From an uncultured Candidatus Saccharibacteria bacterium (GTDB taxonomy: Bacteria; Patescibacteriota; Doudnabacteria; UBA920), in NCBI GenBank assembly GCA_964453405.1, contig CAYVOF010000002.1, positions 10,825-74,824 of the forward strand: a stretch of DNA of 64,000 nucleotides, given 5' to 3'. The notes beneath the pieces were generated by a model that saw only the letters and a list, made by a program, of their open reading frames with translations, did not search any database and had not been told where the DNA came from. Numbering within the stretch: position 1 is the first letter of the stretch; every line of letters starts with the position of its first letter. This document shows, in pieces, positions 1-64,000 of the stretch. Made by a program: the position numbers and the translations under genes.

Positions 1-411
1 ACTAGCCACAAAGAATTATTCTTACAAGCTGACCACTCGCTATATAGAATAAATACTGTACCGGAATTATTTAGCAGTCAAGTTGAATCAGTAAATTTTA
101 ACGCCAATCGCCAAGAACTAACTTTTACCACACCAACCGAAATTTATTTTTATAACTTTTCCTCGGGTCAGACCGAATTATTTCACCGCAGTTCCCAAGC
201 CTTAACCCAAGCTTTTGTAGTTCCAGAACTTGGTTATGGTTTTGTGACCACTGACAAAGAAGTCTCTGCCATCGAAATAGATAATCGCAACGGTCAAAAT
301 CAATACACGCTGTATAATATGACCCCCGCTAGTATGATGCAATTATCCGATGACGAAAATCAGCTAGTTATTCTAGCAGATCAAAAATTATATTCTATTA
401 TTGTAAACTAG
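1..411 (+). CDS. Partial CDS (C-terminal 136 codons), hypothetical protein; 5' end lies outside the window
   Basis: Open frame with no stop from position 1 to the TAG at 409-411. Missing from the ORF track only because it has no in-window start codon. Confidence 0.4.
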   Translation, partial: TSHKELFLQADHSLYRINTVPELFSSQVESVNFNANRQELTFTTPTEIYFYNFSSGQTELFHRSSQALTQAFVVPELGYGFVTTDKEVSAIEIDNRNGQNQYTLYNMTPASMMQLSDDENQLVILADQKLYSIIVN

Positions 412-415
412 CGGT

Positions 416-826
416 TTATAAACTAAGGGCTTTATCGATGGCCTGATTAACCATACGATCAGCTTCTTTATTAAACTCACGTAAAATATGCTTAAAGCTA
501 TAGTTATCAAATTCCGCTAATAATCTTTTTACCTTAGCCGCCAACTCCTGTAAATGGGGTTGTTTTATTTTATACTCCCCTAACATTTGCTTAACAATCA
601 ATTCGGAGTCCATAGAAATCTCTAAATCAGTTCCGCCTAAAGTTTTGGAAGATTTAAGAGCTTCGATAAGCGCGGTATATTCGGCTACGTTATTTGTCGT
701 TTCGCCCAAATACTGACCGTGCTCTAAAATAATCGCCCCGTTTTCATCTTTAATTACCCATCCTGCACCCGCAGGTCCTGGGTTACCCCGCGCACCACCA
801 TCTGTACTAAGCAGTAATTTCTTCAT
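416..826 (-). CDS. rnhA: Ribonuclease HI
   Basis: N-terminal TDGGARGNPGPAGAG motif and an RNase H-like catalytic core; 136 aa. Confidence 0.8.
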   Translation of the reverse strand: MKKLLLSTDGGARGNPGPAGAGWVIKDENGAIILEHGQYLGETTNNVAEYTALIEALKSSKTLGGTDLEISMDSELIVKQMLGEYKIKQPHLQELAAKVKRLLAEFDNYSFKHILREFNKEADRMVNQAIDKALSL

Positions 827-2651
827 TTTGATTTAAATTTATTAGTTGTTCTTCTTGTTGTGGTTCTTGCTCAGATTCTACGCCTTCTATAAAAGTTACT
901 GGCTGTGCAACCACGACCTCTTCCTTTATTTTAACATCAATCAGGCGCATCTTTAACTTTTTTGTGCCGTTCCAGCTATCTACCATAAGTTCTCCCGCAA
1001 TAGAAATTTCTTTACCTGCTTCTAAGTTAGAGGCAGCATAAGCCATACTAAAGCCAATGGTTTCTAGCAGCGTTTCACCGCAAAGAACTTGAAGCTGTAA
1101 ATGTTGCTGATTAGCGCCAACCAAGCGATGTGAAATGACCGTGGCATCAGATAAAACAAATTTTGGTTTTGGATTACCCGCACCATACGGCTCTAGGGCT
1201 TCTATTTCTGCATAACGCTCAAAAGATAAGTCGCTTTCTGTAAGTTCGGCATCAAGCTCTAATATTGCTGGTGGGAGTTCTTCTGGCCAGTGATTATCTG
1301 TGTATTTCAGAAGTTCCATATAGAACTCGTCCATGTTTTCATTTAGTACTGTTAAGCCGGCAGCTTCTTTATGACCGCCAAACTTTTTGATTTTGTCACG
1401 GCATGCAATAAGAGCCGAGACAATATCAAACCCGCGCGCAGTACGAGCCGATCCAGTAGATTCAGTTTCACCCTTTTGCATCACTATGACGGGTTTTTTG
1501 TAGTGATCGGCTAACTTACCTGCCACAATACCAACCACGCCTTTTGGCCAGGCTTCGTCCGACAAAACTAAAATTTTTCGGTCACTAATTTGCGAGGCTT
1601 TTTCTTTGGCTTCCGAAACTATTCGCGCAGTAATATCCTGACGGCGACGATTAATTTCTTCAATACGATTTGCCAAGTCTATTCCTTCGGCATAATCTGT
1701 TGTGGTAAGCAACTTTAACGCAACATCGGCGTGCTCTAAACGACCAGCAGCATTGATGCGCGGTGCAATATTAAAACCAATGGTAATTGAATCAGGAGCC
1801 TTCTTTCTAAAATCTAATCCAGCGTTCTCTATTAATAACCGCAGGCCCTGCCAACGAGTTTTTTGCAACACTTTTAAACCAAATTTTACCAAGATGCGAT
1901 TTTCACCGAGCAAAGAATGGACGTCAGCCACTGTTCCAATCGCCACTAAGTCTAAGAGCCACTTATCCCATTCCGAATTATATTCATCTGGCTGAATCTT
2001 TTTTTGGGCAATCACTTTTTCGTGATTACTTAACAACGCCTTTGCAAATTTATACGCCACACCCACACCAGTTACTTGCTTATCAGGATACAACTCAGTG
2101 GGGTTTTTGGGGTTCACTAAAGCAAAGGCATCCGGAATGTCGCCAGTGATTTCATGGTGATCAGTAATAATTAAATCAATACCGTTGGCTTTGCAAAACT
2201 TAGCTTCTTCAACGGAGTTAGTACCACAATCCACAGTTATTACCAACTTCACCCCCATGTCTTTGATTTTTTGAAAAGCCTCAAGGTTTAAGCCATACCC
2301 TTCCGCAAAGCGGTCAGGAATATAACTTTCTACATTATCAAGTCCTAAATATCGAAAAGTTTGTTGTAAAACGGCATTAGCTGTCACAGCGTCAGCATCA
2401 TAGTCGCCGTAAATAAGAATTTTCTCACCAGTCTCGATCGCACGCCAAGTGCGGTCCACAGCTTCGCGCATTTGGCCAAATAAAAACGGATCGTAAAGAT
2501 TGTGGTAATCTGGGTTTAAAAACCAGTCTACTCTGTCAGGATCTGACAACCCCAAATTATAGAGAAGTTGCACTTGGAGACTCGAAATTTCTGGAAATTG
2601 CTCCAAAATTGCTGAAGGGACCGGATTTTTTAACTGCCAGTGTTTTGCCAT
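807..2651 (-). CDS. recJ: Single-stranded-DNA-specific exonuclease RecJ
   Basis: DHH phosphoesterase motifs (ITDHHE) and a DHHA1-like C-terminus. The track start at 2693 is a TTG; the ATG start MAKHWQ is at 2651. Confidence 0.85.
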   Translation of the reverse strand: MAKHWQLKNPVPSAILEQFPEISSLQVQLLYNLGLSDPDRVDWFLNPDYHNLYDPFLFGQMREAVDRTWRAIETGEKILIYGDYDADAVTANAVLQQTFRYLGLDNVESYIPDRFAEGYGLNLEAFQKIKDMGVKLVITVDCGTNSVEEAKFCKANGIDLIITDHHEITGDIPDAFALVNPKNPTELYPDKQVTGVGVAYKFAKALLSNHEKVIAQKKIQPDEYNSEWDKWLLDLVAIGTVADVHSLLGENRILVKFGLKVLQKTRWQGLRLLIENAGLDFRKKAPDSITIGFNIAPRINAAGRLEHADVALKLLTTTDYAEGIDLANRIEEINRRRQDITARIVSEAKEKASQISDRKILVLSDEAWPKGVVGIVAGKLADHYKKPVIVMQKGETESTGSARTARGFDIVSALIACRDKIKKFGGHKEAAGLTVLNENMDEFYMELLKYTDNHWPEELPPAILELDAELTESDLSFERYAEIEALEPYGAGNPKPKFVLSDATVISHRLVGANQQHLQLQVLCGETLLETIGFSMAYAASNLEAGKEISIAGELMVDSWNGTKKLKMRLIDVKIKEEVVVAQPVTFIEGVESEQEPQQEEQLINLNQNEEITA

Positions 2652-2703
2652 ATTTGAATGATAGCACGGTGGTTTATATTGAAACAGCAACAAAGCCCTT
2701 GCC

Positions 2704-2732
2704 TTGACAATATTAAATAAATCTAGTACAAT
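2704..2732 (+). promoter_or_regulatory. Sigma70-type promoter TTGACA-17-TACAAT upstream of the repeat-protein gene
   Basis: Consensus -35 and -10 hexamers with a 17-nt spacer, about 75 nt upstream of the ATG at 2810. Confidence 0.5.
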
Positions 2733-2809
2733 ATGGAGTTCTCAAACAGAAATCTTTTCAAAAAAAACAACATGGCAGGCTGGTAAAACCGCCCGCAAGG
2801 AGGAAAAAC

Positions 2810-3493
2810 ATGTTTAACTTTAACCGTTTTAACGTAGCGCTAGGATTAGTTATGACAGCCATAGTATGGTGGCTAACTGGCCTTTCATTGTCAGCAGGCA
2901 GCGGTGTCTTGTTCTTAATCGGAGTATTCCTTTTATCCACACCATTCCTAAAGATTAAAGGTAACCTATGGTCGCTTTTTGGCGGATTCAACCTAGATGG
3001 TAGCGTTTATTCATTGTTTAGCGTTATTCAAATTGCTAATCAGGATGCTATATCACTATTTGGTTTATCCCTTTTGCAGGGGGCCGGTAGAAAATCTATC
3101 CAAATATTTGGGGTGTCATTTATTCAAGTCGCTGGACGGGAAGCTATCCAAGCGATAGGAATCTCTATAGCTCAGCTTTCAAAGGAAGATGTGATTCAGC
3201 TCGCTGGAATCTCCTTAATTCAATTTGCATTTGAGGGAGAGGCCTTTCAGGTATTGGGATTTTTATTATTCCAAGGAGGTGAAAATGAAGCTGCTCAAAT
3301 CATAGGAGTAACTATGGTGCAAGCTTCAGGCGATACATCTGCCCAATTATTTGGACTAATACTTCTTCAACTAGCGGACGAACGAGCAGAGCAATCATTA
3401 GGTTTGTGCGCTATTAGATCCGCAGAACGAGTAACCGGCAAAACTGCTCACCTGATATATGAGAAACCGAGTAACTTCGCTATTGCCAATTAA
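2810..3493 (+). CDS. Membrane-anchored protein with eight tandem 16-aa repeats (IQxxGxSxxQxxxxxx)
   Basis: Strong SD (AAGGAGG) 6 nt upstream. N-terminal TM helices followed by a 48-nt periodic repeat in the DNA at 3050-3435. Confidence 0.6.
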   Translation: MFNFNRFNVALGLVMTAIVWWLTGLSLSAGSGVLFLIGVFLLSTPFLKIKGNLWSLFGGFNLDGSVYSLFSVIQIANQDAISLFGLSLLQGAGRKSIQIFGVSFIQVAGREAIQAIGISIAQLSKEDVIQLAGISLIQFAFEGEAFQVLGFLLFQGGENEAAQIIGVTMVQASGDTSAQLFGLILLQLADERAEQSLGLCAIRSAERVTGKTAHLIYEKPSNFAIAN

Positions 3494-3506
3494 GATCACT
3501 GACAAC

Positions 3507-3537
3507 AAAAGACTGTCCATACGACAGTCTTTTTTAT
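3507..3537 (+). terminator. Rho-independent terminator
   Basis: Perfect hairpin (agactgtc cat ac gacagtct) followed by a T-run. Confidence 0.7.
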
Positions 3538-3568
3538 TTTATAAATTTTTACGAGGCCGCGCCCCAAA

Positions 3569-5191
3569 CTACTTCAACTGCTCTTCAATCTGATCCTTTA
3601 GACTCACCGAAGTCATTTCTGGCGGCTTCTGAATACCAAAGAAGTCTAATACTGTTGGTGCCACATCCGAAACCACCCCTGAAGGCATAGTGTTAGACAA
3701 CGACAAATAGTTGCGTGTAGTTGCCTCTTTAAAAGCTAAATCTTTGGCAACAGCAATAAATGGCACTGGACTGGTACTGTGTTCGGTGTTAACGTCGCCA
3801 GTTTTGCGATCCAACATTTCTTCGATATTGCCGTGGTCTGCAGTAATAATTAACAAGCCATCAACGCTTAGCACTGCGCGACGGATTTTTTCTAAAAAGC
3901 GATCAACATATTGGACAGCTTTAACCGCAGCATCCATATTCCCTGTATGCCCTACCATATCCGTGTTAGCAAAATTGGCTAAATAAAATTGAAAATCTTC
4001 TTCTAATATTTTTTGCACTAATTTATCTGAAACTTCTATTCCCGACATCTGCGGCCTGTCTACATAATTTTTGTCATTAACTGGGCTTTGTATAATCACC
4101 CGTTCTTCGCCAGTAAATGGTTCACTTTTACCACCATTAAAAAATGAAGTCACGTGAGCAAACTTTTCACTTTCTGCAATATGAAACTGCCGCAAATTAT
4201 TTGTCGCAATAACTTCTGACAAATTATTTTTTAAATCCTGTTGAGCGAAGGCTACATGAACCGGCAGGGTACTAAAGTATTCGGTCATGGTAGCAAAGTA
4301 AAGATTTTCCAAAGGGGCGTGCTTTTTTTCGATATCCATTTCTTCGGGAACAACAAATGCTCGAGTTAACTGCAACGCACGATCCGAACGGAAATTAAAA
4401 AATATCACTGCATCATTAGGACCGACAACAGCAGTTGGCTTAATACTACCATCTTCACTGGATCGATCAACGATTACTGTTGGCGGAATCATTTCATCAA
4501 AGACACCTTGATTGTAATTATTAAGCACCGCGTCTTCTACTGTGTCTGCAGAGGCACCTGCACCTTTAACCATGGCGCGATAAGTAGCTTCGGTTTGATC
4601 CCAGTGCTTACCACGATCCATACCATAAAACCGACCGGCGATTGTGGCAATCTTTCCCACATTCTCCCTAGCCATAACTTCTTTTAACTGCGCAATGCTG
4701 TCGAGCGCAACTTTTGGCCCGGTGTCGCGACCATCAGTAAACATATGAATGAACACGTCAGTAAAATCCTGTTCGCGGCACATACCGAGCAACGCATACA
4801 AATGTTCGCTACTACTGTGAACTCCCCCGTCGCTAACCAATCCAACTAAGTGTAATTTTGATTTATTTTTCTTTGCATGTTCAATGGCTTCCAAAAATAC
4901 TGGATTAGTTAAAAAGGTGCGATTTTGAATAGCCTGGTTAATGCGTGGTAAATCTTGACCCACCACTCGACCTGCACCCATATTTAAATGGCCTACTTCG
5001 GAGTTACCTACTTCACCCCAAGGCAGTCCAACAATAGGCCCAGATGCCAACAAAGTTAACGATGGATAATGCGCAATCATATCATTAATACAATCTGGAT
5101 GCGCCAAAGCAATCGCATTACCATGTGTGTAAGTGGCAACACCAAAACCATCGAGAACAACTAGGACAATTTTTTTATAAGTTCGAGGCAT
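3569..5191 (-). CDS. gpmI: 2,3-bisphosphoglycerate-independent phosphoglycerate mutase
   Basis: 540 aa with an iPGM-like N-terminus (KKIVLVVLDGFG) and a metal-binding core. Confidence 0.9.
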   Translation of the reverse strand: MPRTYKKIVLVVLDGFGVATYTHGNAIALAHPDCINDMIAHYPSLTLLASGPIVGLPWGEVGNSEVGHLNMGAGRVVGQDLPRINQAIQNRTFLTNPVFLEAIEHAKKNKSKLHLVGLVSDGGVHSSSEHLYALLGMCREQDFTDVFIHMFTDGRDTGPKVALDSIAQLKEVMARENVGKIATIAGRFYGMDRGKHWDQTEATYRAMVKGAGASADTVEDAVLNNYNQGVFDEMIPPTVIVDRSSEDGSIKPTAVVGPNDAVIFFNFRSDRALQLTRAFVVPEEMDIEKKHAPLENLYFATMTEYFSTLPVHVAFAQQDLKNNLSEVIATNNLRQFHIAESEKFAHVTSFFNGGKSEPFTGEERVIIQSPVNDKNYVDRPQMSGIEVSDKLVQKILEEDFQFYLANFANTDMVGHTGNMDAAVKAVQYVDRFLEKIRRAVLSVDGLLIITADHGNIEEMLDRKTGDVNTEHSTSPVPFIAVAKDLAFKEATTRNYLSLSNTMPSGVVSDVAPTVLDFFGIQKPPEMTSVSLKDQIEEQLK

Positions 5192-5201
5192 TTATGTTCA
5201 G

Positions 5202-6455
5202 CTATTGATTTAGTTCGACAGCAATTTTTAATAAGCGATTATACTTTGCCATGCGCTCTCCGCGCGCCAAGCTACCTGCTTTTATATAATCAGCTGCAGC
5301 AGCCACGCTAAGGTCTGCAATAAAATCATCTAAAGTTTCGCCGCTGCGGTGAGAAATTATAACTTTGTAATTAAACTTTTTAGCGAGTTTGATAGTAGTC
5401 ATGGTTTCACTTAAAGTTCCAATCTGATTAACTTTTATTAGAATGCTGTTAGCGATTCCAGAAATTATTCCTGTTTGCAAACGTTCGGGATTAGTGACAA
5501 AAAGATCATCACCGACTAGCGATACAGTGCCACCCAGCTCGGCCGTCAATTTTTGCCAACCTTCAAAGTCATCTTCGGCACAACCATCTTCGATCACTTC
5601 TAAACCGAATTGCTTAATCCATTTTGCATACAATTTATAAACACTCGATGGTTTGTAGTGCATGCGATCGGAACTAAAATTATATACACCGCGCTCGCTA
5701 TCGAAAAATTCGCTAGCTGCGGCGTCAATTCCTAAAGCAATATCTTTACCTAATTTTAATTTCGCTTTATGAATAGCCGCGATCATAAATCGCAATGCTT
5801 TTTCATTAGAATGTACCTTTGGAGCAAACCCGCCTTCGTCGCCCAGACCAACCGACAAATTTTTACTAATAATAAGTTGGCGCAACGCCCAAATAACTTC
5901 ACTACCAATCTCTAATTTTTTAGCAAACTTACCGCGTTTTGGAATAAAGAAAAATTCCTGCACATCAGTTCCCGAGTCAGCATGCAAACCACCATTGATA
6001 ACATTCAATAATGGTGTTGGAAGTTTAGAAGGTTTAGATAGGCCATAAGCTTTTGCAAGATAACTGTATAGCGGTTGACCTTTGAGCTCGCTGGCGAGGC
6101 GCGCCACAGCCAAAGAAACTCCAAGTATCGCATTCGCGCCGAGCTTACTCTTGTTTGGTGTACCATCTTTATCGATCATCAATTGATCAATTTTTTGCTG
6201 CTCAAAAACCGAAATATTTTTTAGTAATGGCGCAACAACTTTTTCAACATTTCGACAAGCTTTAGAAACACCTAAACCACGCCAAGCTTTACCACCATCG
6301 CGCAGTTCAACAGCTTCATGACTTCCCGTAGACGCTCCACTAGGCACCGAGGCAATAGCAAAAGCCTTGTCTGCTTGCACACAGACCTCTAAAGTTGGAT
6401 TGCCGCGACTATCAAAAATCTGCCGCGCAGTAATCTTGGTTATTTGTGAAGCCAT
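5202..6455 (-). CDS. eno: Enolase
   Basis: Canonical N-terminus ITKITARQIFDSRGNPTLEV; 417 aa. Confidence 0.95.
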   Translation of the reverse strand: MASQITKITARQIFDSRGNPTLEVCVQADKAFAIASVPSGASTGSHEAVELRDGGKAWRGLGVSKACRNVEKVVAPLLKNISVFEQQKIDQLMIDKDGTPNKSKLGANAILGVSLAVARLASELKGQPLYSYLAKAYGLSKPSKLPTPLLNVINGGLHADSGTDVQEFFFIPKRGKFAKKLEIGSEVIWALRQLIISKNLSVGLGDEGGFAPKVHSNEKALRFMIAAIHKAKLKLGKDIALGIDAAASEFFDSERGVYNFSSDRMHYKPSSVYKLYAKWIKQFGLEVIEDGCAEDDFEGWQKLTAELGGTVSLVGDDLFVTNPERLQTGIISGIANSILIKVNQIGTLSETMTTIKLAKKFNYKVIISHRSGETLDDFIADLSVAAAADYIKAGSLARGERMAKYNRLLKIAVELNQ

Positions 6456-6524
6456 TTATATTTATTTGTAGTTTTTTTGTTTGTGATTTCTTTCCTGTTT
6501 TTTGGTTATTTTCCGCTAAACTGT

Positions 6525-6565
6525 GGATTTATTATACCATTTTTTGATAAAAATAAAAAATCCTC
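6525..6565 (-). promoter_or_regulatory. Putative extended -10 promoter (TGGTATAAT) for eno-gpmI
   Basis: The reverse complement of attatacca at 6531-6539 gives TGgTATAAT upstream of the eno start. Confidence 0.35.
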
Positions 6566-6595
6566 AAGAAATTTATAAAGGACCGATTAAAGATC

Positions 6596-7297
6596 TTAAG
6601 ACTTTGAAAACCATGGAGTATCCGACCAGCCAGGTTTAGCATAAAAATACAGAGTAGGCATATCGGGTAAAACATTTTTTAGTTTTGGGTCAGAGAAAGC
6701 ATGGAAAATTGAATTAGGGAATTCCGACTCTAGTATTGATTTTTCTAAATCTCTCATAACAAAGTATTTCTGAGCTGCTTCTATGTGATTTAAATGTATA
6801 TTTCTGTTTTTTGCATTGCGTTCGATCACTTCATTATTCTCAACCAGAGACCACCAATTCTTATTCTGACCCAATTGTTTTTGTCTAATTAAATCAAAAG
6901 AAATTCCATATTTCTTCCAAAGATCACTTAAAAATATGGATTTAAATCCGTATTTCTTAAAGATTTGATTGACACTTTTTATATACGATTGTATAACAGT
7001 TTTTTTATAACCGTTATGCAAACCGTGCATATCTGCAAATATAAAAGTAAAGTTAAGTCCTGGTGGATATAGATTACGTATTTCTAAATTTAAATCATTT
7101 AAAAATTTACATGCTAACTCATCATTAGAATCGGATTTTGACTTTGGCCCTACTCCCCAAAACCCAACCAATTCTATAGGTTTACTTTTTTTAACCGCAT
7201 TTTTAATCAAAAAATGGATATCTTTTGGGAGATAAGGCTTTCCCCTATTGTATCGCCGACTTCTTAACAAGGAATAGATTTGCTCTTCTATTGGCAT
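6596..7297 (-). CDS. Hypothetical protein with anomalously AT-rich composition, embedded between pgk and eno
   Basis: 233-aa ORF with no recognisable motif. The local GC is visibly lower than in the flanking glycolytic genes. Confidence 0.5.
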   Translation of the reverse strand: MPIEEQIYSLLRSRRYNRGKPYLPKDIHFLIKNAVKKSKPIELVGFWGVGPKSKSDSNDELACKFLNDLNLEIRNLYPPGLNFTFIFADMHGLHNGYKKTVIQSYIKSVNQIFKKYGFKSIFLSDLWKKYGISFDLIRQKQLGQNKNWWSLVENNEVIERNAKNRNIHLNHIEAAQKYFVMRDLEKSILESEFPNSIFHAFSDPKLKNVLPDMPTLYFYAKPGWSDTPWFSKS

Positions 7298-7314
7298 AAG
7301 GGTATTCGCACCAG

Positions 7315-8577
7315 TTATTTTCTCAAAGCCTCAATCCCAGGCAGCTTACTACCAGCCAAGTACTCCAGCATAGCGCCACCACCGGTTGAGACATGGTCAA
7401 AGTGTTCCATCTGACCAGCTTGTCGGATAGATGCCACTGTTTCACCTCCACCAGCCATAGCATAACTTGATCGAGACCCCACACCACCAATAACTTTAGC
7501 CAACGCCATCGTTCCGGCGCGAAAAGGTTTTTTTTCAAAATAACCCATGGGTCCGTTCCAGCAGATCGTTCCAGCACTTTTTAAAATTTTACTAAATGCT
7601 AAAATTGTTTGCGGACCTATATCATAAAGTTTATCTGTGCTAACCACTTCGGTAATTTTCTTTGCTTTAGCTTTATCAGGAGTTTTTATAGTTTCAACAG
7701 CCACATCGGATGGCAATACTAACTTGGCTTTAAAATTTAACAGCATTTCTTTTGCCAAAGCTAAGCTTTGATTGTCTAAACCATTTTTTCCAATATCATA
7801 ACCTTGTCCGCTTAAAAATAAGTTAGCCAAACCGCCCGCTAATAAAATTTTGTCTGCACGTTTTCCTAAATTCCTTAAAGTCTTTTCCTTATCAACAATT
7901 TTTATCCCGCCCATCACTAATATGAATGGTTTTCGAATCGCTGGAGAAAGAATATAATCCATAGCTTTGATTTCTTTTTCTAGTAGCGGTCCGGCGAAAC
8001 TTGGCAAATGTTTAGTTACACCCACAACAGAAGCAGCTGCACGGTGACAAACGCTAAAAGCATCGTTGACATAAAAGTCAGCGAGGCCAGCTAAATGTTT
8101 AGAAAATTCTTCGGTATTACTATCTTCACCTTCGTAAAAACGAATGTTCTCCAACATAACAATATCTTGCGGTGACTGAGCTTCTAAAAGTTTATGAGTT
8201 TCTGGTTCTGTTAAATTCTTTTTGAATAAAACTACATGAGAAATTGGATAAGTTGGCAATTTGGCATCGGTTTCAACAAATTTATACTCCAAAAATTTAG
8301 ACAAGCAATCTGCCACTGGGTGCAAACTAAACTCGTCCATTTCTTTTCCTTTAGGCCACTTTCCATCAGGACGACCCAAATGTGACGCAATAATAATTTT
8401 TACACCAGATTTTTGCAGTAACTTTACAGTCGGTAAAATTGCCTGAATACGAAAGTTATCTAAGAGCTTGCCTTTGTCATTCACCTCTTCGTTTAGATCC
8501 ACACGCAATAAAACTCGCTTATTTTTAAGGAATTTAGGATCTTTTTTTAAATTTTCGGTAAGACTGGAAATTGGCAA
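7315..8577 (-). CDS. pgk: Phosphoglycerate kinase
   Basis: RVDLNEE...GK motif, an R/K-rich hinge and GGGA-containing C-domain motifs; 420 aa. Confidence 0.9.
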   Translation of the reverse strand: MPISSLTENLKKDPKFLKNKRVLLRVDLNEEVNDKGKLLDNFRIQAILPTVKLLQKSGVKIIIASHLGRPDGKWPKGKEMDEFSLHPVADCLSKFLEYKFVETDAKLPTYPISHVVLFKKNLTEPETHKLLEAQSPQDIVMLENIRFYEGEDSNTEEFSKHLAGLADFYVNDAFSVCHRAAASVVGVTKHLPSFAGPLLEKEIKAMDYILSPAIRKPFILVMGGIKIVDKEKTLRNLGKRADKILLAGGLANLFLSGQGYDIGKNGLDNQSLALAKEMLLNFKAKLVLPSDVAVETIKTPDKAKAKKITEVVSTDKLYDIGPQTILAFSKILKSAGTICWNGPMGYFEKKPFRAGTMALAKVIGGVGSRSSYAMAGGGETVASIRQAGQMEHFDHVSTGGGAMLEYLAGSKLPGIEALRK

Positions 8578-8583
8578 TTTCGC

Positions 8584-9615
8584 TTATTTAATTGACTGCC
8601 CGACCAAAATCACTTGCTCAACTAAACGATTAGAATAACCAAACTCATTGTCGTACCAAGCAATAACTTTCACAAAGTTACCATTAGTAACTTTAGTGAG
8701 CGCCAAATCTACAATCGCAGATGCTGGGTTACCAACAATGTCTGAAGATACTAATGGCTCGTCACTTGTCACTAACACTCCTTTATATAAAGGATGCGTA
8801 GTGGCATCAATAAAAGCTTGATTCACTTCTTCGACCGTTACGTCGCGCTTTAATAACATAGTAAAATCGGTTAAGCTACCAACTGGTGTTGGGACGCGAA
8901 TCGCCATACCATCAAATAAACCTTTAAGTTCAGGAATTGTTTCGGTCGCAGAAATAGCAGCACCAGTGGTCGTAGGCACGATGTTCACGGCTGCGGCGCG
9001 GGCGCGACGTAAATCACCAGAGTGTTCCCCAGGAGGCGCACCATCAACTAAATTCTGTTCGGCAGTATAACTATGAATCGTAGTCATCATAGCTTTTTCG
9101 ATTCCAAACTTGGCATGCATTACTGCGGCCACAGGTGCAATACAGTTAGTAGTACACGAAGCGTTGCTAATAATGGCTTCGTCAGTATATTTATCTTCGT
9201 TAACACCAAGAACATAAGTCTTAGTAATCCCCTCATCTTTGGCTGGTGCAGAAATAATTACCCGTTTAGCGCCGGCTTTTAAATGTCCGCTGGCTTTTTC
9301 GCCACTAGTAAATCGACCAGTACTTTCGATCACCACGTCGACTTCTAATTTTGCCCAAGGTAAAGCGGCTGGATCTTTTTCTGCAGTCACTAAATAGCTT
9401 TTACCATTTACAATAATATGGTGTTCATCTGAACTAATGTCATGATCAAATTTGCCATAATTACTATCGTACTTTAAAAGATGTGCTAAAGTTTCTGGAT
9501 TACCTAAATCATTAATTGCTACAATTTCTATTTCTGGCTTATCTAAAGCAATTTTAAAAGCCTGTCGACCGATGCGACCAAAACCGTTGATTGCAATTTT
9601 TACTTTTTTTTCCAT
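8584..9615 (-). CDS. gap: Glyceraldehyde-3-phosphate dehydrogenase
   Basis: INGFGRIGR Rossmann motif and the ASCTTNCIAP active site. Confidence 0.95.
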   Translation of the reverse strand: MEKKVKIAINGFGRIGRQAFKIALDKPEIEIVAINDLGNPETLAHLLKYDSNYGKFDHDISSDEHHIIVNGKSYLVTAEKDPAALPWAKLEVDVVIESTGRFTSGEKASGHLKAGAKRVIISAPAKDEGITKTYVLGVNEDKYTDEAIISNASCTTNCIAPVAAVMHAKFGIEKAMMTTIHSYTAEQNLVDGAPPGEHSGDLRRARAAAVNIVPTTTGAAISATETIPELKGLFDGMAIRVPTPVGSLTDFTMLLKRDVTVEEVNQAFIDATTHPLYKGVLVTSDEPLVSSDIVGNPASAIVDLALTKVTNGNFVKVIAWYDNEFGYSNRLVEQVILVGQSIK

Positions 9616-9658
9616 TTTTTGTTTTTTTAATTATTTCTCTATAAAATATTCTTTTTGA

Positions 9659-9898
9659 TTACTTCACTGCTGGATTTGAGTCAATCGGTTCTACTTGATA
9701 ATTGGATGACCTGAGTAACGATGGATCAGAATCTTGCAATTCCTTTTTTACATCTTGAGAAGATTCTTTTTGAATCTCTGCAAATAACTTTACTCGCCAA
9801 GACATGATTAAACCAAGTGCTAACACACCAACAAAAAAATATATTAATAAACGGAGTCGAGTATTTTTATCTTCGAGCCCAGTACCTTGCATTCCCAT
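9659..9898 (-). CDS. Small membrane protein (79 aa), translationally coupled downstream of fba
   Basis: One TM helix. Its start lies 1 nt after the fba stop. Confidence 0.35.
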   Translation of the reverse strand: MGMQGTGLEDKNTRLRLLIYFFVGVLALGLIMSWRVKLFAEIQKESSQDVKKELQDSDPSLLRSSNYQVEPIDSNPAVK

Positions 9899-9899
9899 A

Positions 9900-10754
9900 T
9901 TATTGTGTCTTAAATGCTAATAATTTTTTCTTCGCCGCTTCTTTTACGCCTTCGATAGCGGGAGTTAAATACTTACGTGGGTCAACTTCATCAGGATGTT
10001 CTAATAATGATTGACGTAAAGTTTTTGTGAAAGCAACCCGTAATTCAGTATCAATGTTTAGAATACTAATACCTGCTTTAATAGCTTTAGCAATCACATC
10101 ATCTGGTACACCGCTAGAACCATGCAGAACTATCGGTACCTTAACTAACTCAGCCACCTTGGCGATTCGATCCACATCTACATGTGCTTCGGCTTTGCCG
10201 CTCATCTTAATAATACCGTGAATTGTACCAAAAGAACAAGCTAGACTATCAACACCAGTCGCTTCCCAAAACTGCTTAGCCTCTTCGGGTTCGGTCAGTA
10301 GACTTTCACTTTCCGTCACTGAAACCCAATCTTCATTTCCACGAATACGACCAATTTCACCTTGTACCCAGGCTCCTTCTTTGTGAGCAAATTCAACCAT
10401 AGCTTTGGTGTCTTTTATATTCTGTTCTAAAGGAAGCGAAGAATGGTCGATCATTACAGAAGAGTAACCTAGTTCAATCCCCCGTTGCAGCTGTTCCATA
10501 TCTTTACCGTGATCCATATGTAAAGCAATTGGCACTTTAGCACGAATAGCCATGCTGGCGATCATTTCAAAAATCGTATCAAGACCAGCGTACTTAATGG
10601 CGCCTTCACTAGTTTCGATGATTATCGGAGTGTTGAGTTCTTCGGCAGCATCAATTATGCCTCGAGTTATTTCGAGATTCATTGTATTAAAAGCTGGGTA
10701 AGCAAACTTTCCGCGAACGTCTTTACTGAATAATTCTTTGATATGTACTAACAT
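9900..10754 (-). CDS. fba: Fructose-bisphosphate aldolase, class II
   Basis: HMDHG metal-binding motif and class II aldolase architecture. Confidence 0.85.
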   Translation of the reverse strand: MLVHIKELFSKDVRGKFAYPAFNTMNLEITRGIIDAAEELNTPIIIETSEGAIKYAGLDTIFEMIASMAIRAKVPIALHMDHGKDMEQLQRGIELGYSSVMIDHSSLPLEQNIKDTKAMVEFAHKEGAWVQGEIGRIRGNEDWVSVTESESLLTEPEEAKQFWEATGVDSLACSFGTIHGIIKMSGKAEAHVDVDRIAKVAELVKVPIVLHGSSGVPDDVIAKAIKAGISILNIDTELRVAFTKTLRQSLLEHPDEVDPRKYLTPAIEGVKEAAKKKLLAFKTQ

Positions 10755-10765
10755 GTTATAAATAA

Positions 10766-11800
10766 TTAGGTTCTTAGCTTTCTCTCCATCCGTCCGACAA
10801 TTGCGGCGACTCTTGATTTAGCCTGTTCAGTGTTTAATTCGATTGGTTTATATGACTTCTGCTTAGATAAATTTTTAAGTAGTTGTGTCTTAGTCAACAA
10901 ACCTTCTTGGGGACCAATGGCACTAACAACACTCGCCGCGTTAACTGGACCCCATTGCAAAGCCTCTTTGTTAGACATTTTATAATGGAGCGCAGCAGTA
11001 TAAGCAGTTGTAAAACCATCACCTGCCCCGGTCGCTTCGAGTAATGGTCCAGGAAACTCTGGAATAAAATAAAAGCCTTCACTGCTATAACTATAGGCGC
11101 CTTTGCGTCCATCTGTTAACACTACAACCTTTGGCCCAAGTTTAGCTAATTTTTTGCAAAGTAATTCAAAATCTTCGCTGTCACCTACCCAGCTCTGTGC
11201 TTCTTCTTTATTAATCGACAAGACATGGGTTCGCTCTAACATTATTTTGTTAAACTTTGGACCTTTTCTTAATTGAAAAGTTCCAGGATTAAAAATTAAT
11301 TTTGCTCCGGTCTTGTCTAAGTATTTTGCGAGGTCTTTATAAATTTTTTCAAAACCGACACCAAGGCTAGTTAAATAAACAAATTCTGCAGGTGCAAATT
11401 TTGGCAGAACATACTTACGATGTTCATGATAGACAAAAATTGTTCGCTGACCTTTGTGACTTAACACTGTGGATGCATTAGTTGGGTGCTTATCATCAAT
11501 CACAATATAATCGGTAGCAACTTTTTCTTTTTGCATCTTATGGATAATCTCACGACCACCAGCATCGTGTGCCAACACAGTATAAAAAGCTGTTTTTAAA
11601 CCCAAGCGGCTCGAACCAACAGCGTTATTTGCCGCATTACCCGCTACTGTTTTATAAAAATGTTGAACCGGCAACTTGTCACCCCAATTTATAAGGGCCT
11701 TTAACTGTCCGTTAATTTTTTTAACTTCGATGTCATCAACCATTAAGAATGTGTCGATAGTAGGATCGCCGATAGCGATTAGATCAAATTTTGTTTTCAT
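10766..11800 (-). CDS. PfkB-family carbohydrate kinase (candidate phosphofructokinase or ribokinase)
   Basis: C-terminal GAGDGF signature of the ribokinase/PfkB family. Confidence 0.75.
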   Translation of the reverse strand: MKTKFDLIAIGDPTIDTFLMVDDIEVKKINGQLKALINWGDKLPVQHFYKTVAGNAANNAVGSSRLGLKTAFYTVLAHDAGGREIIHKMQKEKVATDYIVIDDKHPTNASTVLSHKGQRTIFVYHEHRKYVLPKFAPAEFVYLTSLGVGFEKIYKDLAKYLDKTGAKLIFNPGTFQLRKGPKFNKIMLERTHVLSINKEEAQSWVGDSEDFELLCKKLAKLGPKVVVLTDGRKGAYSYSSEGFYFIPEFPGPLLEATGAGDGFTTAYTAALHYKMSNKEALQWGPVNAASVVSAIGPQEGLLTKTQLLKNLSKQKSYKPIELNTEQAKSRVAAIVGRMERKLRT

Positions 11801-11827
11801 GAATTACGTAAATTATTATTTCTATAT

Positions 11828-12814
11828 TTATGGTTTACGGGCCATCACTTTTTTTACAGCCTTAATAATATCTTGAACCCCCATACCATACTTTTCGAAC
11901 AGCTCTTGCGGTGTACCACTTTGTCCAAAAGTATTGGGCATCCCAATCATTTCGATTGGGACAGGATAATTTTTGCCCAGAACTTCTGCGACGGCACTAC
12001 CTAATCCACCGTCAATTTGATGTTCTTCTACTGTTACAACGGCTTTGGTAAGTTTGGCTGCCCAAGTAATTGTTTCGGCATCGATTGGCTTAATGGTATG
12101 ACTGTTAATCACCAGCACGCTAATATTTTCTTTCCCCAACTCAAGCGCTGCCTTTATACCATTATACAGTATTGGACCGCATCCTATGAGAGTTACATCT
12201 TTACCTTCTTTTAAGATATTGGCTTTACCTAGCTCGAACGGAGAATCTGGTGTAGTAATGATAGGTGTTTTTTCACGAGTTAAACGCAAATAGGCCGGAC
12301 CGTCTATATGACTTATTGCTACGGTGGCTTTGGAAGCCTCGATACTATCAATAGGCTGAATTACGCTTAAATTAGGCAAAACTCGAGTAATAGCAATATC
12401 TTCGAGAGCTTGGTGAGTCGCCCCGTCAGGGCCCACAGAAACGCCTGTATGAGCCCCTATAACCTTCACATTGGCTTGGCTATAACATACAGACACGCGC
12501 AATTGGTCCCAGTTACGACCTGGAGAAAAAGTCGCATAACTGGCCGCGAAAGGGATCTTTCCTGCCAGTGCCAGACCAGCAGCGACACCCATCATGTTTT
12601 GCTCGGCTACGCCGCACTGGATAAAACGATCTGGAAATTTATCCGCAAAAGCTTTAACGCGCGTGCTTTCTTTAAGGTCGCTAGACAAAGCCACAATGCG
12701 TTCATCTTTTTCTCCTAACTCTAACAAAGCCTCGCCAAAACCATCGCGAGTTGGTTTTTGCTCGATATCATCTTGTCCGAGTTTTGGATTTAATTTTTGA
12801 TCAGAGTTTAACAT
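11828..12814 (-). CDS. Transketolase, C-terminal (pyrimidine-binding) subunit
   Basis: Split transketolase arrangement; its start overlaps the N-terminal subunit gene by 1 nt. Confidence 0.85.
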   Translation of the reverse strand: MLNSDQKLNPKLGQDDIEQKPTRDGFGEALLELGEKDERIVALSSDLKESTRVKAFADKFPDRFIQCGVAEQNMMGVAAGLALAGKIPFAASYATFSPGRNWDQLRVSVCYSQANVKVIGAHTGVSVGPDGATHQALEDIAITRVLPNLSVIQPIDSIEASKATVAISHIDGPAYLRLTREKTPIITTPDSPFELGKANILKEGKDVTLIGCGPILYNGIKAALELGKENISVLVINSHTIKPIDAETITWAAKLTKAVVTVEEHQIDGGLGSAVAEVLGKNYPVPIEMIGMPNTFGQSGTPQELFEKYGMGVQDIIKAVKKVMARKP

Positions 12815-13695
12815 TATTCATGTTCACTTTTAATTTTACCTTGAAGGGTGCGGAGCTCATCCAATGCCACTTTTCCCTGCTGCTCCTTTGGCGGGGCGCC
12901 AGCAATGTTAGAAATCCCTGGTGGGGCGCCATGCCATTCATACCGACCTTCCATAAAATCTACGCCCTTACCTGGAATTGTATGCGCGATAATCACAGTT
13001 GGTTTTTCGTAAACTGCTTCGGCTTCACGATATGCATCGATAACGGCTTGAATGTTATGACCATCAACTTCTATCACATGCCAATTAAAGGACTCGTACT
13101 TGGCTTTTAAATTATCCAACGGCATCACGTCTTCGGTATAACCATCAATCTGAATATTATTACGATCGATTACAGCAGTGAGGTTGTGAAGCTTTTCTTT
13201 GCCAGCCAGCATAATAGCTTCCCAAATCTGACCTTCGTCTTGCTCCCCATCAGACATTACTAAATAAACACGATTCTTTTTACCACTCATACGCATTGCT
13301 AACGCCACACCCACGGCCTGCGAAGCACCTTGCGCTAATGGACCACTGGTGGTTTCTATTCCTGGCAACGACAAGTTATGAGGGTGACCTTGTAAACGTG
13401 AGCCGTACTTACGCAAAGTTTTTAATTCGGATACTGGAAAATAGCCACGTTCGGCCATGGTTGCGTACAACACTGGACAAATGTGGCCACACGACAAAAT
13501 CAACCAGTCGCGTTCATCCCAAGTGGGTTTGTGTGGGTCGATATTCATCACTTCAAAATACAACGCCGTAAACACATCTGCCATACCCAGCGGACCAGCA
13601 CTGTGACCAGAGCCGGCTTCGACCAACATTTCGATAATATTCTGCCTGATCGTGTTAGCAGTGAGTTGTAATTCTATTGAAGAAAATTTTGACAT
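12814..13695 (-). CDS. Transketolase, N-terminal (TPP-binding) subunit
   Basis: TPP-binding motif region (GHxxxxLG...DG). Confidence 0.85.
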   Translation of the reverse strand: MSKFSSIELQLTANTIRQNIIEMLVEAGSGHSAGPLGMADVFTALYFEVMNIDPHKPTWDERDWLILSCGHICPVLYATMAERGYFPVSELKTLRKYGSRLQGHPHNLSLPGIETTSGPLAQGASQAVGVALAMRMSGKKNRVYLVMSDGEQDEGQIWEAIMLAGKEKLHNLTAVIDRNNIQIDGYTEDVMPLDNLKAKYESFNWHVIEVDGHNIQAVIDAYREAEAVYEKPTVIIAHTIPGKGVDFMEGRYEWHGAPPGISNIAGAPPKEQQGKVALDELRTLQGKIKSEHE

Positions 13696-14333
13696 TATTT
13701 TAGTGCCTCCAATAGTTCCTGATAATTTTCTTTAATATCACCTTTTAATAAGCTTGAACCAACCACGCAATCAGTTGCACCAGCGTCAATTACTGCGGCA
13801 ATATTTTTACTATTTACCCCGCCGTCAACCTCGATATTTGCGCTTGGCGCCATGTCTCGTAGTTCTAACAAACGATCAATTGTGTTTGGTAGCATTTTTT
13901 GGCCTTGCTTGCCGGGGGTTACTCCGAGCAAAGTAAAGTCATTGATCGTGTCTGTATGATATTTGAACACCGAAATTTCGGTAGTTGGTGAAATCGCAAT
14001 AGCTGGAGTCATTTTTGATTTTTTAATTGCTTCCACAGCAGCTTCTAAATCTAGTTCGCTGGCAAACGCTTCGTAATGAATAATTACTTTTTTAAACCCC
14101 GCTTTTTGATAAGCAGAAAAATCCTTTGGTGTATCCATCATTAAATGCGCTTCAAACTGTATTTTTGTTTTCGCTGGAAGTTGAACCTCTTCGATTGGCA
14201 AAGTTTTAGTCGCCACAAAATCACCATCAGCAAAGTCAATTTGAATGGTTTTGATATTCTTTAAACCCATTATAGTTTTTAGGGTTTCGGTAAATTTTTT
14301 AGGGTTATTTTCTAATATTGCTGGGATTATCAT
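13695..14333 (-). CDS. rpe: Ribulose-phosphate 3-epimerase-like TIM-barrel protein
   Basis: 212 aa with a GVTPGKQGQK ... VDGG pattern, resembling the RPE family. Confidence 0.65.
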   Translation of the reverse strand: MIIPAILENNPKKFTETLKTIMGLKNIKTIQIDFADGDFVATKTLPIEEVQLPAKTKIQFEAHLMMDTPKDFSAYQKAGFKKVIIHYEAFASELDLEAAVEAIKKSKMTPAIAISPTTEISVFKYHTDTINDFTLLGVTPGKQGQKMLPNTIDRLLELRDMAPSANIEVDGGVNSKNIAAVIDAGATDCVVGSSLLKGDIKENYQELLEALK

Positions 14334-14347
14334 GAAAAACTTCTTAG

Positions 14348-14791
14348 CTAATTTTCTAAAGCTGTTATCTTCTTAACCCGTCTCATATGCCTACTCTCCG
14401 TCGAATACGCAGTCTCGAGCCACACTTTAACAATCTTCTCTGCTAGCTTCGTATCGATGTAATCACTGGGCAAACATAGCACGTTAGACATATCATCTTT
14501 CCTGCACATCTCAGCTTCTTTTTCATTCCAGACCAGTGCCGCCCGCACTCCTTTAAACTTATTAGCGACAATACACACTCCTTGGCCACTGCGGCAAACT
14601 AAAATTCCCTCGTTGAGCATAGGATTTTTTGAAATCTGCTTTGCGACCTTGGCTGCGTACTCCGGATAATCATCCCCATCTTTAAGCTTGTGAGCACCGA
14701 CGTCAATAAATTCCCGCTTCGTTTTAACCAAAAACTTTTTGAGCTGTTCTTTTAATTTGTAACCGCCGTGATCAGCGCCAATGTAAATCAT
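14348..14791 (-). CDS. rpiB: Ribose-5-phosphate isomerase B
   Basis: N-terminus MIYIGADHGGYKLKE; RpiB/LacAB family. Confidence 0.8.
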   Translation of the reverse strand: MIYIGADHGGYKLKEQLKKFLVKTKREFIDVGAHKLKDGDDYPEYAAKVAKQISKNPMLNEGILVCRSGQGVCIVANKFKGVRAALVWNEKEAEMCRKDDMSNVLCLPSDYIDTKLAEKIVKVWLETAYSTESRHMRRVKKITALEN

Positions 14792-15504
14792 TAAGACTGA
14801 ATTATTTTATTAAAATCATCTGCAAGAAGTGAAGCGCCGCCAACCAATAAGCCGCCAATATTATGTTGGCTTAAAAAGCTAGCGCTGTTAGTACTATTCA
14901 CGCTACCGCCGTACAACACAGATTTAACATTAAACTTAGTATTAATATACAAAGCAATTTTTTCAGCATGATCAGGAATTTCTACATGCTTAGTTGCATA
15001 AGGATTACCTTTTGAGATTGCCCACACTGGTTCATACGCTACGATAACTTTTTTTGGATCAACATCTTCCAAACCTTGTCTTAATTGAGACGCAAGTACA
15101 TCGATCACCTCTAAGTCATCTTCTTCAAAAGTAGTCCCATAACCAACACACAGCACCGGCGTAATTTTATAATCCAATAGTGCCTGAATTTTTTGATTAA
15201 TTTGAGAATCATTTTCTCCCAACGCACGGCGTTCACTATGCCCTACTATACAATAACTCACTCCCAAGCTCGCCAAGTTAGCGGCAGAAATTTGCCCAGT
15301 GTAAGGGCCTTTAATCTGTTGACTCACATCCTGCGCGCCTTTGTGCAAATATTCCACTACAGCCAAAAACGGGGTCGGAGGACACAACACGACTTCGTAT
15401 TTAGAGACAACATCAATTTTTCGGGCTAAGTCTGTAGCCTCGCGCGCTGTTAATGGATTTAGCTTCCAGTTAGCAATAATAATTTTAGACATCGAGTTAT
15501 GCAT
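14791..15504 (-). CDS. tpiA: Triosephosphate isomerase
   Basis: ANWKLN start, AYEPVWAI motif and GGS C-terminal loop. Confidence 0.85.
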   Translation of the reverse strand: MHNSMSKIIIANWKLNPLTAREATDLARKIDVVSKYEVVLCPPTPFLAVVEYLHKGAQDVSQQIKGPYTGQISAANLASLGVSYCIVGHSERRALGENDSQINQKIQALLDYKITPVLCVGYGTTFEEDDLEVIDVLASQLRQGLEDVDPKKVIVAYEPVWAISKGNPYATKHVEIPDHAEKIALYINTKFNVKSVLYGGSVNSTNSASFLSQHNIGGLLVGGASLLADDFNKIIQS

Positions 15505-16507
15505 CTAGACCTCCTCGTAAAAACTTAGCCGTTTCTTCTGGTGGCATTGGATTAACCGGAATACCAGTGCCGTATTCAAATCCAGCCCAAATAGTTAAGC
15601 GTGGGAATACGGTTAAATGCCAATGATAACTTTTTTCTTCGTGCACTAAATGTTTATCGCTAACTTTTGGCATGGTGTGAATATAATAGTTTAGCGGCGG
15701 GTCGGACAATTTTACATATAAGGTCCCAAGAACTTTTTTAAGTACGTGAGCTAAGTGGAGTAACTCTACATCCGAAGTTGCTTCAAACTTAGAATGATGG
15801 CGCTTAGGTAAAATCCATGTTTCAAAGGGGCTGCGCGATGCATAAGCAGACATTACCACAAAGTAGTCATCTTCATAGACAATACGATCTTTGTGCTTAA
15901 TTTCTTCGGTGATAATTTCACAATAAATACACTTGCCTGTTTGCTGGTAATGATGGTAACAACCACGAAGCTCTTCGTGCACATGAGGTGGCACCATTGG
16001 TGTGGCTAAAATTTGGTAATGAGGATGGACTAAAGATGCGCCGGAGTCGCGTCCGTGGTTATGAAAAATCTGCACGTAATTTATTTCCGGATCTTTTTGG
16101 ATTTCTTTTATACGATCCTGAAACAATTTGAGCGACTGTTGAACAAGTACCGCAGACTGTAGCGCTGGTGGTTCGTTATGTTTGCGACTAATGATTACTT
16201 CGTGATCGCCATAACCAGCACGAGATTCATAAAAATCACGATTGCTATAAATCTTGGTTTCGTCGAGCGACTTAAATTTATTCGGTATTACACGCAGCTG
16301 CCAATCTTTATTGTTTGGGATGCGGCAGACTTCGTTGCACAAATCTGGATTTTTACCTTCATTACCTGGACAAAAGACGCAAGTTGGGTCTAATTCTGGT
16401 AAACCATAGCTCACGCTATACGTCTTAAAATCTTCTGGACGCTTGCCGCGACCAGGAGCTATTAACACCCACTGCTTATTGATTGGATTGCGTCTAAATT
16501 GAGACAT
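15497..16507 (-). CDS. galT: Galactose-1-phosphate uridylyltransferase-like HIT-superfamily nucleotidyltransferase
   Basis: CxxC zinc motif, HNHG...HPHYQI resembling the GalT HPHGQ catalytic motif. Confidence 0.7.
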   Translation of the reverse strand: MSQFRRNPINKQWVLIAPGRGKRPEDFKTYSVSYGLPELDPTCVFCPGNEGKNPDLCNEVCRIPNNKDWQLRVIPNKFKSLDETKIYSNRDFYESRAGYGDHEVIISRKHNEPPALQSAVLVQQSLKLFQDRIKEIQKDPEINYVQIFHNHGRDSGASLVHPHYQILATPMVPPHVHEELRGCYHHYQQTGKCIYCEIITEEIKHKDRIVYEDDYFVVMSAYASRSPFETWILPKRHHSKFEATSDVELLHLAHVLKKVLGTLYVKLSDPPLNYYIHTMPKVSDKHLVHEEKSYHWHLTVFPRLTIWAGFEYGTGIPVNPMPPEETAKFLRGGLDA

Positions 16508-16524
16508 TTATATTTATTTTAGGG

Positions 16525-16929
16525 TTATTGCTTATTTTGATTTAAGTAATTTTGTAAGAAGATTTGCGCTGCTAGGCTATCGATATTTTCATGTGCACCA
16601 CTACCTTGGCCAGAAATTTGTTCGGCCATAACGCTCGATAAGCGTTCATCCACCAGCTCAATCGGGATGTTTAAGCGTTGCTGCAATTGATCATTAAACT
16701 TTTGAACTTCCTCTGATTTTTGCGTAGTCTCGCCAGACATATTAACCGGCATCCCTAGGACTACTCTTTCTATTCCTTCGTCTTGGATTAACGGCTCAAG
16801 TTTCTGCCAGAATTCAGCGTTGTCATTGTCGGCGGACCAAATCCCATACTCACGGGCTAAGGTTTGCGTTTCGTCCGAAATCGCGATGCCGATTCGTTTA
16901 GTTCCATAATCAATTGCTAGTATCTTCAT
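16525..16929 (-). CDS. ruvX: Holliday-junction resolvase-like protein RuvX/YqgF
   Basis: MKILAIDYGTKRIGIAISD N-terminus. Confidence 0.8.
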   Translation of the reverse strand: MKILAIDYGTKRIGIAISDETQTLAREYGIWSADNDNAEFWQKLEPLIQDEGIERVVLGMPVNMSGETTQKSEEVQKFNDQLQQRLNIPIELVDERLSSVMAEQISGQGSGAHENIDSLAAQIFLQNYLNQNKQ

Positions 16930-16948
16930 TCGTAATTTATTTAGTCTA

Positions 16949-18163
16949 TTAGTTTGTTTGGCCCAAAGTTACTGTTACAGTTTTTTCTTGACCATTGCTG
17001 AATATTTTCATATCTACTTTGTCATTCGGTCGGTATTGCTTTAACGCTCGTGACAATGAATAATCTTCGCTTAATTTTTTGCCAGCAACTTCTAGAATAA
17101 TGTCATTTTCTTTTAAGCCTGCTTTTTCGGCTGGGCTTCCTGGTACGATCGCACTATCGGCTCGACTTCTACCACTTAAAATTAAAGCTCCGTAATCTTT
17201 AGGTAATTTTTCGGATTTTGCGATAGCTTCGGTAAGCATCAAATAGCGAACCCCAATAAATGGTCTAGTAATCTTACCGTCTTTATTGAAGCTATCCAAA
17301 GCAATTTTTACATCGCTTGACGGCAAAGCAAATCCAATTGATTGGCCCTGCTGATCAACAGCTGTATTAATACCAATTACTTTACCCGTCAGATCCAATA
17401 ATGGGCCACCAGAATTACCTGAGTTAATCGCTGCATCAGTTTGAATAACTCCATCAAGCTGTTCCAACTCACCTGCGCCACCAGCGGTAATACTACGACC
17501 GATACCAGAAATTATTCCGCTAGTCACTGTATTTTGGTACTGTCCAAGCGAATTCCCAATTGCGATAACATGTTGACCTAATTGCAACTGAGTTGAATCA
17601 GCCAAGTCTAAATGTGGCGCATCATTAATATCAATCTTTATAATGGCAATATCATTAGTTGGATCAATTGCTAAAACTTTGGCATCATAAGACTTACCAT
17701 CATTAGTAACTACCGAATACTGGGCAGACTGATCCGCCACCACATGCTTATTAGTGACAATCATTCCGTCACTGCTAACCAAAAATCCACTACCCGCTCC
17801 AACTTGTTGAACATTAGGCGTTACCGGTTGGGCTGGTTTTTGATTTTGGCCGAAAAACCCAAAGATATCAAATGGCGATTGCTGCTGACTAATATCCTTA
17901 GATATAACTACCGACACTACAGCTGGCCCAGCTTTTTTAACCACATCTGTAGTAGCAGAGGTTTCATTTACTGACACACTCTGACTATAAGAGCCATTAC
18001 TGTTAGTATGATTAAATAATTTTTGAAAGAACGGCCGCTGAGCTAAATCTAGAGAGCCGTATAAGCCTCCTACAATTCCAAACACCAAAGCTAAAACAAC
18101 AACTCCAAGTTTTTGACTTGTAATTGGATGTGAGTCATTTTGTTTATTTTCTAAATCTTGCAT
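16949..18163 (-). CDS. htrA: HtrA/DegP-family serine protease with PDZ domain
   Basis: N-terminal TM, trypsin-like core with GNSGGPL, and a C-terminal PDZ-like segment. Confidence 0.8.
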   Translation of the reverse strand: MQDLENKQNDSHPITSQKLGVVVLALVFGIVGGLYGSLDLAQRPFFQKLFNHTNSNGSYSQSVSVNETSATTDVVKKAGPAVVSVVISKDISQQQSPFDIFGFFGQNQKPAQPVTPNVQQVGAGSGFLVSSDGMIVTNKHVVADQSAQYSVVTNDGKSYDAKVLAIDPTNDIAIIKIDINDAPHLDLADSTQLQLGQHVIAIGNSLGQYQNTVTSGIISGIGRSITAGGAGELEQLDGVIQTDAAINSGNSGGPLLDLTGKVIGINTAVDQQGQSIGFALPSSDVKIALDSFNKDGKITRPFIGVRYLMLTEAIAKSEKLPKDYGALILSGRSRADSAIVPGSPAEKAGLKENDIILEVAGKKLSEDYSLSRALKQYRPNDKVDMKIFSNGQEKTVTVTLGQTN

Positions 18164-18183
18164 AAGTTTAAGTTTAATTCCTA

Positions 18184-19836
18184 CTAATTGCGCGGCGCAA
18201 ATGGAGGTGTGGTTACCGGAGCAGTGCTAGAGATTCCAGTTGGATCCTCATACTCGGATGAAGGCAAAGGAATTAATGGTTTGATTTGGGGAGTTTGTAA
18301 ACAAACGTTTTGTTCTTGTAACACACCAATACCACCGCTACTCGATGCTCCGCCGCTGATAGGTGTAAACACAAATTTATTAACCAAATTCTCTACAACA
18401 CCCGAAACCAATTTACTAATCGGACTACCTGTATTATTAGTACCCAAGTTCATGGCTCCAGAAATAGCTGCTTCTTGAACATTGAATATAGCTGAAACGG
18501 TTTTATTAACCTGATTAGTAATAATATCGCGACCAGTTTTTACACCTGGACTTAAAACTTCTTTTGCTGCTGCACTGTCGGCCTCAGCCTTAGTTTGTGC
18601 TGCTAGTCCTGAGTAATAGCTTTCCCACCACTGCGGGTAATTTTTTTCATCACTACCTAGACGAGCTAATTTTTGAGCCCAGTCAGGATCATTAGGATTA
18701 ATGGTAATATCATTGCCAACGTTTGTCGCCGCTTTAGCCGTGAATATTTTGTTTAAATCTTTTTTAGTTGGATTGATACAAAAATATTCGGGTAAGAATT
18801 TTTGAATAATTCCTTGATCCAGTGGGTCAGATACGAACTTCTTCATATACTCTACAGAATAAAATCTTCCCAACTCGTTAGAGTAATACAGTTGACTAGC
18901 AATAGCAAAACTTTTCTCGATATGAGCCACTAATTTGTCTAACATTTTGATAGAAAAATTGGCAAACGATTTAGCCAAACCCTCCGCCACCGCCTGCAAT
19001 ACATCGCGTTTTAAATCCGTAATCACTGTTACTGGTCCACCGAATTGTGCTTGAGCAGTCTTAATGAATGGTGGTCCTGTGGCTCTTTCTATTTCTTCTA
19101 AGACTGCAAAATTGTTAGCTGTTTTACTTAACTCAGTGTTAACCACCGCCATTCGGTTATCAATGACCGCATAACTCTGATAAAAATCTGGCCAAGGGTC
19201 ACTGTTTCGATCTTCGCTGTAAGAATTAGCATCATCAAAAATCTGGCCATACTTATCAAAAGCAACTAAATTAGCCTTATGAAATTCCATCATACTTTCT
19301 GGCACTGTTAAACTACGCAGATTGGCTAAAAACTTTTCTGTATCAGCTTTGGCTTTAGACAAATCTGCGCTACTGGCATTATCAGCAAACAAACTTACTG
19401 AGGCAGGACTAACGGCCTGTTTATAATTGGCCACCATAGAACTAACGGTACTGAGGTAATTAATTACAAAATCTGTATCTTTGCGGGTGCTGGTTTTAAC
19501 TTCGTTACTAGCAACTTGAGGAACTACTATCTTTTGCTTAGTTTGCAAAGTTTGTTCAACCTGTTGACGCACCACATCTTCACTGGCAATTTTTTGCAAC
19601 AACTGTTGACTGGCACCATAATTAGGCTCAAGCTCAGCTAAAAAAGCTTTGTATTGGGCTAGCTCAGCCGCAGCCTGCTTATCAGCAGCAGTGTAGTCGG
19701 TCTTGTCTCTAAAAGCCCATTCTCCGGGCTGCCAAACAGTGATAATAGCCAAGGCCACTATAGCCATCGTGATTACAGCATAGGTAACTTTTTTATTAAT
19801 GTCTGGAGACAAACTAGGGATAATTTTTTTTGGCAT
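18184..19836 (-). CDS. Hypothetical membrane-anchored extracytoplasmic protein (550 aa)
   Basis: N-terminal TM anchor; no recognisable motif. Confidence 0.5.
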   Translation of the reverse strand: MPKKIIPSLSPDINKKVTYAVITMAIVALAIITVWQPGEWAFRDKTDYTAADKQAAAELAQYKAFLAELEPNYGASQQLLQKIASEDVVRQQVEQTLQTKQKIVVPQVASNEVKTSTRKDTDFVINYLSTVSSMVANYKQAVSPASVSLFADNASSADLSKAKADTEKFLANLRSLTVPESMMEFHKANLVAFDKYGQIFDDANSYSEDRNSDPWPDFYQSYAVIDNRMAVVNTELSKTANNFAVLEEIERATGPPFIKTAQAQFGGPVTVITDLKRDVLQAVAEGLAKSFANFSIKMLDKLVAHIEKSFAIASQLYYSNELGRFYSVEYMKKFVSDPLDQGIIQKFLPEYFCINPTKKDLNKIFTAKAATNVGNDITINPNDPDWAQKLARLGSDEKNYPQWWESYYSGLAAQTKAEADSAAAKEVLSPGVKTGRDIITNQVNKTVSAIFNVQEAAISGAMNLGTNNTGSPISKLVSGVVENLVNKFVFTPISGGASSSGGIGVLQEQNVCLQTPQIKPLIPLPSSEYEDPTGISSTAPVTTPPFAPRN

Positions 19837-19881
19837 ATATTTAAATTTTTATTTTATAAAACTTTTTATGATTTTTAAATT

Positions 19882-21441
19882 TTATTCTACTAATTCTCCA
19901 CCAAATATTTTTAGGGCGTCGGTAACGGCCGTAGCTGTATCAACAATCTGCTCGCCTACTGAATCTTTGTTAATCACTACTCTAAACTCAACATTGCCAC
20001 CAGCTTTTTGACCCAAAAAATTACTAATCAATACACGTAACTTGGCATTTTCTAGATGTTCTTTATGAAATAAATATTTAACCATGACTGTAACCTTATT
20101 ACCAAAAACTTCCTGTAATGGTGAGTTCTTGAGCAATGTTGCTATTGGACTATTTACAGTCTTGACCTCTGCGATCAATTCTGGCCACCACTGCAAAACC
20201 TGTTCTTTGGTCAGCTGTAAATCACTAGCGTTTTCAGTTTCAATTTCTTGATGAACAAAAACCGCTTGTTTTTGAGGAATAGATTGAGGAATGGTTTCTA
20301 CTTCTAATTTAGCCACTGACTGCTCTAAACTACTAGCCCTACCACCAGATTTAAGCGCACTACCATTATCCACTGAAGCTGAATCATTTGGCTTAATATA
20401 CAAAGCCGCTTCGATGCTGGCCATTAACAATGGTAACTCCGCAGTCAAAGCTTTGTCGATTTCTTTATATGCTCGCATGAATAACCTAATCACATACAAA
20501 AGTTGCGCTAAAGTGAAGGATTGGATTAAGTCAGACGCTGAATTTTTATTTCCATTACTCAACGAGGCTTCGAGATGTTCCTGTAAAATTACCAAAGTCT
20601 TACGCGCAAATGAGACTGCGTCAAAGTTGGCCTGAGTCTGAATATCAAAAAATTTACTAAGTTCATGTGTTTGACCATTAGCAATTAAATTTAACAATTC
20701 GATTACCGAGGCACGTGAGGTAGTGCCTAATAATAAGTGAATATCCCCTGCTGTTGCAGAGCTATCCAAGTGTGCAGCCAGAGACAGCTGTGATAACGCA
20801 TCACGTAAACCACCTTCACTATTTTCGACAATGACATCGATAGCTTCTTTAGGTAATTTTAATTTTTCGGTTTTTATAATTTGTTGTAAGGCGGATTTGA
20901 TATGCTCGCCAGTAATTTTACGAAAATCAAATCGTTGCGTACGAGAAATGATTGTGTCAGGAACTTTTTCAATATCAGTAGTTGCTAAAATAAATAACAC
21001 ATGAGAAGGTGGTTCTTCTAAAGTTTTAAGCAAGGCATTAAATGCTGCCTTAGACAACATATGCACTTCGTCAATCACAAAAACTTTAGTGCGACCTTGG
21101 CTTGGCTGAAAACGAATATGTTCGATTAGTTCGCGAATATTTTCTACACCTGTGTGAGATGCGGCATCAATTTCTATTACATCCAAAAATGAGCCATTGG
21201 CAATATTTACACACACGTCGCAAGTACCACATGGATTACCATCTTTAAGATTATTACAATTAGCGGCCTTAGCTAAAATTCTAGCTAAAGTAGTTTTACC
21301 AATGCCTCTACTACCAGTAAATAAATAAGCATGGCCAATTTTCCCACTCGAAACAGCCTGCCTGAGGGTTTTTACAATGGCGTCTTGTCCTAGGACTTCG
21401 CTGAAGTTTTGGGGTCGATAAGTTTGATAAAATACAGCCAT
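19882..21441 (-). CDS. dnaX: DNA polymerase III subunit gamma/tau
   Basis: YRPQNFSEVLGQ start, Walker A GSRGIGKTT, and clamp-loader zinc module CGTCDVC. Confidence 0.9.
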   Translation of the reverse strand: MAVFYQTYRPQNFSEVLGQDAIVKTLRQAVSSGKIGHAYLFTGSRGIGKTTLARILAKAANCNNLKDGNPCGTCDVCVNIANGSFLDVIEIDAASHTGVENIRELIEHIRFQPSQGRTKVFVIDEVHMLSKAAFNALLKTLEEPPSHVLFILATTDIEKVPDTIISRTQRFDFRKITGEHIKSALQQIIKTEKLKLPKEAIDVIVENSEGGLRDALSQLSLAAHLDSSATAGDIHLLLGTTSRASVIELLNLIANGQTHELSKFFDIQTQANFDAVSFARKTLVILQEHLEASLSNGNKNSASDLIQSFTLAQLLYVIRLFMRAYKEIDKALTAELPLLMASIEAALYIKPNDSASVDNGSALKSGGRASSLEQSVAKLEVETIPQSIPQKQAVFVHQEIETENASDLQLTKEQVLQWWPELIAEVKTVNSPIATLLKNSPLQEVFGNKVTVMVKYLFHKEHLENAKLRVLISNFLGQKAGGNVEFRVVINKDSVGEQIVDTATAVTDALKIFGGELVE

Positions 21442-21542
21442 TTTGGTTTGTTTTTAAAGCTCTTTACTCCTTACATTATACCATAAAAAAACTGCCCTTA
21501 ATTAGGTCAGATTTTTAGAGTTTAAGGCCAAATTTTAGCGGG

Positions 21543-22223
21543 TTATTTTTTGAACACAAATAGCTTATAACCCACAAAATTCCATATTAATGATACTAAA
21601 GTGGCCATCATCTTAGCTACATTTTTAATAGTATCAGCGTTAATCATGCTGGTTAAGGATGGGGCTAGCGCTGTAGAGGCACCGACCACAATAGCGCTGT
21701 TAATTAACAATCCAACTAAACTGATTAATATAAAAATTCCAAATTGGTGTCCCACACCCACATTTGTCCCCTCTCCTACAGATAAACCAAAACCAAACCA
21801 AATAATTATTTCAAAAACAATAAAGGCTATTAAGATAAATAAGTAATAAGTATCGGCTACGCTGTACAAACCACCAACAAATACCAAAACAAAGCTACCA
21901 AAGCCCAATCCACCCACCACGATTAATCTCCACAAATTGGCTAATGGAGCGGCGTTGGTTGATGCAAATGTCCAAGCACGATTCCAAAGGTAACTCTGAA
22001 CCATCGCCATCCCAAAACTTATTACATTTAGCAAACCTAACTCTATACCAGAGGTAACTCCAAACGACTTAGTCACATAATTCAAAATGATAAAATCTAG
22101 CGCAGTGTTTAGAGAGCCAATTGCAGCAAATTTAAGCAATTGTAAAATAATTGGCTTAGCTGCTAAAAGCTGAGTTAACTTTTGGTTGAGTGTTTGGGGT
22201 TGTGCTTGTGAAGATGTGTCCAT
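21543..22223 (-). CDS. GtrA-family polytopic membrane protein
   Basis: GtrA-like N-terminal helix pair followed by multiple TM segments. Confidence 0.5.
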   Translation of the reverse strand: MDTSSQAQPQTLNQKLTQLLAAKPIILQLLKFAAIGSLNTALDFIILNYVTKSFGVTSGIELGLLNVISFGMAMVQSYLWNRAWTFASTNAAPLANLWRLIVVGGLGFGSFVLVFVGGLYSVADTYYLFILIAFIVFEIIIWFGFGLSVGEGTNVGVGHQFGIFILISLVGLLINSAIVVGASTALAPSLTSMINADTIKNVAKMMATLVSLIWNFVGYKLFVFKK

Positions 22224-22241
22224 AAATATAGACTTATAAAA

Positions 22242-22883
22242 TTAAAATTGTTCGGGTTCCGAGATATCAGCTTCCATATCTTCGTCTTTAGATTCAGAGT
22301 TGGTCATGCCACCATTAAATTCCCCGTCCTGACCGCCTTCACTGCCACCTAAGTGCTTGATAACATTTTCTACCGCAGCCCATTGAGTATCACCTTCACT
22401 TGGAACGACAATAGTAACTTCATCACCACCTTGAGCTTTAAAGTAAGTCAAAGAAGCTAATAGCACGCGGTAAGTTTTACCATCGGCAATAACCTTGTAG
22501 TCGCCGTTTTCATCTTGCATCAAAATACCGATAATCTTGCGACGCTCTACTGGACCAATTTGTTTGTATATAAAGGAGCCATCGTCCGCAATAGTAAGTT
22601 TGAGTACATCGCCTTCAACAAGTTTAGATTTAGAAGCATAGTTAGCCGGAACTGGATATTGCTTACTGTCGGGGCCAATCATGTTTTGACCATCAAAAAC
22701 ACCTTCAATTATCTTACCGCCTTGACTAACATCAAGACCGCTAGCTTTTTCGGCAAAGTTAGTTGAAGATTTTGGGATAGTTCCGCCGGCCATTTCGCGC
22801 AATAAATGCTTGGCGGATTGAATATTTTTTTCGGCTGCTTCGATCATTTGCACGATCAAAGCAAAATTACCAGAGTTGTCCAT
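22242..22883 (-). CDS. Hypothetical protein (213 aa) with an acidic C-terminus
   Basis: ORF with good spacing and no recognisable motif. Confidence 0.45.
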   Translation of the reverse strand: MDNSGNFALIVQMIEAAEKNIQSAKHLLREMAGGTIPKSSTNFAEKASGLDVSQGGKIIEGVFDGQNMIGPDSKQYPVPANYASKSKLVEGDVLKLTIADDGSFIYKQIGPVERRKIIGILMQDENGDYKVIADGKTYRVLLASLTYFKAQGGDEVTIVVPSEGDTQWAAVENVIKHLGGSEGGQDGEFNGGMTNSESKDEDMEADISEPEQF

Positions 22884-22983
22884 TTGTGTTTATTTTTCTT
22901 TTGGATTTTTGAGTTTTATTTCAAATTCAGAAACAGAATTTCTAACAAAACTATAACACCTCAAAACAAATAAAGCAAATTAT

Positions 22984-23304
22984 TTAGTCTTTACGGTCGA
23001 TAATTTCTTTTGAGGCTTTAATATGAATGATTTCGTTGTTGATAGCTTCTTCAATTTGAACATTAATAGCCGGGATCTTAGCGACCAACATCGAGATTCC
23101 TTCGTCCATTTTTTCGGGATCATCTAAATCAACCAGCTCTTGAAACTCTTTTAGCTGTTCATCATTAAGATTATTAATAACCACGCCAATAACGAGCTTG
23201 TTAAAATGGTCAGTAAGCTGAGCCATAACGGCATAACGATCATCCTCTGGGAGATCATTTACGCCAATCTCAGTTAGAACTTTTTGAATTATATCTTGGA
23301 TCAT
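22984..23304 (-). CDS. Small acidic protein (106 aa), start overlapping the stop of the giant upstream gene (ATGA)
   Basis: 4-nt overlap implying translational coupling. Acidic composition as seen in chaperone or immunity proteins. Confidence 0.45.
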   Translation of the reverse strand: MIQDIIQKVLTEIGVNDLPEDDRYAVMAQLTDHFNKLVIGVVINNLNDEQLKEFQELVDLDDPEKMDEGISMLVAKIPAINVQIEEAINNEIIHIKASKEIIDRKD

Positions 23305-26300
23305 TTTTTAACTCTCCTTTTTTCTCTTCGATAAGCACCTGCATCCTTTTCAAACTGTGCATACTTATTGCGAAGTTCATTGGCAATATTGATATTTACC
23401 TCGCCACCTTTGTTAAGTGCGTCAGCGATCTCCTCTAGAGTGTCTGATTTAACATATTTTATGAATTCTTCATCATCGGTTTCTGGTATGGTTTTTTGTA
23501 ACCCTGAATCTAAAATTGACTTAGCCTGATCTACAATCCAATCGTTTTTGTGCGCTTCAAAATACTTCTTAAATTTCTTTGACTCCGAATCCGAAACCTT
23601 GGCAGGTGTCTTTTGCTTAGCTTTCTCTAACCACTCCTCTAACTCGGGTGATTCTGCATACGGGAAGATCTCTGATACAACTTTATTTGCAAATCGTTCT
23701 GCAGTTGCATCTACAGCTCTCTGCTGTTCAGATTGCTGCTGAGGATATCTTCGATCATAACGATCAATAACCTTCTGGTCAGTATCTAACCAACGATTTG
23801 GGTTTGTTTGTCGAATCCCTGCTCGAAGCTGACCATTAATGTATTTCTCATCTAGCCTGCTAAGGTCTATTGTCATTTTACCCGGCTGAGTTTTAAAACG
23901 ATCAGAAAATTCTATTTTAATATTAGTTGGGAATCCCTTGTTAAAATTATTCTCAATAAGATCCCGGACTATTCTATTAGCTTCTAAACGATGCTGTAAC
24001 GGGAACTTTGAAAATGCCTCACTATGAGAAATGTTGTTGTTCACTTCCCATAAATCTTTGGTCTCTGGGTCTACTTGTGGAATTTCTACAGGCTTTGCAC
24101 CACGAGCTTTATCCCACGGCTTAAACTTTTCCCCTAAATTTTCCATTAATTGTTTAAAATCAGCATTAGACCAACCTTTAAATGCTGTAGCTCTGTGAGT
24201 ATCATCGCCACCGTTAGCGTAATTATTATATTTTTGAATTAACCCTTTATAAAACTTAGGGTTATCGGCTTTAATATCTTCCAATTCATCAAACTTGTTG
24301 TTAAATGTTCTTTGAGAAATATCCAATTTTAGAGCAGGTACTGATTCTCCTTCTAACTTATCAAGTAATAACTTAAAATCTGAATCTGTCCAATTTTCAA
24401 ATCCGTCCCGAAATCCATCAGATCCCCCATTAGCAAAAGATTTTAGTCTGGTAACTTGATCTTCATACCACCCTGGGTTTTCCAATTTATCCACTCTTAA
24501 CCCACGAAGTTTTCTATCAAAATATTTCGGGGTTTTAACTGTTTCTTTGTTAACTTCAAGAGGAGTTTCTTCATCGAGTTTAAGTGGATCAACTTCTAAT
24601 TTTGGGGCTTCGGTAGAACCAGATTTACGATTTTCATACTCAGACAATAATTTTTTGTATGCTCGATACTGATTAGTTGGGCTTAATTTGTTAAATCGCT
24701 TTTGTTCACCCTTTTTAAACTTAAATTTATGTTCTGTTTTTAACAAATCATAAGCTTCTTTAACTTTTGATTCTAGCATCCAATCACCAATTGCATAAAA
24801 GTTTTCCCTACTGTATGGCTTATTATTTAGCGGGATACCAACATAAAACTTCTTTTTTGAATAATTCAAATCAACTTTACTACCTCGTGGGTAAAAATCT
24901 AAAGTAACTTCGTTATTGATGTCAGATTCTTTTAACGCTGTTAAAGATTGCATGAAAAGATCGGCCAATTGGTCAATTTTTGCTTTTTGTTCTTTAGTAA
25001 TTTTATTTTGTGGCCAACGAACAACTTTTACATTTTTAAAACCAGCTTTTTTAAACCGTTCATCTATAGAATTTGGTGTAATCTCATTTTTATTACCCTC
25101 CTTAGCCTCAGTCTGGGATTCAACTTCTAGTTCTGGTGGTAGTTCTGCTTCTTTTGATGGTTCTTCCATATCAGATATCGTAGCTTCACCTAATTCTTGT
25201 AATAACCTGCTAAAATCATTATCAGTCCAGTCTTTAAACGACATCTCGCGATAATTACTAGATTTACCATTAGAAAAATCACCTAATAAACGAATTAACT
25301 CTTGGTATCTTTTATTGTCGTATTCTCTGTAGTTTTTAAATGCTTTAAGTTTACTATCAAATTCTTCTTTGGATATAGGTGTTTCAGCCTTTTCGGCTAC
25401 TTTTGGATTCTCTAGTTTTTCTAGTAATCGTTTAAAATCGCTGTCAGTCCAGTTTTTAAATTTATTTTTTCTGAAAGTATTTTCTTTACCCAAAGCAAAC
25501 TTTTTTAAATAAATACCTGCGGTTTTTTTGTAACGCTCTGGCTGATCCTCCTTCATCTTACTTAACTCTTCATACTTATCATTAAACTCCTGCTCAGAAA
25601 TTCCGGATTCCTGCTTGGCTTCTTTTGCATCCTGATTGTCAAAAGGAGAACCTTCTGGTTTAGGAATCGGGGTTTCTTCTACCTTATTATTATGCGGACT
25701 CGGCGGTGCTCCAATCGGGAATTTTTCATTATTATTACGCTTTGTAGCTTTTGAAGGCCAGCCTGGGAATTTAGCATAATCTGAACCAGCCTGCTCATCA
25801 GGAACCACTTGTGCATTCTGTTTAATATACTCAAGGTGTGTGCGAGCTTCTTGACGTTTTTGTAATGCTAAGGACTCTAACAATGAGGTTGCTAATAATA
25901 CCGAATTCATAGTAGCAAAATCAGTCGCAGTCATAATCAATGGACCTGGTTGGCTGATAATTTCTTTAACGACTGCACCTGCTTGATCTGGAGTAAAGTT
26001 CATCATTGCCTGACGAGTTGCTTCGGACAAAAAGTGTGGTTTATGACCAATGAGATGATGAATATTTTCTAACCCACCCTGAGTAAGAGGACCGTTTCCC
26101 ACGCCAATTACATTTGCTTTCTCCAACGCGGTTGCTAACTGATCAGTGCTCCAAGTGATCTCATGAACATTGGCACTAATTCCATGATGGAGTGCTTCTT
26201 TTGCTAGAGTGTCTTCAGCAAAAACTAACTGCTCTACAGTTACACCACCGGCAAAATTGGGATCAATACCTCGTTGTTCAGTTATAAAGTTATGTAGAGC

Positions 26301-27623
26301 ATCACGTGCACCACCAGTTATACCACGATGGTCTAGGTGTTGCGTAAATACGTCATGAACATTAGGTTTAACTTCTGCAGCTGTCGTAACCGTAGCCGCT
26401 CCATGTCCAATAAATTCCGAGGCAATAGCACCAACTCCGGCCGCCAAACCTGAACCCAATAATCCAAACAAAGCACCTTTACCAGCAGCTCTAGCAACAG
26501 TTCCCCACTTGCCTTTAATACCTCTTAGTCTGTGTTTTGAATAATTCTTATCTAAACTCTTTTCTATATTCTTAATCATCTCCTTGGCTTCTTTGCTACG
26601 GTTAGTACCTTCGAGTCCGTTTCGTTCGCCTTGAGATAATTTTAAAATGTATTCGATTTTGTCACGTTCACCCATATTGGCAAACTTGCCATCTTTTTTA
26701 TCAAGCTCGGTCTGCATTTCGGCTCGAGCCTGATACAGACTTACTAAAATTTGTTGATATTCCTCAGGTGAGGCATCAAATTTTTGTTTAGCCCAAAGGT
26801 CTTCGAGCTTGCCAAGCATGGCAGCTTTTTCAAGATAGCTAGAATTATGAAAACGATCCATGATTTCTCGTGGATTATAAATTTTAGATTCGCGCCAAGC
26901 AGCCTTAAAACCTTCGATACCTGCACCCGCTGCAGCACCTGCACCTAATAGAACAGGAATACTAGCACCAAACGCAGCGATTGCTCCAAGTTTTACAGCA
27001 ACTCTAGCACCTGTTCCTACTACTACACCACCAAGAAATGAACCCCACTTAACATTTTTTATTGTATCTTTAGCCTGAACAAGTACGGCTGTCCTTGCTT
27101 CTTCGGAGGTATTAAGTGTGTTAAAAGTATTCCGAACATTATTTAAAAAGCTTTTTTTACCCTGGGGAGAAGTTAAAGCATTCAATACCTGGTCACCTTG
27201 TTCTTTAGATATGGTCTGATTGTCAACTAAGAACTTTATCTGTTTTTCGGGATTTTCTGTAAGTTCTTTTGCCGCGTCCTCTACGCCTTTTTCTACCTCA
27301 GCTTTGGCTTTTTCAAGTTCTTTTTGGCGCTCCGGATCTGGATTCTGCTCTTGTCTTACAACTCCCTTAATAAGCTCCTCAGTAGTTATAGGATCCGGCT
27401 CATTTTTGTCTTTACCACCTTCTTTGCTTGACTTTCGAGCCTTTTCTTTTCTTTTTCCTTCCCTAAACTGATCTCTTACTTCACGATCAGCTTCATTACG
27501 AAGATCCGCCTGTTCATTTTCGTATTCCATATCACGATTAACAGGGCCTTTATACTTGCCGGTAGTTTCCGGATTATTTTTTAATGCTGCAGCTAGGTCA
27601 AAATTTGACTCGCCTTTTCCCAT
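23301..27623 (-). CDS. Giant protein (1440 aa) with two glycine-zipper TM segments and four C-terminal ~62-aa repeats
   Basis: Charged N-terminus; Gly-rich hydrophobic segments at aa 196-236 and 382-410 (nt 26916-27038 and 26394-26480); repeats at aa 676-1165 (nt 24129-25598) containing the recurring motif FKNWTDSDFKRLLEKL. Confidence 0.6.
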   Translation of the reverse strand: MGKGESNFDLAAALKNNPETTGKYKGPVNRDMEYENEQADLRNEADREVRDQFREGKRKEKARKSSKEGGKDKNEPDPITTEELIKGVVRQEQNPDPERQKELEKAKAEVEKGVEDAAKELTENPEKQIKFLVDNQTISKEQGDQVLNALTSPQGKKSFLNNVRNTFNTLNTSEEARTAVLVQAKDTIKNVKWGSFLGGVVVGTGARVAVKLGAIAAFGASIPVLLGAGAAAGAGIEGFKAAWRESKIYNPREIMDRFHNSSYLEKAAMLGKLEDLWAKQKFDASPEEYQQILVSLYQARAEMQTELDKKDGKFANMGERDKIEYILKLSQGERNGLEGTNRSKEAKEMIKNIEKSLDKNYSKHRLRGIKGKWGTVARAAGKGALFGLLGSGLAAGVGAIASEFIGHGAATVTTAAEVKPNVHDVFTQHLDHRGITGGARDALHNFITEQRGIDPNFAGGVTVEQLVFAEDTLAKEALHHGISANVHEITWSTDQLATALEKANVIGVGNGPLTQGGLENIHHLIGHKPHFLSEATRQAMMNFTPDQAGAVVKEIISQPGPLIMTATDFATMNSVLLATSLLESLALQKRQEARTHLEYIKQNAQVVPDEQAGSDYAKFPGWPSKATKRNNNEKFPIGAPPSPHNNKVEETPIPKPEGSPFDNQDAKEAKQESGISEQEFNDKYEELSKMKEDQPERYKKTAGIYLKKFALGKENTFRKNKFKNWTDSDFKRLLEKLENPKVAEKAETPISKEEFDSKLKAFKNYREYDNKRYQELIRLLGDFSNGKSSNYREMSFKDWTDNDFSRLLQELGEATISDMEEPSKEAELPPELEVESQTEAKEGNKNEITPNSIDERFKKAGFKNVKVVRWPQNKITKEQKAKIDQLADLFMQSLTALKESDINNEVTLDFYPRGSKVDLNYSKKKFYVGIPLNNKPYSRENFYAIGDWMLESKVKEAYDLLKTEHKFKFKKGEQKRFNKLSPTNQYRAYKKLLSEYENRKSGSTEAPKLEVDPLKLDEETPLEVNKETVKTPKYFDRKLRGLRVDKLENPGWYEDQVTRLKSFANGGSDGFRDGFENWTDSDFKLLLDKLEGESVPALKLDISQRTFNNKFDELEDIKADNPKFYKGLIQKYNNYANGGDDTHRATAFKGWSNADFKQLMENLGEKFKPWDKARGAKPVEIPQVDPETKDLWEVNNNISHSEAFSKFPLQHRLEANRIVRDLIENNFNKGFPTNIKIEFSDRFKTQPGKMTIDLSRLDEKYINGQLRAGIRQTNPNRWLDTDQKVIDRYDRRYPQQQSEQQRAVDATAERFANKVVSEIFPYAESPELEEWLEKAKQKTPAKVSDSESKKFKKYFEAHKNDWIVDQAKSILDSGLQKTIPETDDEEFIKYVKSDTLEEIADALNKGGEVNINIANELRNKYAQFEKDAGAYRREKRRVKK

Positions 27624-27757
27624 GTTTTTGTTTCAAAAGTTGATAAAATTCTTATAAACATTATACCACAATTATAAAGGAAATAAAAAAAACAGGACTA
27701 AGATATACTTAGCCCCGTTGCGAAAAGAAACTCGCCAGGTTGATCCGTTAGGATCGG

Positions 27758-28561
27758 TTACTGTCGTTGATCGTTTCGAGTTCCAAGGTCTCTATCCCAA
27801 ACTGAGAGATTAATCTCTTGATGATAGTTTGTACGACCTTCTCCTACGGCTGGCAACTGCGTCTGTCCACCGTAATTACTACCTCTGACCGGCATCAGTA
27901 GAGCAACGACGTTATTATTGTTTCCGCCATTACCCAGTGGTTGGTAACCATTGCGGTTGCCGTAACCGAGGTTGTTCTGGTAAAAATCTCCTTCAAACCT
28001 TCGGTAGTCCCGACTCAGAATGTTGAGATTACGATGACCAATATATCCCCCAAGCCACAATAGAAACAAAGATGCGACAAGGAAAAATAAAAACGTGTAC
28101 ATCGGCCAGCCCGTTAAAAATTCAAGATTACCAAGCCTTCTTTTGACATCTGTGATATCAGCGGTGTGACCATTGATGATCTCGGCGTGTTGGGTAATTA
28201 ACTCACCCTGCGCATTCTGAGTATTTTCGATGGTAACGATCTTGCCATCCTGAATCCCATTGGCCAATCTCGCTTCCTTGTCGACACCATTCATATAGTA
28301 GCGTTTGTTAACCACTCGATTGACGACAACGTTACGTGACGAACCGCCGCGATTGTAAGAACCCTGCGGGATCGGTAGAACCGGAACTCGTCCTGCCGGA
28401 GCCGAAGCTGTTGGCGGCGGAGTTGCCGTGCTCGAAGCGTTGTTCGAAGTGTTAAACGGTTGAACGCGCTGCGGTCTCTGATCGAGTTGAGCGGAAGCCG
28501 ACATTGCGAAAGCGAAAAAAGAAAGAACGAAAATAGAAACAAGCGATGTTATTCTTTTCAT
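27758..28561 (-). CDS. Secreted or single-pass membrane protein (267 aa)
   Basis: N-terminal signal peptide, a Pro/Thr-rich linker, an internal TM (WPMYTFLFFLVASLFLLWLGG) and an Asn/Gly-rich C-terminus. Confidence 0.5.
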   Translation of the reverse strand: MKRITSLVSIFVLSFFAFAMSASAQLDQRPQRVQPFNTSNNASSTATPPPTASAPAGRVPVLPIPQGSYNRGGSSRNVVVNRVVNKRYYMNGVDKEARLANGIQDGKIVTIENTQNAQGELITQHAEIINGHTADITDVKRRLGNLEFLTGWPMYTFLFFLVASLFLLWLGGYIGHRNLNILSRDYRRFEGDFYQNNLGYGNRNGYQPLGNGGNNNNVVALLMPVRGSNYGGQTQLPAVGEGRTNYHQEINLSVWDRDLGTRNDQRQ

Positions 28562-28829
28562 AGTATTTTATATGGCCCTCCTTAGGCCTTGTGAAAACAA
28601 ATTTAGGTCTTGCGGACCGTTTTTTACAACGGTCACACGTGTGCATGACCTGTAGAAAACCACATTTTTATAGTATTTATGGACTTCTAGAGGAAATTCA
28701 CAATATTCAGTTTGACCCTGTAGTATACACTATTTTTTGCTTTTTGTCAATACCTATGACAAAACCAATAAAAAAAGAGTAAAAATGAAGAATTTCTTCA
28801 CCTTTACTCTTAAAATCAATACACAATTG

Positions 28830-29279
28830 TTAAATTACTAATTTAGCCTCAGAAACGGTGGAACCTTTGGCTTTCTGTGCCTCCCAGTAGTCAATAGTAG
28901 CCTCATCATAGGCTTGTTCAAGCCATGGAGCCACAACCCAGCCTACTAGAGCTAAAGCTTGAATTAAACCTGTCCACTGCTCTAAACCAAATGGAAAGCC
29001 GAATTTACCAACAAGACAAAGCATGTTGACTATAGTTAAAATGATACCTGTCATCATCAGTGTCAACCAAAGATACCGTGTCCATTTAATAAATTCTGCC
29101 AGAGTCGGATATTTGTATGCCAACATAACCGAAATAGCCGATCCAACTGTGAGAGTGAGCAACATAAAATTCATTGGCTTTGATGTAGGCATTCGCACCA
29201 CATACATCAACCCAACAACCATCAACGCCGATACAATAAAAAACAAAATTGTATTTTCAGTATTTGTTCTTCTGTTCAT
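28830..29279 (-). CDS. Small polytopic membrane protein (about 4 TM)
   Basis: SD (AGGAGG) 6 nt upstream of the ATG; the track start is a TTG 3 nt earlier. Confidence 0.5.
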   Translation of the reverse strand: MNRRTNTENTILFFIVSALMVVGLMYVVRMPTSKPMNFMLLTLTVGSAISVMLAYKYPTLAEFIKWTRYLWLTLMMTGIILTIVNMLCLVGKFGFPFGLEQWTGLIQALALVGWVVAPWLEQAYDEATIDYWEAQKAKGSTVSEAKLVI

Positions 29280-29376
29280 CAATTTCCTCCTAAATTATTT
29301 GAACCTAAAAAAATTTCAATTAAACGTTAAAAACTTCTTGGAAAAGAATATCACAGAAAACTGGTTTTGGCAAGAC

Positions 29377-31935
29377 CTAAACTGTCTTCTCTACTGCGCC
29401 TGGTCCAGCAGCCATCATATCAGCAACTTGGCTAGCTTCTAGGATTTCTGACTCAACTTCACTGCGTGGACGGCCAAATTTTAACCGCGACAGTTGACGA
29501 ATAGCCTCGGCAGTTTTCTTTTGCTCTTCATTAGCTTTTGGTAGCGGATAAGTTGCCATATTAAACGGTTTACTAGCCGTTCCCTTAATCATCAATTTTA
29601 CAAACGCGTTAAAGCGATCAACGTTTAATAAATCGAACTCGTTAAATGTTGGGGCAAATTCTTTAGCCATAACTTCACTGTCTTCTACACCGATACGGAA
29701 CGTGACCATACTACCAGCATTTCCAAACACCGCATCGCGAAGATCGTTACTTGCCGCACCTTGTGCACCCGCAGCTTGACCAAGCTGCGCCAAGAACTGG
29801 TGACCAATAATTAAGTTTAATCGATACTTACGGGCTTCACTTAAAATAGATGAGAAAGCATCAGTAATAAAGTTCTGGAACTCATCTACATATAGATAAA
29901 AATCTTGACGTTGATCTTCGGGAATATCAGCGCGCGACAACGCTGCCATCTGAATCTTACTAACCAAAATCAAACCAATCAGTTTGGCGTTCATTTCCCC
30001 TACTTTTCCTTTGGCCAAGTTCACTAAGAGGATTTTTTTATTATCCATGATGTCTCTAAAATTGAAGGCGCTCTTTGGCTGACCAACAATATTACGCATC
30101 ATGGAGTTTTCTACGAAGCGACCAACTTTGGAAACCAAATAACCCAACATTTCGGACTTATGAAAGTCGCTAGTTTTAGCCATTTCTTTTTCCCAAAAAG
30201 CACGAACCACTGGATCATTTAATTTAGAAACTTTGTACTTTTGGAATTCGGTGTCAGTAAAAATGCGCGGTACCTCGACAATTGTGCCTGGGTTTTGTTC
30301 ATCCGCCATCAACGTAAGCATGGCGTTGCGCATATTATGTTCGAACATTGGTCCAAGCATGGCAGGGTCGGTAACCAATTTATAAAAGATCGAGATCATT
30401 TCTTGTACAGCAAAATCTTTTTGACCTTCACTAGTCACTTCGAGCATGTTCAAACCCATTGGCCGGTCTGTATCGAATGGATCAAACAAAATTACATCTT
30501 CGGCACGCTCTTTTGGAATATGAGGTAAAACGTCTTCAATAAAATCACCGTGTGGGTCAATAATACAAATTCCGTCACCATTCTTAATATCCTGCACAGA
30601 CATGTACTTCATGATTTCGGTTTTACCCACACCAGTACGCCCTAGAATATACATATGACGACGACGATCATCGCGCGACATATGAATCTTAGTTTCTTGG
30701 CCACGATAAATATTACGACCTAATAAGATTCCTTCTTCTGGCAAATTAATTGGAGGTGGAGCTTTTTTAGATAGCAACCATTTGATGTTTGGTGTTTCTA
30801 AAAATGGTGTTGGGAGATGCCAAATGCTAGTTAATTCTTCGGTGTTTAAAATGGCTTTACGGCCATAACGACGATAGATGCGAAAAATATAATCTTTAAT
30901 AATACGTTTTTTGGCACGGCGCTTTACGCGAAAACCATTAAACGGCGCCATGTTGTACTGCAAAAATGAAGCTACTAAGTTATGCATATTAACTTTGGCT
31001 TCTCCAGGAGTTGGAGACGCAGTAATTAACCGAATGTTAGTAAAAAATCCTGGACGACTGGCTTTTTCTTCAAAGCGCTTTACCATTTCTTGCTGCATTG
31101 GGGTTAAGTTAATCGCCGAATATCGTCCCGATAAATCAGTGCGTTGCTGCATTTGATCTTTACTTAACTCACCACTTCCTAATGCACTGGTTTTTGCAGT
31201 ACTGGCAACTTCACGCGCAAAACGACCAAACGCACTCTTGGCAACAATGTTTGGATTTTTCCCTTGCTGAATTTCCAACGCCATATGACGTGGTCGGTGC
31301 TGCCAATGCTCGCCTGCGGGATATAAAATCATTTGAATCACGGCGCCGTCTTCATCGCCAAGTTTTGACATTGCATTAGTAAGGGAGTTAAGTGGATCAG
31401 TTTCCATGCTCTTATAAGTTCGGAAAGGATACATATAAGGTTTCGTAAGACGAAGCTCAGTTGCCTCAATCTGACCTTTGGCCGGAAAAGGATTATAGCC
31501 TTTAATCTCTTCGATAAAGGCATGAGGATACTGCGCCTGAACCTGCTTTTCAATTAACTCTTGTAGCTTGCGCGGGCAATTAATATAAAACGAAATCTTT
31601 TTATCAATACAGGCAATTTCGAAACTAATATATTCTTTAGGTTGAAAAAACCAGTTGTCATGACTTATACCCGAGAGCGTAGTAAATAACTGTTCCGCAA
31701 TACCAATTAGTAGTTTTTTCTCTTCATCTCGTTGATACTTTTCTTTATCTTCGCTATTATCTTTTGGCATTTGAATTTCTAAGAACACCCAATCTTTAGT
31801 GCGCGGCAAAATTACGCGGCCATAATACCAATGCCGGTGCAAATAATAAACCAGGAAAACCAAAAACACTATTACTAAAATTCCTAGCAATAGTGATGCA
31901 ATAATAATTGTATTAAGTTCTAATCCGAACGGCAT
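29377..31935 (-). CDS. Membrane-anchored FtsK/HerA-superfamily ATPase of type IV secretion type (VirB4/VirD4/TraD-like) with an atypical ~400-aa N-terminal domain
   Basis: N-terminal TM; Walker A GRTGVGKT (aa 432-439) followed by IIDPHGD; Walker B LYVDEFQNF (aa 680-688); 852 aa. Confidence 0.6.
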   Translation of the reverse strand: MPFGLELNTIIIASLLLGILVIVFLVFLVYYLHRHWYYGRVILPRTKDWVFLEIQMPKDNSEDKEKYQRDEEKKLLIGIAEQLFTTLSGISHDNWFFQPKEYISFEIACIDKKISFYINCPRKLQELIEKQVQAQYPHAFIEEIKGYNPFPAKGQIEATELRLTKPYMYPFRTYKSMETDPLNSLTNAMSKLGDEDGAVIQMILYPAGEHWQHRPRHMALEIQQGKNPNIVAKSAFGRFAREVASTAKTSALGSGELSKDQMQQRTDLSGRYSAINLTPMQQEMVKRFEEKASRPGFFTNIRLITASPTPGEAKVNMHNLVASFLQYNMAPFNGFRVKRRAKKRIIKDYIFRIYRRYGRKAILNTEELTSIWHLPTPFLETPNIKWLLSKKAPPPINLPEEGILLGRNIYRGQETKIHMSRDDRRRHMYILGRTGVGKTEIMKYMSVQDIKNGDGICIIDPHGDFIEDVLPHIPKERAEDVILFDPFDTDRPMGLNMLEVTSEGQKDFAVQEMISIFYKLVTDPAMLGPMFEHNMRNAMLTLMADEQNPGTIVEVPRIFTDTEFQKYKVSKLNDPVVRAFWEKEMAKTSDFHKSEMLGYLVSKVGRFVENSMMRNIVGQPKSAFNFRDIMDNKKILLVNLAKGKVGEMNAKLIGLILVSKIQMAALSRADIPEDQRQDFYLYVDEFQNFITDAFSSILSEARKYRLNLIIGHQFLAQLGQAAGAQGAASNDLRDAVFGNAGSMVTFRIGVEDSEVMAKEFAPTFNEFDLLNVDRFNAFVKLMIKGTASKPFNMATYPLPKANEEQKKTAEAIRQLSRLKFGRPRSEVESEILEASQVADMMAAGPGAVEKTV

Positions 31936-31979
31936 TTATTTTTTATTTTGGTTTCTACTTAACGAACTATTTATAATGG

Positions 31980-32333
31980 TTAATTTTGCAGATCGCCCAT
32001 TATTTTATTTACTAATTCCCTAGCCGAGCTACTATCATCAGTTTTAATATCATTTTCATCGTAGAGCTCCGTTTTAATATCTTCCACACGTTTTTCACCC
32101 GAAGCTATCGCTTCTATAATAGGAGGTTCTAAAGCTGATTCTATAGATAATTTAGAAGCATCCACTTGAGCAGGCGCCTCGGACTGCTCTATAGGGACTT
32201 CTTGTTCAACTGACTTAACTTGAGCTGGAATAGTTTCGGAAATTGAAGACTCAGCAACTTCTTGCATGCCAAGATTTTCTGTTGCTTTTTCCGGTTCAAA
32301 ACCTTCTGGAGTTTTTCGTATTGGGTCTGCCAT
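31980..32333 (-). CDS. Small acidic low-complexity protein (117 aa)
   Basis: ORF preceded by a TGGTATAAT -10 element ending 9 nt before the ATG, so likely a leaderless mRNA. Confidence 0.4.
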   Translation of the reverse strand: MADPIRKTPEGFEPEKATENLGMQEVAESSISETIPAQVKSVEQEVPIEQSEAPAQVDASKLSIESALEPPIIEAIASGEKRVEDIKTELYDENDIKTDDSSSARELVNKIMGDLQN

Positions 32334-32375
32334 AATGTATAAATTATACCATAAAACGACTTAAAAATACAAATA

Positions 32376-32410
32376 AAAAAGCGCTATTTTTTAATACAAT
32401 AGCGCTTTAA
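32376..32410 (-). terminator. Rho-independent terminator downstream of the SDR gene
   Basis: Hairpin aaagcgctatt ... aatagcgcttt followed by a T-run on the minus strand. Confidence 0.65.
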
Positions 32411-32417
32411 AACTGTT

Positions 32418-33128
32418 CTAAAACTGATAATCTCTTGGGATAGACATTTCTTTAAAATATTCCGTTTGACTAACCACAGAGTCTACAATAACCCGAGCAA
32501 CCTTAGATGGATCTAAAAACCCATCAAAATTATCTTGCGGATTATTATCCCAAAATGGAGTTTGCATACCACCTGGCATAAATAAGCTGACTTTGATGTT
32601 GGATTTAAGTCGTTCGGATTCTAAGCCTAAACTCCGAGTGAACCCAACCTGAGCATGCTTAGTTGCAACATAAATCGCCTCATCGTCTCTGGCTTTCATT
32701 CCTGAAGAAGATGAAATCACAACAAACTGACAATCTCTATTAGACTTGAGCATCTCTCTCCAAACTGCATGAGCAATCAAAACAGAGTTACGAAAATTTA
32801 TATCCACCAAATGACGAATGGAAAAAAAATCTTGATCTGCAAAATCTCCCTTTAATAATGAGCCGGCAACCCAAAAAAATCTATCGATTGTCGGTATTGT
32901 TGGAAATTCCAGAATATTCTGACCCAAACGATCACAAATAACATGGATAGAGTGATCATTGCTTAGATCGCACGGTAAAAGCAATTTATCGTCATTAAAA
33001 AATTCAGTCTTGATTGAACTACCTCCTACTACAATATAATCACCGTTAGCTTGGCATTGGTTAACAATACTTGCCCCGAGACCCTTAGTCCCACCCAAAA
33101 CAAACGAAACCAGTCTATTATTCTTCAT
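32418..33128 (-). CDS. Short-chain dehydrogenase/reductase (SDR) family oxidoreductase
   Basis: GGTKGLG Rossmann motif and YVATK (YxxxK) catalytic motif. Confidence 0.7.
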   Translation of the reverse strand: MKNNRLVSFVLGGTKGLGASIVNQCQANGDYIVVGGSSIKTEFFNDDKLLLPCDLSNDHSIHVICDRLGQNILEFPTIPTIDRFFWVAGSLLKGDFADQDFFSIRHLVDINFRNSVLIAHAVWREMLKSNRDCQFVVISSSSGMKARDDEAIYVATKHAQVGFTRSLGLESERLKSNIKVSLFMPGGMQTPFWDNNPQDNFDGFLDPSKVARVIVDSVVSQTEYFKEMSIPRDYQF

Positions 33129-33187
33129 ATTAACTCCTTTTTGCTTTATTTTCTGATAATAAATTCTATCTCATTTGCAGATATTAG

Positions 33188-33300
33188 TAAAGTCCAGAGA
33201 TTTTGTTATAAAGCGAAATCATCAGCGCACAGCCGTAGCTCGCAAAGCGAGCGTAACGGCGTAGCGGTGCAGATTGAGCGATAACAAATCTCTGGACTTA
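33188..33300. repeat. GC-rich palindromic intergenic element, copy A
   Basis: About 20-bp AT-rich inverted arms (taaagtccagagattttgttat / ataacaaatctctggactta) flanking a GC-rich core containing gctcgcaaagcgagcg. Confidence 0.6.
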
Positions 33301-33330
33301 ATAAAAAATCCTACAAAAGTAGGATTTAAT

Positions 33331-34608
33331 TTATTTCTGATAATCATGCATGGTCAGCTGCGCTTCGACCTGCTTAATGCTTTCGATTACTACTGCAACC
33401 ACAATCAGCAAGCCGGTTCCGCCAAAGGTTAAAGCTTTAGTACCAGTCCAAGTTTGCAAGATAAATGGCAAGATGGCAATCAAACCTAAGAATAAAGATC
33501 CAGGCAAGGTAATGCGGTTCAAAACTTTGTACAAGTAATCCGCAGTCTGTTTTCCTGGACGAATCCCAGGCACAAATCCCCCACTACGTTGCATGTTCTC
33601 AGCAACTTCATCAGGATTTACAACAATATTTGTGTAGAAATATGTAAACACCACTACCAGTACAAAGTAAGCGATGCCATACCACATACCTTGGTTGTTG
33701 GTGAAATCAATAGCGCTTTGCGCAAAGTGAGCAATCGCTGCAGTTTTAGCGTGTAAAAAGAACTGCGCAATAATCGCTGGGAATAACAGCAAAGAAATTG
33801 CAAAAATGATTGGAATTACACCAGCTTGGTTAAGGCGTAAAGGTAAGAATGAATTCACTCCCCCAACCTGACGATCACCACTCATACGTTTAGCATACGT
33901 AACAGGCACGTTACGCTGGGCCTCTGTCACTAGTACCACACTAGCAATAACAATTAAGCCGACGATAACGAATCCAATAATAGTTGGTAACTGGCTTGGG
34001 TCGTATAATTGAATCAACGAACCAATGCTGTTTGGTAACTGGGAAACGATTCCTGCAAAAATAACTAATGACACACCATTACCAATGCCGTATTCAGAAA
34101 TAATTTCACCGATCCACATCACCAACATTGTGCCAGCAGTTACAGTTAACAAAGTTAAGAACCATTGAAAAGGAGAAAATGTTCCAAGTAGTTCGGCACC
34201 ACCTTGGCTTTGTAATAAGCGGATGGTTCCAAAACCAGATAATACTGCTAAAGGAATAGTTAAGAAACGAGTGTACTGGTTAATTTTGACGCGGCCAGCT
34301 TCTCCGCTTTCTTTTTGTAATTCAGTAAGAGAAGGCACCACCATTGTTAATAACTGCATAATAATCGACGCAGTAATATAAGGACCTACTCCAAGCATGG
34401 CAATAGAAAAGTTCTTTAAGCCGCCACCGGAGAAAACATTTAATAAGTTTAAAAATTGATTGCTTTCAAAAAAGGCTTTTAACCCAGAAACACTAATTCC
34501 TGGAATTGGGATATGTGCCAAAACGCGAGTTAACAATAGTAAAATCACCACCATCATAATTTTCCAGCGGAGATCTTTAGTTTTCCAAATTAAACTAATT
34601 TTATTCAT
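33331..34608 (-). CDS. secY: Preprotein translocase subunit SecY
   Basis: 425 aa with 10 TM; typical SecY N-terminus and conserved loops. Confidence 0.95.
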   Translation of the reverse strand: MNKISLIWKTKDLRWKIMMVVILLLLTRVLAHIPIPGISVSGLKAFFESNQFLNLLNVFSGGGLKNFSIAMLGVGPYITASIIMQLLTMVVPSLTELQKESGEAGRVKINQYTRFLTIPLAVLSGFGTIRLLQSQGGAELLGTFSPFQWFLTLLTVTAGTMLVMWIGEIISEYGIGNGVSLVIFAGIVSQLPNSIGSLIQLYDPSQLPTIIGFVIVGLIVIASVVLVTEAQRNVPVTYAKRMSGDRQVGGVNSFLPLRLNQAGVIPIIFAISLLLFPAIIAQFFLHAKTAAIAHFAQSAIDFTNNQGMWYGIAYFVLVVVFTYFYTNIVVNPDEVAENMQRSGGFVPGIRPGKQTADYLYKVLNRITLPGSLFLGLIAILPFILQTWTGTKALTFGGTGLLIVVAVVIESIKQVEAQLTMHDYQK

Positions 34609-34644
34609 ATTTGTATTATACCCGAATCGGGTTTATTTAGCACT

Positions 34645-35079
34645 TTACTTTACACTACCACCTGCGGCTTCGATAGAAGCTTTGGCTGTAGCGGACACAG
34701 GCACAGCAACTACAAGCTTACGTTTGAGTTCACCCTTAAGGATTTTTACCTTCTTTACACCATCATCAATGATGCCGTTAGCTATTAAGCAGTTTAAGGT
34801 TACTTCGGTGCCGTCAGCAAGCACATTTAACAAGTCCAATTTAACAGCAAACGCGTTTGGAGCCAAGCTCTTAAACCCACGCAATTTACCGATCTGGCGA
34901 ATCAATGGTTGACGTCCACCTTCAAATCGCGCTGGAGACTTAGAGTGACCAGTACGAGCTTTTTGTCCTTTAGCACCACGAGTAGAATATGTACCGTGAC
35001 CACTACCAATACCGCGACCAACAACTTTGCGGCGCTTTGTAGCTTTAGGGTGACGTTTTAATTGATGTAATTTAATCAT
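34645..35079 (-). CDS. rplO: 50S ribosomal protein L15
   Basis: RRKVVGRGIGSGHGTYSTRGAKGQKAR motif. Confidence 0.9.
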   Translation of the reverse strand: MIKLHQLKRHPKATKRRKVVGRGIGSGHGTYSTRGAKGQKARTGHSKSPARFEGGRQPLIRQIGKLRGFKSLAPNAFAVKLDLLNVLADGTEVTLNCLIANGIIDDGVKKVKILKGELKRKLVVAVPVSATAKASIEAAGGSVK

Positions 35080-35098
35080 ATATTTAATGGTTGAGAAT

Positions 35099-35173
35099 AA
35101 ATTTATTTGCTAAGAGAACAGTTTGCGAGCGCACGAGCGAAGCGAGGAGCGCTGTTCTCGTGCAAATAAATTT
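35099..35173. repeat. GC-rich palindromic intergenic element, copy B, occupying the usual L30 (rpmD) slot
   Basis: About 23-bp arms (aaatttatttgctaagagaacag / ctgttctcgtgcaaataaattt) around the core tttgcgagcgcacgagcgaagcgaggagcg; it overlaps the rpsE stop codon. Confidence 0.6.
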
Positions 35174-35672
35174 AGGCTCGACTTTTTAATATTTCTTCTT
35201 TGCTGCGCATCATTTTAAAAGCTTCGAAGGCAGCACGAACATTATTGGTCTTGTTATTAGAACCAATCATTTTACTAATTACGTTCTTAACACCAGCCAT
35301 ATCTAATACACTACGAACTGCACCACCAGCGATTACACCAGTACCAGGACGAGCAGGAATCATTAACAATTTACTAGACTTGTATTTAATATTAACCTGA
35401 TGAGGAATTGTATCGTTTACAATTGGTACCACAATCATGCTCTTTTTAGCCGCATTAACTGCTTTGTTAATAGCTTCGGTAACATCCATACCTTTTCTTA
35501 AACCAATACCAATTTTACCTTTGTGATCACCAATAACGATAAGTGCGCGAAAACGCATACGCTTTCCACCACCAGTTACACGGGTGACACGTTTAACCTC
35601 AACCAACTTTTGGTCGAATTCACGGGCCTCTTGGCCTTCTCTTGGATTGTTTCTACGTTGTCGTTTTTCCAT
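35172..35672 (-). CDS. rpsE: 30S ribosomal protein S5
   Basis: Conserved S5 dsRBD and C-terminal domain. Confidence 0.9.
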   Translation of the reverse strand: MEKRQRRNNPREGQEAREFDQKLVEVKRVTRVTGGGKRMRFRALIVIGDHKGKIGIGLRKGMDVTEAINKAVNAAKKSMIVVPIVNDTIPHQVNIKYKSSKLLMIPARPGTGVIAGGAVRSVLDMAGVKNVISKMIGSNNKTNNVRAAFEAFKMMRSKEEILKSRA

Positions 35673-35686
35673 AAAATTAAATTAGT

Positions 35687-36040
35687 TTAGAATTGTAACC
35701 CAGCTTCGCGAGCTGCTTCTGCTAATGCTTTAATACGACCATGATACTTATAACCACTACGGTCAAATACTACTGCTTTAACACCTTTTGCTACTGCTTT
35801 GTCAGCGATATCCTTACCTACTAAGCCAGCTTGTTCAACTTTATTGCCTTTAGCTTTTAGATTTACACTTGAAGTAGCAGCAATTGTCTTACCAGTAACA
35901 TCATCAATAACTTGTGCATAGATTTGAGAGTTGGATCGAAACACGCTTAACCGAGGACGTTGTTCTGTACCGCTAATTCGGCTGCGAACGCGACCCTTGC
36001 GAAGTTTGTGCTTTAAAATTTTGTGCTTCTGTTGATTCAT
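35687..36040 (-). CDS. rplR: 50S ribosomal protein L18
   Basis: Sequence similarity and position in the spc operon. Confidence 0.9.
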
Positions 36041-36060
36041 ATATTTAAATTATCTGGAGA

Positions 36061-36642
36061 TTATTTACCGACGGCTTTAACAACTTTACCTGCTTTACGC
36101 AAAATAGTTTCATCACTGTAACGAATCCCTTTACCTTTATAAGGTTCTGGCTTTTTTAATTCGCGAATATTAGCAGCAACTTGGCCAACTAAATGCTTAT
36201 CAATTCCAGAAAGAGTTACTGTAGTTTGGTACTGAGCAATAGTTACTTTAGCTGGGTCTTTTTCTACCTTAACCTGAATACCTTCTGGAATTGGAAAATC
36301 AATAGCATGAGAAAAACCAAGATTCAAAACCAAAGTTTGACCACGCATCTCAGCTTTAAAACCAACGCCAACAATATCCAACTGCTTAGAAAAACCAGTA
36401 GTTAGTCCATCAACCATATTCTGTACCAAAGCTCGGGACAATCCCCAAAGAGCTTTTTCTCGCTTGTCTTCTTTTTTAGCAACATCAACAGTAAGTTCGT
36501 TGTCTTTAAGCGCAACAAGAACCTTTGGATGGATATCCAACTCTAAAGTACCTTTACTACCTTTGATAGTGAGATGCTTGTCTTTAAGCTCGGCGGTAAT
36601 GCCTTGCGGTAAGATGACTGGTTTTTTTCCTATTCTGCTCAT
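36061..36642 (-). CDS. rplF: 50S ribosomal protein L6
   Basis: Sequence similarity and operon position. Confidence 0.9.
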   Translation of the reverse strand: MSRIGKKPVILPQGITAELKDKHLTIKGSKGTLELDIHPKVLVALKDNELTVDVAKKEDKREKALWGLSRALVQNMVDGLTTGFSKQLDIVGVGFKAEMRGQTLVLNLGFSHAIDFPIPEGIQVKVEKDPAKVTIAQYQTTVTLSGIDKHLVGQVAANIRELKKPEPYKGKGIRYSDETILRKAGKVVKAVGK

Positions 36643-36660
36643 ATATGTATTATTTAAAAA

Positions 36661-37053
36661 TTACCAGACTTGGCAAATTACTTCGCCACCAATGCGATCT
36701 TTACGAGCGCGCTTATCTGTAACTAGACCTTTAGAAGTAGAAACAACTGTAATTCCAAAACCACCGTTAGTACGAGGAATCTTAGTCACTGGCATGTAAA
36801 TGCGCTGACCTGGAGTGCTCACGCGCTTAACACCAGAGATTACAGGATTACCAGATTGATCATACTTTAAGTTGATTTGGAGCATTTTAATGCGGCCTGG
36901 AAGTTCATTTACACCAGAGATAAAACCTTCTTCTAAAAGAACTTGAGCTAAGCTGTGTTTAAACTTAGAGTAAGGCATAACTAAATCAGCCTTGTTGCTA
37001 GCTAAGGCATTGCGGATTCTGGTTAACATGTCGGAAATTGGATCTGTGTACAT
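36661..37053 (-). CDS. rpsH: 30S ribosomal protein S8
   Basis: MYTDPISDMLTRIRNA N-terminus. Confidence 0.9.
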   Translation of the reverse strand: MYTDPISDMLTRIRNALASNKADLVMPYSKFKHSLAQVLLEEGFISGVNELPGRIKMLQINLKYDQSGNPVISGVKRVSTPGQRIYMPVTKIPRTNGGFGITVVSTSKGLVTDKRARKDRIGGEVICQVW

Positions 37054-37070
37054 AGTAGTTTAGTTATTTC

Positions 37071-37265
37071 TTACCAAGAGGCTTTTGATACACCTGGAAG
37101 TTCTCCACGGCTGGCTAATTCTCTAAAACAAATACGGCAAAGGGAGAAGTCTCTCATAAAAGCAGCTTTTCGACCACACTTAAAACAACGACGAATCACC
37201 CGAGTGGAAAATTTCGGCTTTGTCAGACTTCTGGTTGCTTTTGCGATTAGAGATTTTTTTGCCAT
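37071..37265 (-). CDS. rpsZ: 30S ribosomal protein S14, type Z (zinc-binding)
   Basis: 64 aa with CxxC...CxxC. Confidence 0.9.
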
Positions 37266-37274
37266 TGTTGTTAA

Positions 37275-37814
37275 TTAATCTTTGAAGGGAAACTTCATTT
37301 GCTTTAATAATTCGTAAGCTGGTTCATCTTTACCAGCAGAGGTTACAATCGTTACTTGAAGACCGAAAATATGTTCGAGAGCTTCTTGAGAAATTTCTGG
37401 GAATACTAAATGTTCTTTAAGTCCAAGGTTGTAATTACCACGTCCGTCAAAACCTTTTTTAGATACACCACGGAAATCTTTAATTCTTGGCATAGCCACG
37501 CTGATCAGTTTATCTAGAAAGTCGTACATGCGAGGACCGCGGATAGTAACAGTTAGACCAACTTGCTGACCTTCACGAACTTTGAATCCAGCGACCGACA
37601 GACGAGCCATAGTTTCGACAGGAGCTTGCCCAGCCAACTTTGTGAAGTCTTTTTTAATTGACTCCATAAATTTGTTGTCTTTGAGGAAACGTCCGACACC
37701 GATATTAAGGTTAACCTGTTTGATTTTAGGTACGGCCATAATATTAGTGTAACCAAATTGCTTTTGCAAAGCAGGAGCTATCTCTTTATTATATTGTGTT
37801 TGTAATCGGTTCAT
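37275..37814 (-). CDS. rplE: 50S ribosomal protein L5
   Basis: The MNRLQTQYNKEIAP start lies at 37814; the longer track ORF overlaps rplX. Confidence 0.85.
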   Translation of the reverse strand: MNRLQTQYNKEIAPALQKQFGYTNIMAVPKIKQVNLNIGVGRFLKDNKFMESIKKDFTKLAGQAPVETMARLSVAGFKVREGQQVGLTVTIRGPRMYDFLDKLISVAMPRIKDFRGVSKKGFDGRGNYNLGLKEHLVFPEISQEALEHIFGLQVTIVTSAGKDEPAYELLKQMKFPFKD

Positions 37815-37818
37815 ATAA

Positions 37819-38142
37819 TTAGATGGCCTTTCCTGACTGCTTAGCAATTCGCTGCTTAGTGCCATTTTCTAAGATTGAATAACCCACGCGCGTTGGCTTG
37901 CCAGAGTGCGGGTCGATCAACTGTACCTTAGAAGAAGCCATTGCTCCAGCAAAGACAATCTTTTGACCAGGCTGACCTGCTCGGCGGCTGCGTTCAAACT
38001 TGGTGTGCATGTTGACGTTTTCGACTACTACTTTAGAAATAGTAGGAATAACACGCAACACTTTACCAGTTTTGCCTTTATCTTTGCCAGACAATATCTT
38101 AACGGTATCGCCTTTCTTAATTTTTAACTTGTTATTGGACAT
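37819..38142 (-). CDS. rplX: 50S ribosomal protein L24
   Basis: KOW motif KIKKGDTVKILSGKDKGK. Confidence 0.9.
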   Translation of the reverse strand: MSNNKLKIKKGDTVKILSGKDKGKTGKVLRVIPTISKVVVENVNMHTKFERSRRAGQPGQKIVFAGAMASSKVQLIDPHSGKPTRVGYSILENGTKQRIAKQSGKAI

Positions 38143-38162
38143 AAATATATTAAATTACTCTA

Positions 38163-38534
38163 CTAGATTACCTCTGGTGCTAATGATGCGATCTTAGCAA
38201 ATCCAGCGTCGCGGACTTCTCTTGGAATTGGTCCAAAGATACGAGTACCACGTGGTTCGCCTTTTTCTTTATCTACTAATACACCAGCGTTCTCATCGAA
38301 GCGAATGTAAGAACCGTCTTTGCGACGAATTTCTTTTTTAGTGCGAACAATTACTGCGTAGATCTTATCACCTTTTTTAACCTGACCATTTGGTGCGGCT
38401 TGGCGAACAGACCCAGCGACAATATCCCCAACTCGTGCAAAGCGACGTTTGTTTTTTCCGTTCACTGCGAACAAGTTGACGACTTTAGCGCCAGTGTTAT
38501 CTGCGATTTTAATGTAAGATCTAATTTGTAACAT
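38163..38534 (-). CDS. rplN: 50S ribosomal protein L14
   Basis: [18 protein letters not shown]-terminus. Confidence 0.9.
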
Positions 38535-38589
38535 AAATTTATTAAGGGTTTATTGAATAGTTTAGTGCGGCTCACTGCCCGCGCCCGCC

Positions 38590-38886
38590 TTATTCTGTAG
38601 GCTTTACTTCTGGCTGACGACCTCCAACTGCGCCATCCTTGATAACAGTAAACTTTTTATCACGGCTCATCGGACGAATAGCCTCGATAGTGACCTTATC
38701 ACCGATCTCGCAGCTATTGTCTTCATCATGAGCTTTGTAGCGATAAGACTTAGTATAACTCTTATGGTACTTAGGGTGACGCTTTAAAATGTCAACCTTA
38801 ACCACGACAGTTTTATCCATCTTATTTGACACTACGGTGCCGGTCATCTGTTGTTTAGTAATTTGCTCTGTCATTTTCTTAGACAT
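38590..38886 (-). CDS. rpsQ: 30S ribosomal protein S17
   Basis: Sequence similarity and operon position. Confidence 0.85.
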   Translation of the reverse strand: MSKKMTEQITKQQMTGTVVSNKMDKTVVVKVDILKRHPKYHKSYTKSYRYKAHDEDNSCEIGDKVTIEAIRPMSRDKKFTVIKDGAVGGRQPEVKPTE

Positions 38887-38909
38887 ATAAATATAATTAG
38901 TTGCGCGGC

Positions 38910-39107
38910 TTAGCGACTAGCTCCCGAATTAGCTCTTAGAAAGGTCATGATGCGGGCGATATCCTTTTTAACCATTGAGAGTTGATTAGTGTTTTTAACC
39001 TGACCAAGCTTGATCTTCATCTTGAGGTTTTCGCGCTTTTCTTGCAAAGTTGTTAACTCCTTGCGCAAAGCTTCGACTGATTGTGACTTAACTTCTGAAT
39101 ATTTCAT
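38910..39107 (-). CDS. rpmC: 50S ribosomal protein L29
   Basis: 65 aa in the expected operon position. Confidence 0.85.
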   Translation of the reverse strand: MKYSEVKSQSVEALRKELTTLQEKRENLKMKIKLGQVKNTNQLSMVKKDIARIMTFLRANSGASR

Positions 39108-39108
39108 C

Positions 39109-39516
39109 TTATTGCTTGATTAGGAATTTAGTCTTTACGGGTAATTTGTGAGCAGCTAAACGCATGGCTTCGCGAGCAGCAACTTCTGGAACACCGTCCA
39201 TTTCGAACAAAATACGACCAGATTTAACAACTGCTACGAAGTGAGATACAGAACCCTTACCACTACCCATTACAGATTCGTTACCGTGATCAGTCATTGG
39301 CTTATCTGGGAAAATACGAATCCAAATTTTGCCACCACGTTGAACACTACGAGTCATAGCTCGACGAGCAGCTTCGATTTGGCGAGCAGTTACAAAACTG
39401 CCTTCCATAGCTTTAAGGGCATAGCTTCCAAAAGCAATAAAATTGCCAGAAGTTGCTTTACCTTTGTTATGACCGCGATGATGTTTGCGGTGTTTGACCT
39501 TTTTTGGAATTAACAT
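39109..39516 (-). CDS. rplP: 50S ribosomal protein L16
   Basis: [16 protein letters not shown]-terminus. Confidence 0.9.
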
Positions 39517-39548
39517 ATTCTTGTTCTAAATAAACGTTATCTAATTAT

Positions 39549-40208
39549 TTAAGTGATTATTGGCGCCTTACCGGTGGCAAAAATGTCTCCGCGATAAATC
39601 CAGACTTTAATACCAATTGTTCCGTAAGTAGTATGAGCAGTTGCTTTAGCGTAATCAATATCAGCGCGCATAGTATGCAAAGGAATCTTACCACTAGACA
39701 AATGTTCAGTACGAGCAATTTCTGCTCCGTTCAAACGTCCACCGATAGAAACTTTTACACCTTTAGCACCAGCTTGCATGATCTGTTCTAGTGATTGCTT
39801 CATTAAGCGACGAAAAGCTACGCGGCGTTCGATCTGTTCGGCAATACCATTTGCAATTACTTGCGCATGCATATTAACGTCACGGATTTCTTCGATATTT
39901 ACTTTAAGTTCACTCTTGATCTTAAGCTGCTTTTTAACACGCTTCTTAAGTTCTTCGATTCCCGCGCCACCTTTACCGATAATTAAACCAGGTTTAGTAG
40001 TGCGAATACCGATAGTGATAGTGCCGTCGTTAAGACGTTCGATATCGATACGCGCTAGACCAGCTTTGCGAAGGTGCTTTTCGAGATATTCTCGGATCGC
40101 TACGTCTTCTTTAAGCTGCTGGACGTAATTGCCTTTAGAGTACCACTTGGACTTCCAAGTGTCGGTAATCTTAAGTCTAAATGAAGTTGGATTAATCTTA
40201 TTTCCCAT
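39549..40208 (-). CDS. rpsC: 30S ribosomal protein S3
   Basis: MGNKINPTSFRL start and KH domain. Confidence 0.9.
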   Translation of the reverse strand: MGNKINPTSFRLKITDTWKSKWYSKGNYVQQLKEDVAIREYLEKHLRKAGLARIDIERLNDGTITIGIRTTKPGLIIGKGGAGIEELKKRVKKQLKIKSELKVNIEEIRDVNMHAQVIANGIAEQIERRVAFRRLMKQSLEQIMQAGAKGVKVSIGGRLNGAEIARTEHLSSGKIPLHTMRADIDYAKATAHTTYGTIGIKVWIYRGDIFATGKAPIIT

Positions 40209-40213
40209 ATTAT

Positions 40214-40867
40214 TTATTTAGTAGTGTTATCGCTATCTGTTTTTGCTGGAATTGAATCTGCTTCGTTTTCGTGATGAACTTCCTTAGCTTTTGGAGCTTC
40301 TTCAATTTTTTCTTCCTTGCCCATTTCTGGTAAACCAAGTGAACCTTCTACAGTTTGAACTGGCTTGGATTCTTTCTTAGTTTTTGGAACTTTTGCAGCT
40401 GCTTTTTTAGCTTTGATAGCCTTTTCTTCTAGAACCACATTTACGTGACTCATCTTGTGACGGATTACAAAAGCACTACCACGGGCACGCGGAAAGGCAC
40501 GTTGGAGAACTGGCCCCATGTCGCAGGTAATGCTCTTAATAACTAAACCATCACGATTTAAAGAAAAATTATGTTCAGCGTTTGCTACAGCAGATTGTAA
40601 AAGTTTCGCAATCATTGGTGCACCTTTTTTATTGGTGAACTGTAATTGAACCAAGGCATCGCCAACGCGCATGTTTTTAACCATGTTGGTAACCAAGCGA
40701 AGCTTACGTGGAGAAATTCTAAGATTACGAGCGTGAGCACGTACCATTTGCTTTGGCTTTTCTACCACAGCTGTCGCAGTCTTTGAGGCAACCTTAACAG
40801 GAGCCTTGCTAGCTGGGGCTTTTGTAGTAGTCTTAGTATTCTTTTTTGCAACAGTTTTATCTGCCAT
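40214..40867 (-). CDS. rplV: 50S ribosomal protein L22 with long Lys/Ala-rich N- and C-terminal extensions
   Basis: L22 core (AHARNLRISPRK...) inside a 217-aa protein. Confidence 0.85.
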   Translation of the reverse strand: MADKTVAKKNTKTTTKAPASKAPVKVASKTATAVVEKPKQMVRAHARNLRISPRKLRLVTNMVKNMRVGDALVQLQFTNKKGAPMIAKLLQSAVANAEHNFSLNRDGLVIKSITCDMGPVLQRAFPRARGSAFVIRHKMSHVNVVLEEKAIKAKKAAAKVPKTKKESKPVQTVEGSLGLPEMGKEEKIEEAPKAKEVHHENEADSIPAKTDSDNTTK

Positions 40868-40903
40868 ATAATTGATTAGAAATTGAGGAAATTATTTGAG
40901 AAA

Positions 40904-41191
40904 TTATTTAGAAGCGGCTTCTGCTTTTTGCTCTTTAGCAAGCTTACCGCCATGACTAATGAACTTACGAGTTGGAGAGAATTCACCTAACTTATGTCCG
41001 ACCATGTTTTCGGTTACAAAAACTTCGAGATGGGTTTTACCATTGTGCACCATAAAAGTATATCCAACCATTTCTGGAGAGATTGCACAATCGCGAGCCC
41101 AAGTTTTGATTTTGTCGCCTGGCTTACCAGCTACAACTTTCTTCATCACTCGAGGATCTATAAATGGACCTTTTTTTAAACTTCTAGACAT
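40904..41191 (-). CDS. rpsS: 30S ribosomal protein S19
   Basis: [13 protein letters not shown]-terminus. Confidence 0.9.
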
Positions 41192-41231
41192 AAATTAAAT
41201 TAATTAACGTTTCTTAGATTGCGCTTAGCGC

Positions 41232-42077
41232 TTATCTCTTCTTAGTTCTTCGCTTAACAATAAACTTAGACGAACCTTTCTTCTTATCACGAGTCTTAAC
41301 ACCGAGCGCATGCTTACCCCAAGGAGTCTTAGGATATTTCATACCAATCGAGTTACGACCTTCACCACCACCATGAGGGTGATCAACTGGGTTCATTACT
41401 TTACCGCGAACTTGTGGTCTCCAGCCCATGTGGCGCTTACGACCTGCGGTTCCGATGCGAACATTCATCCAGTCACTGTTTGAAATTTGACCGATACTCG
41501 CTGCGCAAGTTTCGCGAACTTTACGAATTTCACCGGATGGTAGCTTTAGAAAAGCATAACCAGCTTCGATGTTCTGTAACAATACGCTATTACCAGCACT
41601 ACGAGCAAGCTTCCCACCACGACCTGGAATTAATTCTACGTCATGGATTAAGCTTCCCACAGGAATACTTGCAATTGATAAACGATTACCAGGATGAATT
41701 TCGGCTGTTTCACTATAAATAACTTTATCGCCGACTTTTAGACCCATAGGAGCAAGAATCAATCGCTTTACACCGTCATTATAATCGATTAACGAAATAA
41801 ACGCTGTGCGAGTTGGATCATACTCAATGGTCTTAACTGTTCCGGGAATATCTTTTCGATCGGCACGAACAAAGTCCACAATGCGAACTTTCTTTAGTGC
41901 GCCGCCGCCACGATGGCGGACAGTGATCTTCCCAGAATTATTACGACCAGCACTATTAGCTTTGCTCATTATTAAAAACTTTGGAGTTTTCTCTTTTTTG
42001 TTAAGCACTGCTGCATAATCGGTTACGCTAGATAAACGACGGCCTGGTGTAGTTGGTTTGTATAATTTAACTGCCAT
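41232..42077 (-). CDS. rplB: 50S ribosomal protein L2
   Basis: 281 aa with a conserved C-terminal GGGEGR region. Confidence 0.9.
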   Translation of the reverse strand: MAVKLYKPTTPGRRLSSVTDYAAVLNKKEKTPKFLIMSKANSAGRNNSGKITVRHRGGGALKKVRIVDFVRADRKDIPGTVKTIEYDPTRTAFISLIDYNDGVKRLILAPMGLKVGDKVIYSETAEIHPGNRLSIASIPVGSLIHDVELIPGRGGKLARSAGNSVLLQNIEAGYAFLKLPSGEIRKVRETCAASIGQISNSDWMNVRIGTAGRKRHMGWRPQVRGKVMNPVDHPHGGGEGRNSIGMKYPKTPWGKHALGVKTRDKKKGSSKFIVKRRTKKR

Positions 42078-42082
42078 ATATA

Positions 42083-42502
42083 TTAACTTGGTTCTACAAT
42101 ATCAATTTTCTTGCTTTCAGGTGTTAATGTGATCATTGCCTTTTTAAAACCGCTGCGCATTCCTTTGCTGCGACCAAACTGACGGCTTTTTCCACGAACT
42201 TGAATCATATTGATGTTAGCGATCTTTACACCATACATTTTTTCTACTGCTTGCTTAACTTCAATCTTGTTGAGTTTGCCATGAATAGTAAAAATGTATT
42301 GGTTAAAGCGACCTACGAATCCAGCTTTTTCGGAAACACGAGGAACAATTAAACCCTTGCTACCAAGACCACTATGAACAACATCCACCATTGCTTTTGG
42401 GGTTTGGTCATCCGAAGTCGCAGTTGGTGCAGCAGCTTTGTCAGCTACAGGAGCATCAACTACAGTTTCGCCAGTATTCTCTTTTTTAGAAAAAATTGCC
42501 AT
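42083..42502 (-). CDS. rplW: 50S ribosomal protein L23 with N-terminal extension
   Basis: L23 core (YQYIFTIHGKLNKIEVKQAVEKMYGVKI) in a 139-aa protein. Confidence 0.85.
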   Translation of the reverse strand: MAIFSKKENTGETVVDAPVADKAAAPTATSDDQTPKAMVDVVHSGLGSKGLIVPRVSEKAGFVGRFNQYIFTIHGKLNKIEVKQAVEKMYGVKIANINMIQVRGKSRQFGRSKGMRSGFKKAMITLTPESKKIDIVEPS

Positions 42503-42528
42503 TTAATTAGTTTAGTATAGAGGGATAA

Positions 42529-43287
42529 TTATTCTTGATCTTCTTTTTTAGTTGCAGGTTTAGCTTCTGCCTTAGCTGGAGCTTTTTCTGCCTTTGCTTC
42601 TACTTCTTTCTTTGCAGATGGCTTAGCCTTTGCTACTTTTGCAGTTTCTTTTAAGTAAGTCTTTTCGATTACTTGTAAGCTATCTTTAGTTACCAACATT
42701 GCGTCAGCCTTTAATATATCGGTGATGTTCAAGCTTGTTGCAAATGCAGTGTTAATTTCTTGTAAGTTGCGAGAAGCGCGAATTAAGTTGTCATCTTTTT
42801 TAGGAAGAACCATCATTTGCTTGTTACCCAAAGTTGGTAATTTAGCATGAAAGGCCTGCATAACTTTGATGAATTCTTTTGTCTTAGGAGCTTGTAGATT
42901 GATTCCATCAATAATGATGAATTTTCCGTCGCGAGCTTTGTCAGACAAAGACATGAATAATGCTTTAGTCTTAGCTTTCTTGTTGATCTTTACACTCCAG
43001 TTACGATCAGAAGTTGGACCAAAGGTGACTCCACCGTGGCGCCAGATAGGGCTACGAGTAGAACCAACGCGAGCGCGTCCAGTTCCCTTTTGCTTCCAAG
43101 GCTTTTTACCGCCACCACTAACTTCGCCGCGAGTTTTGGTGTTAGCCAAACCCTTACGAGCATTGTTAGCTTGCGCACGGACGCTTTCGGCCATTAGATG
43201 CAAAGATGGCTTAACGTCAAAGATTTGATCGCTAACTTCCATTTCGCCAACGGCTTCGGCATTTTGATTGTAAACTTGAATTTTCAT
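42529..43287 (-). CDS. rplD: 50S ribosomal protein L4 with Lys/Ala-rich C-terminal extension
   Basis: L4 core plus a roughly 50-aa KA-rich tail. Confidence 0.85.
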   Translation of the reverse strand: MKIQVYNQNAEAVGEMEVSDQIFDVKPSLHLMAESVRAQANNARKGLANTKTRGEVSGGGKKPWKQKGTGRARVGSTRSPIWRHGGVTFGPTSDRNWSVKINKKAKTKALFMSLSDKARDGKFIIIDGINLQAPKTKEFIKVMQAFHAKLPTLGNKQMMVLPKKDDNLIRASRNLQEINTAFATSLNITDILKADAMLVTKDSLQVIEKTYLKETAKVAKAKPSAKKEVEAKAEKAPAKAEAKPATKKEDQE

Positions 43288-43290
43288 AGA

Positions 43291-43962
43291 CTATTTCTTC
43301 TTTTTAGGATCTTCGACAACAGCGACGAATAATGGTTTAGTCACACCAGTAGTAGAAATGCGAATCATTCCATTACGAGTTCCTGGGACTGCACCTTTAA
43401 TCAAAATTAAATTCTTTTCAGCGTCAACATCAACAACTTGTAAATTTTTAACAGTTACGTTTTGAGTTCCCATATGACCGGACATGCGATGACCCTTGTT
43501 AACATGTTGAGGATATCGTTGACCGATAGAACCAACACTACGAGGTCGGTTATGACCATGACTCATTGGAAAACCGTGAAAACCATGACGCTTCATAGCA
43601 CCAGCAAAACCACGGCCTTTCATTACACCAATTACATCTACCATTTCGCCAATTTCGAATTGAGCAACTTCCACCTTTTGGCCAACTGTAAAGTCTTGTG
43701 GATTTTCTACACGAAATTCTACAAACTTTCCAAAGTTACCTAAATCTTTTTGGTGGCCTGCTTTTGCTTTGTTTGCGTTCTTGCTTCCAGCAATACGAGA
43801 GTTAACACCAACTTGAACAGCATTGTAGCCGTCTTTAGAATCAGCGGTCTTAACTTGAGTTACGATCATTTCTGGAGCTTGAACAACAGTAGCAGGAATA
43901 ACCTCGCCATTTTCTGCGAAGTAGGTTGTCATATTTAACTTTTTACCAACAATGAATTTCAT
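43291..43962 (-). CDS. rplC: 50S ribosomal protein L3
   Basis: Sequence similarity and position after rpsJ. Confidence 0.9.
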   Translation of the reverse strand: MKFIVGKKLNMTTYFAENGEVIPATVVQAPEMIVTQVKTADSKDGYNAVQVGVNSRIAGSKNANKAKAGHQKDLGNFGKFVEFRVENPQDFTVGQKVEVAQFEIGEMVDVIGVMKGRGFAGAMKRHGFHGFPMSHGHNRPRSVGSIGQRYPQHVNKGHRMSGHMGTQNVTVKNLQVVDVDAEKNLILIKGAVPGTRNGMIRISTTGVTKPLFVAVVEDPKKKK

Positions 43963-43975
43963 ACGGTTTTGATTG

Positions 43976-44080
43976 GTCTTGTCAGGTATGAGTATTTGTT
44001 ACTGAAACAGTCTGCGAGCGCCAGCTTGCGAAGCAAGCGAGAGCGCTGTTGAAGAAACAAATACTCATACCTCCAAGACT
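43976..44080. repeat. GC-rich palindromic intergenic element, copy C, between rpsJ and rplC
   Basis: Arms ggtatgagtatttgtt...aacaaatactcatacc (extended by gtcttg / caagac) around the core cagtctgcgagcgccagcttgcgaagcaagcgagagcgctg, which is related to the copy B core. Confidence 0.6.
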
Positions 44081-44246
44081 TCAAGTCTTATTAAATAAAA
44101 AAATGTGGCTAATCACCACATAAAAACAATTCATCTATTTATTGTCGCAGGCGACAAAACGATGCTTTGCTTGTATTTGGCGAATAGTTATCTAAGCTTA
44201 GTAGCTGTTTGGGCTGAAAAAAGTTTAGAACAAATTCACACTATCT

Positions 44247-44570
44247 TTAACTCATTTTAATCTCTACGTCTACTCCAGCTGGTAAAGCGAGGTTAGTAAG
44301 AGAATCGATGGTTTTTGGGGTCGGATCGAGAATGTCGATCATGCGCTTATGAGTGCGCATTTCAAACTGTTCTCGGCTATCTTTATGTACAAAAGTCGAA
44401 CGAAGCACTGTGTACTTTCGCTTTGCGGTCGGCAAAGGCACTGGTCCAGAAACACTGGCTCCAGTTCTCTTGGCGGTATCAACGATTTGCTTAGCACTCT
44501 GATCGATTAACTTATGATCATATGCGCGAATCTTGATGCGAATTTTTGGCTTGTGTTCGGCCTTTTCCAT
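44247..44570 (-). CDS. rpsJ: 30S ribosomal protein S10
   Basis: [17 protein letters not shown] motif. The track start at 44585 is a TTG; the ATG start MEKAEH is at 44570. Confidence 0.9.
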
Positions 44571-44674
44571 AAAATAGATTGACAATATGCTGTTTTTGGC
44601 TTATTTATAAAAGATTTTAGCCACTATTCAGCAATTAAAAGCACTAGCTTTATTGCTAGTAGAACTTAATCAAA

Positions 44675-44704
44675 ATTTTATCCCATATTTAGCAGAGTGT
44701 CAAG
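44675..44704 (-). promoter_or_regulatory. Putative promoter (TTGACA-18-TAAAAT) with a ~100-nt leader for the S10 operon
   Basis: Hexamers read on the minus strand; a long leader is expected for an S10 operon under autoregulation. Confidence 0.4.
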
Positions 44705-44739
44705 TTTTTATTGGGGAAAATATGAGATATTGATGGATA

Positions 44740-44768
44740 TTGACAAAATCTTAGATTTATGGTAAAAT
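44740..44768 (+). promoter_or_regulatory. Sigma70-type promoter TTGACA-17-TAAAAT (with TGG extension) for the methyltransferase gene
   Basis: Consensus hexamers 35 nt upstream of the ATG at 44803; SD GGAGG. Confidence 0.5.
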
Positions 44769-44802
44769 AAGTTGGTTTTTATGTCTAAGTTATGGAGGAA
44801 TT

Positions 44803-45666
44803 ATGAAACCAACTATTTACCAGGTAGGCGCTCCAACCAGTGAAGTTAGGCGTCTTGAGAATTTGGAGTGGCCAAATGAAGTTAGCAAAAGTATCCTCGA
44901 AGCACTTCATGCTGGAATCCCAATCACTTCCCTACTCGATGCAGGAGCCGGCCCAGGAACACAAATGGCGGAACTGTGTTATAAACTCGATATTGAGTAC
45001 AGAGCATTTGACAATGGCAAAATGTCGACCCCAGTCGGCGACGTTTATATGGCTGACATTCTTAAAAGGAATCTGTGGGATAAAGGCCTTCTAGGCTCTT
45101 CGGTTGTTGCCGACGTATTGACCGTTGGACTAGACTCATTTGGTGACCGTAATTACGATCTGCGCGATAACAGTCTTCCTGATATTGTCCACATGCGGTT
45201 CGTACTTATGCACTTGCCAGCTTGTGAATGGGCTATGGCAATTATGAATATGCTCATGCTAGCACAGAAACGATTAATTTTGATGGAATACGATTGGCGA
45301 ACTGTTAAAAGTTCATCGCACCCCACATTAATCGAAGAAAGTGTAAAAACTTTTGAACGATTTGCCAAGTTGGTAAATCTCAACCTCTACGCCGGCCGGA
45401 ATCTAACAAACGAGGCAAATGGATTTGGTTACCCTGTAACTGAATGCGTATATTCCAGAGCTGAAGGTCATTATGCGCAAGAGCTGGCCTCTAAACTCCC
45501 GACAGGAATCGAGACGGCGAGGAAAATTGGCGAGATCGATCTGGCAAATGAGCTGCAAAATATAATGGATACTATCCTAGGATATGGAAATGGGTTAACA
45601 CTCGTTCCAGCAGAAATTCACGCCGTTGTGATCGATACATCAAAGGAACGCATTCGACGCGTTTAA
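44803..45666 (+). CDS. Class I SAM-dependent methyltransferase
   Basis: Motif I LDAGAGPGTQ. GC content is somewhat higher than in neighbouring genes. Confidence 0.65.
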   Translation: MKPTIYQVGAPTSEVRRLENLEWPNEVSKSILEALHAGIPITSLLDAGAGPGTQMAELCYKLDIEYRAFDNGKMSTPVGDVYMADILKRNLWDKGLLGSSVVADVLTVGLDSFGDRNYDLRDNSLPDIVHMRFVLMHLPACEWAMAIMNMLMLAQKRLILMEYDWRTVKSSSHPTLIEESVKTFERFAKLVNLNLYAGRNLTNEANGFGYPVTECVYSRAEGHYAQELASKLPTGIETARKIGEIDLANELQNIMDTILGYGNGLTLVPAEIHAVVIDTSKERIRRV

Positions 45667-45686
45667 ATTATGGTGAATATTCACCA

Positions 45687-45717
45687 CTCCGGAACTAAAC
45701 GTTCCGGAGTTTTTTAT
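45687..45717 (+). terminator. Rho-independent terminator
   Basis: ctccggaac taaac gttccggag followed by T6. It is preceded by a perfect 14-bp palindrome GGTGAATATTCACC at 45672-45685. Confidence 0.7.
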
Positions 45718-45721
45718 TTTC

Positions 45722-45750
45722 CAAAAAAAAGAAGCAATTACTTGCTTCTT
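45722..45750 (-). terminator. Rho-independent terminator for the minus-strand 156-aa gene
   Basis: gaagcaa ttac ttgcttc followed by a T-run on the minus strand. Confidence 0.6.
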
Positions 45751-45755
45751 AGATG

Positions 45756-46226
45756 CTAGCTATGATTAACCATAGCTTTTAGAACTTCGACTGAATTAAC
45801 TTGTGTAGGAATAGCAATCTCTACACGCTTATCACTATCTCCCCCACCATCCAAAACTGGATCAATCGGTGGTTCACTTATAACTAAACAATACTGCAAG
45901 TCGTGTGGATTTCCATTAATCTCTTCAGCATCGAGATGAATTTCAAAGCCCAGCGCCTCTTCTAAAGATTCAAGATATGTTTGCAAGACTTTAAAATCTG
46001 CTGCGGATAACTTTTCTAAAATAATTTCCAGATTGCGATTAGTGATGGTTATGCGGTCAACACCAAAACGAAACAATCGTAGCAAATTATTATCGGACAG
46101 TTCTTCTAGCTGTTGTAATATTTGAATGACGATTAACGTAATCGGAATGGAGCTACGTAGCATCCGCTGTATTGTATCGACACTCTTCCACTGAACTCTT
46201 CTCATATAATGTTCAATTTCCTCCAT
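45756..46226 (-). CDS. Hypothetical protein (156 aa)
   Basis: ORF bounded by terminators; no recognisable motif. Confidence 0.45.
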   Translation of the reverse strand: MEEIEHYMRRVQWKSVDTIQRMLRSSIPITLIVIQILQQLEELSDNNLLRLFRFGVDRITITNRNLEIILEKLSAADFKVLQTYLESLEEALGFEIHLDAEEINGNPHDLQYCLVISEPPIDPVLDGGGDSDKRVEIAIPTQVNSVEVLKAMVNHS

Positions 46227-46312
46227 TTTAAACTTAGACCCATTTTATCTAATCAAGTATTCTTCGTCAAAGAAAAAAGCGCTACCTCGATAGCACTTTT
46301 TTTAAAATAATT

Positions 46313-46672
46313 TTATAAACTACACTCTTGGTATAAAGTTCGAGTGTCCGGATTCGTCATAGTTTGACCTGTGACCTTTGCGTTATAAACGGAACATGTA
46401 TCTGTTGCAGGGATCCAGAACGTAGTTACTATGACATCTGAAGACACTGCTGATGCAGAACCAGAAGTAGTTGGCTTAATTGACCAGCTTCCACCAGTTT
46501 GAGATTTAATTGCCCAACTCCTACCAATATTAAAGTTTGCTGATGAAGGTGTGCCTTGAATATCTGCAAACGGACCGACATGGTAATAACGTGATGTCCA
46601 AAAAAAACCGACCAATGCACCAATGACTAGCATCAGTACTATTAGCATCATATTTTGTTGATTTTTTATCAT
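46313..46672 (-). CDS. Small signal-anchored, Cys-containing protein, paralog 2 (119 aa)
   Basis: Shares N-terminal TM plus the R.Y..GP.A..QGTPSSAN module with the adjacent gene; its own terminator lies downstream. Confidence 0.55.
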   Translation of the reverse strand: MIKNQQNMMLIVLMLVIGALVGFFWTSRYYHVGPFADIQGTPSSANFNIGRSWAIKSQTGGSWSIKPTTSGSASAVSSDVIVTTFWIPATDTCSVYNAKVTGQTMTNPDTRTLYQECSL

Positions 46673-46744
46673 TATAATTTAACAGTTAATTAATACCTTA
46701 AGTATGAGGCTTTTAAAAAAATCTGCCAAACGAGTTATCCCCAA

Positions 46745-46790
46745 ACAAAAAACTCCCCCCATATAAGAAGGGAGTTTTTTTATATTTTTA
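46745..46790 (-). terminator. Rho-independent terminator after paralog 1
   Basis: aaactccc ... gggagttttttt hairpin with T-runs on both strands. Confidence 0.6.
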
Positions 46791-47087
46791 ATTACCAGTT
46801 CCACCTGGGGTACTTGACCAATTCTCAGTCCAGTAATCACGACCATTGACCCGGCGGTGACATCTCATGTCTTCGCCCAGAGTCCCTGCGGCGCCACTAC
46901 TATCAAAATAACATAGATCTCCTGGTCGATGACCAGCCGACCCTTGTAAATTAGCAGAAGACGGTGTCCCCTGCAAACCAGCTAATGGTCCTGCTCCATA
47001 ATTACGAGCAGTAAAAGCCCAACCAATGAAGATGCCGATTGCGATCATTCCAACACCAATCAGGAGATCTTTTTGTTTCTTTTCCAT
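46788..47087 (-). CDS. Small signal-anchored, Cys-containing protein, paralog 1 (99 aa)
   Basis: N-terminal 47 aa paralogous to the 46313-46672 gene; two cysteines in a divergent C-terminal part. Confidence 0.55.
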   Translation of the reverse strand: MEKKQKDLLIGVGMIAIGIFIGWAFTARNYGAGPLAGLQGTPSSANLQGSAGHRPGDLCYFDSSGAAGTLGEDMRCHRRVNGRDYWTENWSSTPGGTGN

Positions 47088-47159
47088 TTTATTTTAAACA
47101 ATTAATTATTACTTTAAGTATGAGTTTATTTATAAAATAGTGCAAACAAGTTATCCACA

Positions 47160-47196
47160 AACAAAAACTCCCCCACCTCGGAGGAGTTTTTAAATT
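47160..47196 (-). terminator. Rho-independent terminator downstream of tuf
   Basis: aaaaactcctccgaggtgggggagttttt hairpin followed by a T-run on the minus strand. Confidence 0.6.
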
Positions 47197-48384
47197 TTAC
47201 TTAGTAATCTTTACAACAACACCAGCACCAACGGTTCGGCCACCTTCACGGATCGCGAACTTACCTTTTTCTTCCAAAGCAATTGGAGTAATAAGCTTAA
47301 TGTTGATGTTTACAGTATCACCAGGCATAACCATTTCTTGGCCTTCTGGCAAGATAACTTCACCGGTTACGTCAGTTGTACGTACGTAGAACTGTGGCTT
47401 ATAACCCTTGAAGAAAGGAGTGTGGCGTCCGCCTTCTTCTTTGTTCAAGATATAAACTTCAGCTTCGAACTCAGTGTGAGGAGTAATAGAACCAGTCTTA
47501 GCCAAAACTTGGCCGCGTTCTACTTCTTCCTTCTTAACACCGCGAAGTAATAGACCAGCGTTGTCACCAGCCATACCCTTGTCCAACTGCTTGTTGAACA
47601 TTTCGATACCAGTTACAACAGTCTTAGAAGTTGGTTTGATACCAACGATTTCGACTTCTTCGTTGATGTTGATCATACCGCGTTCGATACGACCAGTAAC
47701 TACAGTACCACGACCTTCGATTGTGAAGATGTCTTCGATAGGCATCAAGAAAGGTTGGTCAGTAGCACGAGATGGATCAGGGATGAAAGTATCCAAAGCT
47801 TCTACAAGCTTTAAGATAGATGGTTCACCCATATCAGATGTGTCGCCTTCCAAAGCTTTTAATGCACTACCACGGATGATAGGTGTGTCTTTGCCTGGGA
47901 ATTCGTACTTGTTAAGCAAGTCGCGGATTTCTTCTTCTACTAAATCCAAAAGTTCTGGATCAGAAACCATGTCGCACTTGTTCATGTAAACTACGATGTG
48001 AGGTACACCTACCTGACGAGCGAGCAAGATGTGTTCGCGAGTCTGAGGCATAGGACCATCAGTAGCAGATACTACAAGAATAGCACCGTCCATTTGAGCA
48101 GCACCGGTAATCATGTTCTTGATGTAGTCGGCGTGACCAGGACAGTCTACGTGAGCGTAGTGACGAGTTGCAGATTCATATTCTGCGTGAGAGGTATTAA
48201 TTGTAATACCACGAGCTTTTTCTTCTGGAGCGTTGTCGATGCTAGCGTAATCGCGAGCTTTAGCGCCACCAGTTTTAGCTAACACAGTTGTGATAGCTGC
48301 AGTCAAAGTGGTCTTACCATGGTCTACGTGACCGATAGTACCAACGTTGACGTGAGTCTTAGAACGATCAAATTGCTCTGCCAT
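47197..48384 (-). CDS. tuf: Elongation factor Tu
   Basis: [14 protein letters not shown] and NKCD G-motifs; 395 aa. Confidence 0.97.
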
Positions 48385-48647
48385 TTGATACCTTTCTGTT
48401 CTATAAATTCGGTTCTAGCCCCGAGATACCCTCTCTACTTCCCCTTATCATCCTGATCGGGACTGGCTAGCTAAAGCGGGCTAAAGCTGGCGATTCGGGA
48501 AAGAAGGGAGGGTTTCTCTTTTTTTCGCAAGGAATCCAGGTGACGAGAAAAGAGATTTATAGTTTTTTAATGATTTTAAAATTGGCGACGGAGACGCGCG
48601 CCAATCACAATGTATTGTAAGTGGTTTTGGGTGAGTTTGTCAAGGGT

Positions 48648-48676
48648 TTGACAGCAATAGAAAAGTTGCTTACAAT
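48648..48676 (+). promoter_or_regulatory. Sigma70-type promoter TTGACA-17-TACAAT for the lipoprotein gene
   Basis: Consensus hexamers; an adjacent TTGTCA ... TTGACA inverted repeat overlaps the -35. Confidence 0.5.
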
Positions 48677-48699
48677 ATTGAGTCAATACAGGAGGACAT

Positions 48700-49149
48700 A
48701 TGAATATAACATTTAGACCAGTTTACAAAATTATTGTGCTGATGATCTTGATGCTTTTTGTCGGTTCGGCCACTGGTTGCAAATCGGATGCCAAAATTGC
48801 TGAAGCTAAGGTGGAAAAGGAAATAGAAAGGGAACAAAAGTTAACCCAGCTTAAAACGTACTCAGACGAAACTTGGACAGTAAAGCAAATTAATTTGCAA
48901 AACGATTCTTCTATAACAAATGATAATACATACGCTGTGATTATCGAAAACCCGAAGGGCGAGCGTAGGTATCTCAAGGCTGTAGAATCAAACCGTAGAG
49001 ACTATGGCAAATTACAAAGTTGGATGCTGGCCCACGATGACCAATTAAAATTTGCCATTAATGAATCAGTTTCTGTATTTAATTCTGAAGGTGACTTGCC
49101 CTATCTAATACTCGTGGAGAGAAATGGTAAAGTTATGACTCCTCATTAA
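48700..49149 (+). CDS. Putative lipoprotein (149 aa)
   Basis: Signal peptide with lipobox ATGC; SD AGGAGG. Confidence 0.55.
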   Translation: MNITFRPVYKIIVLMILMLFVGSATGCKSDAKIAEAKVEKEIEREQKLTQLKTYSDETWTVKQINLQNDSSITNDNTYAVIIENPKGERRYLKAVESNRRDYGKLQSWMLAHDDQLKFAINESVSVFNSEGDLPYLILVERNGKVMTPH

Positions 49150-49166
49150 CGAGGAGTTTTTTATTG
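49137..49166 (+). terminator. Rho-independent terminator
   Basis: actcctc attaac gaggagt followed by T6. Confidence 0.6.
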
Positions 49167-49239
49167 ACTAACTTCTTTAAAATCTATACAATTCAAAACC
49201 TAAGATAAACTCTTAGATAAAAATATAAGGAGGTGTAAT

Positions 49240-49479
49240 ATGAATTACCCAATATTCAAACAGCGATGGGTTAAAACCTTGCCTGATGGCAAAGTTGCAG
49301 AAGTGTACTCTATACACCTCACCCCAGAATCAGCAATTGAATTTATCGAACAGCAAAGACTCCAGCCAACATACCCAGAATATATAGCTACTGGTCATCC
49401 CGTGCCAGATATGGTCAACGAAGAAATTTTTAATTACTTAACTACGGCCAAAAATTGGTGGACAGAAGAAGAACATTAA
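49240..49479 (+). CDS. Hypothetical small protein (79 aa)
   Basis: SD AAGGAGG 7 nt upstream; bidirectional terminator hairpin at 49496-49525. Confidence 0.5.
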   Translation: MNYPIFKQRWVKTLPDGKVAEVYSIHLTPESAIEFIEQQRLQPTYPEYIATGHPVPDMVNEEIFNYLTTAKNWWTEEEH

Positions 49480-49525
49480 GTAAATCAGAATTAACAAAAC
49501 GCACCCGTTTGGATGCGTTTTTATT

Positions 49526-50010
49526 TTATATGTCGTCAAAGTTGGGTTTGATTTCTTCGTCCGCTTCTGTTTCGACTAAAGGTTGAGCTAATGGCATACC
49601 AAAACTTGGATCCATTACTTCTTCTCGCAAGTCATATTGAGGTGGCTCTTGTCGGCCGTAGGGTTGGTTGATAAACAAATCTTTGGCGCGTTTAGAAAGA
49701 ATATTTTTTATCGGCGTCGGCATGATTACCGAATGAGGTGCTGTGTTAGGTACATCATCTGCAATAGTTTCTAGATTAATGTTTGTAGTGTCCACGATAT
49801 CGGTGAGCTGGGCTTCTAATATTTCACGGTTAATTTTTTCTGGGTCTGGACCAGTAGGAGTTGAACTTGCTACGCCAGTCAAAACCGTACCACCAGCCAT
49901 GCGCTGATATTCAGCAAAGGACAAAAATACACCCTTCACTTTCCCATCTTCGCCAACAATCATTACTTTTCCATCTTGCCCTGCAAATTGTATTAAATCT
50001 TTAAGGTTCA
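49526..50010 (-). CDS. Hypothetical protein with a Phd/YefM-antitoxin-like N-terminal ~50 aa and an acidic Pro-rich tail
   Basis: An N-terminal pattern (KVMIVGEDGKVKGVFLSFAEYQRM) resembles Phd/YefM. The ATG at 50010 lies 7 nt after a TTGCCA-17-TATAGT promoter, so the mRNA is likely leaderless; the track TTG start is at 50047. Confidence 0.4.
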
Positions 50011-50137
50011 TATTTAATACTATAGTCGGCTCAGTCAATATTGGCAAATAAATATGGGTTAAGCTTGGGATACTTACAAATCGCTTTACAAATCCAAATA
50101 GATTATCTACAAAGTAAAGTCTAAATAAGGAGGAAAA

Positions 50138-50347
50138 ATGGCAAAATATTTTGTTAGTGGTTTAATCACAACTGTTCGTTCTCAAGTTGGTGATGACAAT
50201 AAAAAACATTTTGATCGATTTATAGATTACCCGCTTATCGTTTCGGAAGCTGATTATGCTGACTTTAGAAACGAGCTTGCGGAAAAACTAAACGCACACC
50301 CAACAGATCTTGAAGTCACTAATCTGAATGTTCTTTTCAAAACCTGA
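50138..50347 (+). CDS. Hypothetical small protein (69 aa)
   Basis: SD AAGGAGG; followed by a bidirectional terminator at 50357-50392 shared with fusA. Confidence 0.5.
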   Translation: MAKYFVSGLITTVRSQVGDDNKKHFDRFIDYPLIVSEADYADFRNELAEKLNAHPTDLEVTNLNVLFKT

Positions 50348-50399
50348 CATTACAAAAACCGTCCCCATGTTAGAGACGGTTTTTTTATTTCTATTAAAT

Positions 50400-52529
50400 T
50401 TACTGCATACCCTTACGAACGTTCATGCCCGCACGGGATTCAATAATATTTGCGGCAACATTCTTTGGAACTTCTTCATAGTGATCAAATTCCATGATGC
50501 TGGATGCCTGACCTTGAGTCATAGAACGCAACTGTGTTGCATAACCAAACATTTCGGCTAGCGGTACAAATGCAGTTACAACCTTGCGACCAGTAATATC
50601 TTCCATATCCTGAATCTTAGCGCGCTTAGAGTTTAAGTCACCGATTACATCACCCATGTTAAGTTCTGGCGTAGTAACAACAACTTTCATGACTGGTTCT
50701 AAGATAATAGGATCACCTTTCTTAACAGCTTCTTGTAAACATTTTGAAGCAGCAATTTTGAAGGCCATTTCGGAAGAGTCAACTTCGTGATAGCTACCGT
50801 CGTAAACAGCAGCACTAAAGTCTACTAATGGATAACCGGCAATAACACCGTTTGCGGCAGATTCCTGAATACCTTTATCAATTGGCTTGATGTATTCTTT
50901 TGGAATTACACCACCAACAATTTCGTCTTTAAATTCATAACCCTTACCTGCTTCGAGCGGTTCGACACGCAAGTAAACGTGACCATATTGACCGCGTCCA
51001 CCAGACTGACGAATATACTTAACTTCGGCAGTAGCCATTTTCTTAAAGCTTTCTTTGTAAGCAACTTCTGGTTTACCGACGTTAGCCTCGACTTTGAATT
51101 CGCGCTTCATACGGTCTACCAAAATTTCTAAGTGCAATTCACCCATACCAGCAATAATTGTTTGCTGAGTTTCGTCGTTAGTAGAAACTTTAAAGGTTGG
51201 ATCTTCTTCTGCAAGTTTTTGCATCGCAATACCCATTTTTTCTTGATCAGCTTTGGTCTTAGGTTCGATCGCCATGCTGATAACTGGTTCTGCGAATTTA
51301 ATCTTTTCTAATTCGATTGGAGAAGATTCAGCACAAAGAGTATCAGCAGTGATAGTGTCTTTTGGACCTACCAACGCGCAGATGTCTCCAGCAAATACTT
51401 CTTTAACTTCGTCACGTTGATCAGCGCGCATACGTACGATACGACCAACGCGTTCTTTGTTACCGCTACGAGCGTTAAGTACGTAAGAACCGGCTTCCAA
51501 TTTACCAGAGTAAACCCGGAAGAAAGCTAAACGTCCAACGAAAGGATCAGTTGCAATTTTAAATGCCAAAGCAGTAAATGGTTCGTCATCAGTTGGATGA
51601 CGAAGTAGTTCTTCACCAGTTTTTGGGTTATGACCTTTAACTGGTTCTTTGTCGGTTGGAGATGGCAAGAAGTTAGCAACACCGTCTAATAATGTACGCA
51701 CAATGATCCCGCGACCGTCACCACCGAATACTGGGAAGAATTCACCAGAGCGAGTAGCTTTGCGAATCGCTAGCAATAATTCTTCTTCGGTAAGTTCTTT
51801 ACCTTCTAAATATTTTTCCATTAACTGATCGTCGAATTCAACAACTTTTTCAATCAATTCGTGGCGGTACTTTTCACACTTTTCTTTTAAGTCCGCTGGT
51901 ACTTCACCGATGGTAAATTCTTTGTCAGTAAAATCTTTGTAGGTATAGGACTTCATTTGAACAAGGTCAACAACACCAACAATGTCTTTTTCAAATCCAA
52001 TTGGAATTTGAACAGGAAAAGCATTCTTAGTTAAACGGTTGTGAATTGATTCAAGCGATTTAAAGAAGTCACCACCGGTTTGGTTGATTTTGTTAATGAA
52101 GCACATGCGTGGTACGCCGTACTTGTCGGCTTGGCGCCACACAGTTTCGGACTGAGGTTCTACACCCATTTTTCCGTCGAACACGGTAACTGCGCCGTCG
52201 AGTACGCGCAAAGAGCGCTCTACTTCTACGGTAAAGTCTACGTGACCTGGAGTGTCGATAATGTTAATTTTGTATTCTGGAAGTTCGTCCGCTAACTTAA
52301 CGTACTGAGGCTTCCAATAACAAGTTACAGCCGCGGATGTAATTGTAATACCGCGTTCGCGTTCTTGTTCCATCCAGTCGGTCACAGTTTCACCTTCGTG
52401 AACCGCACCGATCTTGTGGATCATACCGGTGTTGTACAAGATACCTTCGGTAGTTGTAGTTTTACCAGCGTCGATGTGAGCGATAATCCCGATATTACGG
52501 GTCGCTTCTATTTGATAATCTCTGGGCAT
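50400..52529 (-). CDS. fusA: Elongation factor G
   Basis: AHIDAGKTT and DTPGHVDF G-motifs; 709 aa. Confidence 0.97.
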
Positions 52530-52574
52530 AATTTAATGGTTAATTTATAGTGTTTTTGGGTTTTTGTTCAATAC

Positions 52575-52603
52575 TTGACAATTTTATAATTATATGATAT
52601 AAT
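52575..52603 (+). promoter_or_regulatory. Perfect consensus sigma70 promoter TTGACA-17-TATAAT
   Basis: Seen directly in the sequence; it drives the small + strand gene lying antisense to the str operon. Confidence 0.6.
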
Positions 52604-52630
52604 GTAGTCAAACTGAGTTGGAGGAACTTT

Positions 52631-52828
52631 ATGAAAGCTAAAAATGTTGTTGGAATAATTCTGATCATTCTTGGAATAATTACCATTCTGTTCGGCCTTA
52701 TCGAAACAAACTGGTTGAGTATGTGGGAACTAGTTACACAAAGATTCGTTACCGGGTGGAAATTAATCCTTAGCATCATTATTGGTTGTATTCTTATACT
52801 GTCAGGTCGATATCTTCGACAGAGGTAA
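52631..52828 (+). CDS. Small hydrophobic two-TM protein (65 aa) encoded antisense between rpsG and fusA
   Basis: Consensus promoter, SD GGAGG 6 nt from the ATG, and terminator hairpin gatccgcc...ggcggat plus T-run at 52856-52890. Confidence 0.55.
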   Translation: MKAKNVVGIILIILGIITILFGLIETNWLSMWELVTQRFVTGWKLILSIIIGCILILSGRYLRQR

Positions 52829-52890
52829 AAGAATTACAACAGTTTGGGATCCGCCTAGTTTTACTGGCGGATTTTTTATTTCCCTGTTCC

Positions 52891-53403
52891 CTACTTACGC
52901 TTCGCACCGAATCTTGCAAAGTGAGCGAAAGCTTTGTTGGCTTCGGCCATACGGTGAGTGTCTTCACGCTTCTTTACTGCAGCACCGGTCTTGTTAAATG
53001 CATCAACAACTTCCTGTGCTAACTTAGTAGCCATAGGCGCACCTTTGCGGGCGCGTGCGGCTGCGATCATCCATTTCATTCCAAGTGCAGTGCGGCGAGG
53101 TTCTTGAACTTCCATTGGTACCTGATAGTTAGAACCACCAATACGGCGACCTTTAATTTCCATAATTGGGCAAACATTTTTTAAAGCGATGTCAAAAATT
53201 TGACGAGCGTCGGTAACTTCGGCATCTTTGTTTGCCTTCATCTTTTCTTCAACAATATCTAATGCAGAATAAAAGATTTTTTGCGAAACAGTTTTCTTAC
53301 CGCGTTCCATCAAATAGTTAATGAACTTAGCGTACTTTACACTGCTAAATTTTGGATCTGGTTCTGGAGTGTGTTTTTCGTAACTACGTGCTCTTCGTGG
53401 CAT
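52891..53403 (-). CDS. rpsG: 30S ribosomal protein S7
   Basis: MPRRARSYEK start and conserved S7 core. Confidence 0.92.
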   Translation of the reverse strand: MPRRARSYEKHTPEPDPKFSSVKYAKFINYLMERGKKTVSQKIFYSALDIVEEKMKANKDAEVTDARQIFDIALKNVCPIMEIKGRRIGGSNYQVPMEVQEPRRTALGMKWMIAAARARKGAPMATKLAQEVVDAFNKTGAAVKKREDTHRMAEANKAFAHFARFGAKRK

Positions 53404-53451
53404 GTGAGTTTTTCCTTTCTATAATTTCTATGGCGCGAGCCATAAATAAAT

Positions 53452-53877
53452 TTAAGCAGCGGCAGATGGACGCTTGGTTCCATACTTACTGCGAGAGCGT
53501 TTTCGACCGTCAACGCCTAAAGTGTCGAGCTTACCTCGAACAATGTGATAACGAACACCAGGTAAATCTTTTACACGACCACCACGGATCATGACTACAC
53601 TGTGTTCCTGCAAGTTATGACCAACTCCTGGAATGTAAGCAAGAACTTCCATACCGTTAGTTAATTTAACTTTTGCAATCTTACGTAAAGCCGAGTTTGG
53701 CTTTTTTGGTGTAGAAGTATACACCTTGAGACATACACCACGCATAAATGGCGCGCCAGTTTTGATGAACAAAGTTTTGTTCTTGATCAAGTTTTGGCGA
53801 CGCTGTAATGCCGGTGATGCACTTTTCGTGGTAAGAGGCTTACGCGCCTTACGCACCAATTGGTTAATTGTTGGCAT
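53452..53877 (-). CDS. rpsL: 30S ribosomal protein S12
   Basis: [12 protein letters not shown] start and [10 protein letters not shown] motif. Confidence 0.95.
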
Positions 53878-53892
53878 CTATTGATGACCTTT

Positions 53893-53947
53893 CTTTAATT
53901 GCTGGGGGCACTCGCGCTGCGCATGTTACGCCGCGCGCCCAATTAAT
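53893..53947. repeat. Possible additional GC-rich palindromic element (copy D) in the rpsL leader
   Basis: 7-bp AT-rich arms (ttaattg / caattaa) around the GC-rich hairpin gggcactcgcgc...gcgcgccc. Confidence 0.35.
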
Positions 53948-54175
53948 TTACAAAATAAAAACAGGCATAGAGCCAGTCTCTATAGTTCGCTATTTTGGTA
54001 CTCTGACGAAGCCTGTGCCAGTTGTTTCCCAATTTAGCGGCAAATGTGCCAGTAATTCCTTAAGTTAGGGGCTTCTAATGAATTGTGTTCAGATTATATC
54101 AATAATTGTATATTTGGTCAAATATTGACAGGGCACGATAAAAAATGACAGAATCTAATTTCAAAGGAGGAAAAT

Positions 54176-54913
54176 ATGTCACAACTACTAAGTCTGGACG
54201 ATCCAGAAGTAATTAAGGTAAAAAGAATTTTTGAAGCAAATAAAATTAGCTACAACAGAGGTGATCATAAAGGAGTTTTGACCTTTGATGAATTATTCAC
54301 TTTATTCTCAGATCCCGCTAACACTTTTGCCAAAATTGGTAAACTCGATAAAACATGTAAACAAAATATGAGTGTTAAGTACGCTACGTATTTTGCTCCC
54401 TTGTTCCCGATAGATTTAGAAACGGGAATGGGACGGAGAAAAGCTGCCAGACAACTAAGATGGCAAAATAATTTCCACCCCGAAAGCCCTGCAGGATTAT
54501 TAGCTAACTTGATTAAGGAAAAGCAGATACAGCTTAATGTAAATGGGATATCCCAAGCTTCTGGACCCGCTAAACCAATGTGGCACTATGTCAAGATTAA
54601 TGACAATCTCATCTTTGTCGCCATATGTAAACAGTCTACCCCTCAACCGCACACCATTAGAAAGTATTTTAGATTCTCTCTAAGTAATAAGACTTTAGCA
54701 AAGGTTGAATTCGTTTGCTTTATCACCATGTGTTCGTCAGGTCCAGACGTATATATTCTTTCGAAAAAAGATTTCAGTCATCACAACAGTCGTAGCAATG
54801 TTTACTACATTCCTGACCCAGAAAGTCCGAAAATCGGTTATGGGGCCAACCCTATAATTAATTGGGGGTTCCATAAAAATAACTGGGCACTATTAGACCA
54901 AAACGCGAAATAA
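54176..54913 (+). CDS. Hypothetical protein (245 aa)
   Basis: SD AGGAGG 7 nt upstream; terminator cgcgaaataacttcgcg plus T-run at 54905-54932. Confidence 0.5.
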   Translation: MSQLLSLDDPEVIKVKRIFEANKISYNRGDHKGVLTFDELFTLFSDPANTFAKIGKLDKTCKQNMSVKYATYFAPLFPIDLETGMGRRKAARQLRWQNNFHPESPAGLLANLIKEKQIQLNVNGISQASGPAKPMWHYVKINDNLIFVAICKQSTPQPHTIRKYFRFSLSNKTLAKVEFVCFITMCSSGPDVYILSKKDFSHHNSRSNVYYIPDPESPKIGYGANPIINWGFHKNNWALLDQNAK

Positions 54914-54977
54914 CTTCGCGTTTTTTATTTTGATATTTTAACAGCTTTTCACCTATTTTCAGCCTTTTTATAGCCTA

Positions 54978-55006
54978 TTGACAAAAACTGTATTATATGC
55001 TATAAT
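54978..55006 (+). promoter_or_regulatory. Perfect consensus sigma70 promoter TTGACA-17-TATAAT
   Basis: It lies about 245 nt upstream of the GTG start of the GC-rich gene and just outside the left inverted repeat. Confidence 0.55.
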
Positions 55007-55065
55007 TAGCAATTAAATCTTATAGCGGCTGTTTAGTTATCTAGCCAGTCGCTTAGATCTAACGC

Positions 55066-55087
55066 TTGTACATTTACAAAAAGCAGA
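55066..55087. repeat. Left 18-20 bp inverted repeat flanking the GC-rich cargo gene
   Basis: tacatttacaaaaagcag is nearly identical to the reverse complement of 56079-56100 (catatttacaaaaaagcag). Confidence 0.55.
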
Positions 55088-55252
55088 GATTGTCTCGCTA
55101 ATTAAGTCCCCCAGCAAAAACCGTAACATATTTATTTAGTACGAACTTTTACTGAGGGCTTAAACTAGCGAGGCAACTCGTGAAATTTTTTGGCACCGGC
55201 CCCAGGCCACTGTCAATTCGTTACTCACTTCAGAATATAGGAGATAAAAAAG

Positions 55253-56073
55253 TGAAAATACCTTTCGAAATTTGTATTAAAGCGAGCGAATTCTTTAACC
55301 ACATGGCAATCGGTCTCAAGGGCAAGTTTTGCCCATTCGACGATGGTCAACATTGGCCCGAGCTCACGATCAGCCACACAAAAGACGGCAAGATCGAAAT
55401 TTCAAACGATCGAAACGGCCTAATAACGATGAACCAGGATGATACACTCAACGTGAATCAGAAAGGACACATCGGCTTAATCTTCGGACCAGCCCGCTTC
55501 GGTAAAAATCGCGTTAAGGCAGCAATCGCAGCAACCTCACTACTCAGCCGGGATGTTGAATTCAATAATACCGATGTGTTCATCCCTATGAATGGACACT
55601 ATGTAATCGTGTTTGACGCTAACAAGCCTGACGGTCAGCATGAGCAAAGAATCAACGAAGTCGGCACAGTCGTCCAAGGACACGACGCTGTAATTCTCTT
55701 CGACCGAAACGACAACCCGGTTAAGGCTTGGCTTCGGAACGACGCGCAAACCACACTCGCCTTTTTGGCCAGCTGTGCAAAACGCAAACCGTCAGGAGCG
55801 ATGCAAATCTTCTTTGACCGCGGCCTCGAAGCATTCAATGCTACCGTAGCGGCGAATGCGCTCAAGAGCCAGCGTAATACAGAGCTGGAAGCGCTGACCA
55901 AGAAGCTCGAAGTCAACAAACCAGTCAAGGTCATGGTCGGCAACAAAAAATTCGTCGTCAGTTGGCGCAAAGTCAACCGCGGCGAAATGGTCAGCGCAAA
56001 ACGAGCTGATCTCAGAACCCTGTACGATACGGGTGTTCTCCACGAGATCGTCGCCCAGGTTTCGACTCATTAA
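55253..56073 (+). CDS. Hypothetical protein encoded in a roughly 50% GC segment, likely horizontally acquired
   Basis: GTG start with SD AGGAG 9 nt upstream. The track ATG at 55180 lacks an SD. No recognisable motif. Confidence 0.5.
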
Positions 56074-56076
56074 TTT

Positions 56077-56100
56077 CACACTGCTTTTTTGTAAATATGC
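56077..56100. repeat. Right inverted repeat flanking the GC-rich cargo gene
   Basis: Reverse complement of the 55066-55087 repeat with one mismatch and one indel; it sits between the stop codon and the terminator. Confidence 0.55.
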
Positions 56101-56135
56101 CCCGACGTTTGTAATGAACGTCGGGCTTTTTTTAT
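56099..56135 (+). terminator. Rho-independent terminator
   Basis: gccccgacgtt ... aacgtcgggc followed by T7. Confidence 0.7.
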
Positions 56136-56145
56136 TTCAAAATTT

Positions 56146-56751
56146 TTAAAAACTGATTCCGAATAGTCTAAAAAATAAGGTAACGACTGGAGATAAAATT
56201 TTATCCAATATCCCTAAAAATAAGAAAATTACCACAATCATGAATCCATAGCGCTCCATTTCGAGCAGTTTGTACATAATATTATACGGCAGCATCGAAG
56301 CCAAAAGTTTACTGCCATCCAACGGCGGGATAGGTAGAATATTAAATACAGCTAACACTAAATTTATTTTCACAGCGTACAACCAAATATCCGCCACCAC
56401 ACCAGAAACCAATCCAAATTTAACTGGTAATATAAAAAGAACGGCCAATACCAAATTACTTAGTGGTCCAGCCAAGGATACCAAGGCCATCCCCCATCGT
56501 TTAGGATGAAGATTATTAAAATTAACAGGTACAGGCTTAGCTGCTCCAAATACAATCGGACTACCAACCGCTAGTAATAATCCGGGTAACAAAATAGAAC
56601 CAAACGGATCAATATGCGGAATTGGATTGAGGGTTATTCGGCCTTCGTCACGGGCAGTGCTATCCCCTAACTTTTCGGCCATTAATCCATGACTAACTTC
56701 GTGCACAATTGCAGAGAACAATAATATAACTAATGTAATTAAGATTTCCAT
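56146..56751 (-). CDS. Site-2 protease family (peptidase M50) intramembrane metalloprotease
   Basis: HEVSHG (HExxH) inside a TM helix; polytopic. Confidence 0.7.
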   Translation of the reverse strand: MEILITLVILLFSAIVHEVSHGLMAEKLGDSTARDEGRITLNPIPHIDPFGSILLPGLLLAVGSPIVFGAAKPVPVNFNNLHPKRWGMALVSLAGPLSNLVLAVLFILPVKFGLVSGVVADIWLYAVKINLVLAVFNILPIPPLDGSKLLASMLPYNIMYKLLEMERYGFMIVVIFLFLGILDKILSPVVTLFFRLFGISF

Positions 56752-56788
56752 ACTGATATTTTAGCATAAATAAAAAAGCCTTGAATGT

Positions 56789-57364
56789 TCAAGGCTTATC
56801 ATCAAAGTCCAAACCAAGATCACCTTGGTTAACTTCTTTGGAAATAAATACCATAATTTGTTCGTATGTTCCAAGCTTTGCATCTAGCTTAGTAATAACT
56901 TCACGAGAGTCATTTTCAATTAGAGCTTGATCTTTCTTGGAAAAACTTAGAGTCAGTGGTTTTAAATAAACATTGCCCGAAAAAATTACACCTGGACAGA
57001 ACTTAACTTTACCAGATAAAACAACTGTTTCGATTACATTGTTTGGTTCTGTTAATTTGGTGTATTCAATCTTGACGTCGCCAGCTTGCAAAGTAGTAAT
57101 AGTTGTATCGCCGTCTACAAACCAATGGTCAAGAACTTTCAAATTTTTACTTACATCACTGAATATAAGATCAGGTGTAACCTGACCAGCCAATTTGATT
57201 CTTTGGGTTTGTAAAGAAAAAAAATCAATGACTGTGTAAAATAACAGACCCAATAATAAAGTTATCGCCAAGAGCAATGCGTAATCGTAGACATCAAACG
57301 AAGCAAAATTCATAATACCTCCTGTACTTTGGAGTATTATAGATAAAAACCTTCGTTTAGTCAA
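56789..57364 (-). CDS. Hypothetical membrane-anchored protein (191 aa)
   Basis: N-terminal TM; no recognisable motif. Confidence 0.45.
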   Translation of the reverse strand: MTKRRFLSIILQSTGGIMNFASFDVYDYALLLAITLLLGLLFYTVIDFFSLQTQRIKLAGQVTPDLIFSDVSKNLKVLDHWFVDGDTTITTLQAGDVKIEYTKLTEPNNVIETVVLSGKVKFCPGVIFSGNVYLKPLTLSFSKKDQALIENDSREVITKLDAKLGTYEQIMVFISKEVNQGDLGLDFDDKP

Positions 57365-57380
57365 GAATAAGACCGGACTC

Positions 57381-57409
57381 TTGCCAAATTTCTAATAAAA
57401 GTGTATACT
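57381..57409 (+). promoter_or_regulatory. Promoter TTGCCA-17-TATACT for rpmB
   Basis: Hexamers with a 17-nt spacer about 30 nt upstream of the ATG. Confidence 0.4.
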
Positions 57410-57439
57410 AGCTAAGTATCTAATTTAACTATCAAATTT

Positions 57440-57631
57440 ATGCCAAGAATGTGCACCATTTGCGGCAAGACTTACTCCAAAACTGTTAAGCGTTCCCACA
57501 GTATGCGTGGCTCAATCGTTCGATTGAAGTCCAATCTACAATGGACTCGCAACGAAGACAATAACCGAGTTAAGGCTTGTACCCGCTGTATCAAAGCAAA
57601 GACTAAAAAACTAACTAAAGTCGCTGCTTAA
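57440..57631 (+). CDS. rpmB: 50S ribosomal protein L28
   Basis: MxRxCxICGK...SHS...PNLQ pattern; 63 aa; terminator at 57632-57668. Confidence 0.8.
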   Translation: MPRMCTICGKTYSKTVKRSHSMRGSIVRLKSNLQWTRNEDNNRVKACTRCIKAKTKKLTKVAA

Positions 57632-57670
57632 AAAAACCGCTCTATAACAGAGGCGGTTTTTTGTTTTACT

Positions 57671-58138
57671 TTATTTATTGAGTTGTTGAATTTCCTTGGT
57701 CAATTTAGTAGCGATATACACCCAGATTATATATGGCACCAAAAGTAGCGCAGCAAAGTGAGAAGTTATAAACATGATGATAGCCGCAACAATTGTAGTG
57801 GCGTTTAAATACTGCATCCACTTGATGGATTTTTTAAAATTATGTTCCACAAAAAAAGCTTTGTTCCAGTAGGCGTTAAGATAAGCATTAACTAACATTA
57901 TCGCACCCACAACATACTGCCAAACCCCAAAGGCTGGGACATTCCAAAACCACAACATTGCAAAGCCTGTTAATAGATATAATATAGTCCAAATCTGCCC
58001 AATCATCTGACCCGTTGGTGTCCACTTTGGTTTGTGCAAATGTGAATACCAACCGTGCAGACCGCGCTTTGTAAAGCGGCTGCCTTTGTAAGCAGTAAAA
58101 GCAATGATCGCAGGAATAATAAGAAAATTAAATTTCAT
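57671..58138 (-). CDS. TspO/MBR (tryptophan-rich sensory protein) family membrane protein
   Basis: WY..L.KPKWTP...W..LY pattern and 5 TM helices. Confidence 0.6.
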   Translation of the reverse strand: MKFNFLIIPAIIAFTAYKGSRFTKRGLHGWYSHLHKPKWTPTGQMIGQIWTILYLLTGFAMLWFWNVPAFGVWQYVVGAIMLVNAYLNAYWNKAFFVEHNFKKSIKWMQYLNATTIVAAIIMFITSHFAALLLVPYIIWVYIATKLTKEIQQLNK

Positions 58139-58763
58139 ATGTTTTGTTTAATTCTGGGTCAATAAATTTTAAACCTAATTTTTCGCACCACATTTTAGAG
58201 AATCGGTAGAACGCTCCCCCACCATCGGTGATGAAACCATCGTGAATTGGAAAATTAATTTGTGCTTTAATGCCTGCTAAGTAATCTAAAGTTTCGCTGA
58301 CCTTGCTCCACGGCGCGGCGATCGGAATTAAAAGAACTTCCACAGTTTTTGGCGGGGTAAATAACATATCACCTGGATGAAAAATTTTATCGTTTATTAA
58401 ATAGCCGGTGTTTTGAAACTTTGGTAAATCTGGGTGCATAATGGCGTGTTCGTTGCCATAGGCTTCGAGGGTAAAGGTGCCGATTGTGGTTGTAGCGCCC
58501 GCCTCGACAACTTCGCAAGCAATATTATTCTTGTCTAATTCAGCCTTAACTTCGGTGTTAGTAATAATGCGTGGATTATTCTTTAACAATGGTTGCAATT
58601 TTTCCATATCAACATGGTCTTGATGAACGTGGGTAATGATAATTGCGTCCACTGTCAAATCAGGAATATTACTATAGACCCCTGGATCAAATAAAATTTT
58701 TGTTTGGCCATCGTAGAGCAATATGCACGAATGGCCATATTTAGTTATTTGCATGATTGACAA
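58128..58763 (-). CDS. MBL-fold metallo-hydrolase
   Basis: THVHQDHVD (HxHxDH) motif. Confidence 0.7.
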   Translation of the reverse strand: MSIMQITKYGHSCILLYDGQTKILFDPGVYSNIPDLTVDAIIITHVHQDHVDMEKLQPLLKNNPRIITNTEVKAELDKNNIACEVVEAGATTTIGTFTLEAYGNEHAIMHPDLPKFQNTGYLINDKIFHPGDMLFTPPKTVEVLLIPIAAPWSKVSETLDYLAGIKAQINFPIHDGFITDGGGAFYRFSKMWCEKLGLKFIDPELNKTYEI

Positions 58764-58810
58764 TTTTTAAAAAATATCGTAAGATTTTATATTACTTGAA
58801 GGAGGAAAAT

Positions 58811-59044
58811 ATGAGCAAAGTTCTTAGAGCTGGGAAATGTTACTGTGACTGTCATCGCCCTGGATCACGCACAATGCATATGGTCGCCTGCTGTCATACA
58901 TGTGAGTTCTGCGGCGAAGATGAAATTACTACGATACATTCGCATAAAATTGTCTGTGAGCGTAACCCAAAAAACGGTGGCACACCAATAACCGTCGAGG
59001 AAAAATATCGAAACATAGCCCTGAGAAAAAAATACTTAGGCTAA
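58811..59044 (+). CDS. Small cysteine-rich protein (77 aa; possible metal-binding)
   Basis: SD AAGGAGG 6 nt upstream of the ATG at 58811; nine Cys residues (CYCDCH, CCHTCEFC); terminator at 59043-59070. Confidence 0.5.
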   Translation: MSKVLRAGKCYCDCHRPGSRTMHMVACCHTCEFCGEDEITTIHSHKIVCERNPKNGGTPITVEEKYRNIALRKKYLG

Positions 59045-59078
59045 ACCGCTAATACAGCGGTTTTTTATTTATCCAGAT

Positions 59079-60911
59079 CTACCAACTTCCTCCACCTCCG
59101 CCGCCTCCACCTCCGCCAACGCCGCCCCCACCAAAACCACTTCCTCCGCTAGCTGCGGTGTTCATAGAAGTCACAGCAGATTGCATAGAGCTAGAAAAGT
59201 CGCCGATTGAGCTGGATAGTAAAGCCACATTAAACGCAGCGCCAGTAGAATCATTATACCAAGTTGGCTGTTGATTATAAATTCCTTCAAATTGCTTTGC
59301 CCATTCTTTTTCTACCCCTAACGCTACGGCGTAAGGCAACAAAGCCTCAAACTGTTCTGGTTTTTTGTCCGGTGCATTGGCAAACGCCAAGCGATCTTTT
59401 TCCGCAACTCCAAGATATAATTTTAAACCTAAAATGTATTCGCGCATCTCGGCTCCTTTTTGAGTACGAGCTGGCATTATCAAACCAAAGATAGCAATTA
59501 TCACACCAGAAGCAATAGCGCTAACAACACCTAAAACATCAAACCATTGATACAAAAAAACGGAAAGACCAAACCCTACCAACATAGCTGCCGCAGCATT
59601 TAAATTTCTAATTGTAAAAGGATTATACTTATAATAACCCTCGCGTTTTAAAGCCTTGAATACATCATTAGGCATCTCACGCAAAATATCACCAAAGCCA
59701 AGATTAGTTTTCAAATGTGATAAGTTAACCTCAATTAAATTTTTTCCTGTACTGTCAAATTTTAATTCAGATTTGGATGGTGCAAATATATTCTTAGTCA
59801 ACAAATCACTTAATTCTTCAAAAACAAACAAACCTGTTAGTAATTGTTTGGTTTGCACTGGCAACTTATCATCTGGCTCTTTAAGTTTAATCAATTTATA
59901 ATCCGAACCTTTAAAAAATAATAATTTTTTGGTTTCTATTTTTTCGATTTTAATATAACCCTGAACGGCCAAGTAAATTAATTCCGCCGAAAAATCACGG
60001 TTATCTAATTTACCATCAACCAACGTTCCTATGTATAAAGGAGTCAAACCGGTTGGTGGTTCAAATTGTGCCACAATTGTGCCGCGACCTTTGCCGTCTT
60101 TGCCAAACTTTCGCCACACAAAAAACATAATAATAAAAACGACGACAGGCAAAGCTACAATGCCGTTATCCTTAATAAAGTCTAAAACTTTTTGTTGAGT
60201 GGTTGGTTTGGTGATTGTGCCTGCAGGCATACCAATCACGATGGTAAACCCTTCATTTTGCTTTAGAACATTATCATAATTAAATTGAGGCTGAGCGGCG
60301 ATAGAAGCTGTCTTAAGACAATTTGTGCTATTACTTCCTTTTGAACCGACGTAACATTCCACTTGTATTGCTGCTGCTGGTAAATTAACTAACACAGAAC
60401 TCTTCAAAATTGGCACTGTCCAATCAGTGCCGATTGCGTTCCAGTATAACTCATCGTGATCGGGGAAAAAATTAATGGCTCGAGAAACTGAGTAATTAAT
60501 GTCGTAAGTGTGCTTGCCGATAATAGTCTGATTAGGGTCGCCAATCTTTATGGAAAACTTTCCGTCATTTCTTGTTTTGGTAAATCCAGCCGGAGTACCA
60601 CTGCTAGCGGTTACAGAAATGTCTGAAATTCGTAAGTTAAATTTCCCATAAGAATTATCATATTGATAAGGGATATCTCGAAAAATTCCGTGATGATCTC
60701 TGTCTGCAAAATCATATTCGATATGCTCCTTAATATAAATTTGACCATTTGCTTGCACGTCGATAACCACTTGGTAATTATCAATGTGTTCTACTTTAGA
60801 AAAGTCTTGCTTAAAGGGTTGCTGAGCCAAAACCGTAGTGGTGGTCGATCCAAAAAATCCTAAACCAGCTAAGACAATTAAACTAAAAATTAAAGATTTA
60901 AATGCTTTCAT
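59079..60911 (-). CDS. DUF2207-like membrane protein with C-terminal poly-glycine tail
   Basis: Signal peptide, an extracellular domain, TM helices and a terminal GGGGVGGGGGGGGGGSW tail. Confidence 0.55.
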   Translation of the reverse strand: MKAFKSLIFSLIVLAGLGFFGSTTTTVLAQQPFKQDFSKVEHIDNYQVVIDVQANGQIYIKEHIEYDFADRDHHGIFRDIPYQYDNSYGKFNLRISDISVTASSGTPAGFTKTRNDGKFSIKIGDPNQTIIGKHTYDINYSVSRAINFFPDHDELYWNAIGTDWTVPILKSSVLVNLPAAAIQVECYVGSKGSNSTNCLKTASIAAQPQFNYDNVLKQNEGFTIVIGMPAGTITKPTTQQKVLDFIKDNGIVALPVVVFIIMFFVWRKFGKDGKGRGTIVAQFEPPTGLTPLYIGTLVDGKLDNRDFSAELIYLAVQGYIKIEKIETKKLLFFKGSDYKLIKLKEPDDKLPVQTKQLLTGLFVFEELSDLLTKNIFAPSKSELKFDSTGKNLIEVNLSHLKTNLGFGDILREMPNDVFKALKREGYYKYNPFTIRNLNAAAAMLVGFGLSVFLYQWFDVLGVVSAIASGVIIAIFGLIMPARTQKGAEMREYILGLKLYLGVAEKDRLAFANAPDKKPEQFEALLPYAVALGVEKEWAKQFEGIYNQQPTWYNDSTGAAFNVALLSSSIGDFSSSMQSAVTSMNTAASGGSGFGGGGVGGGGGGGGGGSW

Positions 60912-60921
60912 AAATTAAAAT

Positions 60922-61425
60922 TTACAAACGACCTGCGAATTGACCAACAGCAATTCCCACCACGATTGCTATACCACCCATAACCAAAGTGAAAATGCCG
61001 TCGCGCCATGCCCGAATATGGAATAGTTTGGCATTAAACACGCCCAATAAGAACAGTGAAACCAAAGTTAATCCAATTGACGCAATAACTGCTGCTCTGG
61101 ACGCAGAATAAAAAAATGGTGCTAAAGGAATAAGTCCTGCCAACAAGTATGAAGCAAACATTACAATCGCAGCTGTAAGTGATTTAGTTACGGAGACTTC
61201 GCGTTGGGCTTCGTACTCTTGAACAGATTGTTCCGATAATAAACTACCAACTGCCATCGAAAATGCTTCGACTGAGATCAATACCATCCCAGTAATAATA
61301 ATTTCTTTTTGATCAAGTCCAGCAATAGCAACACCAGCGAGCAAGCCGACTGTCGAAACCAAACTATCCTCTACTCCAAAAGTAAAGTTACGAACAAACA
61401 CTCCGTATTTTTTATTTGTATTCAT
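60922..61425 (-). CDS. VIT1/CCC1-family (putative Fe/Mn transporter) membrane protein
   Basis: FGVEDSLVSTVGLLAGVA motif and 5 TM helices. Confidence 0.5.
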   Translation of the reverse strand: MNTNKKYGVFVRNFTFGVEDSLVSTVGLLAGVAIAGLDQKEIIITGMVLISVEAFSMAVGSLLSEQSVQEYEAQREVSVTKSLTAAIVMFASYLLAGLIPLAPFFYSASRAAVIASIGLTLVSLFLLGVFNAKLFHIRAWRDGIFTLVMGGIAIVVGIAVGQFAGRL

Positions 61426-61853
61426 TAGTTTCCTGTACTCCCAAACCGACCATCGCCTCGCTCGGTATCATCAAGCGAATCAACAAAAACTGGTTGGGGT
61501 AAAATAATTTTTTCTATAATAAATTGCGCGATGCGGTCGCCGGGTTTTACTTCAAAATCGGCACTACCGTGATTGGCTAAAACAATTAGAAGTTCTCCCC
61601 TGTAATCAGGATCTATAACGCCGGCTAAAGTATCAATGCCGAACTTTGCTGCCAAGCCAGAACGTGGCGCAACGCGACCATAGTATCCTTCTGGAATTGC
61701 GACAGCAATGCCTGTACTGGCTATAGAAAAACCTTGCGCTGGAATAGTCAGGGCGCTAGATGCATACAAATCCAAACCAACGGATTTACTGCTACCCCGC
61801 GTCGGCAAAACAGCCTGATCATTTAGTTTTTTAAAGGGTAGCTGTTCGTCCAT
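61425..61853 (-). CDS. dut: dUTP diphosphatase
   Basis: GVIDPDYRGE and RFGSTG motifs. Confidence 0.9.
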   Translation of the reverse strand: MDEQLPFKKLNDQAVLPTRGSSKSVGLDLYASSALTIPAQGFSIASTGIAVAIPEGYYGRVAPRSGLAAKFGIDTLAGVIDPDYRGELLIVLANHGSADFEVKPGDRIAQFIIEKIILPQPVFVDSLDDTERGDGRFGSTGN

Positions 61854-61930
61854 ATCTAGTCTAATTATAGCACTAAACTAAAACCGCCTGGCTTTTAGGC
61901 CAAACGGTAAATTATTAGAACTTTATTTAA

Positions 61931-62395
61931 TTATCGCTTTTTAAACTTTGGGACAAACATTGGAACCCTCCGTTTATATGCACGATAGTCTTCTACAAAT
62001 TTATCTTCAAGGATTCTTTCCTCCAGATTAGCCCAAAAAGATAAAACTATCATTAACCAAACCACGATAGATAACATTTGATATGAAGGGTTCCAAATAA
62101 AAAGAGATAAACCTAAAATAATGTCTGCCAGATACATTGGATGCCTAACTGCAGCATATCTACCTTCAGTTATTAGTTGATCAATATTCTGAGGGTGACT
62201 AAACACTCTAGGATGAACTTTAATAATACTAATATAGACATACGCCCAATTAAGCAAGGCTAAAATGAAAACTATCACAGCAAATTGATTTTGATCAAAA
62301 AAATAACCAACCGGCACGATCTGCCATAATATGAAGCCACCAACCAACACAGTCAACCACATCACCAATGGATGAAATAATTTATTTTTATTCAT
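61931..62395 (-). CDS. Isoprenylcysteine carboxyl methyltransferase/PEMT-family membrane methyltransferase
   Basis: RHPMY...EE..L...F...Y..Y...VP C-terminal signature and 4 TM helices. Confidence 0.6.
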   Translation of the reverse strand: MNKNKLFHPLVMWLTVLVGGFILWQIVPVGYFFDQNQFAVIVFILALLNWAYVYISIIKVHPRVFSHPQNIDQLITEGRYAAVRHPMYLADIILGLSLFIWNPSYQMLSIVVWLMIVLSFWANLEERILEDKFVEDYRAYKRRVPMFVPKFKKR

Positions 62396-62455
62396 GAAAG
62401 AATTTAATTATTTATATTTTACACTAAATATCACTATTTGAGAATGGAACTTAAT

Positions 62456-63472
62456 TTAAACCACAAAATAATTGTCTTCTACGGGCTTACCATCGGCATC
62501 TTCCACGCGGCGCATAATGTCTTCGAGGTCTTCGTCGGAGAAAAATTCGATGGTGATTTTTCCACCCCGACCTTGGCGCGAAACTTTAACCTGAGTACCA
62601 AACTTGCCCCGCAGTTTTGTTTCGATCGCCATAAGTTTTGGGTCTGGTACAGCAGAATCCACCACTTTGCGCTTGGCAAACTCACGTACCCGAGCCTCTA
62701 CTTGGCGCACGCTCATGCCTTGGTCTAAAATTTGTTTATACATCAACAACTGTTTTTCGATATCAGGAAGAGTAAGAATGGCGCGACCATGACCTTCAAA
62801 AATTTTACCTTCAATAATACCACGCTGAATCTCAGCAGGTAGTTGCAGCAAGCGCATGGTATTGGCAACACCCGAACGCGACTTACCCACCTTAACAGCA
62901 ACTTCAGCTTGGTTAAGCCCGAACTTTTGCATTAAGCGTTGGTAGGCCTGTGCTTCTTCGATTGAGTTTAACTCTTGGCGCTGAATGTTTTCGATCAAAG
63001 CAACTTCGAGCTTGGTTTGATCTTGCAAAGTTTTTTTAACAATTGCTGGAACTCTAGTTAAGCCAGCCAACTGCGACGCTCGAAAACGGCGCTCTCCTAC
63101 TACTAATTCATAACCGGCTTCTGTCTCGGTAACTACCACAGGCTGAATCACGCCATGCTCTTTAATCGAATCCGCTAATTCTTGCAAAGCTTCTGGTTTA
63201 AAAACTTTGCGAGGCTGATACGGATTAGCAACAATTTTGGAAACTTCAATTTCTTGAATAGTACTATCGGTATACGAAACTTTTTCGGAAGGTTCTAAAT
63301 TTATAGTTTCGTTACTTGCTTCGTCAAGATTAATTACATCTGGTGCCAGTGGTTCAGCAATGCTAGGAGTGGGATTATCAGAAACAAAATTATCGCTTGG
63401 AGCTATTGCGCTACCGAGCGATTCATCTTGATTTAAATTATTTGTAATGTTAGTTGGATAGATTGAATCCAT
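62456..63472 (-). CDS. parB: Chromosome partitioning protein ParB/Spo0J
   Basis: ParB box VVGERRFRA and HTH. The start was trimmed to MDSIYP at 63472 because the longer track ORF overlaps the tRNA. Confidence 0.85.
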   Translation of the reverse strand: MDSIYPTNITNNLNQDESLGSAIAPSDNFVSDNPTPSIAEPLAPDVINLDEASNETINLEPSEKVSYTDSTIQEIEVSKIVANPYQPRKVFKPEALQELADSIKEHGVIQPVVVTETEAGYELVVGERRFRASQLAGLTRVPAIVKKTLQDQTKLEVALIENIQRQELNSIEEAQAYQRLMQKFGLNQAEVAVKVGKSRSGVANTMRLLQLPAEIQRGIIEGKIFEGHGRAILTLPDIEKQLLMYKQILDQGMSVRQVEARVREFAKRKVVDSAVPDPKLMAIETKLRGKFGTQVKVSRQGRGGKITIEFFSDEDLEDIMRRVEDADGKPVEDNYFVV

Positions 63473-63480
63473 AAGTTCTG

Positions 63481-63566
63481 TGGTGCCGGTGGTGGGAGTC
63501 GAACCCACACGCCCTTGCGGACAGTGGATTTTGAGTCCACCGCGTATGCCATTCCGCCACACCGGC
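63481..63566 (-). tRNA. tRNA-Leu (anticodon CAA), type II with long variable arm, CCA encoded
   Basis: Manual cloverleaf: acceptor GCCGGTG/CACCGGC, 3-bp D-stem, anticodon loop CTCAAAA, variable arm of 15 nt, T-loop TTCGACT, and a CCA 3' end. Confidence 0.85.
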
Positions 63567-63622
63567 ATATAAATAATAACTTCCTAATTCTATCAAAAAC
63601 TCTCTGCTTCCGCAAAGAGTAT

Positions 63623-64000
63623 CTAGATAAGCTGACTAACAATTATCCCTATAATTAAGCCGGAAATAAGCGAAAAGATTACGTCTTTAGGGTAGTGATA
63701 TCCAAGCACCACCCTTCCCAAACCAGTTAATGCAGCGATCACAAAAAATAATATCGCGAAAATTGGTTGTGAAATTAGCATGGCACCGCTTGCCGCTGCG
63801 ATTGATATTACATGACTGGAAGGAAATGAATTAGTCGATTTTGTTTCAAAAGACAAAAACATAGAAGTCAGCGGCTGAAAATCAAATGCCTGATATGGTC
63901 GCGACGTTGGAAAGAAAAAAGATAAAATTGGTTTTAAAATTAATCGCGCAATTATAAACGCAACAGCGATGCGGGTAATTAATTTGGCATCAGCTGCATA
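63623..64000 (-). CDS. PAP2-family phosphatase (partial; continues beyond the window end)
   Basis: PSSH...RVVLGYHYPKDV PAP2 motifs. The frame stays open upstream of the track M (63862) through position 64000 with a K...RP motif. Confidence 0.6.
   Translation of the reverse strand, partial: YAADAKLITRIAVAFIIARLILKPILSFFFPTSRPYQAFDFQPLTSMFLSFETKSTNSFPSSHVISIAAASGAMLISQPIFAILFFVIAALTGLGRVVLGYHYPKDVIFSLISGLIIGIIVSQLI

Follow-up and report, generated by a model that had tools for sequence, protein, structure and literature searches.

Phage morons are independent transcription units that have been added between conserved genes (PMC3594210). Overlapping-operon arrangements of the excludon type are described for Listeria, where they were defined from transcript maps (PMC7154746, PMC3377988), and type I toxins are mostly peptides of less than 60 aa with one transmembrane (TM) segment (PMC2887945, PMC8309996). 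The locus described here is a gene for a 65-aa protein in the gap between rpsG and fusA, located antisense within the minus-strand str operon of the window (i.e., the whole stretch of 64,000 nt analyzed).

By analogy, the phage moron is the closest match in design. The cassette likewise consists of an own promoter, a single small ORF and an own factor-independent terminator, is located between genes that are directly adjacent in close relatives, is present or absent between near-identical genomes with cargo unrelated from genome to genome, and carries expression signals stronger than those of the neighbouring genes. Unlike a moron, it resides in a cellular, essential translation operon rather than in a prophage, without phage genes or PHROG matches nearby, i.e., the defining phage context is lacking. 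Moreover, its orientation is always antisense. The GC content is not clearly deviant (0.36 vs 0.40), while the codon usage is unlike that of core genes, and there is no evidence of horizontal spread of the cargo. Homology to phages, plasmids or defence systems that would back a mobile origin was not found, nor did the database searches yield a donor for any of the slot cargos. Judged from its sequence-level signals, the element probably (at roughly 60 %) represents a self-contained accessory cassette of moron-like design, inserted antisense in a variable rpsG-fusA slot that is specific for a Saccharibacteria-like clade.

Class II holins and pinholins are two-TM phage proteins of roughly 65-95 aa. 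The encoded protein resembles them generically in size, two hydrophobic helices, a charge pattern fitting an N-in/C-in orientation and a basic C-terminal tail; however, its neighbours are rpsG and fusA, an endolysin or other lysis gene is absent from the vicinity, and neither a phage context nor a PHROG match was seen. With integron cassettes the locus shares small single-ORF units, unrelated cargo at one chromosomal position and a hairpin-forming sequence after each unit. In contrast to integron cassettes, each unit has its own promoter, the hairpin is a terminator with a 7-bp GC stem and a T-run rather than an attC site, and the slot holds one cassette (two in the relative L096) instead of an array; an integrase was not seen in the scanned part of the window. 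The excludon provides a good functional analogy: a long transcript would run antisense over an opposite gene and then continue as mRNA for the gene beyond, with inverse coupling of expression. Here, the arrangement is predicted from sequence, and what would be overlapped is a variable orphan, not a conserved gene of opposing function.

Expression signals and product of the small gene

The genes rpsL (S12; 53452-53877), rpsG (ribosomal protein S7; 52891-53403; PF00177, E = 4.8e-52) and fusA (EF-G; 50400-52529) are located on the minus strand of the window, as confirmed by Pfam, and the products flanking the small gene comprise S12, S7, EF-G and EF-Tu. The cassette fills the 361-bp gap between rpsG and fusA (52530-52890), the small gene being convergent with rpsG and divergent from fusA. 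A near-consensus promoter upstream of rpsL (TTGACC, 17 nt, TATAAT with TG; 54093-54121, minus strand) is the likely source of the transcript opposing the small gene.

The earlier note on this DNA had claimed a consensus promoter, a GGAGG Shine-Dalgarno (SD) sequence, a terminator hairpin and a 65-aa hydrophobic protein on the + strand inside the str operon, and all of these are present at the coordinates given there; the expression signals are stronger than expected by chance. The sigma-70-type promoter (52575-52603, + strand) scores 12/12, with TTGACA as -35 box (52575-52580), a 17-nt spacer and TATAAT as -10 box (52598-52603), which is extended by TG at 52595-52596; we infer from this sequence a transcription start near 52610. 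Since the window contains ten consensus matches with at most one mismatch vs 0.72 expected from shuffles, two of them perfect and nearly all located in gaps upstream of ORFs, the sigma-70 consensus appears to be used by the organism. The GGAGG motif (52620-52624) is located six nt upstream of the ATG (52631) and is predicted by folding to be accessible (probability of being unpaired 0.91) in a leader of about 20 nt. Downstream of the ORF, a one-way intrinsic terminator (52846-52881) is formed by the stem ATCCGCC/GGCGGAT (52849-52855 and 52866-52872) followed by TTTTTTATTT, with a folding energy of -16.7 kcal/mol (z -2.2); it was absent from the pattern scan only due to its 10-nt loop. Read on the minus strand, CCCAAACUG comes after the hairpin, so that a U-run is formed on the + strand only, and the rpsG stop codon is located 10 nt past the end of the T-tract. 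Thus, the single ORF is enclosed by its own promoter and its own intrinsic terminator, constituting an independent transcription unit at the level of sequence signals. Since + strand genes of this genome generically have TTTTTTATTT as their terminator tail, the T-tract was downgraded as evidence of homology, and part of the similarity of the frame among relatives reflects shared function rather than descent.

The ORF (52631-52828, + strand) encodes the orphan protein MKAKNVVGIILIILGIITILFGLIETNWLSMWELVTQRFVTGWKLILSIIIGCILILSGRYLRQR, with two hydrophobic segments (residues 6-24 and 39-57), corresponding to two TM-like windows, a GRAVY of 1.12 and K/R at both ends. An ATG-initiated ORF of at least 65 codons occurs in 1.4 % of gap shuffles, and frames of 65 codons remain free of stops in about 0.6 % of random draws. 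Two or more TM-like windows are found in 0.7 % of stop-free ORF shuffles and in 7 % of random sequences with the composition of the gap, T occupying 51 % of the second codon positions in the ORF. By codon log-likelihood, the annotated frame ranks first among all six (-5.7 vs -14 to -70) and exceeds 96 % of off-frame windows; however, 99.5 % of real-gene windows score higher, and synonymous codons are used as in the background rather than as in the core genes (p about 0.001). The ORF could thus be very young or only weakly selected. Its GC content is 0.359 vs 0.398 for the window, with a GC3 equal to that of fusA. Since copies of the ORF are not present elsewhere, purifying selection on it is not measurable. 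An overlapping minus-strand ORF (52540-52779, 79 aa) was rejected, as it has no SD and a lower codon score. Prediction of the single sequence by AlphaFold2 yielded one continuous helix (residues 3-64, pLDDT 91), which does not discriminate between a helical hairpin and a single helix.

No homologue of the 65-aa protein was obtained in a full HMMER scan of 1.84e9 (1.84 billion) representative proteins, in a word-indexed database of 5.8e9 proteins, in viral contigs or by tblastn against phage and plasmid records, and an exact look-up gave no match. Against the PDB, the best E-value was 0.81 (no homologue). Pfam returned only DUF202 and DUF2583, both below threshold, while PHROGs and PADLOC gave no match, i.e., no toxin or defence profile was matched in any of these three collections. 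Rfam families were absent from the gap even at E ≤ 1. Taken alone, the ORF would be a credible small gene with atypical composition. We take its product to be a strain-specific accessory envelope protein rather than a housekeeping factor or a classical toxin.

Three further + strand units of the same cassette design are present in the window, encoding proteins of 79 aa (49240-49479), 69 aa (50138-50347) and 77 aa (Cys-rich; 58811-59044), the last one preceded by TTGACA-17-TAAGAT at 58757-58785. In case of the 58811 cassette, the terminator has a U-run on one strand only, and the promoter directly borders on the beginning of the minus-strand gene downstream, leaving no room for a promoter of that gene. 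A perfect GGAGG precedes eight of nine + strand genes vs 4 of 64 minus-strand genes (alternative starts allowed; Fisher p = 3e-7), which marks the + strand genes as a distinct gene class. The local + strand proteins have no Pfam match above the curated cut-off and no PHROG or PADLOC match, PHROG matches being absent for all nine local ORFs. By these signals, the small gene is one of a class of strongly signalled, head-on orphan genes among co-directional core genes.

The rpsG-fusA junction and its cargos in relatives

The nearest named relatives by S7 are uncultured Candidatus Saccharibacteria (64-66 % identity), and metagenomic relatives reach 92-96 %. Loci of relatives were gathered via the S7 protein and a metagenome scan, and the rpsG-fusA gap was then measured. 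With the clade defined by an S7 identity of at least about 58 %, the gap ranges from 13 to 1091 bp inside the clade and usually from 12 to 200 bp outside of it. About 14 distinct loci of the clade are empty (48 bp or less), six contain 92-168 bp of hairpin-rich sequence and 17 are filled (287 bp or more). For example, rpsG and fusA are only 13-30 bp apart in L084, L170, L173, L175-178, L105, L089 and L094.

All 17 distinct filled gaps contain an antisense ORF of 43-143 aa behind a GGAGG-type SD. A hairpin with T-run is found in 15 of them (none clear in L093 and L087), and in ten a promoter of the TTGACA-17-TAnnnT type reaches 10/12 or more, in most cases at a distance of 30-50 nt from the fusA ATG; the others score 8-9. 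When both strands are compared, sites resembling promoters at 10/12 or better are present on the antisense strand of 9/16 gaps and on the sense strand of 1/16. For 16 ORFs (L174 not included) and given the composition of each gap, the joint chance of the SD-proximal frames staying open is about 1e-35. Outside long genes, small SD-led ORFs are antisense to the operon in 20 cases vs one sense case across 31 clade loci. We define the slot by an antisense promoter no more than about 50 nt away from the fusA ATG, a GGAGG-type SD, an ORF of 43-143 aa and a hairpin with T-run no more than about 30 nt away from the rpsG stop. The window displays this arrangement, as do L081, L166, L169, L085 and L174, and 11 further loci show it in a looser form. 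There is one cassette per slot, except for two in L096.

The sequence in front of fusA differs with occupancy: empty loci have a purine-rich spacer of 13-16 nt before fusA, whereas fusA of filled loci has no SD and is preceded by a -10-like TATTAA or TATAAA 9-15 nt before the ATG. Both cassette ends resemble the empty-site spacer GAAATAAAAT, which is AT-rich and of low complexity and does not allow a target-site duplication to be called.

Occupancy changes between very close relatives. The filled locus L169 (428-bp gap, 86-aa cargo) and the empty locus L170 (15-bp gap) encode an identical S7 protein and differ at 8 % of 4-fold sites (K4 = 0.09); the gain or loss of the cassette is recent. Six distinct cargos are represented among genomes with at least 92 % S7 identity, along with at least four empty sites. 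The earlier note had made the standing of the gene depend in part on conservation of the ORF in relatives; at the sequence level there is none, and it is the occupied antisense expression slot that is conserved instead. From this comparison of loci, the rpsG-fusA junction is a variable slot for antisense small genes across a Saccharibacteria-like clade. A prior description is lacking in the literature searched, which contained nothing specific on such a small-gene arrangement in Saccharibacteria or at rpsG-fusA.

By BLASTP, the slot cargos show no relationship to one another except for a loose Cys...CPxCG group; they have no significant Pfam match and are each confined to their own strain in database searches. 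Hydrophobic cargos are encoded by the window and by five other loci: L114 (65 aa) has two TM-like windows, L001 (43 aa) has one and L093 (134 aa) has three to four, while the weaker cases by the hydropathy threshold are L122 (64 aa), with a single window just at threshold, and L166 (75 aa), which looks hydrophobic by eye but has no window at the KD threshold. The Cys group (L081, L169, L123, L096, L130 and L118; alignment A3) is characterized by N-terminal Cys and a C-terminal F-C-P-x-C-G motif; a database search with its alignment retrieved only its own members, and AlphaFold2 on the alignment reached a pLDDT of 40. Further soluble cargos are present in L085, L087, L095, L002 and L174. Altogether, about 10 of the 17 slot cargos lack any TM-like window by the KD threshold, being soluble, acidic or Cys-rich. 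Gene calling had missed the cargos of L085 and L166.

Pairs sharing the same cargo are 100 % identical, so that dN/dS is not computable. Among the five closest filled relatives, the promoter and rpsG sides of the gap align (z up to 8.3), whereas the ORF interiors do not (z about 0). Since the 4-fold-site divergence of rpsG and fusA among the closest filled relatives is only 0.4-0.7, which should leave recognizable similarity, the interiors appear to have been replaced rather than to have drifted. A mosaic considered for L002 vs L112, i.e., a divergent patch of 600 nt inside fusA, is not linked to the cassette and was discarded.

Alternative readings

The earlier note had considered a small membrane toxin of the type I toxin-antitoxin kind. 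Such a protein would damage the membrane, with read-through of the str operon or a dedicated antisense RNA as antitoxin, and would be formed only upon collapse of ribosomal-operon transcription. Its small size, strong hydrophobicity, basic termini and intergenic position are reminiscent of Hok, TisB, Fst, Ldr and Ibs, the opposing transcript would overlap the gene completely in case of read-through, and the slot accommodates other hydrophobic cargos (L001, L114, L122, L166 and L093). However, a dedicated antitoxin RNA gene with promoter and terminator is not present: the lone minus-strand 10/12 site within the ORF has no terminator and is unmatched in 15 other filled loci. Furthermore, the SD is accessible rather than sequestered, a perfect constitutive-type promoter drives the gene, and the protein, though hydrophobic, is with 65 aa and two TM segments larger than the typical one-TM toxins. 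Neither sequence relation to the known families nor a match to toxin or defence profiles was observed, and the slot-mates are often soluble. The toxin proposal is thus not supported, and this reading is considered unlikely. A chance ORF between chance signals, unexpressed and meaningless, is very improbable: the atypical codon usage and the occasional omission of such ORFs by gene callers (as for L085 and L166) would fit, yet a perfect promoter, a perfect SD, 65 open codons and a terminator occur in correct order and spacing, the same architecture recurs in 17/17 filled slots, and such ORFs show a 20 to 1 strand bias.

Two other explanations shift the emphasis away from an established protein. 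The transcription unit itself may be functional as an antisense insulator or attenuator, separating fusA from rpsL-rpsG through polymerase collision or processing of duplex RNA, the ORF being open only for translation to protect the RNA and its sequence thus being free to change. The recurrence of promoter, SD, start codon and terminator, not of protein sequences, across the clade agrees with this possibility, as do the missing fusA SD and the -10-like motifs of filled loci. Nevertheless, about half of the close relatives, including one with identical S7, lack the cassette, which is therefore dispensable for str regulation. The absence of residual DNA similarity in the ORF interiors despite modest neutral divergence points to replacement, the same cassette design is found at the unrelated sites 58811, 50138 and 49240, and the two-TM pattern together with the codon-position bias speaks for selection at the protein level, making an insulator improbable. 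Alternatively, a very young or de novo proto-gene with little or no established function may occupy a strongly expressed slot on a T-rich strand, being open and hydrophobic by happenstance. This agrees with its orphan status among 1.84e9 representative proteins, the background-like synonymous codon usage, an ORF GC close to that of the gap, the 7 % of stop-free random sequences of gap composition with two TM-like windows, and the narrow distribution of all slot cargos. Conversely, stop-free frames of this length are rare (about 0.6 %), the start codon of the ORF has a GGAGG at precisely the optimal spacing and its stop is closely followed by the terminator, the charge distribution fits the positive-inside rule, and the ORF interiors in neighbouring strains are not derived from each other by mutation; a proto-gene is hence regarded as an unlikely explanation. 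An accessory cassette of moron-like design is preferred over these readings.

Proposed working and biological meaning

For such an accessory cassette, the following course may be envisaged. RNA polymerase would start near 52610 at the consensus promoter, the short leader would expose GGAGG for translation of the 65-aa protein, and the latter would adopt a helical-hairpin topology in the membrane, its two basic ends facing the cytoplasm, as hydropathy and charge suggest. Transcription would end at the hairpin and U-run (52846-52881). As the terminator is one-directional, polymerase coming from the rpsL promoter should not be stopped and would read through the cassette to fusA. By rendering an insertion non-polar, a one-way terminator may also account for only antisense insertions being tolerated in this essential operon.

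The element looks like a genuine gene, and the head-on geometry proposed by the earlier note stands: besides the one-sided U-run, the terminator scan detected no minus-strand terminator within the rpsG-fusA gap. Where transcription has to end, downstream of fusA, the terminator is bidirectional, unlike those of this cassette and of the 58811 cassette. Both transcripts would be complementary over about 270 nt, with polymerases converging head-on, from which an output of small protein inverse to str transcription would follow. That this output is low at high str transcription and high when the latter drops, with the coupling of rpsG and fusA somewhat loosened, is possible, if slightly short of an even chance. 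Modulation of fusA through transcriptional interference, as suggested by the earlier note, would be plausible.

Alternatively to read-through, fusA may have acquired its own promoter. The fusA ATG of the window has no SD and is preceded by ttaaccattaaatt. A candidate promoter read by eye (TTGAAC, 52571-52566; 16 nt; TATAAA, 52549-52544; i.e., 52544-52571, minus strand) is placed back-to-back with the -35 box of the small gene, with a predicted leader of about 7 nt; it was not reported by the promoter scanner, whose rule demands T at the sixth -10 position. A candidate with both boxes is found in the window only, whereas relatives have a -10-like TATTAA before fusA without a recognizable -35 box, so that a conserved internal fusA promoter is unsupported across relatives. 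On its sense strand, the gap is not translated and contains more C than G; if Rho is present in the organism, it could end read-through and leave fusA dependent on a promoter of its own.

A more far-reaching and rather doubtful extension regards the gap as a resident "expression socket", in which a constant frame would be passed on, with unrelated short ORFs being repeatedly exchanged within it or emerging de novo. This vertically inherited frame would comprise the T-tract at the rpsG end and, at the fusA end, the start codon, the SD and the consensus promoter; antisense orientation would be enforced, as only a one-way terminator leaves the essential operon intact. If true, the locus would represent a natural gene nursery or cassette exchanger within a highly conserved operon, of a design that recurs elsewhere in the genome.

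The order rpsL-rpsG-fusA ranks among the most conserved gene arrangements of bacteria, and a hot spot for strongly signalled, strain-specific orphan mini-genes is unexpected at this position. Antisense orientation combined with a one-way terminator suggests an entry rule by which foreign or new genes may be accommodated in essential operons without polar damage. The junction may furthermore lend itself, as a compact natural model, to the study of transcription converging on a ribosomal-protein operon and possibly of the birth and turnover of small genes. For the reduced, host-dependent CPR bacteria, it points to a class of small proteins partly missed by automatic annotation, and strain-specific envelope proteins of this kind may shape their interactions with hosts or phages.

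Expression signals of plus-strand genes

Across the whole window, a perfect GGAGG motif precedes 8 of the 9 plus-strand genes as compared to 4 of the 64 on the minus strand, the core genes (Fisher p = 3e-7), and core genes, e.g., fusA, are devoid of any Shine-Dalgarno (SD) sequence. Every plus-strand gene in the window is closed by the T-tract TTTTTTATTT.

An antisense cassette of the same design as that in the rpsG-fusA gap is present on the plus strand at 58757-59072, flanked by the minus-strand genes for a metallo-beta-lactamase-fold protein (58128-58763) and a DUF2207 protein (59079-60911). It comprises (i) a promoter (TTGACA-17-TAAGAT, 58757-58785), (ii) a GGAGG SD (58801-58805), (iii) an ORF encoding a Cys-rich orphan of 77 aa (58811-59044), and (iv) a one-way terminator (59043-59072), all on the plus strand. 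Since the promoter directly adjoins the start of the downstream minus-strand gene, transcription of the latter would necessarily have to proceed by read-through across the cassette.

Besides that of the rpsG-fusA cassette, the only other perfect TTGACA-17-TATAAT promoter of the window is located at 54978-55006 (plus strand), implying a long leader of about 170 nt to the first start codon of ORF 55180-56073. The latter encodes a 297-aa orphan, the position of which between the genes for an M50 peptidase and rpsL is retained in relatives (e.g., locus L085, also 297 aa). A possible promoter of fusA itself (TTGAAC-16-TATAAA, 52544-52571, minus strand) is arranged back-to-back with the -35 element of the rpsG-fusA cassette and would leave the SD-less fusA with a leader as short as about 7 nt; a full promoter matching this candidate was not recognisable in the relatives.

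The fusA-tuf interval

The fusA (stop codon at 50400-50402) and tuf (47197-48384) genes are separated by about 2 kb (48385-50399) occupied by four orphan genes: one with an N-terminus that appears lipoprotein-like by eye (48700-49149, plus strand), two at 49240-49479 (plus strand) and 49526-50047 (minus strand), and a 69-aa gene with a GGAGG SD (50138-50347, plus strand) that is convergent with fusA. The terminator of this last gene (unit 50138-50392) is a hairpin at about 50355-50379 and, since a U-run is present on both strands, probably serves to terminate the fusA transcript as well. The region 3' of fusA varies among relatives, with an M48 peptidase in L081 and other ORFs in L084 and L085.

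Variation of the rpsG-fusA slot among relatives

In case of L167, the locus of a relative with 94 % identity in S7, the rpsG-fusA gap (3514-3619) comprises 106 bp, is strongly self-complementary (dG -37.6 kcal/mol) and bears the terminal inverted repeats ATGTCATCC...GGATGACAT. It has the appearance of a miniature palindromic element, as opposed to a leftover of a cassette. Hairpins likewise abound in further gaps of intermediate length (L097, L108 and L110). The gap of L095 carries an antisense 74-aa cargo together with a sense-strand ORF of 117 aa (3083-3436), in which a similarity to a DUF559/Vsr-like endonuclease domain can be seen by eye. With 1091 bp, the gap of L096 (3040-4131) is the largest and contains two tandem, SD-led antisense ORFs (92 and 83 aa); therefore, the slot can hold more than one unit.

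The contigs of L002 and L112 do not differ in rpsG, in the cassette (852 bp) or in the initial 284 nt of fusA; 56 differing positions then follow inside a 600-nt fusA patch, beyond which identity resumes. This patch reflects either recombination or an assembly chimera.

Antisense cargo ORFs were left uncalled in the records behind L085 (3568-3783; complete genome CP064996.1) and L166 (about 3565-3792), and comparable ORFs are annotated as genes in L081, L169 and L174. Public annotation partly misses small genes of the slot-cargo class.
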